A stretch of 35,055 nucleotides of DNA from Nevskiales bacterium (GTDB lineage Bacteria > Pseudomonadota > Gammaproteobacteria > Nevskiales > CAJXLF01). Location: assembly GCA_041630955.1 (NCBI GenBank), contig JBFKKS010000001.1, positions 1 through 35,055 of the forward strand. Direction: 5' to 3'. Shown here in pieces: positions 1-35,055 of the stretch. Positions within the stretch are counted from its first letter, which is position 1, and every line of letters starts with the position of its first letter. The notes below the pieces were generated by a model. That model saw only the letters and a program-made list of their open reading frames with translations, was not told the DNA's origin and did no database searches. Position numbers and translations under genes: made by a program.

Positions 1-1195
1 CGCGATACAGTTCCATAACCGGTCGCTCAAAGCGATAGCTGGCGATGAACAGGTTCATGCCGACCGGCGGAGTGAAATAGCCAATCTGCATATTGGCCAG
101 GAAAACGATCCCCAGGTGCAGCGGGTGAATGCCATAACCGACAGCTATGGGGAGAATGATAGGCACCACGATGACCAGCGCGGCGAAGATGTCGAGCATC
201 ATGCCCAGGATCAGCAGGAAACCATTCAGCAGCAGCAGGAAGGTCCATTTGCTGTCGACCTGCTCGCGGATAATCTCGAACAGGCGTTGCGGGATTTCGG
301 CATCGATCATCAGGTTGGTCGAAGCCAGGGACAGGCCCAGGATGGCGAGGATGCCGCCGACCAGTTGCATGGACTCGCGCATGACCCTGGGCAGGCCACG
401 TATGGGAATCTCGCGCAGGATGATGACTTCCACCACGAACACGTAGAGGGCAGTGACCGCAGCGGCCTCGGATACCGCGAAAAAGCCGCTATAGATGCCG
501 CCGAGAATAATAAACGGCAGCGGAATTTCCCACTTGGATTCCCAGATTGCTTCCACGGCTTCCCGTCCTGAGAAAGGCTGGGTCGACTGCGGCAGCCTGC
601 GTCCCTCCCAGGCCGCATACAGGGATAGCAGCAGCAGCATGGTCAGGCCCGGTAGTACGCCGGCCAGAAACAGGTCATCGATACTGATCGGAATGCCGAC
701 ATTCATCTGCTGGGCCACGATGCCGTACAGGATCAGCGGCAGGGAGGGCGCGAACAGCAGGCCAAGGCTGCCTGAGGTGGTGATCAGGCCGAGGTTGAAG
801 CGCTCTGGGTACTGCGCCTGTTTCAGTGCCGGATACAGCAGCGCACCGAGGGCCACGATGGTGACCCCGGATGCACCGGTCAGAGCGGTAAAGAAGGCGC
901 AGGCAGTCAGGGCCACGATCGCCAACCCGCCGGGTAGCCAGCCGAGCAGGGCGTCGGTCACCCGTACCAGGCGTTTTGGGGCACGGCTCTCGCCAAGCAG
1001 GTAACCGGCGAAGGTGAACAGCGGAATCGCCAGCAGAACCGGCATTTCTGCCAGGCGATAAATCTCGATGGCGACGACTGATGGGTCGATCTCGGCGCGA
1101 TAAAAGCCTATCAGGGCACTGGCACCGATCACGGCAAACAGGGGCGCACCGAGCAGCGCCAGTGCCAGCAGCACCAGGCCGATGATTACTGTCAT
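1..1195 (-). CDS. dctM: TRAP transporter large permease subunit (DctM family); C-terminal end runs off the window
   Basis: It is absent from the ORF track because there is no stop inside the window. My reverse-strand translation from ATG (1195-1193) reads MTVIIGLVLLALALLGAPLFAVIGASALIGFYRAEIDP...IAVGYGIHPLHLGIVFLANMQIGYFTPPVGMNLFIASYRFERP. This is an uninterrupted polytopic DctM-like sequence. The ATG overlaps the TGA of dctQ (ATGA at 1192-1195). Confidence 0.9.
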   Translation of the reverse strand, partial: MTVIIGLVLLALALLGAPLFAVIGASALIGFYRAEIDPSVVAIEIYRLAEMPVLLAIPLFTFAGYLLGESRAPKRLVRVTDALLGWLPGGLAIVALTACAFFTALTGASGVTIVALGALLYPALKQAQYPERFNLGLITTSGSLGLLFAPSLPLILYGIVAQQMNVGIPISIDDLFLAGVLPGLTMLLLLSLYAAWEGRRLPQSTQPFSGREAVEAIWESKWEIPLPFIILGGIYSGFFAVSEAAAVTALYVFVVEVIILREIPIRGLPRVMRESMQLVGGILAILGLSLASTNLMIDAEIPQRLFEIIREQVDSKWTFLLLLNGFLLILGMMLDIFAALVIVVPIILPIAVGYGIHPLHLGIVFLANMQIGYFTPPVGMNLFIASYRFERPVMELYR

Positions 1196-1695
1196 GCGTC
1201 TGTTTCGTCCGGTTTTTCAGGCCTTGCCTGCATTGCTTCAACGCTCATCGCCAGATAGCGCAGGCCCATCAGGGCAAAGCTAAAGGGGATGATGGCTTCC
1301 AGGATCCAGATGGGGATGCCGAGTGCACCGGTCAGGCCGGTCTGGTACTCGCTGTAGACAAAGTAGCCGGCAAACCAGGTGACTGCCAGGCACACCAGGG
1401 CAGTAAAGGCATGGGTCAGAATCGCGGCGCGGCGCTTGTGGACAGCACCCATGAAGGGGCCAAGTACATCAATCACGATATGCCGATTGCCGCGGCTGGC
1501 CGCCAGAGCGCCCAGCAGCCCGACCCAAAGCACCATCACGCGCAGCAGTGGATCCGCCCAGCTCAGGCCAGTATCAAAACCATTGCGCAGCAGAATCTGG
1601 GTGCAGGCTAGCAGGATCATTCCACCCAGCAGCAAGGCCAGGACCAGGTCCTCTGCCTGCAGCAGACGCCGTGACCAGCGGTTAGGTTGGTGCAT
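1192..1695 (-). CDS. dctQ: TRAP transporter small permease subunit (DctQ family)
   Basis: The 167-aa protein has four hydrophobic helices (LVLALLLGGMILLACTQILLRN, LRVMVLWVGLLGALAAS and others). It sits between dctP and dctM, with a start/stop overlap to dctM and a 5-nt gap to dctP. Confidence 0.85.
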   Translation of the reverse strand: MHQPNRWSRRLLQAEDLVLALLLGGMILLACTQILLRNGFDTGLSWADPLLRVMVLWVGLLGALAASRGNRHIVIDVLGPFMGAVHKRRAAILTHAFTALVCLAVTWFAGYFVYSEYQTGLTGALGIPIWILEAIIPFSFALMGLRYLAMSVEAMQARPEKPDETDA

Positions 1696-1700
1696 TTCGA

Positions 1701-2696
1701 TTATCGACGGATGGCCTGAATATGCTTGCGCATGGTATCCAGCTGGGCCGGCGTATAGATACCGCTGTCGCGCAGATCATTAATGGCCTTGTCGGCCATT
1801 GACCGCCATTGGGCCTGTTCATCCGCTGCCAGCTGGGTGAACTGAATGCCCTGCTGCTTGAGAGCGGCCCTGGCCTTCTCATTGTCATCACGGTTGATAC
1901 GGTTTAGCCGGGCGAATACTTCACCCATGACTTCACGGACGGCCTTTTGGTCTTCAGCGGAGAGCTTGCTGAAGCTGCGTTTGCTGACCACCAGCGATCC
2001 GAGGATGTAGTTGAGAGGCACGTCGACAAGCGACTCAAGCTTGGTATGCCACTGGAATGCAATGGCACCGGTCGGAACGGCCGCCACGGTATCGATAAGA
2101 CCGGTCTGCAGGCCGGTGTACACATCGGAGAAAGGCAAGGGTACCGGTGTGACGCCGGCATTTTTAATGGCGTTCTCGTTGACGGTATCGTCCTCGGGCA
2201 CCCACACTTTCTTGCCCTTCAGGTCGTCGACGCTGGTGATGGCTTCCTGGCCCATCAGGTAGGTAAACCCGCCCTCGCTGAATCCCAGCGGCACCATGCC
2301 GCCGGCTTCCAGCCCGGCCGCGAGCCCGGCATCCATTTTGCCACGCACGTAATCGACCTCGGCCAGGTTACGAAACTGCAAGGGGTAGCTGTACAGGGCC
2401 GCATCCTTGTAGATATCGGTCAGGCCGGTGGTCGCAAAGGCACCGCCATGCAACTGACCCGCTCTGATCTTGCGCATCACGGCTGCGTCATTACCCATCA
2501 CGCCGCCGGGGTAAAACTTGAACTTTACCCGCCCGGCCGTTCTCTGCTCGACCAGTTTGGCGCCGGCACGCATTTCACGCATCCATCCGGTGCCATCTGG
2601 CGCGATGGTGGCAATCTTGAAAGTGGCAGCATGGGCACTGCCTGCCAGGCATAGGCCCAGCAACAGGTATCGGGAAATGCGGGTGATCGGGGTCAT
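1701..2696 (-). CDS. dctP: TRAP transporter periplasmic solute-binding protein (DctP family)
   Basis: The 331-aa protein has a signal peptide, MTPITRISRYLLLGLCLAGSAHA/ATFK. It then reads FKIATIAPDGTGWMREM...VKFKFYPGGVMGND...IRAGQLHGG, typical of DctP-type SBPs. It is in an operon with dctQM. Confidence 0.9.
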   Translation of the reverse strand: MTPITRISRYLLLGLCLAGSAHAATFKIATIAPDGTGWMREMRAGAKLVEQRTAGRVKFKFYPGGVMGNDAAVMRKIRAGQLHGGAFATTGLTDIYKDAALYSYPLQFRNLAEVDYVRGKMDAGLAAGLEAGGMVPLGFSEGGFTYLMGQEAITSVDDLKGKKVWVPEDDTVNENAIKNAGVTPVPLPFSDVYTGLQTGLIDTVAAVPTGAIAFQWHTKLESLVDVPLNYILGSLVVSKRSFSKLSAEDQKAVREVMGEVFARLNRINRDDNEKARAALKQQGIQFTQLAADEQAQWRSMADKAINDLRDSGIYTPAQLDTMRKHIQAIRR

Positions 2697-2822
2697 CGGT
2701 AATGCTCGATTTTTGTCGGGTAGCCAGAATGAGGTCGCCTATTCTACCGATTTGGCTGGGACAGTGGTTTTATGGTGAAGCCTGTTCGTCTGCCGTGGGT
2801 GGCATAAGCCCATCGTGGCTGG

Positions 2823-3674
2823 CTAGAAGTAGTCGTGACTACCAACCAGTAAATCGACCGCCATATCCTGTGCCAGGATATTGCTCAGTGTGAAACTGCG
2901 AGCCTTGGGGTCCGCCTTCAGGGCTTCGCGCAGCAGGCTATCATGTAGGCGCTGATCAAAGACAAGTCGTGCGTAATACTTGGCGTAGTACACCTTGGCC
3001 AGTTGGTTATTGCCTGCCGAGATTTTCAGGGCATTTTTGAAATAAGTCTCAGCGACCTCGGGTTTGCCGCCCAGGCTGGGCGGTATTTGTGCAGCCAGCA
3101 CACCCAGCATCATATGCGGGTTGCCATCATCATAGCGGGGCTTTAACTGGATGATGTAACGCAGCGTGGCTTCTATCTTGGGGACGTCGGCGATGGCGTT
3201 CCAGTCATCCGCATTGGCCTGTAGCCATACCGTCCAGGCTGTGGCGAAGCCGTAGAGCAAGGCCAAATCGTCTTCGTCGACATCTTCCAGTTCTTCTACA
3301 TAGTCTTCCAGCGAAGCACCGACGACATCATGCAAATCATCCAGTCCATGACTCAGTGCTTGTAATCCATAACGCTTGGCACGATCAGCCAGGCGCTTCT
3401 GGCGTTCCGTGTCTTTGGTGAAAGAGCTGGCATACAGTGCGTATAGCCGTGCCGCAGCGATGACCACGGGTACATTATCCGGGGCGGCTTCGACGGCGCC
3501 GTCCAATGCCAGCAGGTAGGATGGCAGGGCTTCACGTACCGTCTGGGGGTCATCGTGATTGAGGATGCCGTTGGTAAGGCCCAGGGCATAGCGTTTGGCT
3601 GCAGAGTCGATTGCCGTGCCCGGACAGGCGGTTAGCCCGAGGCAAAGCAAAGTGACAGCAAAAATTCGCAGCAT
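2823..3674 (-). CDS. TatT-like TPR/helical lipoprotein accessory component of TRAP transporters
   Basis: I chose the internal ATG at 3674, which gives MLRIFAVTLLCLGLTAC with a lipobox (LTAC). The rest is all-helical and repeat-like (LLALDGAVEAAPDN..., AKVYYAKYYARLVFD). It lies head of the same-strand dctPQM genes. The longest ORF extends to 3728. Confidence 0.65.
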   Translation of the reverse strand: MLRIFAVTLLCLGLTACPGTAIDSAAKRYALGLTNGILNHDDPQTVREALPSYLLALDGAVEAAPDNVPVVIAAARLYALYASSFTKDTERQKRLADRAKRYGLQALSHGLDDLHDVVGASLEDYVEELEDVDEDDLALLYGFATAWTVWLQANADDWNAIADVPKIEATLRYIIQLKPRYDDGNPHMMLGVLAAQIPPSLGGKPEVAETYFKNALKISAGNNQLAKVYYAKYYARLVFDQRLHDSLLREALKADPKARSFTLSNILAQDMAVDLLVGSHDYF

Positions 3675-3808
3675 GGGCAGATCCCTGATTTTATAATCGC
3701 AACGATTGTGCGGAATGTGTCGGCGCACGTCCAGCGGCAGGGGGCAGGCAAAGGCAGATATCGTGGCGCGCTTGGCTGATTCGGCGAACTAATTGGCGTC
3801 TTTGGACA

Positions 3809-5930
<2,122 letters not shown>

Positions 5931-5945
5931 GCAAGGAGTGCCGGG

Positions 5946-6713
5946 CTATTTGCCCGGTGCTCTTGATCCACCCGTGCCGTAAATCTTGTCGGGGTCATAC
6001 TCGTCTGCGCTCTGCCCGCTGTCGAACTTGATCTCGGCATAGCTCATGGTGGTCTTGCTGCCACTGCGCAGGTTTTCCATGGTCACGCTGGAAGGCAGCC
6101 AGTAGCCCTCTGCACTCTGTGACTCCTTGCCGACACTGAGGCGCTTGACCGGTTTGTCATTCTCAAAGACATCGACGTGGTGGAGCGCTCCGCTGGCCTC
6201 AATGATCCAGGCCTGGCGACGGTACTCTCCGGCACGCGGCTTGATGTCATAGGCTTTGCAGGGCTGCTCGTCGCAGAGCCCCTTTCCGGTCTGTTCCATG
6301 TCCTCGGGGTCAACCAGGTTCACGCCGAGATCCACATAGCTGAGGTCTGTGCCCAGGAACGGGGATTCGGCACGATTGTCGTTCACCGGTGTGGCGCGTT
6401 TGGTGGCCGGGATATACAGCCATTGCCGACGTTCACCACCCGTGTCCACATGGGACAGGATTTCGGTGCCAGCGGCACCCATCGGTTCCAGCACGGTCAC
6501 GCGCAGATAACCCTTATCATCATTTTCCCGCAGCACACAGGCCTTGGACTTGCCATTGCGTAGGCCGCCACTGCGGGATTCGATTTGCAGGTCGATAACC
6601 GCGCAGAAATCTTTCCAGCCAAGGTAACGCTTCTCGAACTTGTCAGCCAGGTTGTCGGCCCAGGCCGTCGCTGAAACCAGTGCCATGGGAAGGAGCAGGT
6701 AAGTGATTTTCAT
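5946..6713 (-). CDS. LolA-like outer-membrane lipoprotein-sorting family protein (periplasmic)
   Basis: The signal peptide is MKITYLLLPMALVSATAWA/DN. The motifs RRQWLYIPATKRATPV and SPFLGTDLSYVDL resemble the LolA_like family consensus as I recall it. Its start overlaps the stop of the upstream MMPL gene (6710-6713). Confidence 0.65.
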   Translation of the reverse strand: MKITYLLLPMALVSATAWADNLADKFEKRYLGWKDFCAVIDLQIESRSGGLRNGKSKACVLRENDDKGYLRVTVLEPMGAAGTEILSHVDTGGERRQWLYIPATKRATPVNDNRAESPFLGTDLSYVDLGVNLVDPEDMEQTGKGLCDEQPCKAYDIKPRAGEYRRQAWIIEASGALHHVDVFENDKPVKRLSVGKESQSAEGYWLPSSVTMENLRSGSKTTMSYAEIKFDSGQSADEYDPDKIYGTGGSRAPGK

Positions 6714-9001
6714 TTGTCGAATCTCGTCAGTAGCTGTGGCAGCAGGAACAGGTCACAAAACCAGGCATAGGCAATGGCGATGGCCAGCCACAGGCCCAGT
6801 TCATGGGTGGGTTGCACCTGCGAGAAACCAATCAGGCCCATGCCGACGCACAGCACCATGGTGGTAATCGTAATGGCGCCTCCGACGCGGCGGATTGCAT
6901 GTTTGCAGGCTTCTTCAGGGCTCGCTGCACCACCCCTTCGACCCTCTTTGTAGCGTTCCAGAAAGTGGATGCAGTCATCCACGATGATCCCCAGGGCGGC
7001 GGTGGATATGACCGACAATGCGATGCCGATATGGCCGGAGAGTAGGCCCCAGGTGCCGAAAGCCAAGCCCACGGGCAACAGGTTTGGAACGATGCTGATA
7101 ATCCCCAGGCGTACCGAGCGCAGCACCACTGCCACCAGAATAGCGGCAAACACCAGCACCGCGAGGGTGCCAATAATCATGGGGGGAATATTCTGCAGTG
7201 CCATGCGCGAGAACATCATTACGCCACTGTTGCCGCCGGGAGCATCGAGTTCGGCAGCGTTACTGGCTAACCAGGCCTGCGCCTGCTTGTCGAAATCCTG
7301 GAATTCGTGGCCCGGCCGGTTGCGCAGGGACACATGGACCAGTGAAGCGGTCCGGTCTTCGTTCAGTAAGCCGGTGGCGCGATCACCCGGCTGGGCGGAA
7401 AACTCGTACAGCCACAGCAGTTGTTCGGTCTCGGCGGGATCGTCCGGGATTTCACCACTGCCATCGCCGAACGAGCGACTCAGGCTGCGCACGAGGTTCG
7501 GTAACATGCGCACCGCCACCACACCCTCCTGGTTGCGAAGCCAGGCCTCGAACGCCTCTACTTTGGCGAGGTAATCAGGATCATGGACACCCGTGGGGCC
7601 GGCTGCTGGTAATTGGTAATACAGCTGTTGCATGCCGGTCAGGCGCTCGTCGACCACGAGGTTATCCTGCCGCAGCCGGGTATCGCCAGAAAACCACTCA
7701 CTGATGTTGTCGTCAATGGTGTTCATTGGTATGCAGGCCAGAATGGCGAGGATAACCAGGGGCACCAGGAAGAGCACAAGCGGCGCCCGGATGGGCTTGG
7801 AGTAGCGCTCCCCCAGGTACTCCAGCCCCAGCCTCAGTGGGCCTTTCTTGCGCCAGTAAGGGGGGTCGATCAGGGTCAGCATGGCGGGCATGACCAGTAC
7901 CACATACAGCACCGCAAAGGCGACACCGATGGCAGTGATATTGCCCATGTAGCGGTAGGGCGGGGCGATGCTACTGTTCATGGCCAAAAAGCCGAGCACG
8001 GTGGTGCCGCCGGTCAGCAGGACCGGCTCTATGTTTTCGCGCAGCGATTGCAGCGCAGAGGCCGAGGCACTTTCATGCTCGGTGCGCAGTTGCAGGTGGG
8101 TGTCACAGAAGTGCACCGCGTAGGCCAGCGCGATAACCAGTACGATAATTGGGACGATCAGGGTGGCCACGGTGACCGGGTAGCCAAGCCAGCCATTCAT
8201 GCCGATGGTGGTCACTACCGCGCACAGTACGGGTACGGCGCAGGCACCGGCAGCGCGCCAACTGCCCAGCAGCGTACGCAGCATGAATGCAGCGATCGCT
8301 ATGCAGAAGGGAAACAGCGCATAGATATCCCGCATCGCCAGTTCCAGGATCGCGTGGTAGTAGGGCAGTACACCGGCGAGCAATACGCGGTTGTCCGGGT
8401 GGTCAGTCTCGAAGTCGTCCCGTACTTGCTCGGTATGCCGCAGTACCGCGCGGGTGTCCCAGAAGTCATTGCCTTCCGGTAAGGCAACTCGCACGTGGGC
8501 GGCGGCAATGGAATGGTCGGCTGCCAACAGCGTGCCGGTCGTGAGTTTGGCTACTTCCTCGCGGGCCCGCTGCCAGAGATCGGCGTCAGTGTTGCCGGTT
8601 TCTGCAAGGCCCCGCAGGCTGGTTATCTGAGGCCCTTCTTCGGCATCCGCGCCGGGTAGCGCCACGGCTATATCCGCGACCGAGGTGATACGTTCCGCAA
8701 ATGGCGTGTTCTGCAGGGCGTCGGCCAGCGCAGCAACCTTGAGGATGTTGTCCGGTGTCAGGGCGTTGCCGCCGGGTGGTTCCAGGCCCAGGATGATGTC
8801 GTCCGTGCCGCCGAAGCGGCTTTCCAGTTCACCAAAGGCGATCCGGTCCGGGTTGTCGTCGTCGAAGTAATAGCGGTAATCGGTTAGCAGGGTTAGGCGG
8901 TAGGCACCGGTCGCGATGAGCAGGGTCATCAGGATCACTGACCAGACAAAGCGCTTAGGCCGGGCAGTGATCATGGCACCGAGTTGTTCTGTCACCTGCA
9001 T
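6710..9001 (-). CDS. MMPL/RND-superfamily exporter (12-TM, two large periplasmic loops)
   Basis: The 763-aa protein has two repeated modules, each a TM helix plus soluble loop plus a five-helix bundle. Examples are LLAGVLPYYHAILELAMRDIYALFPF...AYAVHFCD and IISIVPNLLPVGLAFGTWGLL...GIIVDDCIHFLERY. This is typical of MMPL/sterol-sensing-like RND proteins. Confidence 0.85.
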   Translation of the reverse strand: MQVTEQLGAMITARPKRFVWSVILMTLLIATGAYRLTLLTDYRYYFDDDNPDRIAFGELESRFGGTDDIILGLEPPGGNALTPDNILKVAALADALQNTPFAERITSVADIAVALPGADAEEGPQITSLRGLAETGNTDADLWQRAREEVAKLTTGTLLAADHSIAAAHVRVALPEGNDFWDTRAVLRHTEQVRDDFETDHPDNRVLLAGVLPYYHAILELAMRDIYALFPFCIAIAAFMLRTLLGSWRAAGACAVPVLCAVVTTIGMNGWLGYPVTVATLIVPIIVLVIALAYAVHFCDTHLQLRTEHESASASALQSLRENIEPVLLTGGTTVLGFLAMNSSIAPPYRYMGNITAIGVAFAVLYVVLVMPAMLTLIDPPYWRKKGPLRLGLEYLGERYSKPIRAPLVLFLVPLVILAILACIPMNTIDDNISEWFSGDTRLRQDNLVVDERLTGMQQLYYQLPAAGPTGVHDPDYLAKVEAFEAWLRNQEGVVAVRMLPNLVRSLSRSFGDGSGEIPDDPAETEQLLWLYEFSAQPGDRATGLLNEDRTASLVHVSLRNRPGHEFQDFDKQAQAWLASNAAELDAPGGNSGVMMFSRMALQNIPPMIIGTLAVLVFAAILVAVVLRSVRLGIISIVPNLLPVGLAFGTWGLLSGHIGIALSVISTAALGIIVDDCIHFLERYKEGRRGGAASPEEACKHAIRRVGGAITITTMVLCVGMGLIGFSQVQPTHELGLWLAIAIAYAWFCDLFLLPQLLTRFDK

Positions 9002-9139
9002 CGATCTCTCCCCTGTCTGGAATGTCCTTGCGGAACTTCCTTACTGATCATGCACTGATTCTCGGTTAGCAGTATGTAACCCACACGAGGCAGCCGCAAG
9101 ACAGTTATCATCAAGTGATGGCTATTGGACCCAATTAAC

Positions 9140-9838
9140 ATGAGCGAAGCAGCGATCAAGCCCCCCTCCCTTAAACAATTGCTATTGGAAGTGCGTTGCC
9201 TTCCGGAATGGGGGCGGTTCCTGTTATCGAATACAGGGGCGCAGGAATTACCACGGGGTAATGGACGCCCGGTACTGGTCATTCCCGGCTTTGGCGCGAG
9301 TGATTTATACACAGCTTCATTGCGCCGCGCGCTCAGCCGGCTGGGCCATGATGTACATGGCTGGGGCTTGGGTCTGAACACCGGCATGAACAGCCACGTG
9401 CGCAAGGCGTTGGCGCAGAAGGTGAGTAACCTTCACACCACCGTGGGGCAGCCCGTGAGCCTGATCGGCTGGAGCCTGGGCGGGGTGTTCGCACGCGAAC
9501 TGGCACGCCAGCTTCCGACGGAGGTTGCGCGGGTTTTTACGCTGGGCAGTCCGTTCAATATCACTCCGGCCGCCAATAACATGCTGCCTTTGTTCAAGCT
9601 GGTGAATCGGGGCAAGCCGGTGAAATTGGACATGGAGGGCTTTTTGCGCCGGGCCGAGCCACCCCCCGTGCGCTGCACGGCCATCTACAGCAAAACCGAT
9701 GGTGTGGTTGACTGGCGCACTGCTTGTGAACGCGAGGCCCCGAATACCGAGAATATTGAGGTGACCGGCAGTCACTTCGGCATGGTTTGCAATCAGCAGG
9801 TCGTACGTGTGATTGCGGAGCGACTGGCTAGTCCTTGA
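9140..9838 (+). CDS. Alpha/beta-fold hydrolase (lipase/esterase-like)
   Basis: The nucleophile elbow is G-W-S-L-G-G ([16 protein letters not shown]). It also has [12 protein letters not shown] and a C-terminal GSHFGM. The start is uncertain: ATG at 9140 or TTG at 9125. The 3' end overlaps the prfC stop by 11 nt. Confidence 0.7.
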
Positions 9839-11417
9839 ACGACTGCTCGCGCGTGTCGTTGAATTGCAGCGTGGGCCAGCGTTCTTGCATCATGCTCAGG
9901 TTGACGCGGCTAGAGGCGAGGTAAACCAGCGCACCGGAGTGATCCCTGGCCAGCCGGTTGTCGGCCTTGTCGCGGAGTTTGCGCAGGTCAGCTTCACTGC
10001 CCTCGACCCATCGTGCGGTATGGACATCCACGGGCACGAACTCGCAGTTGACGTTGTATTCGGTGGCCAGGCGTTCCTTGACCACATCAAATTGCAGGAC
10101 ACCGACCGCACCGAGCACGACATCGTTGTTGAGGATCGGCCGGTAGACCTGGGTGGCGCCTTCTTCGCAGAGCTGGTCGAGCCCGGCATTGAGCTGCTTG
10201 GATTTGAGCGGATCTTTGAGCACCACGCGCCGGAACAGGTCGGGAGCAAAGTTGGGAATGCCTGTAAAAACGATATTCTCGCCTTCCGTGAATGAGTCGC
10301 CCAGCGCGATGGTGCCATGGTTGTGCAGACCGATGATGTCACCGGGCCAGGCCTCTTCGGCCTGTTGACGGTCGGATGCCATAAAGGTGACGGCATCGGA
10401 AATGCGCACCTGTTTGCCGGTGCGGACCTGGAAGAGCTGCATGCCTTTCTTGTAGCTACCCGAGCAGACACGCATGAACGCCACGCGGTCGCGATGCTTG
10501 GGGTCCATATTGGCCTGAATCTTGAAAACGAAGCCACTGAGTTTGTCTTCGGTGGGCAATATTTCGCGCAGATTGGTGTCACGTGGCAGTGGGGAGGGCG
10601 CCCATTCCACGAAGCCATCCAGCAGGTTGGTGACGCCAAAATTATTGATTGCCGAGCCGAAGAACACGGGGGTTAGGCGGCCGGCACGGTAATCTTCCAG
10701 GTTGAAACCCGCAGCTACCTCACGCACCAGTTCGATTTCTTCCATGAACTGGTCGCGTAAATTGCCGATGACTGCCTGGGCGGCCTCGGATTCCAGCCCG
10801 TCGATGGTCTCGGTATCGCCAAGCTTGCCGGATTTATCGCCCCGGTACAGATAAATACGATCCTCGGCCAGGTGATAAACGCCCTTGAAACCCTTACCCA
10901 TGCCGATTGGCCAGGTAATCGGTACACATTGGATATTGAGCACTGACTCGATGTCATCGATCAGTTCCAGTGGCTCCCGACCCTCGCGATCCAGCTTGTT
11001 GACGAAACTGATGATCGGTGTGTCGCGCAGGCGGCATACTTCCATCAGCTTGACGGTGCGTGCCTCCACGCCCTTGGCCGCGTCGATCACCATCAGTGCC
11101 GAGTCCACTGCGGTCAGGGTGCGATAGGTGTCTTCCGAAAAGTCCTCGTGACCAGGGGTGTCCAAAAGATTGACAATGCGGCCCTTGTAGGGGAACTGCA
11201 TGACCGAAGTGGTGACTGAGATGCCGCGTTGCTGCTCCATCTTCATCCAGTCAGAGGTCGCATGACGCGCGGCCTTACGACCTTTGACGGTGCCTGCAAG
11301 CTGAATTGCGCCACCAAATAATAGGAGCTTTTCGGTAAGCGTGGTCTTGCCGGCATCTGGGTGCGAGATGATGGCGAAGGTACGACGCTTGGCAGTCTGG
11401 TCGGTGACTTGGGACAC
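9828..11417 (-). CDS. prfC: Peptide chain release factor 3 (GTPase)
   Basis: The G1 motif is [13 protein letters not shown]3 is DTPGHEDF and G4 is NKLD. The 529-aa protein is collinear with RF3. Confidence 0.95.
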
Positions 11418-11518
11418 GGCAGTTGGACTGGTTCAGGGGGCGCGCAGCTTACCGGATTGGCGTGGTTTTAACCACGCCCGGGTAAGGATTGTCAGGCAAG
11501 CTGCCTCGGGTTCGCGTG

Positions 11519-12286
11519 TTAAGCGCTATCCCTGATCGCTGCGCGCACCTGGCGCAGCCGCAGGTTAAATGATGCCAGGTAGATCATCAGGAAGTAGGCG
11601 ATACACCATTCCTTCAGTTCCCCACTTGAGATGTTAAACCGTGGTGGTTGCGGATTGCCGGTGATGGCTGAATATATGCCCTCCGGCCAGGAGATGGCGA
11701 CCCCAAAGATGCCGGCTGGAAGGCAGACCATGGTCGGCCAAATCCAGAAGTTGATCCCTGCCGGATCAAGCGTGATTTGCTTGGAGCGTCGCCACAGAGG
11801 GGCAATGATGGCGCCAACCAGCATGCCCAGTGTGAGCAGGTTGCGCGGAAGCTGATCAAGCAGCGGGCCGTATTTGTCCGAGTTGTGCAGGTTGGTTTCC
11901 TGCTGATCATTGAATTGCTGCCAGGCTTCGCTGGTCTCCCAGCCGATCAGGTGTTGACCCCAACTGGCCTCCTCGCCGCCGAAATAGACACAGCCCAGCG
12001 TGCCCAGTATGAGCCATACCCATAGTCGCCAGTCAGATTGTTCCAGACCTCGCATGATCCAAAGGGTGTGGAGCCCGATCAGCACGGCGACGATCAAAAG
12101 CGCCATGGTGGATAACTCGTTAGTGCCGAGTTCCCCCCCGCCGAGGTATTTCTCGTACAGCGCACGGCTGATGCCGGCCAGGGTGAAATGCAGGGTTACA
12201 TAAGCCAGCGGCACCCATAGCCAGAGCCAGCGGGGCAGGTCACGAAAGTCATTGGCATGCACAAGCTTGGAAGAAGTTGGGATCAT
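11519..12286 (-). CDS. Uncharacterised Trp-rich polytopic membrane protein
   Basis: The 255-aa protein has about six hydrophobic helices (WLWLWVPLAYVTLHFTLAGI, WRLWVWLILGTLGCVYFGG, INFWIWPTMVCLPAGIFGVAISW) and a loop motif GGEEASWGQH. I do not recognise the family. Confidence 0.6.
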   Translation of the reverse strand: MIPTSSKLVHANDFRDLPRWLWLWVPLAYVTLHFTLAGISRALYEKYLGGGELGTNELSTMALLIVAVLIGLHTLWIMRGLEQSDWRLWVWLILGTLGCVYFGGEEASWGQHLIGWETSEAWQQFNDQQETNLHNSDKYGPLLDQLPRNLLTLGMLVGAIIAPLWRRSKQITLDPAGINFWIWPTMVCLPAGIFGVAISWPEGIYSAITGNPQPPRFNISSGELKEWCIAYFLMIYLASFNLRLRQVRAAIRDSA

Positions 12287-12352
12287 GGCCGACTTAAATT
12301 AGCAATAAAGTGGGCTGCCATTATAGCCCTGCCGCGAATTCGGGTACTTTTC

Positions 12353-12631
12353 CTAGCTGCGTATCTCGAAACCATCAGGCAGGTTGTAGGCATCCGTAGG
12401 CATGGCCTGTAAACCGGCAACGCGCGCTCCAGGCGGGCCGTGGCGCAGCCAGTTTTCCAGGTTATGCAGGGCGTCCGAGTTGCCTCTTGCGACGACCTCA
12501 ACACGACCGTCCGGCAGGTTTCGGGTCCAGCCGCGCAACCCGATGGGCAGGGCATAGTTGCAGGCGGCGACACGGAAATTCACGCCTTGAACGGTTCCGC
12601 TAACAAGGTAGCGGCGAGTCATCTGCATCAT
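12353..12631 (-). CDS. Acylphosphatase
   Basis: The signature V-x-G-x-V-Q-G-V-x-F-R is present (YLVSGTVQGVNFR), followed by GWTRNLPDGRVEVVARG. I chose ATG 12631 because a GGAG lies 8 nt upstream. The longest ORF starts at 12655. Confidence 0.85.
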   Translation of the reverse strand: MMQMTRRYLVSGTVQGVNFRVAACNYALPIGLRGWTRNLPDGRVEVVARGNSDALHNLENWLRHGPPGARVAGLQAMPTDAYNLPDGFEIRS

Positions 12632-12823
12632 GGTGAGCACTCCATGCGCAAGCATTTCTGATTATTAGAGAGCTGTGATTATAGCGCTAAATCGGTCCGT
12701 CCAGTACTGTTTGTACATGGTGCATTGCACCGTATTAATTGACTCGCAGCGCAAATTCTACGAGCATATTTGGCCAAGCGAGCCGATTTTCTGTCGGCAT
12801 CCTCGATCCTGTTGGGGGAATTT

Positions 12824-13156
12824 ATGACTAAACGGACACGCGCACTTCAGGCGCTGATTGCGGCTGCACTGTTGTTGCCGGCCTTTGCCTGGGCAGCTGG
12901 TGACGCCCAGGCGGGCAAGATTAAAGCCGACACCTGCATGGGCTGCCATGGCATTGTTAACTACGCCAACGTGTACCCCAGTTATAGGGTGCCAATGTTG
13001 GGTGGCCAGCACCCGGAATATATCGTGGCGGCATTGAAGGCTTATAAGAGCGGTGAGCGCAGTCACAAGACCATGCATGCGCAGGCTGCGCAGATGAGTG
13101 AACAGGATATGGCCGATATTGCTGCCTTTCTAAGCAGCGCGCCGCAAGCCAAGTAG
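12824..13156 (+). CDS. Monoheme c-type cytochrome (class I, c4-domain-like)
   Basis: The signal peptide is MTKRTRALQALIAAALLLPAFAWA/AG. The single heme motif is CMGCH, and it also has GGQHPEYIVAALKAYKSGER...MHAQA. The longest ORF begins at 12770. Confidence 0.85.
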   Translation: MTKRTRALQALIAAALLLPAFAWAAGDAQAGKIKADTCMGCHGIVNYANVYPSYRVPMLGGQHPEYIVAALKAYKSGERSHKTMHAQAAQMSEQDMADIAAFLSSAPQAK

Positions 13157-13168
13157 GTTGGAACGATT

Positions 13169-13507
13169 ATGAAGAAGACTTTAATTAAAGCAGCGCTTGT
13201 TGCCGCGTTTACGAGTTTGGCAGCAAGTGTCCACGCCGCTGAGGCTACCAAGTCAATCGAACAACTCACGGCAAACTGTGCGGCTTGCCATGGGGCTACC
13301 GGCGTGAGTGCCAGTGCGGCTTTTCCAACCATTGCAGGGCAGCATCCCAGCTATCTAGAACGGGCATTGCTGGATTATCAATTGGGCGCCAGAAAGAATC
13401 CGATCATGGCCGGGCAGGTGGCCAACCTGACCAAAGCAGACATCAAGAAGCTAGCGGCATTCTATGCCGCACAGGAAGGCCCCCTGTACACACCTGGTAT
13501 GGACTAG
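13169..13507 (+). CDS. Monoheme c-type cytochrome (class I, c4-domain-like)
   Basis: The signal peptide is MKKTLIKAALVAAFTSLAASVHA/AE. The heme motif is CAACH, and it also has AGQHPSYLERALLDYQLGARKNPIMAG. It starts 12 nt after the previous cytochrome gene. Confidence 0.85.
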   Translation: MKKTLIKAALVAAFTSLAASVHAAEATKSIEQLTANCAACHGATGVSASAAFPTIAGQHPSYLERALLDYQLGARKNPIMAGQVANLTKADIKKLAAFYAAQEGPLYTPGMD

Positions 13508-13533
13508 GCAGGTTTAGTTTGAATGACGATCAA

Positions 13534-13556
13534 GGCCCGCACTGCGGGCCTTTTTT
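13534..13556 (+). terminator. Rho-independent terminator after the cytochrome c pair
   Basis: GGCCCGC (13534-13540), a short ACT loop and GCGGGCC (13544-13550) are followed by TTTTTT (13551-13556). Confidence 0.8.
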
Positions 13557-13597
13557 GTAGGTTTGCCAGATAGATTGAGCTGGCTGGCCTGTAACGC

Positions 13598-13625
13598 TTG
13601 TCTTGATCAAGGCTTGGGCTATATT
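13598..13625 (+). promoter_or_regulatory. Possible sigma70 promoter for the OM beta-barrel gene (TTGTCT-16 nt-TATATT)
   Basis: TTGTCT is at 13598-13603 and TATATT at 13620-13625. The element lies about 30 nt upstream of ATG 13655. It is a motif match only. Confidence 0.3.
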
Positions 13626-13654
13626 TCCATCAGGCAGATAAGGACGGATTGATC

Positions 13655-14275
13655 ATGCAGGAAGGCGGTGGATGCCTGTCACGAACTCGATCGCAGGTTT
13701 GGTGCCTGTTTGCCATGTTACTTGTCTGTGCAGACTCACATGCGGCCAACCTAAGTTATCGATATTTCGAAGCTGGCTATAGCCATACCGATATCTCCCT
13801 GGCGGATGGTAATGGTGGCTATATTCTGGGTAGCTGGCAGTTAGGCGAGCACTGGTTTGTGCTCGGTCAATATAGTGAGAACAACCTGCGCAGTAATCAG
13901 GCACCCTCCAAGGCCGACTTCGAGTACGTACGTGCAGGCTTGGGTTACCGGGCAGCAATGCCGGGGTGGTATCGCACTGACTGGTATGCGCTGATCAGCT
14001 ATAACGAAATTGACCTGACCGAATTCGAGGACGAAAGTGAAAGCGGCGAAGATTTTGAACTAGGCCTGAAGTACCGATGGCGCCCGGGACTGGTGGTCAC
14101 GGCAGCGGCGCGTTATTTCAACTCCAATATCGAATGTATTGATCTGCTCGCGGGGGAAGCAGGTTACAAGTTGGGTGCCAACTGGAACTTTACTCGCAAA
14201 ACCGGGGTCGCTATCAGTTACGAGGACATCCACCGTTTCAGCGAGTGGCGTATCGGCCTGCGAAAGCACTGGTGA
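13655..14275 (+). CDS. Small outer-membrane beta-barrel protein (OmpA-N/OmpW-like 8-strand class)
   Basis: The signal-like N-terminus is MQEGGGCLSRTRSQVWCLFAMLLVCADSHA/AN. It has alternating amphipathic strands (YRYFEAGYSHTDIS, WFVLGQYSEN, YVRAGLGYRA, WYALISYNEI, FELGLKYRW, VVTAAARYFN, GYKLGANWNF, GVAISYED) and an aromatic C-terminus (...GLRKHW). Confidence 0.7.
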   Translation: MQEGGGCLSRTRSQVWCLFAMLLVCADSHAANLSYRYFEAGYSHTDISLADGNGGYILGSWQLGEHWFVLGQYSENNLRSNQAPSKADFEYVRAGLGYRAAMPGWYRTDWYALISYNEIDLTEFEDESESGEDFELGLKYRWRPGLVVTAAARYFNSNIECIDLLAGEAGYKLGANWNFTRKTGVAISYEDIHRFSEWRIGLRKHW

Positions 14276-14425
14276 AACAGTGCCAGCTGGCGGTTAAGTA
14301 ACGCTTGGCAACGGGACCGCATCTAAGCGAATAAGCCTGATAAACCAGGGCAACCGAACTTTGTCGGTGAATGCGGACCTAACAGCGGGAAGCCCTGGCC
14401 GACGGGTTATCAACGAGTTATATCG

Positions 14426-14439
14426 ATTGCAACTGCAAT
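14426..14439. promoter_or_regulatory. Perfect 6-2-6 palindrome ATTGCA-AC-TGCAAT upstream of the RiPP precursor gene (candidate operator)
   Basis: Read directly from the sequence: ATTGCA at 14426-14431 and TGCAAT at 14434-14439. It lies 40 nt upstream of ATG 14479. Its function is not established. Confidence 0.3.
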
Positions 14440-14478
14440 CTTTCGGGGCAAGGCCCCAATGTGACAGGAGTTAGACAA

Positions 14479-14793
14479 ATGAGTATCAAGCAGGAAAAGA
14501 AAACGCCATTGGGCATGGTCGCGGGTGCGGCGCTGGTCACCTCGCTGGCCATGTCTTTGAACGCCCAGGCCAGTGAAAACCCGTTCCAGGTGAATGTGCT
14601 GAACAGCGGCTACCAGCTGGCTGATGCCCACGAAGGCAAGTGTGGTGAGGGTAAATGTGGTGAAGGTAAATGCGGCGAGAAGAAAGCCAAGGAAGCCAAG
14701 TGTGGTGAAGGCAAGTGCGGCGAAAAGAAAGCCAAGGAAGCCAAGTGTGGTGAAGGTAAATGTGGTGAAGGCAAGTGCGGCGAAAAGAAATAA
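14479..14793 (+). CDS. hvfA: Secreted Cys-repeat RiPP precursor, HvfA-like (EGKCG-repeat metallophore precursor)
   Basis: AGGAG (14466-14470) lies 8 nt before ATG 14479. The Sec signal is MSIKQEKKTPLGMVAGAALVTSLAMSLNAQA/SENPF. The C-terminal 53 residues are HEGKCGEGKCGEGKCGEKKAKEAKCGEGKCGEKKAKEAKCGEGKCGEGKCGEKK, containing 8 Cys, each in a K-C-G-E context. A DUF692 gene follows 18 nt downstream. Confidence 0.85.
   Translation: MSIKQEKKTPLGMVAGAALVTSLAMSLNAQASENPFQVNVLNSGYQLADAHEGKCGEGKCGEGKCGEKKAKEAKCGEGKCGEKKAKEAKCGEGKCGEGKCGEKK
14632..14790 (+). repeat. In-frame tandem coding repeats (15-nt EGKCG units; 45-nt EKKAKEAKCGEGKCG higher-order unit)
   Basis: A 32-nt perfect direct repeat, aagaaagccaaggaagccaagtgtggtgaagg, occurs at 14680-14711 and 14725-14756. 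The 45-nt units 14677-14721 and 14722-14766 differ at 5 positions, all synonymous third-codon positions. Confidence 0.9.
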
Positions 14794-14811
14794 TCTCACT
14801 TTGATCACCAG

Positions 14812-15675
14812 ATGAAAGTTTATCCGGTGCAGGGCGCCGGGCTTGGACTGCGGCGGGCCCTGATGGGCCCGCTGCTGGATCGAGTCTCGAATCCTTCCCC
14901 GCCAGTAATTGATTTTCTGGAAGTTGCGCCGGAAAACTGGATTGATATTGGTGGACTTCGAGGCCGGCAGTTCCGCGGGTTTACTGAGCGATTCCCCTTT
15001 GTTTGCCATGGCTTGTCGCTATCCATCGGCGGGCCGGCCCCTCTCGACCTGGCGTTTCTTCACAAGGTCAAAAGCTTTCTGGACGAACACGGGGTGCTTT
15101 GCTACAGCGAGCATCTGAGTTATTGCGGCGATGATGGCCATCTTTATGACCTGATGCCGATTCCCTTTACGGCAGAGGCCGTGACATACGTTGCCGGTCG
15201 CATTCGGCAGGTGCAGGCCATTCTGGAGCGCCGCATAGCCATTGAAAACGTCTCCTACTACGCCGCACCGGGCGCTGAGATGTCGGAACTCGAGTTTTTG
15301 CTGGCCGTGCTGGAAGAGGCCGATTGTGACTTGCTGCTGGACGTCAACAACATTGTCGTGAACAGCGTGAATCATCGTTACGATCCCGAGGCTTTCCTCA
15401 GGGCATTGCCTGCCGAGCGTCTAGCCTACGCACATGTTGCCGGCCACTATGTGGAAGCTGAAGACCTGCGGGTAGATACTCATGCGGCTGACGTCAGCGA
15501 GCCGGTGTGGGCATTGCTGGAAACCGCCTATGCCCATTTTGGGGTCTTTCCGACTCTACTGGAGCGCGATTTCAATATTCCTCCGCTGGACGAACTACTG
15601 CCCGAGGTGCAACGCATCAAAAGCTTACAGGCAAGCCACAGCCAAACAGACAGGGTGACCATCAATGCCGGATAG
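14812..15675 (+). CDS. hvfB: DUF692-family multinuclear non-heme iron oxidative enzyme (MNIO; MbnB/HvfB/BufB-like RiPP maturase)
   Basis: Characteristic DUF692 TIM-barrel motif series: [88 protein letters not shown]. The protein is 287 aa. Confidence 0.88.
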
Positions 15676-16441
15676 CCGGACCGGGAATAGGCCCGCCTTC
15701 CAGCAACTGCAATACGCATTTGCCGCGCATTTGCGCGACCCGGCAGTCAATCCTGCGCCAGTCGGTATCGAAGATCGCCGCATGCAGGTTTACCGTGATC
15801 TGTTCTACAACAACATGCAGGACTACCTGGCCAATGGTTTTCCCGTCCTGCGCAGCCTCTATGATGAGCAGGACTGGTTCGCCCTGGTACGCCAGTTCTA
15901 CGCACAACATCAATCGCACAGCCCCCAGTTTTACCAGATAGGCGCGGAGTTTCTGGCCTATCTGCAGGATGAGCATCAGGTGCGTGCCTGTGATCCGCCG
16001 TTCCTGTTTGAGTTGGCGCATTACGAGTGGGTGGAAATGATCCTGGCGATTGACCCGGCTAAACCGGTTACCGACCTGGATGCCGGGGGCGATTTGCTCG
16101 ACGGCTGCCCGGTAGTGACGCCGTGGCTTCGCAACCTCAGCTATGCCTTTGACGTACAGCGCATTTCCCCGTCGTATCGCCCCAGCGAGCCGCCGGCACA
16201 GCCAACTTTTCTAGCCGTATATCGCAAGCTTGATGACGAAATCGTCTTTTTGGAACTGAACGCCGTGACTGCGCAACTGTTGCAGCGTTTGATGGATGTA
16301 CAAGACAGGACGGGGCGACAGCTGCTGGAGGAGCTGGCCGTTGAAACGGGCGGGGATGCCCAGCAGTTGCTGGCCTTTGGCAGTGACTTGCTGGCAGATT
16401 TACGCGCAAAACAGGTGCTGCTCGGGACCCGCAAAGTCTGA
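15665..16441 (+). CDS. hvfC: DUF2063-family partner protein of MNIO enzymes (HvfC/BufC-like)
   Basis: The ATG at 15665 overlaps the hvfB stop by 11 nt. The N-terminus [15 protein letters not shown]...[24 protein letters not shown] is typical of DUF2063 proteins, which are encoded next to DUF692 genes. Confidence 0.8.
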
Positions 16442-16539
16442 GCCAGGCTTTTGCAGTTGGTTTGTTGTACTGAGCGACGCATTCTGTCGCCCGCTTATTT
16501 ACACTGGTCGTATGGTTTGTGTCTTCGCATGGAGTTCCT

Positions 16540-17766
16540 TTGGAAACAATCATCCTGGGTTTATTGCTGGTACTAATTGGTGGCGTCGGGGTGTTGCTAT
16601 GGCTCGTGAGCCGTAACCGGCCCGGGCAGGCGCAACGTGACCAGCTAGGCCAGATCACGACCGAGCTAGGTGCGCAGAAGGGTTTTTTTGACCTCATGGG
16701 GCGCAAGCTGGAAGAGTCGGTTCAACGTCTGGACGACAACCTGCGTCGAGACCTCAAGGAGAGCCGTGAGGATCAGGCACGTCATCATATCGAGGTGCTC
16801 AAGGAGTTGCAGGCGGGTGCCAGGAGTCTGGGCGACCAGGTTGGCAAACGCGTCGATGCCTTGACCGACTCAACTGATAAGCGCCTGAAGGAGATCAGCG
16901 GACAGGTCGAGAAACGCCTGGCCGAGGGCTTCGACAAGACCAACAAGACCTTCAACGACGTGGTCGAAAGACTGGCCAAGATCGACGAGGCACAGAAGAA
17001 AATCACGGAGCTGTCCGGCAATGTCGTGAGCCTGCAGGAGGTGCTTTCCGACAAACGCTCACGTGGTGCTTTTGGCGAGGTACAGCTGGCATCTCTGGTT
17101 CGCAACATGCTGCCGGAGAATGCCTTCGCACTGCAGCACACGCTGCCGAACGGCACACGGGTCGACTGCATGCTGTTTCTGCCCGAGCCGACCGGCAATG
17201 TCGGCGTGGATGCCAAGTTTCCGCTGGAAAGCTTTCGCACCCTGACGGACCTGCAAACCGGTCCGGCCGATCGCAGCGTGGCGGAAAGACAGTTCAAGCA
17301 GGACCTGCGCAAGCACATCAAGGATATTGCAGATAAATACATCATCCCTGGCCAGACGGCGTCCGGGGCGGTCATGTTCGTGCCAGCCGAAGCCGTGTTC
17401 GCCGAGATTCATGCGCACCACCCTGATCTGGTCGAGGAGGCGCAACGTGCCAACGTGTGGATGACCTCACCCACCACTCTGATGGCGGTTCTCACCACCG
17501 CTCGCGCCGTACTCAAGGACGAGGCAACCCGCCGCCAGGTGCATATTATCCAGGAGCACCTGGTAGCACTGAACAAGGACTTCGGGCGCTTCAAGACGCG
17601 TATGGAAAAGCTGTCGAATCATATTCGCCAGGCGCATGAGGATGCCCAGATGGTACAGACCTCAGCGAATAAGATTAGTAGTCGCTTCGAAAAGATAGAG
17701 CGGGTGGAAGTAGAGGTGGAACTAACGGATAAACCGCAGCTAGTTGAGCACGACGAATCGAATTAG
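16540..17766 (+). CDS. rmuC: DNA recombination protein RmuC
   Basis: It has an N-terminal TM helix (IILGLLLVLIGGVGVLLWLV) and a long coiled coil. The C-terminal RmuC domain reads RGAFGEVQLASLVRNMLPE...VDCMLFLPEP...VDAKFPLESF...VMFVPAEAVFAE. I chose TTG 16540 because GGAG lies 5 nt upstream. The longest ORF starts at GTG 16519. Confidence 0.88.
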   Translation: METIILGLLLVLIGGVGVLLWLVSRNRPGQAQRDQLGQITTELGAQKGFFDLMGRKLEESVQRLDDNLRRDLKESREDQARHHIEVLKELQAGARSLGDQVGKRVDALTDSTDKRLKEISGQVEKRLAEGFDKTNKTFNDVVERLAKIDEAQKKITELSGNVVSLQEVLSDKRSRGAFGEVQLASLVRNMLPENAFALQHTLPNGTRVDCMLFLPEPTGNVGVDAKFPLESFRTLTDLQTGPADRSVAERQFKQDLRKHIKDIADKYIIPGQTASGAVMFVPAEAVFAEIHAHHPDLVEEAQRANVWMTSPTTLMAVLTTARAVLKDEATRRQVHIIQEHLVALNKDFGRFKTRMEKLSNHIRQAHEDAQMVQTSANKISSRFEKIERVEVEVELTDKPQLVEHDESN

Positions 17767-17841
17767 TTGATACTGTGTGCCTGAAGACCTGATACTAATC
17801 TGGCCATTAAGGCGTGTGCTAAGTAATAGAGGAGGGGTATT

Positions 17842-18621
17842 TTGGCAAATCTAGACGCCACGGTAACCTGTGCTTCGACGGCGGTTATTGAAACATCAGA
17901 CATTGGCAGAAACTGCAGCATCTCGGACTTTGCCGTTATTCGTAAGGGCGCGCGTCTCGGGGAGGGTGTCATCGTGCATCCGCATGTGGTCATTAATGAA
18001 AATGTCGTTATTGGTGACGGTGTGGAACTGCATGCTGGTGCGGTTATCGGCAAGCTTCCGACCGGCGCTCATATCCTTTCGCGAAAACCCCATTGCGAAA
18101 AGATACTTTCCATCGGTAAGGGTTGCTCAATCGGACCCCACGCAGTTATTTACTACGAAGTCCAAATCGGTGAATACACATTGGTCGGGGATGGGGCTTC
18201 TATTCGCGAACAGTGCGACGTGGGCGCTTATTCTTTGATCAGTCGTTGTGTGACGGTTAATTGCAATACGCATATTGGCAATCGCGTCAAAATAATGGAC
18301 AACACACATATCACAGGCAATGCATGGGTGGGCGATAACGTATTTATCAGCACAGGCGTTTCAACTACCAACGATAATTTCAAACATGCGCAATATGACG
18401 AAGCTCGTATGCAAGGCCCTTCCATCATGCGTTTCGCGCGTATTGGCGCGGGGGTGATTTTGCTGCCCGGCGTCACTATTGGTGAAGCTGCGCTCGTAGG
18501 GGCGGGCAGCGTCGTTACCAAAGACGTGCTACCAGGTAGTTTGGTCAAGGGTGTTCCGGGGCGCTCGATGCCTCGGGTTAATGACGGCTTATCCTTTACG
18601 TTGCTGGATGCGAGTGAATGA
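17842..18621 (+). CDS. Left-handed beta-helix (hexapeptide-repeat) acyl/acetyltransferase
   Basis: TTG start at 17842, with GGAGG (17831-17835) 6 nt upstream. The protein has repeated [LIV]-G-x4 hexapeptides (VIGDGVELHAGAVIG, SIGKGCSIGPHAVI, QIGEYTLVGDGASI, RIGAGVILLPGVTIGEAALVGAGSVV). GC content is clearly lower than in neighbouring genes. Confidence 0.8.
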   Translation: MANLDATVTCASTAVIETSDIGRNCSISDFAVIRKGARLGEGVIVHPHVVINENVVIGDGVELHAGAVIGKLPTGAHILSRKPHCEKILSIGKGCSIGPHAVIYYEVQIGEYTLVGDGASIREQCDVGAYSLISRCVTVNCNTHIGNRVKIMDNTHITGNAWVGDNVFISTGVSTTNDNFKHAQYDEARMQGPSIMRFARIGAGVILLPGVTIGEAALVGAGSVVTKDVLPGSLVKGVPGRSMPRVNDGLSFTLLDASE

Positions 18622-18732
18622 GCTGTTTAAATGGCAATCTGGGCGGCTGGACCACCCGCTGATGACAGCATCCATAAAGCACTAGTAATAACTGGTTGGT
18701 AATTAAGCCAGACGTGCGTGCAGGCCGGCTCA

Positions 18733-19248
18733 ATGACAGATAACTCACTTACCCCTTTAACGGTGGGCCACTCGGCAGCCGCCGAACATCTTTACAAGGT
18801 CTTTCCTAATGACCTTAATGCCTACAACACCATGTTCGGTGGCACTATCCTGGCGACGATTGATCGGCTGGCCTCGATCGTGGCCGAACGTCATGCCGGC
18901 CGTGTTTGCGTAACGGCCAGTGTGGACGCTGTGCATTTCATGGCCCCGGCGCGACATGGCGACACGCTGGTATTTTCAGCGGCAGTCAATCGGTCATGGA
19001 ACAGTTCCATGGAGATTGGTGCCAAGGTCATGGCAACCGATCTGAGTGGCCAGGACGAGCGGCACATTGTGTCGGCCTACCTCACCTTCGTGGCACTGGA
19101 TGAAAATAACCGGCCTGCGCCCGTACCGAAACTGGTGGCAGAGACTGAGGCTGAGAAGCAGCGCTACGCGGAGGCAGAGATTCGACGCCAACAGCGACTC
19201 GCGCACGCCGAGGTTATTCGCGCGCATCGGGCAGCCGCCAACGAATAG
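18733..19248 (+). CDS. Acyl-CoA thioesterase (hotdog fold, YciA/BFIT-like)
   Basis: KVFPNDLNAYNTMFGGTILATIDRLASIVAERH...VTASVDAVHFMAPARHGDTLVFSAAVNRSWNSSMEIGAKV is typical of this family. I took the ATG at 18733; the longest ORF starts at GTG 18718. Confidence 0.85.
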   Translation: MTDNSLTPLTVGHSAAAEHLYKVFPNDLNAYNTMFGGTILATIDRLASIVAERHAGRVCVTASVDAVHFMAPARHGDTLVFSAAVNRSWNSSMEIGAKVMATDLSGQDERHIVSAYLTFVALDENNRPAPVPKLVAETEAEKQRYAEAEIRRQQRLAHAEVIRAHRAAANE

Positions 19249-19336
19249 ACCGGCTGTGGATTATGGGCCTGGTTAAAAAGTGACCAAAGCGGCAGCAATC
19301 CTTTTATTTTCGGGCTTGCGCATCTCTATTCAAAAA

Positions 19337-19345
19337 TTATCCACA
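19337..19345 (+). promoter_or_regulatory. Perfect consensus DnaA box TTATCCACA
   Basis: Exact 9-mer read at 19337-19345, in the AT-rich thioesterase/parB convergent spacer. Two 8/9 boxes lie nearby (19255-19263 and 19363-19371). Function is not established. Confidence 0.35.
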
Positions 19346-19352
19346 GGCTTAT

Positions 19353-20192
19353 TCAGCCCTTTTGTGAATAGTTCACACCCCAGCGATCAAGTAATCCTTC
19401 GAACTCATCCAAACTGTGGTAGCGGATACGCACCTCGCCGCCGCCGCTTTGCCCATCGTGGTGAACGGTGACGCTGTTGCCCATCTGTTCGCTGAGCAGG
19501 CGTTGCAGTTCTTCCAGCTCCCGCTGGGCGGCGCGATCCTGGGGTTCCTGATGAGTGCGTCCATTATTGTTGGCTTGCAGCTTGCGCCCGGCGGCTTCCA
19601 GGGCGCGTACGGACCAACGTCGCCTCAGTGCCTCGCGAGCGAGGGGCATTTGTTGCGCCTGCGGCAGACCCGCCAGTACGCGTGCATGCCCCATGCTGAG
19701 TTGTGCATCATCCAGCAAGCCCTGCACCCGCTCATCCAGGTTGAGTAGCCGCAGGAAGTTGCTTACATAGGCCCGTGACTTGCCAATGCGCAGGGCAGTG
19801 GCTTCATGCGTCAGGGTAAAGAGCTCACTCAGTTCCTTAAGACCACGGGCCGTTTCCATTGGCGCTAGCGATTCACGTTGCAGGTTTTCAATCAGGCCCA
19901 GCACATGGGCTTCACGATCATCGAGGTCATCGCGCACGATGGCCGGCATCTCATGTAGCCCGGCAATCTGGGCCGCGCGCCAGCGACGTTCGCCGGCCAG
20001 CAACTCGTAGCCATTGCTGTCACTACGCACCACCACCGGTTGTACGATGCCGGATTCAGCGATAGAGGCAGCCAGTTCTTCCAGTGCAGCAGGATCGAAA
20101 CGGCGGCGGGCCTGATATTCACCGGGGTGAATCAGGTCCACAGCCAGGCGCTGGATACTGGGCTCGCGGCCTGCAGGGGTATCGGATGACAT
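19353..20192 (-). CDS. parB: ParB/Spo0J-family protein (chromosomal type, no adjacent ParA)
   Basis: The ParB box reads LLAGERRWRAAQIAGL, followed by LIENLQRESL. The HTH is ATALRIGKSRAYVSNFLRLLNL. It also has LSMGHARVLAGL and a C-terminal dimerisation-like tail, EVRIRYHSLDEFEGLLDRW. I chose ATG 20192; the longest ORF uses TTG 20231. Confidence 0.88.
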   Translation of the reverse strand: MSSDTPAGREPSIQRLAVDLIHPGEYQARRRFDPAALEELAASIAESGIVQPVVVRSDSNGYELLAGERRWRAAQIAGLHEMPAIVRDDLDDREAHVLGLIENLQRESLAPMETARGLKELSELFTLTHEATALRIGKSRAYVSNFLRLLNLDERVQGLLDDAQLSMGHARVLAGLPQAQQMPLAREALRRRWSVRALEAAGRKLQANNNGRTHQEPQDRAAQRELEELQRLLSEQMGNSVTVHHDGQSGGGEVRIRYHSLDEFEGLLDRWGVNYSQKG

Positions 20193-20348
20193 CGGTTTGA
20201 CTGTTATTGACGACACGATATGGGTTGCCAAGGTTGCGTAAGGTGACGCATTGGACGTATGTCGGCATTATGCAGTAAAACAGTATGCAGTTCTGGTTTG
20301 TTCCAGGCGGAACGGCGAGATCTGGATCGGGGCTGGGAGGCTTCCTGT

Positions 20349-21167
20349 ATGCGGGTAAACAATCCATGGTGGCGACGTTTCAGCCGGTTCGGCTACAGCT
20401 TTTTGCTGCTGCTGCTTATGGGGGGCTGTGCCCATTCTCCAACCTACGATCCCTACGATCCCTACGAATCGCTGAACCGCGACTTTTACGCTTTCAATAT
20501 GACGCTGGATCGTTACATTCTGCGTCCAACTGCACGTGGTTATGTGCGTTACACGCCTAAACTGGTGCGCAGAGGCGTGGATAATTTCATTACTAATATT
20601 TTCTATCCACGCACCATGATTAACAGCTTCCTGCAGGGGAAGTTTGTCCATGCCGGTCAGGACTTTGCGCGATTCACGCTAAACACAACCGTAGGCCTGC
20701 TGGGGCTGTTTGATGTGGCGACCCCATTGGGTATTCCAGAGCACAACGAGGACTTTGGGCAGACTCTTGGGCATTGGGGCCTGGGTACCGGTGCTTACCT
20801 GATGTTGCCCATACTCGGGCCCAGTACCACACGGGATTTCAGCGGACGGGTGGTCGATCTGGCATTTCAGCCAACCAGCTATATGGATCATGGTCCCGCT
20901 TTTGTCATCACGGCCGTGGATGTGATCAATATCCGGGCGAAGTTATTGAAACTGGATCGAACGCTGAAGGAATCGTTCGACCCCTACACATTCCTGCGTA
21001 GCGGCTATCTACAAAATCGCCGATCATTGGTGTACGACGGCAAGCCGCCTCCCGTACAGGACGAGTATTACCAGCTGGATGAGAGCTACGACCTGGATTA
21101 CCAGGAGGCCCAGGACGAGGGAATGGCAGCGGATTCTCAGGACGGTACCAGCGAAGCGGTACAATAG
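20349..21167 (+). CDS. mlaA: MlaA/VacJ outer-membrane lipoprotein (phospholipid asymmetry maintenance)
   Basis: GGGAGG lies upstream of ATG 20349. The lipobox reads FLLLLLMGGC. The core ESLNRDFYAFNMTLDRYILRPTARGY...NTTVGLLGLFDVATPLGIPEHNEDFGQTLGHWG...YLMLPILGPSTTRD is collinear with MlaA. Confidence 0.9.
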   Translation: MRVNNPWWRRFSRFGYSFLLLLLMGGCAHSPTYDPYDPYESLNRDFYAFNMTLDRYILRPTARGYVRYTPKLVRRGVDNFITNIFYPRTMINSFLQGKFVHAGQDFARFTLNTTVGLLGLFDVATPLGIPEHNEDFGQTLGHWGLGTGAYLMLPILGPSTTRDFSGRVVDLAFQPTSYMDHGPAFVITAVDVINIRAKLLKLDRTLKESFDPYTFLRSGYLQNRRSLVYDGKPPPVQDEYYQLDESYDLDYQEAQDEGMAADSQDGTSEAVQ

Positions 21168-21198
21168 ACTCTCTGTTTCAGTCGTGTGAACTCACCGT

Positions 21199-21891
21199 AT
21201 GCATCCCTTTGCTGAACTCAGCTATGACGAACTATTGGCCCTCGGGCAGCATCGATTTGCCCCGGCAGGCGGTACCAGGCCGGGTGTGTGGCTCCTGCAA
21301 CAAGGGGATACCCGCGCGGTTCTGAAGGATTACCACGTCTGCAACGGCTGGTTTCGCATTCTGATTGCGCCGCTGCTGGTATGGCGTGAGGTGAGCGCAC
21401 TGCGCAAGCTGGCCGGTATGCGGGGTATTCCGCAGTTGATCCAGCAGGTCGACCGCATCAGCTTTGTGATTGAATACCTGCCGGCCTCAAGGCTGGCGCG
21501 CAAGCAGCGTGGCGACTGGCCCGAGCCTGATTGGACACGTCTGTCTGAAGTGGTGGCTGAGATGCACGCGCGTGGCCTGGCCCACTGCGACCTGCGTCGT
21601 TCCAGTAACATTTTATTCAGCGAGGATGGCGAACCATTCTTGGTTGATTTTGCTGGCCATGTGAAACGTGGCGGTAGCTGGAACCTGCCCTGGAACTGGG
21701 CCTTTGCCCGGTTTTGTCGCGCAGACCGAACTGCCATATGCAAACTCAAGCACCGGGTAGCCCCTGACTCACTGACGGATGAGGAGTGTGCCCTGCTTGC
21801 ACAGCGTTCGTGGCTGGATGAGCTGGCGAGGGGCATTGGCGGTTCGGTACGCAAGCTAAGTCGTTTACTGTCAGGCAGTAGTAGCACCTGA
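21199..21891 (+). CDS. Small protein-kinase-like fold protein (RIO/Kdo-kinase/InaA-like)
   Basis: The catalytic-loop-like motif is HCDLRRSSNILF, followed by FLVDFAG (DFG-like). The N-lobe candidate lysine is in RAVLKDY. The 230-aa protein has no signal peptide and no TM helix. Confidence 0.6.
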   Translation: MHPFAELSYDELLALGQHRFAPAGGTRPGVWLLQQGDTRAVLKDYHVCNGWFRILIAPLLVWREVSALRKLAGMRGIPQLIQQVDRISFVIEYLPASRLARKQRGDWPEPDWTRLSEVVAEMHARGLAHCDLRRSSNILFSEDGEPFLVDFAGHVKRGGSWNLPWNWAFARFCRADRTAICKLKHRVAPDSLTDEECALLAQRSWLDELARGIGGSVRKLSRLLSGSSST

Positions 21892-21965
21892 CGCTGGCAG
21901 GCGTTTACTGGCCGCCGGCTGGCCTTTACGCCAAAATGCCTTTCTAAGAACACTAAGGGGTGGAA

Positions 21966-24458
21966 ATGCTGCAACGGCTAATGGCCATACTGCAACCGAT
22001 CCTGACTTTTGTCGGCTTGCGCATGAGGCGTCCGCTACTGGGCTGGGTCAAACCGCAGGTTACGCCCGAACCTGCGGGGGAGGCCCTGGGTCTCGATGAG
22101 GAGCGTCCCGTCTGCTACGTGCTCAGTAGCCGCAGCCTGTCTGATTACATCGTGTTGGAACACGCCTGCAAAGCAGAGAAGCTGCCACGCCCTCACTTTG
22201 CCGAACGTCGCCTGCCCAGCGTGAGTCGTCCTACTGGGATGTTCCTGCCGCGACCACAGGAGCGCGGTTCTTCGGATCTGGAAACCATCATTGAACGCGC
22301 CATAGAGCGCGAGAAATATGACGTGCAGATTGTGCCGGTCTCGGTGTTTTGGGGCCGCGACCCAGGCAAGGAAACCTCGTTGTTTCGCATCGCTTTTTCG
22401 GATGCACCGTTGGCCGGGTCATTACGTAAATTCTTTATTGTGCTGGCCAATGGCCGCAGCACGCTGGTGCATTTCGGTAAACCGATTTCGGTGCGTGAAT
22501 TTGTTTCCGAAGGACTCGAGCCCAGGCGGGCAGGGCAGAAACTCAATCGTGTACTTCGGGTCCACTTTAATCGACAACGCGCGGCGGCACTGGGGCCCAG
22601 TCTCTCGAGGCGCGCGCGCCTGCTTGACTCGCTGATAGCCACGCCGGCTGTGCAGGCCGAGATAGCTATTCGCGCTGAGAAAGACGGTATCAGTCGCACT
22701 GAGGCAACGGCCAAGGCGCGGGCTTATGGCGAGGAAATCGCGGCCGATTTTTCCATCGCTGCAATCAGTTTTCTCAAGCAGGTCGTGAGCTGGCTGGAGC
22801 GGCGCCTGTTTGATCACATCAAGGTCTTCAATTTCGATCGTATTCGAGACCTGGCCCATGAGCAGGCCCTGGTGTATCTGCCCTCTCATCGCAGTCATCT
22901 GGATTACCTGATGATCACGAAGACGGTATACGACCGAGGTCTGGTGCCCCCGCATATCGCGGCTGGCATCAATATGAACTTCTGGCCGGTGGGCAAGCTG
23001 TTGCGCCGTTGCGGGGCTTTCTACCTGCGCCGCAGCTTTGCCGGTAACGATTTGTATACCGAGATGTTTCGTGCCTACGTGGACCTGCTGCTGAACCGCG
23101 GTTACTCGATGAAGTTTTATCCTGAAGGTGGGCGTAGTCGTACAGGGCGCCTGTTGCGGCCTAAGACCGGCATGTTGAGCATGGTGGTGCAAAGCTTTAT
23201 CCGGGAACAGCACCGTCCTGTGTCATTGGTGCCGATTTTTGTTGGCTATGACAAGGTCCTGGAAGTGAACTCCTATTACAAGGAACTGGGCGGCAAGGAA
23301 AAGAAAAAGAAAGAATCGACCCTTGGCATGCTGCGTGCCGGCAGTAAATTGGGCAAGGCCGCCGGTGGCGTCTACATCGGTTTTGGTCGACCTATTTGCC
23401 TCGGGGATTATCTGGATGATGCCAAGCCGGACTGGCGGGAAGCAGGTCCGGTGGATTCGTCAACGCCGTGGCTATTCAAGGCGGTGTCGAAGCTGGCTGA
23501 TGAGGTGATGACGCGCGTGAATATGGCGGCGAGCCTGAATCCGACAGGACTGGTAGCGCTGATCCTGCTCGCCAATCCCCGCAAGGCCATGGCTGAAGAT
23601 GAGTTGCTGGAGCAAATCAGGCATTGCCTGGGGCTATTGCAGGCCTGTCCCTACAGTGAGGGCATGAGTATTCCTCTTGAAGACCCCGCTGAGATACTGG
23701 CGCTGGCGGAACGGGTTGGCCGCCTGGCTCGTATACCGCATGCATGGGGCGATGTGATCTCGGCGGAAGGTCGCTCCGGGGTTTTGCTGACCTATAACCG
23801 CAACAGCATTCAGCACCTGCTCGTGCTGCCTTCCATGATTGCCCGCCAGTTCAAAAACCAGGATGACCTGGAAGAGGATCTGCTACTGCGGCGCTGTCTT
23901 GGATTGTATCCATTTCTGCAGAAGGAGCTGTTCCTCCGCTGGGACCTGAAAGAGGCCGAGCAGGCCCTGCGCGCCACGCTGGATGCGATGGTGCAGCGAG
24001 GGCTGCTGGTTCGGGATGGCAGTCTCTTACGCAGCCCGGCAGTATCCAGTGCCGAGACGGCCTGCCTGTTGAACCTGGGGCGTATGCTGCGCGAAACACT
24101 GGAGCGCCTGTGCATGACTACTTTCCTTTTGGCCGATCAGGCTGGCAATGTGCCGGTGCCACGCAAGGAATTCGAGCAGCAGTGCCAATTGATGGCTGAA
24201 CGTATCACCATGCTCAGTGGGGTTAATTCTCCCGAGTTCTTTGATCAGGCCCTGTTTCGCAATTACATCGATACCCTGCAAAGCATGAAACTGTTGCAGA
24301 TTGAGAAATCGGTGGATGACGAGGACCTTCTTAAGGTTGATGCACAGCGACTGCGAGCGATTGCCGAGCGATCAGTCGAGTTGGTGGATCTGGACGTGCT
24401 GCAGGCCATTCAGCAACTAATAAGCAGGCCGAGACCCGCATTGAGTCCGTCAGGATAG
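21966..24458 (+). CDS. plsB: Glycerol-3-phosphate 1-O-acyltransferase
   Basis: Acyltransferase blocks are present: HRSHLDYL, GAFYLRRSF, YPEGGRSRTGRLL, PIFVGYDKVLE. The protein is about 830 aa and collinear with E. coli PlsB (VPVSVFWGRDPGKE, PPHIAAGINMNFWP). An AAGGGG SD precedes ATG 21966. Confidence 0.93.
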   Translation: MLQRLMAILQPILTFVGLRMRRPLLGWVKPQVTPEPAGEALGLDEERPVCYVLSSRSLSDYIVLEHACKAEKLPRPHFAERRLPSVSRPTGMFLPRPQERGSSDLETIIERAIEREKYDVQIVPVSVFWGRDPGKETSLFRIAFSDAPLAGSLRKFFIVLANGRSTLVHFGKPISVREFVSEGLEPRRAGQKLNRVLRVHFNRQRAAALGPSLSRRARLLDSLIATPAVQAEIAIRAEKDGISRTEATAKARAYGEEIAADFSIAAISFLKQVVSWLERRLFDHIKVFNFDRIRDLAHEQALVYLPSHRSHLDYLMITKTVYDRGLVPPHIAAGINMNFWPVGKLLRRCGAFYLRRSFAGNDLYTEMFRAYVDLLLNRGYSMKFYPEGGRSRTGRLLRPKTGMLSMVVQSFIREQHRPVSLVPIFVGYDKVLEVNSYYKELGGKEKKKKESTLGMLRAGSKLGKAAGGVYIGFGRPICLGDYLDDAKPDWREAGPVDSSTPWLFKAVSKLADEVMTRVNMAASLNPTGLVALILLANPRKAMAEDELLEQIRHCLGLLQACPYSEGMSIPLEDPAEILALAERVGRLARIPHAWGDVISAEGRSGVLLTYNRNSIQHLLVLPSMIARQFKNQDDLEEDLLLRRCLGLYPFLQKELFLRWDLKEAEQALRATLDAMVQRGLLVRDGSLLRSPAVSSAETACLLNLGRMLRETLERLCMTTFLLADQAGNVPVPRKEFEQQCQLMAERITMLSGVNSPEFFDQALFRNYIDTLQSMKLLQIEKSVDDEDLLKVDAQRLRAIAERSVELVDLDVLQAIQQLISRPRPALSPSG

Positions 24459-24460
24459 AC

Positions 24461-26053
24461 ATGATTGACGAACAGACGTCGGCCCATCGTGAGCGCATTG
24501 GTGCGGGACGATCAGGCGTCGTCTATCGAGTACGTCGTCCAGAGGGAGACTTGGCCGTCAAGGTCTTTGCTGGTGATAGTGCATCCAAGCTGGTGCTGTA
24601 TATCCTGACCGGTGCACCTAATCCCTATAGCTGGAACGAAGCCGCCATCTGTTGTGCCCAACTGCGCCGACAGATCATGAGTTCACTGTGCCTGTACTGG
24701 TTTGCCGGCAAAATCAGGGTGGCCAACGCACCAGGCTGGGGCTGGAACGAGGAGCAACGCGCATTCGAGTTGCACACGGAATACGTCCAGGGCAGGCCGG
24801 CAGCGCTGCATACGCCGTTTTCGGCACAGCGTGATCATGAGCAGGGCGAACTGATCAGGGACATCATGCGGCCCCTGCAGTTGAGGCTGCGGGAAGCGGG
24901 CTGTGATGGCCTGCTCTGGCAGGCCGGATACGGTAATCCGGTTGCCACGAATAACCTTCTTCGCGTCGATGATGATCGCAGTGGCGCCCATTGGGTCTGG
25001 ATAGACATGGAATCCGGTGTGCCCGCTCTGGCCCCGTTAAATCCACTGACATTGCTGACTTTCTATTTGCCGATGTCTTTCAAGCACCGGCGGCCGCTGT
25101 TTGACGACATGGACACAGGGCGCCTGCAGGCTTACCTGAGGAAGCATGAGGATGGGTTGGTTAAGGTCGTGGGTGCTGAGCGCTATGCCGAGTTGCTGAA
25201 GCTGGCGGCGGAACTGGCAGAAATGCAGAGCCAGTGGAAAGCACAACGGCGCGGTCACCGCAGCATTGAGTATCAGTGGCGCAAGGGGCGACTGAGTGTT
25301 GAACAGGCAGAGTATTACCGCAAGAACCTGTTCCTGTGGTATCTGCGAGAGACGGGGCGTTTACTCAGAGGCCTGCCCAAGATCGCCGCGCAACTCCCGA
25401 TAGGCGTTTGGCGGCTCGTAAGGCAGGTAAGACCCCTTCTGGCTGTCAGGGCAATAGGCAAGATACTGGTTTCCCAGCGGTATCGTGAAATCGTGGCACG
25501 GATGTATGTGGCTCAGCGTATCGAGGCCTGGGAGCATCGAGGGCATATCAGTGATCAAGAAGGCGGCTTTTTGCATAGCCTGCTGGAAAGCGAGGATGAC
25601 AGTGCCTACATCACCGACTTTGGCATGCATATCGCGATCAAGCCGTTTGTGAAATTCCTCACCTGGGGCGTGGTGCCGACTCTCATGGCCTCGGGGGCCC
25701 TCAGTGTGCCAGCCGGGGGCTTCTTTATCGTGTTCGGTGGCATGCTGGGGCGCACCGCCTATACCCTGTACCGCATTATCGGTGCGACGCTGACCGGAGG
25801 CCATCGGCCCTGGGTTGCGCTGGCCGCTGGCTTCCTGCCCGTGCTGGGCAATGCCGCCTTTCCCATGCAGATTATTTCTTCCGGCAGTGAACGTGATGGA
25901 AAACTGGCACAGTTTATTGTTTACGATACCCTCAGTCGCCTGGCCCTGATGACACCCATCTGGGGCGGGCCGGATACGCGGATCGAGTTCTTTTTCAACG
26001 GTTTTGGCAACTGGATTGCGCGGGACCGTGCCGACGTCGACAAGTATCTCTGA
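24461..26053 (+). CDS. Uncharacterised protein: N-terminal atypical kinase-like domain fused to a C-terminal membrane domain
   Basis: It starts 2 nt after the plsB stop. It has a glycine-rich loop (IGAGRSGVVYRV), a VAIK-like motif (LAVKVF) and a hinge-like motif (TEYVQGRP). The catalytic region is degenerate (GNPVATNNLL, WIDMESG). Hydrophobic helices lie near the C-terminus (GGFFIVFGGMLGRTAYTLY, WVALAAGFLPVLGNAAFPMQII). Confidence 0.55.
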   Translation: MIDEQTSAHRERIGAGRSGVVYRVRRPEGDLAVKVFAGDSASKLVLYILTGAPNPYSWNEAAICCAQLRRQIMSSLCLYWFAGKIRVANAPGWGWNEEQRAFELHTEYVQGRPAALHTPFSAQRDHEQGELIRDIMRPLQLRLREAGCDGLLWQAGYGNPVATNNLLRVDDDRSGAHWVWIDMESGVPALAPLNPLTLLTFYLPMSFKHRRPLFDDMDTGRLQAYLRKHEDGLVKVVGAERYAELLKLAAELAEMQSQWKAQRRGHRSIEYQWRKGRLSVEQAEYYRKNLFLWYLRETGRLLRGLPKIAAQLPIGVWRLVRQVRPLLAVRAIGKILVSQRYREIVARMYVAQRIEAWEHRGHISDQEGGFLHSLLESEDDSAYITDFGMHIAIKPFVKFLTWGVVPTLMASGALSVPAGGFFIVFGGMLGRTAYTLYRIIGATLTGGHRPWVALAAGFLPVLGNAAFPMQIISSGSERDGKLAQFIVYDTLSRLALMTPIWGGPDTRIEFFFNGFGNWIARDRADVDKYL

Positions 26054-26069
26054 TAGCTTCAGCCATAAG

Positions 26070-26105
26070 AAAGGCCGCGTGGTAATCCAACGCGGCCTTT
26101 TGTTG
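26070..26105. terminator. Bidirectional rho-independent terminator between convergent genes
   Basis: AAAGGCCGCG (26070-26079), an 11-nt loop and CGCGGCCTTT (26091-26100) form a 10-bp stem. The tails are T-rich on both strands. Confidence 0.8.
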
Positions 26106-26116
26106 AGTTGTCTCGA

Positions 26117-27574
26117 TCAGGTGAAAAACCGGATCGCGAACTTGATCAAACGCTTCACAAAGTTGTTATACGGCGGTGCCATCATGAGCGTCGAGGCAAA
26201 GATGTCGCGCACCACGGAACGTTCGTGCGAGAAGGTGCGGAAACCGTATATGCCGTGAGCCTTACCGATACCACTGTTATTCACACCACCGAAGGGCAGG
26301 TTGCCGTGCAGGTACTGCACCAGTGCGGTGTTGATGCACACGTCGCCGGATGATGTTTCGCTGATCACTCGCTGTGCGAATTTCTGATCCTTGGTATACA
26401 CATACAGGGCGAGGGGCTTGGGATTAGCGTTGATGTAATCAATCACCTCGCTGGTATCGGTGTAACCGAGTACCGGCAGCAGCGGGCCAAAGATCTCTTC
26501 CTGCATGATGCGACTGTCGGTTCCCTCAACGCTGAGTACCGTCGGTGCAACAAAGTTTTCGCCATCGCCTTTTATGCCACCACCAACGCTGATCGTGGCG
26601 CCTTTTTCAACGCTGTCATCCAGAATACCCTTGACCCGTTCATGATGGCGTTCGTTGACGATACGCGCATAGTCAGGGCTGGCTTCTTGCGCCTCGGTGG
26701 TCGCACCATAGGTGTTTTTGAGGTGCTCGCTGATCGCCGCCAGGAACTCGGCCTTTACATCTTCATGTACATAGACGTAATCCGGCGCGATGCAGGTCTG
26801 GCCGTTATTGGCAAATTTGCAGAAGGCGATGCTCTTGGCCGCATTCTTTACGTTCACGTGCTTGTCGATGATGGTCGGACTCTTGCCGCCCAGCTCCAGA
26901 GTGACCTTGGTCAGGTGCTTGGCTGCGGCCGCCATCACGATCTTGCCCACCGCAGGTGAGCCGGTGAAGAAGATGTGATCAAAGGGCAATTCAAGCAGGG
27001 CAGTGGTGGTATCCACACCACCTTCAAACAGGGCAACTTCCTGCTCGTCAAATAACTCACTGATGAGTTCCTTCATCAGCCGTGAAGTGTACGGCGTCAT
27101 TTCGGAGGGCTTGAGAATTGCCGTGTTGCCGGCTGCTATCGCAGAAATCAGGGGGGCGATTGTCAGGTTAATAGGGTAGTTCCACGGGGCAATGATCAGG
27201 TTGACGCCCATGGGCTCGTAGCGGATATAGCTGCGCGTTCCAAGGGTCGCCTTGGTCGGCATGACCCGCACCGGTTTCATCCACTGTCTGAGGCTTTTGA
27301 TGGCGTGATTGGCCTCGCCAACAATGGCAAAGATTTCGCCGATATCCACCTCGGCTTCCGGTTTCTTGAAGTCGTCGTAGCAGGCCTTGTAGATATCCTC
27401 GCGGCGGGCCAGTACGGCATCCCGCAGCTTCTTGATCTTGGCGATTCGCTCAGCTGCAGTGGAACTGCGCAGCTTCAGGGCGTACGCCTGTTGCTTGGCG
27501 AAAACGCGTTCTATATCGGCTCGAACCTGATCATTAAAAATGGGCTCGGCTAATTTTTGGGCTGCAACACTCAT
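26117..27574 (-). CDS. NAD(P)-dependent aldehyde dehydrogenase (ALDH3/coniferyl-aldehyde DH-like)
   Basis: The catalytic Cys context is NNGQTCIAPDY, the general-base Glu is in LELGGKSP, the cofactor motif is FTGSPAVGK, and EEIFGP is also present. GGAGG lies 5 nt upstream of ATG 27574. Confidence 0.9.
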   Translation of the reverse strand: MSVAAQKLAEPIFNDQVRADIERVFAKQQAYALKLRSSTAAERIAKIKKLRDAVLARREDIYKACYDDFKKPEAEVDIGEIFAIVGEANHAIKSLRQWMKPVRVMPTKATLGTRSYIRYEPMGVNLIIAPWNYPINLTIAPLISAIAAGNTAILKPSEMTPYTSRLMKELISELFDEQEVALFEGGVDTTTALLELPFDHIFFTGSPAVGKIVMAAAAKHLTKVTLELGGKSPTIIDKHVNVKNAAKSIAFCKFANNGQTCIAPDYVYVHEDVKAEFLAAISEHLKNTYGATTEAQEASPDYARIVNERHHERVKGILDDSVEKGATISVGGGIKGDGENFVAPTVLSVEGTDSRIMQEEIFGPLLPVLGYTDTSEVIDYINANPKPLALYVYTKDQKFAQRVISETSSGDVCINTALVQYLHGNLPFGGVNNSGIGKAHGIYGFRTFSHERSVVRDIFASTLMMAPPYNNFVKRLIKFAIRFFT

Positions 27575-27722
27575 GACCGCCTCCGGTTTTACTGGCCCCT
27601 GGACCGGAAGAACCGGGCAGGAAATTGCATCTGGATAGTACCGGGCGAAAAACTAAACGCTCGGTTAATTAAATTCAACTTCAAAGGATGACAGCCATCA
27701 GTGTAATTGTCCAGTTTGGCCA

Positions 27723-29036
27723 TCAGTTGGCGGGCAGTTCAATCTCGACCAGCGCGCCCCCCAGAGGGGATTTTCCAAGCCGGATGCGGCCGTCGTGGGC
27801 CTGCACGATCTCGGTTACGACAGCGAGGCCGATGCCTTGTCCCGGACTACGGCTATCGGCGCGAATCCCTCGTTGGAGTAGCGTTTCCCGGTCACTGTCG
27901 GGGAACCCGGGGCCATCATCATGCACTTGCAGGGAGATCGAGGCCGCTTGCTGGCTAGCCGTGATCTGGATGCGAGTTGAGGCAAAACGGGCTGCGTTAT
28001 CGAGCAAGTTGCCAAACACTTCCAGCAGGTCACCCTGCTCGAGACGAACCTGAGTAGTGGGGTCGACCTGGTTGTCGAATAGCAGTCCACGTTCGGCATG
28101 TACCTTGGATAGCGCACTGAGCAGTCGGTCAATGAGGGGTGCGACGGCAACCGGGGCGGCGAAACTGCGGCCGCTGCCGGCGACCGCCTTGCGCAGTTGG
28201 TAGTCAATCAACTGTTGCATGCGTTCCAGCGGTTCGGTGTCCAGCAATGGCTTGCCGAGTTGCCCGCGGATCGCCGCCAGCGGGGTTTTGAGGCTGTGCG
28301 CGAGATCGGCCAGGGCATTGCGGTAGCGTTGCTGGCGCACCCGTTCGTTACGCAGCAGTGCATTGAGTCCGCCTGCCAGTGGCTGAATTTCACTCGGGTA
28401 ATGTTCGCTTACGCTTTCCAGCTTGCCCGCCTCGACTGCACTGACCTCGCTGGCAAGCCTGCCCAGCGGCAGCAGACCCCAGTGCAGAATAGCCAGCAGC
28501 AGTGCCAGTAACAGCAGTGCGGCAAGGCTCAGGCTGAGCCACAGGCTTTGCCGGAATGCCCGGCGCTGCTTCAGGAAAGTGGCCGGCGATTCAATTACCG
28601 CGAGCCTGAAAAGCTGTTCCTTGTTGCCGACCATCCAGCTGAAACCGAAAACCAGGCTGAACGGTTCCTCACTGTATTGCGGTGACGAAAAGCGCCATTG
28701 CCCCACGTCGGCAGCCGGTACGTCCACGCTCAGGTCAAGGGTAGAGAAAGAGTGCCAGAGGATGGTGCCATCCCCCCCGGTGACGACCGCAGCCAGGCCC
28801 GAATCGGGCCGCTTCAGGCGTGGATCGGGCAAGTCCGCATCTTCAATGCTGACCTGCCCCGTATCGTTGATGTCCAGTGCGCCGAGCAGGGTATAGACCA
28901 GACCTTGCAGGCGGTCATTGACTGCGGCTTCAGCGCGTTGCTGGTCGGCCGCATCCAGCGCGAAGGCCGTCAGCAGAACAAACACCAGGAGCACACAGCC
29001 TGCGCTGAGCAACAGGCGGGCGCGCAGGGAGTTCAA
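27723..29036 (-). CDS. Two-component sensor histidine kinase (PhoQ/OmpR-partner class, periplasmic sensor)
   Basis: Two TM helices flank a periplasmic domain of about 150 aa. The H-box is LADLAHSLKTPLAAI, the N-box is FGNLLDNAARFA, and the G-boxes are DDGPGFP and GQGIGLAVV. There is a 4-nt overlap with the response regulator gene. Confidence 0.88.
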   Translation of the reverse strand: MNSLRARLLLSAGCVLLVFVLLTAFALDAADQQRAEAAVNDRLQGLVYTLLGALDINDTGQVSIEDADLPDPRLKRPDSGLAAVVTGGDGTILWHSFSTLDLSVDVPAADVGQWRFSSPQYSEEPFSLVFGFSWMVGNKEQLFRLAVIESPATFLKQRRAFRQSLWLSLSLAALLLLALLLAILHWGLLPLGRLASEVSAVEAGKLESVSEHYPSEIQPLAGGLNALLRNERVRQQRYRNALADLAHSLKTPLAAIRGQLGKPLLDTEPLERMQQLIDYQLRKAVAGSGRSFAAPVAVAPLIDRLLSALSKVHAERGLLFDNQVDPTTQVRLEQGDLLEVFGNLLDNAARFASTRIQITASQQAASISLQVHDDGPGFPDSDRETLLQRGIRADSRSPGQGIGLAVVTEIVQAHDGRIRLGKSPLGGALVEIELPAN

Positions 29037-29737
29037 GCCGTGGGGCTCCCGCCGTTATCCGGCAGACGCGGCAGGCGCATACGGTATCCCTGGCCACGCA
29101 GGGTTTCGATCGGATTGAGTTCGCCGTCGGGATCCAGCTTCTTGCGGAGGCGTTTGATGAATACCTCAATCACGTTGCTGTCGCGGTCTTCATCCTCGGC
29201 ATAGATATGCTCGGTAAGGCGGGTTTTCGACAATACCTCACCGGCGTGCAGCATCAGGCATTCCAACAGTCGGTATTCGTAGGCAGTGAGGCTGACTTGT
29301 GTGTCGTTCAGACTGACCTGCTGGCGCGCCGTATCCAGTGCAATCGGGCCACAACACAGGACCGACTGCGCCCAGCCGCCCTTGCGCCGCAGCAGACTGC
29401 GCAGACGGGCCTGCAGTTCTTCGTGGTGAAAGGGCTTCGTCAGGTAGTCATCGGCCCCGGCTTCCAGGCCCTCGACCTTGTCTTCCCAGTTACCTCTCGC
29501 GGTGAGTATGAGAATCGGGAAGTCGCGGCCTTCGGCGCGTACGCGCTTGATCACTTCCAGACCCGAGATGCCGGGCAGCCCTAGGTCGATCACCGCCACG
29601 TCTATCGGATATTCAGAGGCCAGGTACAGGCCTTCATCGCCATCCGGAGCGGCATCAACTACATAGCCCTGGGCCAGCAGCTGTTCAGTCAGCTGCTCCC
29701 GCAGTTCATCATGATCCTCGATAATCAGTGCGCGCAT
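29033..29737 (-). CDS. OmpR/PhoB-family response regulator (PhoP-like)
   Basis: The receiver domain reads MRALIIEDHDEL...VAVIDLGLPGISG...ILILTARG...GADDYLTKPF. The winged-helix output domain reads LTAYEYRLLECLMLHAGEVLSKTRL...IEVFIKRLRKKL...IETLRGQGYRM. Confidence 0.92.
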   Translation of the reverse strand: MRALIIEDHDELREQLTEQLLAQGYVVDAAPDGDEGLYLASEYPIDVAVIDLGLPGISGLEVIKRVRAEGRDFPILILTARGNWEDKVEGLEAGADDYLTKPFHHEELQARLRSLLRRKGGWAQSVLCCGPIALDTARQQVSLNDTQVSLTAYEYRLLECLMLHAGEVLSKTRLTEHIYAEDEDRDSNVIEVFIKRLRKKLDPDGELNPIETLRGQGYRMRLPRLPDNGGSPTA

Positions 29738-29756
29738 AGGTCAGACAGTCCTGACG

Positions 29757-30065
29757 TTAGCGTTCGGCTGGTACGTTGACTACACGTACCTTGCCTTTCT
29801 TGATGATCTTGACCGCGTAAAACTCACCGCCGCCGCGTAAACGTACGGATAACACTTTACCCGGGTACTCGCCACGTGCCCGCCGGACGGCTTCTTCAGG
29901 CGTGATCAGCTGGCGCTGACGAAGTGGTTCCTGCTTGTGCATCAACTGCATATGAGGTTGCTCAGTTGGCAGCTCGGGCAGGCGCAATTTCTTGGCCTGC
30001 GCGGGCAGGCCAAGACTTACCACCGCAAGAAGGGTGGCTAAGAGGCGCAGGCTAATGTTCCACAT
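29757..30065 (-). CDS. PepSY-domain periplasmic protein
   Basis: It has a signal peptide (MWNISLRLLATLLAVVSLGLPAQA) and a C-terminal PepSY-like segment, ITPEEAVRRARGEYPGKVLSVRLRGGGEFYAVKIIKKGKVRVVNV. It lies 19 nt upstream of the response regulator gene. Confidence 0.75.
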   Translation of the reverse strand: MWNISLRLLATLLAVVSLGLPAQAKKLRLPELPTEQPHMQLMHKQEPLRQRQLITPEEAVRRARGEYPGKVLSVRLRGGGEFYAVKIIKKGKVRVVNVPAER

Positions 30066-30095
30066 GGCTTCAGTATACCCGTCAAATCTAATGGA

Positions 30096-30644
30096 CTATT
30101 GCCGCGCTGGCGTAACAGTGACGTGCACAGGGATGCGTTTGCCAGGTTCATAAGGCAGGCGCGTGCTGTAGGTCTCGCCGCCGTATACATAGGTTACGTC
30201 GTAACCCTCAATACGCTCCTCGCGGCGGGTCTGGTATACGGTACGACAGCGGGTTTCATGCGTGGTGTAGCTTTCATCCCGTCGGTCCTTCTTGGCACTG
30301 TTGGCACCAATGGCTGCACCGGCCAGCCCACCGGCGACGGTGGCTGCGTCATTGCCGCGCCCACTGCCGATCTGATGACCGATGGCAGCACCAATGATGC
30401 CGCCCAGGATCGTGCGCCCGGTGGTGTAATCCTTCTCCACATGATGTTTGACCGGCTGCTTCCAGCATTCTTCATGCGGCGTGGAAACATCAACGTAGCG
30501 TACGATTGGTTCACTGCTCACGACCTTGGCATAGCCAGCGCGGTCACTGGTTCTGCCTGCCTCGTGGCTGGCAATGCCCGCTGTGCTGGCGCCAAGGCCT
30601 GCCGCAATCAGCACAACTGAGCGGGAAATCATCATTTTGTTCAT
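30096..30644 (-). CDS. Glycine-zipper 2TM protein, YcfJ-like
   Basis: It has a signal/anchor (MNKMMISRSVVLIAAGLGASTAG) and a glycine zipper (GGIIGAAIGHQIGSGRGNDAATVAGGLAGAAIGAN). The flanking segments YAKVVSSEPI...EECW and GYDVTYVYGGETYSTRLPYEPGKRIPV are collinear with E. coli YcfJ as I recall it. Confidence 0.7.
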   Translation of the reverse strand: MNKMMISRSVVLIAAGLGASTAGIASHEAGRTSDRAGYAKVVSSEPIVRYVDVSTPHEECWKQPVKHHVEKDYTTGRTILGGIIGAAIGHQIGSGRGNDAATVAGGLAGAAIGANSAKKDRRDESYTTHETRCRTVYQTRREERIEGYDVTYVYGGETYSTRLPYEPGKRIPVHVTVTPARQ

Positions 30645-30804
30645 GGCCGTCTCCTGTAACTGGGTAACTCGCCTGTTGCGAGCCTGGAGTCACTATAGGA
30701 GTCCGTGCCTGAATGCTGACTGAACGAACCGGCTGCCCCATTGCCGCGCCCCGAGGGGTTCAATAAGCGGGGCGACAGGCCACGTCGCAGGTCTGTCTGG
30801 GAGG

Positions 30805-31836
30805 TCAGTCCCCGGTAACGGGCTTGTCCCACAGGTGGGCAGCATATTTCTGGTAACCCTGTACGTTATGCAGGCGGGGATCCTCATGGCTGTCCATTGG
30901 AATGATCTCGCCTTCAAGCAGCGGTTGCAGATAGGGCAACAGGGCCGCGCCGCCGCCGCCGGTAACGATAACGTGGTCGATGTCCCAGTCATCTGCCCAC
31001 AGGCTGTTGACGTCTGAGGCGATCTGCCCGGCCAGCTGTGAAAAGGCCTGTTCCGTAATGCGTTTGAGGCCGTAGGTCTTGCCATGGATCTTGATCGCAC
31101 CGCGCTCGACTGCCTCGTACAGGCGATACAACTCTACATGCACCCCGCTTTTTTCCTGCAATGCATTGGCAATGATCTTGAAAGCCTGGGCGATGCCGGA
31201 TTCGGTGGTACGGCTGCCGCGTTCCGAGTAGTGGGTGCGATCGCAGACACTGTAATCGGCAGTGCGGAAGCCGATATCAACAATGCCTATTTTTTCCTGC
31301 AGGAAGCGTGCATCGTGAACCTTGCCCAGGTCATTCAGCATCATGTTGAATGCGGAACCGAAAGGCTGTGGGATGACGCGCAGTTTCTCGATGTTAAACG
31401 AGACTTCGGTCTGCTTGTTATGCGTGTCCACGAGTATCAGGTCATGTTTGCCGAGCAGCATTTCGGTCAGTTCGTCCTTGTGCCGACGGTAATAACTGAT
31501 CGGCAGGCCGGTAACCACACGCAGGGCGTCTCCGTCTGGTCGGAGGTTGGCAATGGCAGTCAGTGCAAGAATCTTGGCATAGCGACTCATGAGCTGATTC
31601 TGGTCGAGTGTGGCTGATCGCACGCTGCTCTGGCGCTCGGCCAGTTCGCCGACAAACCAGGCCTTGCCCTCGGTAATGATATGCAGGTTGGTGACGCGCT
31701 CTTCCTGGTTGCGGATCAGGTCCTCGTGAAACTGCACATCGCTTGCCTCACCGATGACAGATTTGAATACACGCCAGTCATGGCCGTTGGTGACCTTGGT
31801 AAAGCCGAAGCCTATGTCGATGCCGTATGTCTGCAC
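30805..31836 (-). CDS. ParM/StbA-like actin-family ATPase (chromosomal, no ParR/parC partner seen)
   Basis: GTG start at 31836, with AGGAG 5 nt upstream (CTCCT at 31842-31846 on the + strand). Actin-fold motifs are phosphate-1 YGIDIGFGFTK, phosphate-2 IGIVDIGFRTADY and adenosine VIVTGGGGA. Confidence 0.75.
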   Translation of the reverse strand: MQTYGIDIGFGFTKVTNGHDWRVFKSVIGEASDVQFHEDLIRNQEERVTNLHIITEGKAWFVGELAERQSSVRSATLDQNQLMSRYAKILALTAIANLRPDGDALRVVTGLPISYYRRHKDELTEMLLGKHDLILVDTHNKQTEVSFNIEKLRVIPQPFGSAFNMMLNDLGKVHDARFLQEKIGIVDIGFRTADYSVCDRTHYSERGSRTTESGIAQAFKIIANALQEKSGVHVELYRLYEAVERGAIKIHGKTYGLKRITEQAFSQLAGQIASDVNSLWADDWDIDHVIVTGGGGAALLPYLQPLLEGEIIPMDSHEDPRLHNVQGYQKYAAHLWDKPVTGD

Positions 31837-31928
31837 GCTATCTCCTAATGATGATTACATTCACGGGGCAATCCCCGCAGTTGCTGCGTGGCCCGTATAA
31901 TGGCCGCCCGAACGGTTACTGCGCAAGG

Positions 31929-33605
31929 ATGTACAAAGAATACTTTGGTCTCCGGGATGTTCCCTTCTCGATTACCCCGGACCCCCGCTACGTCTACATG
32001 AGCCCCCACCACAGGGAGGCGCTGGGTCACCTGCTGTATGGCACCGGTGAAGATGGCGGCTTTGTGCAGATTACAGGAGAGGTGGGGACCGGCAAGACAA
32101 CCCTTATACGTACGTTGCTGGAACAGCAGCTGCCAGAGGTGGATGTGGCGCTGATCCTGAATCCGCGCCTCAATGTCCCCGAATTCCTGGCCGCGATCTG
32201 CGACGAATTGCGCGTGGCCAACCCGCGGCCAGCCGCCAGCCTCAAGCAGCTGGTCGATGCGCTCAATGCGCATCTGCTCAAGACCCATGCGCTGGGCAAG
32301 CGCACGGTGCTGATCGTGGACGAGGCTCAGCATCTCAGTCGTGATGTGCTGGAGCAGGTGCGCCTGCTGACCAACCTGGAAACCCATCGACACAAGCTGC
32401 TGCGCATCATGCTGGTGGGACAACCGGAACTGCGTGACCTGCTGGCCCGCAAAGACCTGCGCCAATTGGCCCAGCGCATCACGGCACGTTATCACCTCGC
32501 CAGTCTGAATCGTCAGCAAACCCGCGAGTATGTCATGCACCGCCTGCAGGTTGCTGGCGGCAAGCCAGCGCTGTTTACTAATGCCGCCTTACGCGACATT
32601 TACCGGCTCACACACGGCACCCCACGCCTGATCAACATCATCTGTGACCGGGCCCTGCTGGGCGCCTACGGGCAGGGCAAACCACAGGTTACGCGTGCCA
32701 TTCTGCGCCATGCTGCCCAGGAGGTGCTGGACCAGGGCGCGCGCTCGAGACGTGAAGGCAGAGTGTCTGAACTATGGCCCTGGCTGGCGATGTTGGGCGC
32801 CTCAGTAGCCCTGGGAGCCAGCCTCTACCTGGGCAAGCCTTACCTGGATCGTGTGTTACCGGCCGAGGCGGCAGCGGTGACGGCAGCCGATGACAGTCAG
32901 ACAAACCCCGAGCCCGTGGTTCCTCAGTCCGTAGCGGTGGTACCGCCGCCCACAGCTGAACCCGCACCGCCGTCGGCCGTACCCGGACCAGAGCCAACCA
33001 GGCCGGAGTACTGGCTGGCTGAAGCTGCAGCCCTGACCCAGCTCGCCAACCTCTGGGGTGTCAAGATGGCAGACGGGGATGGCATTCAATGCATGGATCT
33101 GAACAGCCGTGGGCTGCGTTGTCTATCGGGTTCAGCAGGCTGGTCGGAGTTGCGCGGCTTCAACCTGCCGGTCACGCTGACCTTGAACACTCCCGATGGT
33201 AATGCCTATGTTGCTGTTCGACGTCTTGAGTCAGGCAATGCCCTGCTGTTGAGTGACCGGGGCGAGACCACCGTGTCGATTGGCAGTCTCAGTGAACAGT
33301 GGACAGGGGACTTCCAGATCATCTGGCGGCCTCAGGTCAAGGCGACCTATATTGGACCCGATTCAGAGCAGAGCGCGATTCGCTGGCTTTTGAAGCGGCT
33401 GGAAATAGCCGAGGGTTCCGCTGCGGGGATTGTCAGCTTGCCTTACCGCTATGATGCCGCCGTGCGCGAGCGGGTACGGCGATTCCAGGACAGTCGCGGT
33501 CTTGAGGCCGATGGACTGGTGGGTGCACGCACCATGATTCACCTGAATGCCTTGGCACCGGAGGCTGGGGCGCCGGTGCTGGTGGCGAAGGCGGGTAAGG
33601 GCTGA
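31929..33605 (+). CDS. gspA: ExeA/GspA-type AAA ATPase with C-terminal peptidoglycan-binding domain
   Basis: MYKEYFGLRDVPFSITPDP is the typical ExeA start. Walker A is GEVGTGKTT and Walker B is VLIVDEAQ. A TM segment (WPWLAMLGASVALGASLYL) is followed by a Pro-rich linker. The PG_binding_1-like end reads RVRRFQDSRGLEADGLVGARTMIHLN. The ORF-track extension to 31827 overlaps the divergent gene and is not credible. Confidence 0.85.
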   Translation: MYKEYFGLRDVPFSITPDPRYVYMSPHHREALGHLLYGTGEDGGFVQITGEVGTGKTTLIRTLLEQQLPEVDVALILNPRLNVPEFLAAICDELRVANPRPAASLKQLVDALNAHLLKTHALGKRTVLIVDEAQHLSRDVLEQVRLLTNLETHRHKLLRIMLVGQPELRDLLARKDLRQLAQRITARYHLASLNRQQTREYVMHRLQVAGGKPALFTNAALRDIYRLTHGTPRLINIICDRALLGAYGQGKPQVTRAILRHAAQEVLDQGARSRREGRVSELWPWLAMLGASVALGASLYLGKPYLDRVLPAEAAAVTAADDSQTNPEPVVPQSVAVVPPPTAEPAPPSAVPGPEPTRPEYWLAEAAALTQLANLWGVKMADGDGIQCMDLNSRGLRCLSGSAGWSELRGFNLPVTLTLNTPDGNAYVAVRRLESGNALLLSDRGETTVSIGSLSEQWTGDFQIIWRPQVKATYIGPDSEQSAIRWLLKRLEIAEGSAAGIVSLPYRYDAAVRERVRRFQDSRGLEADGLVGARTMIHLNALAPEAGAPVLVAKAGKG

Positions 33606-34474
33606 TGTCATATATTCTTGATGCCCTGCAGCGCGCAGACCAGGAGCGCAACCTCGGTGAGGTGCCCAAGCTTGATATGGCCCTGCAGCCGGCCCGGGCG
33701 GGACAGCGCCAGAGCCGTTGGCCGACCGCAGTGCTGGTCCTGATCATTGCCAGCCTGGTGGCTACCATTGGCTGGCTGGTCGAGCGGGGCGTGTTGGATG
33801 ACCTGATTGGCGAGGAGGCGCAGTCCCAGGTAACGGCACAAGCATCGCAACAAACACCACCCTTACAGACAGCCGTAGCTGCCCCGACCCGGGCAGTGGC
33901 AAATGAACCGCCTGTTGTTGCTCCGCTCGCTGAACAGCCAGCCAGGCCCGTGGCCGATAATTCTCTCGAGCCGTCGACATTGGCGGCGCCGGTTTCACAA
34001 TCGCCGGCTGAGCAGGCCAGACAGCCCGAAGCTGCACGCTCGGCATTGCCCGCAACGTCCAAAGACAGGCCAGCGCCAGCAGTGGTTGCAGAGCCGCAAG
34101 CGGTCAAACCCGCTGTGCCGGGGGAGGATAAGCGCTCGCCGCGGCTGCCCACACCGACGGTGGCACCGGCACCGCCACCGAACTGGGCGCGAAATGGCCA
34201 GGCCCGGGAAACGGCAGAGCAAGATGCGCCTCCTCGTCAGCCGTTGATCTCTTATCTGGGGCTGCCCAAGACCACGCGCGACAGCATGCCTGCCCTGAAT
34301 ATGAATGCACATGTGTTCAGCACCAACCCGTCTCGCAGTTTTGTACTCATTAACACCAAGCGCTATCGCATCGGCGATTATCTGGCTGAAGGGCCGGAAT
34401 TGGTCGATATCCTGCCCGACGGCGCGGTGCTTGAGCATCGGGGCAAGCAGTTTCTGTTACCGGTCCAGAGATAG
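33605..34474 (+). CDS. gspB: GspB/ExeB-like general secretion pathway protein B
   Basis: The ATG overlaps the gspA TGA (ATGA-type coupling at 33603-33607). It has an MSYILDALQRADQERN start, one TM helix (WPTAVLVLIIASLVATIGWLV) and a long Pro/Ala-rich linker. The C-terminal domain reads LNMNAHVFSTNPSRSFVLINTKRYRIGDYL...ILPDGAVLEHRGKQFLL. Confidence 0.8.
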   Translation: MSYILDALQRADQERNLGEVPKLDMALQPARAGQRQSRWPTAVLVLIIASLVATIGWLVERGVLDDLIGEEAQSQVTAQASQQTPPLQTAVAAPTRAVANEPPVVAPLAEQPARPVADNSLEPSTLAAPVSQSPAEQARQPEAARSALPATSKDRPAPAVVAEPQAVKPAVPGEDKRSPRLPTPTVAPAPPPNWARNGQARETAEQDAPPRQPLISYLGLPKTTRDSMPALNMNAHVFSTNPSRSFVLINTKRYRIGDYLAEGPELVDILPDGAVLEHRGKQFLLPVQR

Positions 34475-34483
34475 CAGGTTCCC

Positions 34484-35035
34484 ATGAAGATCTATACCCG
34501 AGGCGGTGATAAAGGCACGACCCAGCTACTGAGTGTGGGGCGGGTGCCAAAGGACCATCTGCGCCTGCAGGCCTATGGCGATATCGATGAATTAAACAGC
34601 GTGCTTGGCCTGGCCGCAGCAGCCGGGCTGGATGAGCCCCTGGCAGGTTGGATTCCGACGCTGCAGGATCGCCTTTTTGTGCTCGGGTCCGAAGTGGCCG
34701 TGCCGCAGCCGGAAACACTCAACATGAAGATTCCGCAGATTCAGGGCCAGCACACCACGGAACTGGAAAACTGGATTGATCAGCTTGATGCCGAGTTGCC
34801 AAAACTCACCCAGTTCATTCTGCCCGGTGGCTGCGAAACCGCCGCCCGCCTGCATGTCGCAAGAACTGTATGCCGACGTGCTGAACGGGGTTTGCAGAGC
34901 CTGAATGCGGCAGAATCCTTGCGCCCCGAAGTGCCGGGCTATATCAACCGCCTCAGCGACCTGCTGTTCCAGATGGCGCGCTACGAGAATTTGAAGAAGG
35001 GCGTAGCCGATATTCCCTGGGATTCAGGCCGCTAA
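34484..35035 (+). CDS. PduO-type ATP:cob(I)alamin adenosyltransferase
   Basis: The N-terminus MKIYTRGGDKGTTQLLSVGRVPKDHLRLQAYGDIDELNSVLG is the hallmark of PduO/MMAB-type adenosyltransferases. The C-terminal ARTVCRRAER and YINRLSDLLF helices also match. Confidence 0.9.
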   Translation: MKIYTRGGDKGTTQLLSVGRVPKDHLRLQAYGDIDELNSVLGLAAAAGLDEPLAGWIPTLQDRLFVLGSEVAVPQPETLNMKIPQIQGQHTTELENWIDQLDAELPKLTQFILPGGCETAARLHVARTVCRRAERGLQSLNAAESLRPEVPGYINRLSDLLFQMARYENLKKGVADIPWDSGR

Positions 35036-35055
35036 TCTTTAGCCATGAGCGGCAC

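Follow-up and report, generated by a model that had tools for sequence, protein, structure and literature searches.

A predicted minimal hvfABC-type captophorin cluster in an uncultured gammaproteobacterium

Introduction

Do the three adjacent genes at positions 14479-16441 of the stretch of DNA analysed here (35,055 nucleotides, hereafter the window) form a functional RiPP cluster, what would such a cluster produce, and does it represent an undescribed variant, as the initial annotation of this DNA proposed? Our analysis, which relies on profile searches, conserved residues and comparison with related loci, makes it highly probable that 14479-16441 is a functional minimal hvfABC-type RiPP cluster of the captophorins (EGKCG/Lys-Cys group). 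The cluster is not a new variant, being a typical member of the large and already described family of the oxazolin/fontiphorin captophorins.

Organization and family assignment of the locus

The three ORFs are co-directional on the plus strand and encode a precursor peptide (hvfA, 14479-14793), a multinuclear non-heme iron oxidative enzyme (MNIO; hvfB, 14812-15675) and its DUF2063 partner (hvfC, 15665-16441). The spacing between hvfA and hvfB is 18 nt, hvfB and hvfC overlap by 11 nt, and rmuC is the next gene after hvfC. The sequence thereby establishes the operon architecture and the family assignment of the locus, the integrity of its catalytic and specificity residues, and the identity of its substrate motifs with ones proven to be modified. 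NCBI gene calls in sibling MAG contigs give the same three ORFs, each with its length unchanged; six MAG contigs carry the identical locus, and the exact proteins were found in NCBI and Logan without names attached. The closest relative found by search is a MAG labelled Salinisphaerales. The adjacency of hvfB and hvfC is kept in all of the 80 related loci compared, at least 57 of which also have an hvfA-like ORF upstream of the pair. There is no G+C anomaly at the locus that would be a signature of horizontal transfer, and the rest of the window contains no second precursor.

The reading of the locus as an MNIO + DUF2063 RiPP cassette with an exported EGKCG-repeat precursor of the HvfA type, made in the initial annotation, is supported by the Pfam, NCBIfam and PDB matches and by the conserved residues described below. 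The sequence features that it listed (the 104-aa product, Shine-Dalgarno sequence, Sec-type signal, leader, 53-residue tail, 18-nt gap and 11-nt overlap) are all present, and the profile searches that it proposed for 14812-16441 returned significant DUF692 and DUF2063 matches, with both HvfB and HvfC above the cutoffs of their families.

The precursor peptide

The first gene (14479-14793, plus strand) was identified as an hvfA-family precursor gene, encoding an EGKCG/Lys-Cys captophorin precursor of 104 aa, from NCBIfam NF050137, its homologues and the NCBI gene calls for the MAGs. The product scored 63.8 bits against NF050137 (KCGExKCG_twice; cutoff 19.5) and has 172 homologues at E<=1e-3, indicating that its repeat tract is not a chance low-complexity sequence. 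Its score against the HvfA equivalog NF050188 (54 bits) does not reach the cutoff of 95; therefore, it is a member of the HvfA family and not an orthologue of HvfA from nontypeable Haemophilus influenzae (NTHi). The precursor matched no Pfam domain, DUF2282 included. Direct reading revealed a Shine-Dalgarno sequence, AGGAG (14466-14470, plus strand), located 8 nt before the ATG at 14479, and this ATG was favoured over the GTG at 14461 because the homologues begin at the equivalent Met.

A Sec-type signal peptide is predicted for aa 1-31 (14479-14571, plus strand) from its n/h/c regions and hydropathy, with cleavage at AQA/SE. By heuristic inspection, it consists of the n-region MSIKQEKKTP, the h-region LGMVAGAALVTSLAMS and the c-region LNAQA preceding SE, and hydropathy peaks at aa 10-26. 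Such a signal peptide is common to the precursor homologues, and both Sec export and cleavage by signal peptidase I have been demonstrated for NTHi HvfA (PMC11252979). The predicted signal peptide is followed by a leader, SENPFQVNVLNSGYQLADAH (14572-14631, plus strand), which was defined by motif conservation: the motif NPF..L..GY is found in 103 of 120 homologues, and the homologue alignment shows no variation at F36, G44 and Y45 and conservation of 90% or more at N34, P35 and L41. This leader is probably the region recognized by HvfC.

The remaining 53 residues (aa 52-104; 14632-14790, plus strand) form a core of in-register 5-mers with eight predicted modification sites, arranged as three EGKCG, EKKAK, EAKCG, EGKCG, EKKAK, EAKCG, two EGKCG and a final EKK. 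This tail is composed of 16 K, 14 G, 11 E, 8 C and 4 A and of nothing else, and at the DNA level tandem repeats with periods of 15 and 45 nt extend across 14632-14777. All eight Cys residues of the precursor lie in [G/A]-K-C-G-E, the sites being six EGKCG and two EAKCG. Every site fits E-[G/A]-K-C-G, in which the Cys is followed by a small residue, as needed by FonBC. Furthermore, the 12-mer EAKCGEGKCGEK occurs twice in the core and is identical to part of FonA67-80, in which two 5-thiooxazoles have been established by NMR. An AlphaFold2 prediction of the precursor, aimed at the reported beta-helix, yielded no confident model, with a mean pLDDT of 47.6 and values near 40 in the core.

HvfB and HvfC

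The product of hvfB (14812-15675, plus strand) was assigned as an MNIO from PF05114 (338 bits), a full-length match to NF003818 (430.3 bits, cutoff 360) and similarity to PDB 3BWW, the H. somni homologue (E=1.6e-72). Without exception, 81 HvfB orthologues have the motif residues H66, E100, H101, E145, N146, D177, N180, H208, H212, D222, H224 and E251. Mapping through the 3BWW alignment and a mutagenesis report showed that N180, D222 and H224 correspond to N175, D242 and H244 of the HvfB examined by mutagenesis, which are essential and act as site-3 iron ligands. R14/R15 and D253/F254, conserved in 79-81 of the 81 sequences, match R15/R16 and D249/F250 of FonB by motif position rather than by a direct FonB alignment; in FonB, these residues form the signature of Lys-Cys MNIOs with respect to specificity and the catalytic base.

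The third gene, hvfC (15665-16441, plus strand), encodes the DUF2063/RRE partner protein (PME1), as judged from PF09836 (DUF2063 N-domain, 91 bits), PF22106 (NGO1945_C, RRE-containing, 89 bits), NF050145 (298.2 bits, cutoff 142) and PDB 3DEE (NGO1945, E=1e-6).

Comparison with characterised systems

The fontiphorin cluster fonABC of Fontimonas thermophila (Gadgil et al., PMC12668002 / ACS Chem Biol 2026) shares with the window cluster a minimal three-gene layout without DoxX, precursors with EAKCG/EGKCG 5-mer repeats, the 12-mer mentioned above, and the R-R and D-F specificity residues of the MNIO. FonA has seven sites, as opposed to eight here, and its numbering reaches at least residue 124, whereas the precursor described here is shorter. 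The hosts are different species, both of them gammaproteobacterial, and the window cluster is known from sequence alone. Fontimonas thermophila belongs to the order Nevskiales, and one syntenic relative of our locus (L058) is labelled Nevskiales.

The oxazolin cluster hvfABC-hvfX of NTHi (Manley et al., PMC11252979) has in common with the window cluster the Sec signal peptide, the EGKCG repeats, and HvfB and HvfC proteins that belong to families whose NCBIfam cutoffs are exceeded here. It differs in containing a DoxX gene (hvfX), which is absent from the entire window, in having six modifiable Cys residues instead of eight, and in residing in a pathogen rather than an environmental bacterium. 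In addition, the C38-C43 disulfide of NTHi HvfA has no counterpart in our precursor, whose N-terminal region contains no Cys. The gonophorin cluster ngoABC of Neisseria gonorrhoeae (NgoC = NGO1945, PDB 3DEE) has the same enzyme pair, and the window cluster would, by analogy, yield a product of the 5-thiooxazole class to which gonophorin belongs; HvfC contains both the DUF2063 and the NGO1945_C domain, yet its similarity to NgoC is distant.

Bufferins (BufABC; Leprevost et al., PMC11626156) likewise undergo Sec export and modification by an MNIO, contain 5-thiooxazoles and buffer copper in the periplasm, and their enzymes fall into the same MNIO mega-cluster and use the same PME1 partner type. 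However, bufferin precursors are of the DUF2282 or Buf2 type, whereas the window precursor belongs to the Lys-Cys repeat group without DUF2282; the window has no sigma/anti-sigma (NrsF) genes, and HvfB scored 252.6 bits against the BufB equivalog, below the cutoff of 310. Methanobactin (MbnABC) resembles the present system in that an MNIO oxidises Cys of a ribosomal peptide, giving a heterocycle that binds Cu(I) and has a sulfur ligand, but it differs in its oxazolone/thioamide product, its leader peptide without a signal peptide, and its MbnC partner in place of DUF2063. Methanobactin loci also carry dedicated export genes and TonB-dependent uptake genes (MbnT), whereas the window contains no TonB receptor.

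The initial annotation considered the locus a candidate undescribed variant on account of its Lys/Ala-rich spacers, the missing DoxX gene and an outer-membrane barrel gene upstream. The first two features proved ordinary for the family, and the third is not conserved (see the upstream region below). K/A/E-rich spacers are the norm among the 120 homologues, and EKKAKEAKCG is present in exact form in other members; a Cys spacing of 10 residues was found in 59 of the 120 and a total of eight Cys in 25. The same spacers, Cys spacing and Cys number thus recur across the homologues, and the repeat architecture was rejected as a distinguishing trait. As for DoxX, a census of the 80 related loci, 75 of which were assessable, detected a DoxX gene after hvfC in only 42 and none in the remaining 33 (~44%). 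The characterised fon cluster is itself a bare ABC cluster without DoxX (PMC12668002), and the genes are described as occurring 'in various combinations' in a landscape survey (PMC12452194). By the census and the literature, a missing DoxX gene does not set the locus apart, and DoxX does not define the hvf class.

Nor is the family sparsely characterised, as had been assumed: more than 24,000 MNIO-PME1 loci have been reported, NCBIfam and Pfam carry HvfA/B/C names, and their current models would annotate the cluster automatically. The locus is one more environmental example, from an uncultured gammaproteobacterium, in a family of tens of thousands of loci. It is an example of a cluster that does without DoxX and regulators as neighbours, and it raises no new question. 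As a bare ABC cluster with eight sites, it could be a compact substrate for studying 5-thiooxazole installation, although its practical value is small.

Proposed pathway and physiological role

From characterised homologues, we infer modification, export, copper binding and a physiological role for the peptide as follows. HvfA would be synthesized as a 104-aa pre-peptide and bound by cytoplasmic HvfC, the DUF2063/RRE partner, which in the H. influenzae system additionally makes the active Fe(II)/Fe(III) state possible. In an O2-dependent, four-electron oxidation, HvfB would then convert each Lys-Cys-Gly cysteine into a 5-thiooxazole with a loss of 4 Da per conversion, such that up to eight conversions would lower the mass by ~32 Da. 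The modified peptide would leave the cytoplasm via Sec, and cleavage by signal peptidase I after AQA would generate a 73-aa Lys/Glu-rich periplasmic peptide, in which paired thiooxazole N/S ligands may take up Cu(I) at roughly one Cu per two heterocycles, or about four Cu in total. Cu(I) binding has been demonstrated for oxazolin and fontiphorin, and, by analogy, the product is very probably a periplasmic copper-binding peptide, in agreement with the initial annotation. The most likely role would be sequestration of excess copper, possibly together with other soft metals. Pfam scans of 32 further ORFs detected no DoxX, regulator or copper-resistance gene on the 35-kb contig; therefore, no neighbour ties the cluster to copper.

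Two other roles were considered. The main function of the peptide may lie in coping with stresses of another kind, for instance from gold, silver or mercury, or in thiol/redox buffering, without specificity for copper. GIG operons, which are related MNIO-DUF2063 operons, are reported to respond to gold as well as copper; hvf has been linked to oxidative stress (PMC11252979), MerC fusions are found among bufferins, and a reactive thiol-type sulfur is retained in 5-thiooxazole. Nevertheless, every biochemically tested member binds Cu(I), and we regard a role that is not copper-specific as unlikely.

Even less likely is that the cluster produces a chalkophore for copper acquisition, in the manner of methanobactin; once released, the peptide would capture copper where this is scarce and then be taken up again. 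This is one of the possibilities listed for oxazolin by Manley et al. (PMC11252979), and the two c-type cytochrome genes located upstream, in synteny common to two relatives (L001 and L058), could hint at copper-requiring respiration. However, a strong terminator at 13532-13552 isolates the cytochrome genes from the hvf cluster, and the intervening genes vary in the relatives. The window encodes no TonB-dependent receptor, periplasmic binding protein or Mbn-type exporter, HvfB scored only 44 bits against the MbnB model (cutoff 325), and there is no known outer-membrane route for a 73-aa Sec-exported peptide. Moreover, related pathways are induced by metal excess and not by starvation.

Upstream region and expression

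A small outer-membrane beta-barrel protein (OMP) is encoded upstream of hvfABC at 13649-14275 in the same direction, and a gap of 203 nt separates its stop codon from hvfA. The only sigma-70-like promoter match upstream (13598-13625, plus strand) precedes the OMP gene and can be connected with hvfABC only tentatively; the interval from the OMP stop at 14275 to hvfA at 14479 yielded neither a promoter-like nor a terminator-like site. There is a slim possibility that hvfABC has no promoter of its own in this lineage and is expressed either in a four-gene unit with the OMP gene or by way of a structured leader, in which the hairpin immediately before the Shine-Dalgarno sequence would be a conserved post-transcriptional control element of hvfA genes. 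If true, this would be a regulatory or export layer so far undescribed for captophorin clusters.

A small G+C hairpin (GGGGC-AAG-GCCCC; 14445-14457, plus strand; weak evidence) is present in the hvfA leader. Comparable hairpins ending at -38 to -26 from the ATG were found in 23 of 56 hvfA leaders, as compared with 17 of 88 control genes (p=0.007, for loci without phylogenetic independence from one another). The hairpin in the window itself falls outside this band, as it ends at -22. The energies of the best hairpins were similar in hvfA leaders and in the adjacent control region (-9.0 versus -8.1 kcal/mol), the leader of the window's hvfA folded no better than shuffled sequences (z=-0.51), and Rfam yielded no match in the whole window. 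The hairpin was rejected as a conserved feature, as its positional enrichment is only modest and its energy is close to that of the control region. A weak terminator-like hairpin after hvfC (16474-16490, plus strand), detected by a consensus scan only, may mark the end of the operon.

A further proposal is that the OMP is co-transcribed with hvfABC as a lineage variant and aids release of the peptide or its anchoring at the cell surface. The lone promoter match, the absence of a terminator-like site and the common direction of the four genes would fit such a unit, as would the description of NTHi HvfA as a secreted factor (PMC11252979). However, no OMP homologue was detected by tblastn within 4 kb of hvfB in any of the 80 related loci, and at this position the two syntenic relatives have either a macro-domain-like gene (so called from its sequence alone) or a gene of 627 aa. 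The 203-nt gap also contrasts with the tight packing of hvfABC, and small barrels of ~200 aa are not known to export peptides. We consider an OMP-coupled system very improbable; the barrel was rejected as a system component because it has no homologue in the 80 loci and is replaced by a different gene in the two syntenic relatives.

Chemistry of the product

The initial annotation expected HvfBC to install oxazolone/thioamide pairs as in methanobactin, with loss of the thiols. This was the first assignment made for oxazolin (PMC11252979), and NCBIfam names still carry it. The chemistry has since been reassigned to 5-thiooxazole by two groups (2025-2026): alkylation-assisted HMBC on fontiphorin, oxazolin and gonophorin, for all of which the 5-thiooxazole assignment holds, is incompatible with the earlier structure, the original authors accept the change, and the products absorb at ~305 nm, compared with 340/390 nm for methanobactin. 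Given also the FonB-type specificity residues in the window's HvfB, oxazolone/thioamide formation is hardly credible here, and 5-thiooxazole is the expected product. It follows that the loss of alkylatable thiols, suggested as a readout of modification, is the wrong readout, because 5-thiooxazoles are readily alkylated by iodoacetamide.

Finally, the possibility that the precursor ORF arose by chance in low-complexity sequence, or that the cluster is a remnant in decay, for which the low-complexity sequence and an opposite-strand shadow ORF (14410-15009) could be adduced, is effectively refuted by the match to the curated model NF050137, the homologues with conserved signal peptide and leader, the three intact ORFs with the full set of conserved catalytic residues, and the recurrence of the identical locus in the six MAG contigs.

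Organization of the hvfABC cluster

The precursor gene hvfA (14479-14793), the MNIO gene hvfB (14812-15675) and the DUF2063 gene hvfC (15665-16441) are all present on the forward strand, with 18 nt between the hvfA stop and the hvfB start and an 11-nt overlap between hvfB and hvfC. The cassette is real and was correctly recognised in the initial annotation, whose description of the three-ORF layout, SD sequence, signal peptide, leader, eight-Cys K/G/E/C/A tail and gene spacing matches the window sequence. The cluster is an ordinary member of the HvfABC/captophorin (EGKCG) family that could be annotated automatically, most similar to the minimal fontiphorin cluster fonABC; it is not a new variant, as the initial annotation had proposed.

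hvfA starts at ATG 14479, with AGGAG located 8 nt upstream. GTG 14461 lacks such support as a start codon, and the 104-aa form is the one found among homologues and called by NCBI in sibling contigs. The product comprises a basic n-region (MSIKQEKKTP), a hydrophobic h-region of 16 residues, a c-region (LNAQA/SE), and the leader SENPFQVNVLNSGYQLADAH between the signal region and the tail. The 53-residue tail is built from K, G, E, C and A alone, and all eight of its Cys lie within (G/A)-K-C-G-E. It forms an in-register array of 5-mers without slips (EGKCG x3, EKKAK, EAKCG, EGKCG, EKKAK, EAKCG, EGKCG x2, EKK), in agreement with the 15- and 45-nt tandem periodicity of the DNA. The unmodified precursor could not be modelled with confidence by AlphaFold2 (pLDDT 47.6). 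The precursor scored 63.8 bits against the HvfA-family repeat-domain model (cutoff 19.5) and 54 bits against the HvfA equivalog model, which is under the cutoff of 95; it is therefore a member of the HvfA family rather than an orthologue of the Haemophilus protein. A 199-aa shadow ORF antisense to hvfA (14410-15009, reverse strand) is a compositional artefact of the repeats and not a gene.

HvfB and HvfC

The DUF692 and DUF2063 hits whose absence would have refuted the initial annotation are clearly present. HvfB scored 338 bits against Pfam PF05114 (MbnB_TglH_ChrH) and 430.3 bits against the NCBIfam HvfB equivalog (cutoff 360), whereas the BufB, ApyH, MbnB and ChrH models each scored under their own cutoffs. 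HvfC contains DUF2063 and NGO1945_C domains (the DUF2063 domains are currently labelled HvfC_N and HvfC_C in Pfam) and scored 298.2 bits against the HvfC equivalog (cutoff 142). The nearest PDB relatives are 3BWW (Histophilus somni MNIO, E=1.6e-72) for HvfB and 3DEE (NGO1945, E=1e-6) for HvfC.

In an alignment of HvfB with 80 orthologues, the iron-ligand motif (H66, E100, H101, E145, N146, D177, N180, H208, H212, D222, H224 and E251) is invariant, and the invariant residues include the equivalents of HvfB N175, D242 and H244, whose substitution abolishes activity (Rosenzweig group). HvfB also has R14/R15 and D253/F254, which correspond to R15/R16 and D249/F250 of the fontiphorin enzyme FonB. 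In FonB, R15/R16 recognise Glu-1, D249 is the catalytic base and F250 contacts Lys-3 and Gly-5, and these residues are the signature of MNIOs acting on Lys-Cys substrates (Gadgil et al., PMC12668002).

Comparison with related precursors and loci

MNIO-DUF2063 loci number >24,000 and occur in approximately half of the Pseudomonadota reference genomes (Gadgil et al., PMC12668002, ACS Chem Biol 2026), and the Buf_EGKCG/oxazolin family comprises ∼2,000 precursors, in clusters that contain RiPP, MNIO, DUF2063 and DoxX genes in varying sets (Leprevost et al., PMC12452194). The Lys/Ala-rich EKKAKEA spacers had been considered unusual, but K/A/E-rich spacers between EGKCG pairs were found in nearly all of the best 120 of 172 precursor homologues (E<=1e-3). 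Among these 120, EKKA(K/E)EAKCG occurs in four (P0002, P0008, P0076 and P0117; exactly EKKAKEAKCG in three), a Cys spacing of 10 residues in 59 and the NPF..L..GY leader in 103; eight Cys (25 homologues) is the second commonest class. Some homologues (P0010, P0024, P0030, P0106 and P0110) carry an EF-hand calcium-binding insertion between EGKCG-repeat blocks; such Buf_EGKCG/EF-hand fusions have been described previously (PMC12452194).

hvfB and hvfC are adjacent in all 80 related loci surveyed in species-representative genomes. The missing DoxX gene is likewise not exceptional: of the ∼75 loci with enough downstream sequence, 42 have a same-strand DoxX gene 3' of hvfC, and the gene is absent from the fon cluster (Gadgil et al., PMC12668002) and from L001, the closest relative (a Salinisphaerales MAG, HvfB identity 81%), where rmuC directly follows hvfC as in the window.

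The outer-membrane beta-barrel (OMP) gene upstream (13649-14275, 208 aa; PF13505, signal peptide, C-terminal Trp), which had been listed among the features of the system, is only weakly Ax21/OmpO-like (51 bits versus a cutoff of 250). No OMP homologue was found across the 80 loci, and its position is held by another gene in both loci with the extended cytc-cytc...hvfABC...rmuC synteny, namely a macro-domain-like gene (named from sequence alone) in L001 and a 627-aa gene in L058. The OMP gene is thus a lineage-specific neighbour. Two small genes for c-type cytochromes are arranged in tandem 5' of hvfABC (window 12770-13507; L001 2019-2744; L058 987-1576). They are syntenic with hvfABC-rmuC in these two closest relatives, with differing intervening genes, and this order probably reflects inheritance rather than a functional link.

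Proposed pathway

The HvfABC pathway is very likely the correct explanation as regards identity and chemistry; we are less confident of the physiology. In H. influenzae, HvfBC modifies six EGKCG Cys of the Sec-exported HvfA (-4 Da each), yielding a Cu(I)-binding product with a chromophore at 302 nm; the fourth gene of that system encodes DoxX, without known function (Manley et al., PMC11252979). The oxazolone/thioamide product assumed in the initial annotation has since been reassigned: alkylation-assisted HMBC of fontiphorin, oxazolin (the H. influenzae product) and gonophorin (the N. gonorrhoeae product) revealed 5-thiooxazole (Gadgil et al., PMC12668002, who characterised fonABC and named the class captophorins), and the Rosenzweig group later agreed. 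The same group identified the active cofactor as a mixed-valent diiron cluster, formed solely with HvfC present.

From these homologues, we infer the steps beyond gene identification. HvfA would be made as a pre-peptide and bound by cytoplasmic HvfC, probably via the conserved NPF...SGY leader, a tentative assignment given that single-site changes in the FonA leader were tolerated (Gadgil et al., PMC12668002). HvfB, with O2 and an Fe(II)/Fe(III) centre, would then convert the Cys of each K-C-G into 5-thiooxazole. All eight HvfA sites satisfy the experimental FonBC rules (position 1, Glu/other non-Arg; 2, Gly/Ala; 3, Lys; 4, Cys; 5, Gly; Gadgil et al., PMC12668002), and the 12-mer EAKCGEGKCGEK recurs unchanged within FonA67-80, the fragment used to solve the modification structure (PMC12668002). 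Export through the Sec system, with cleavage after AQA, would yield a 73-aa peptide with a computed unmodified mass of 7582.5 Da, from which full modification would remove 32.25 Da. By analogy with oxazolin and fontiphorin, the mature peptide would bind about one Cu(I) for every two heterocycles and, once loaded with copper, may aggregate, in keeping with a sequestration role. The suggested readouts of -4 Da per Cys and a near-UV band are valid, but a loss of alkylatable thiols is not to be expected, since iodoacetamide readily alkylates 5-thiooxazoles (PMC12668002).

Leader hairpin and remaining contig

A strong terminator (13532-13552) ends the cytochrome genes, and the sole sigma-70-like match (13598-13625) lies 5' of the OMP gene. 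The 203-nt gap separating the OMP gene from hvfA contains neither a promoter-like nor a terminator-like site, and 3' of hvfC there is a weak terminator-like hairpin. No Rfam family matched anywhere in the window, and the entire hvfA leader folds no better than shuffled sequence. A small G+C hairpin (14445-14457, also 14427-14438) directly precedes the hvfA SD, and its counterparts in L001 (about 3655-3668) and L058 keep the stem core GGGC/GCCC with different loops. Hairpins ending 26-38 nt before the ATG were found in 23 of 56 hvfA leaders versus 17 of 88 control genes (p=0.007, odds ratio 2.9), in a comparison of non-independent loci; the hairpin of the window ends at -22. The hairpins are no more stable than neighbouring sequence. 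Their stem sequences vary from locus to locus, and T-runs follow some of them (L030, L035 and L051), which thus resemble terminators set directly 5' of the SD. The hairpin could be a leader/attenuator, an mRNA-stabilising 5' hairpin or simply the terminator of the neighbouring gene, and we regard it as a weak lead rather than a finding.

Genes for DoxX, an ECF sigma factor, a TonB receptor or copper resistance were not found on the 35-kb contig, nor was a second precursor or a compositional anomaly in the window. The remaining genes are housekeeping genes (TRAP transporter, prfC, parB, mlaA, plsB and others). Two ORFs without a Pfam match at E<=1e-4 flank plsB (21199-21891, 230 aa; 24461-26053, 530 aa), the latter beginning immediately 3' of it. 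A two-component system (27723-29737) precedes a neighbourhood (30805-34474) in which an actin-like ParM/ALP_N gene is divergent from genes for a GspA-like AAA ATPase with a peptidoglycan-binding domain and T2SS-B (GspB). A predicted membrane protein of 255 aa and no Pfam family (11519-12286), encoded between prfC and a gene for an acylphosphatase, is conserved in sibling MAG contigs.
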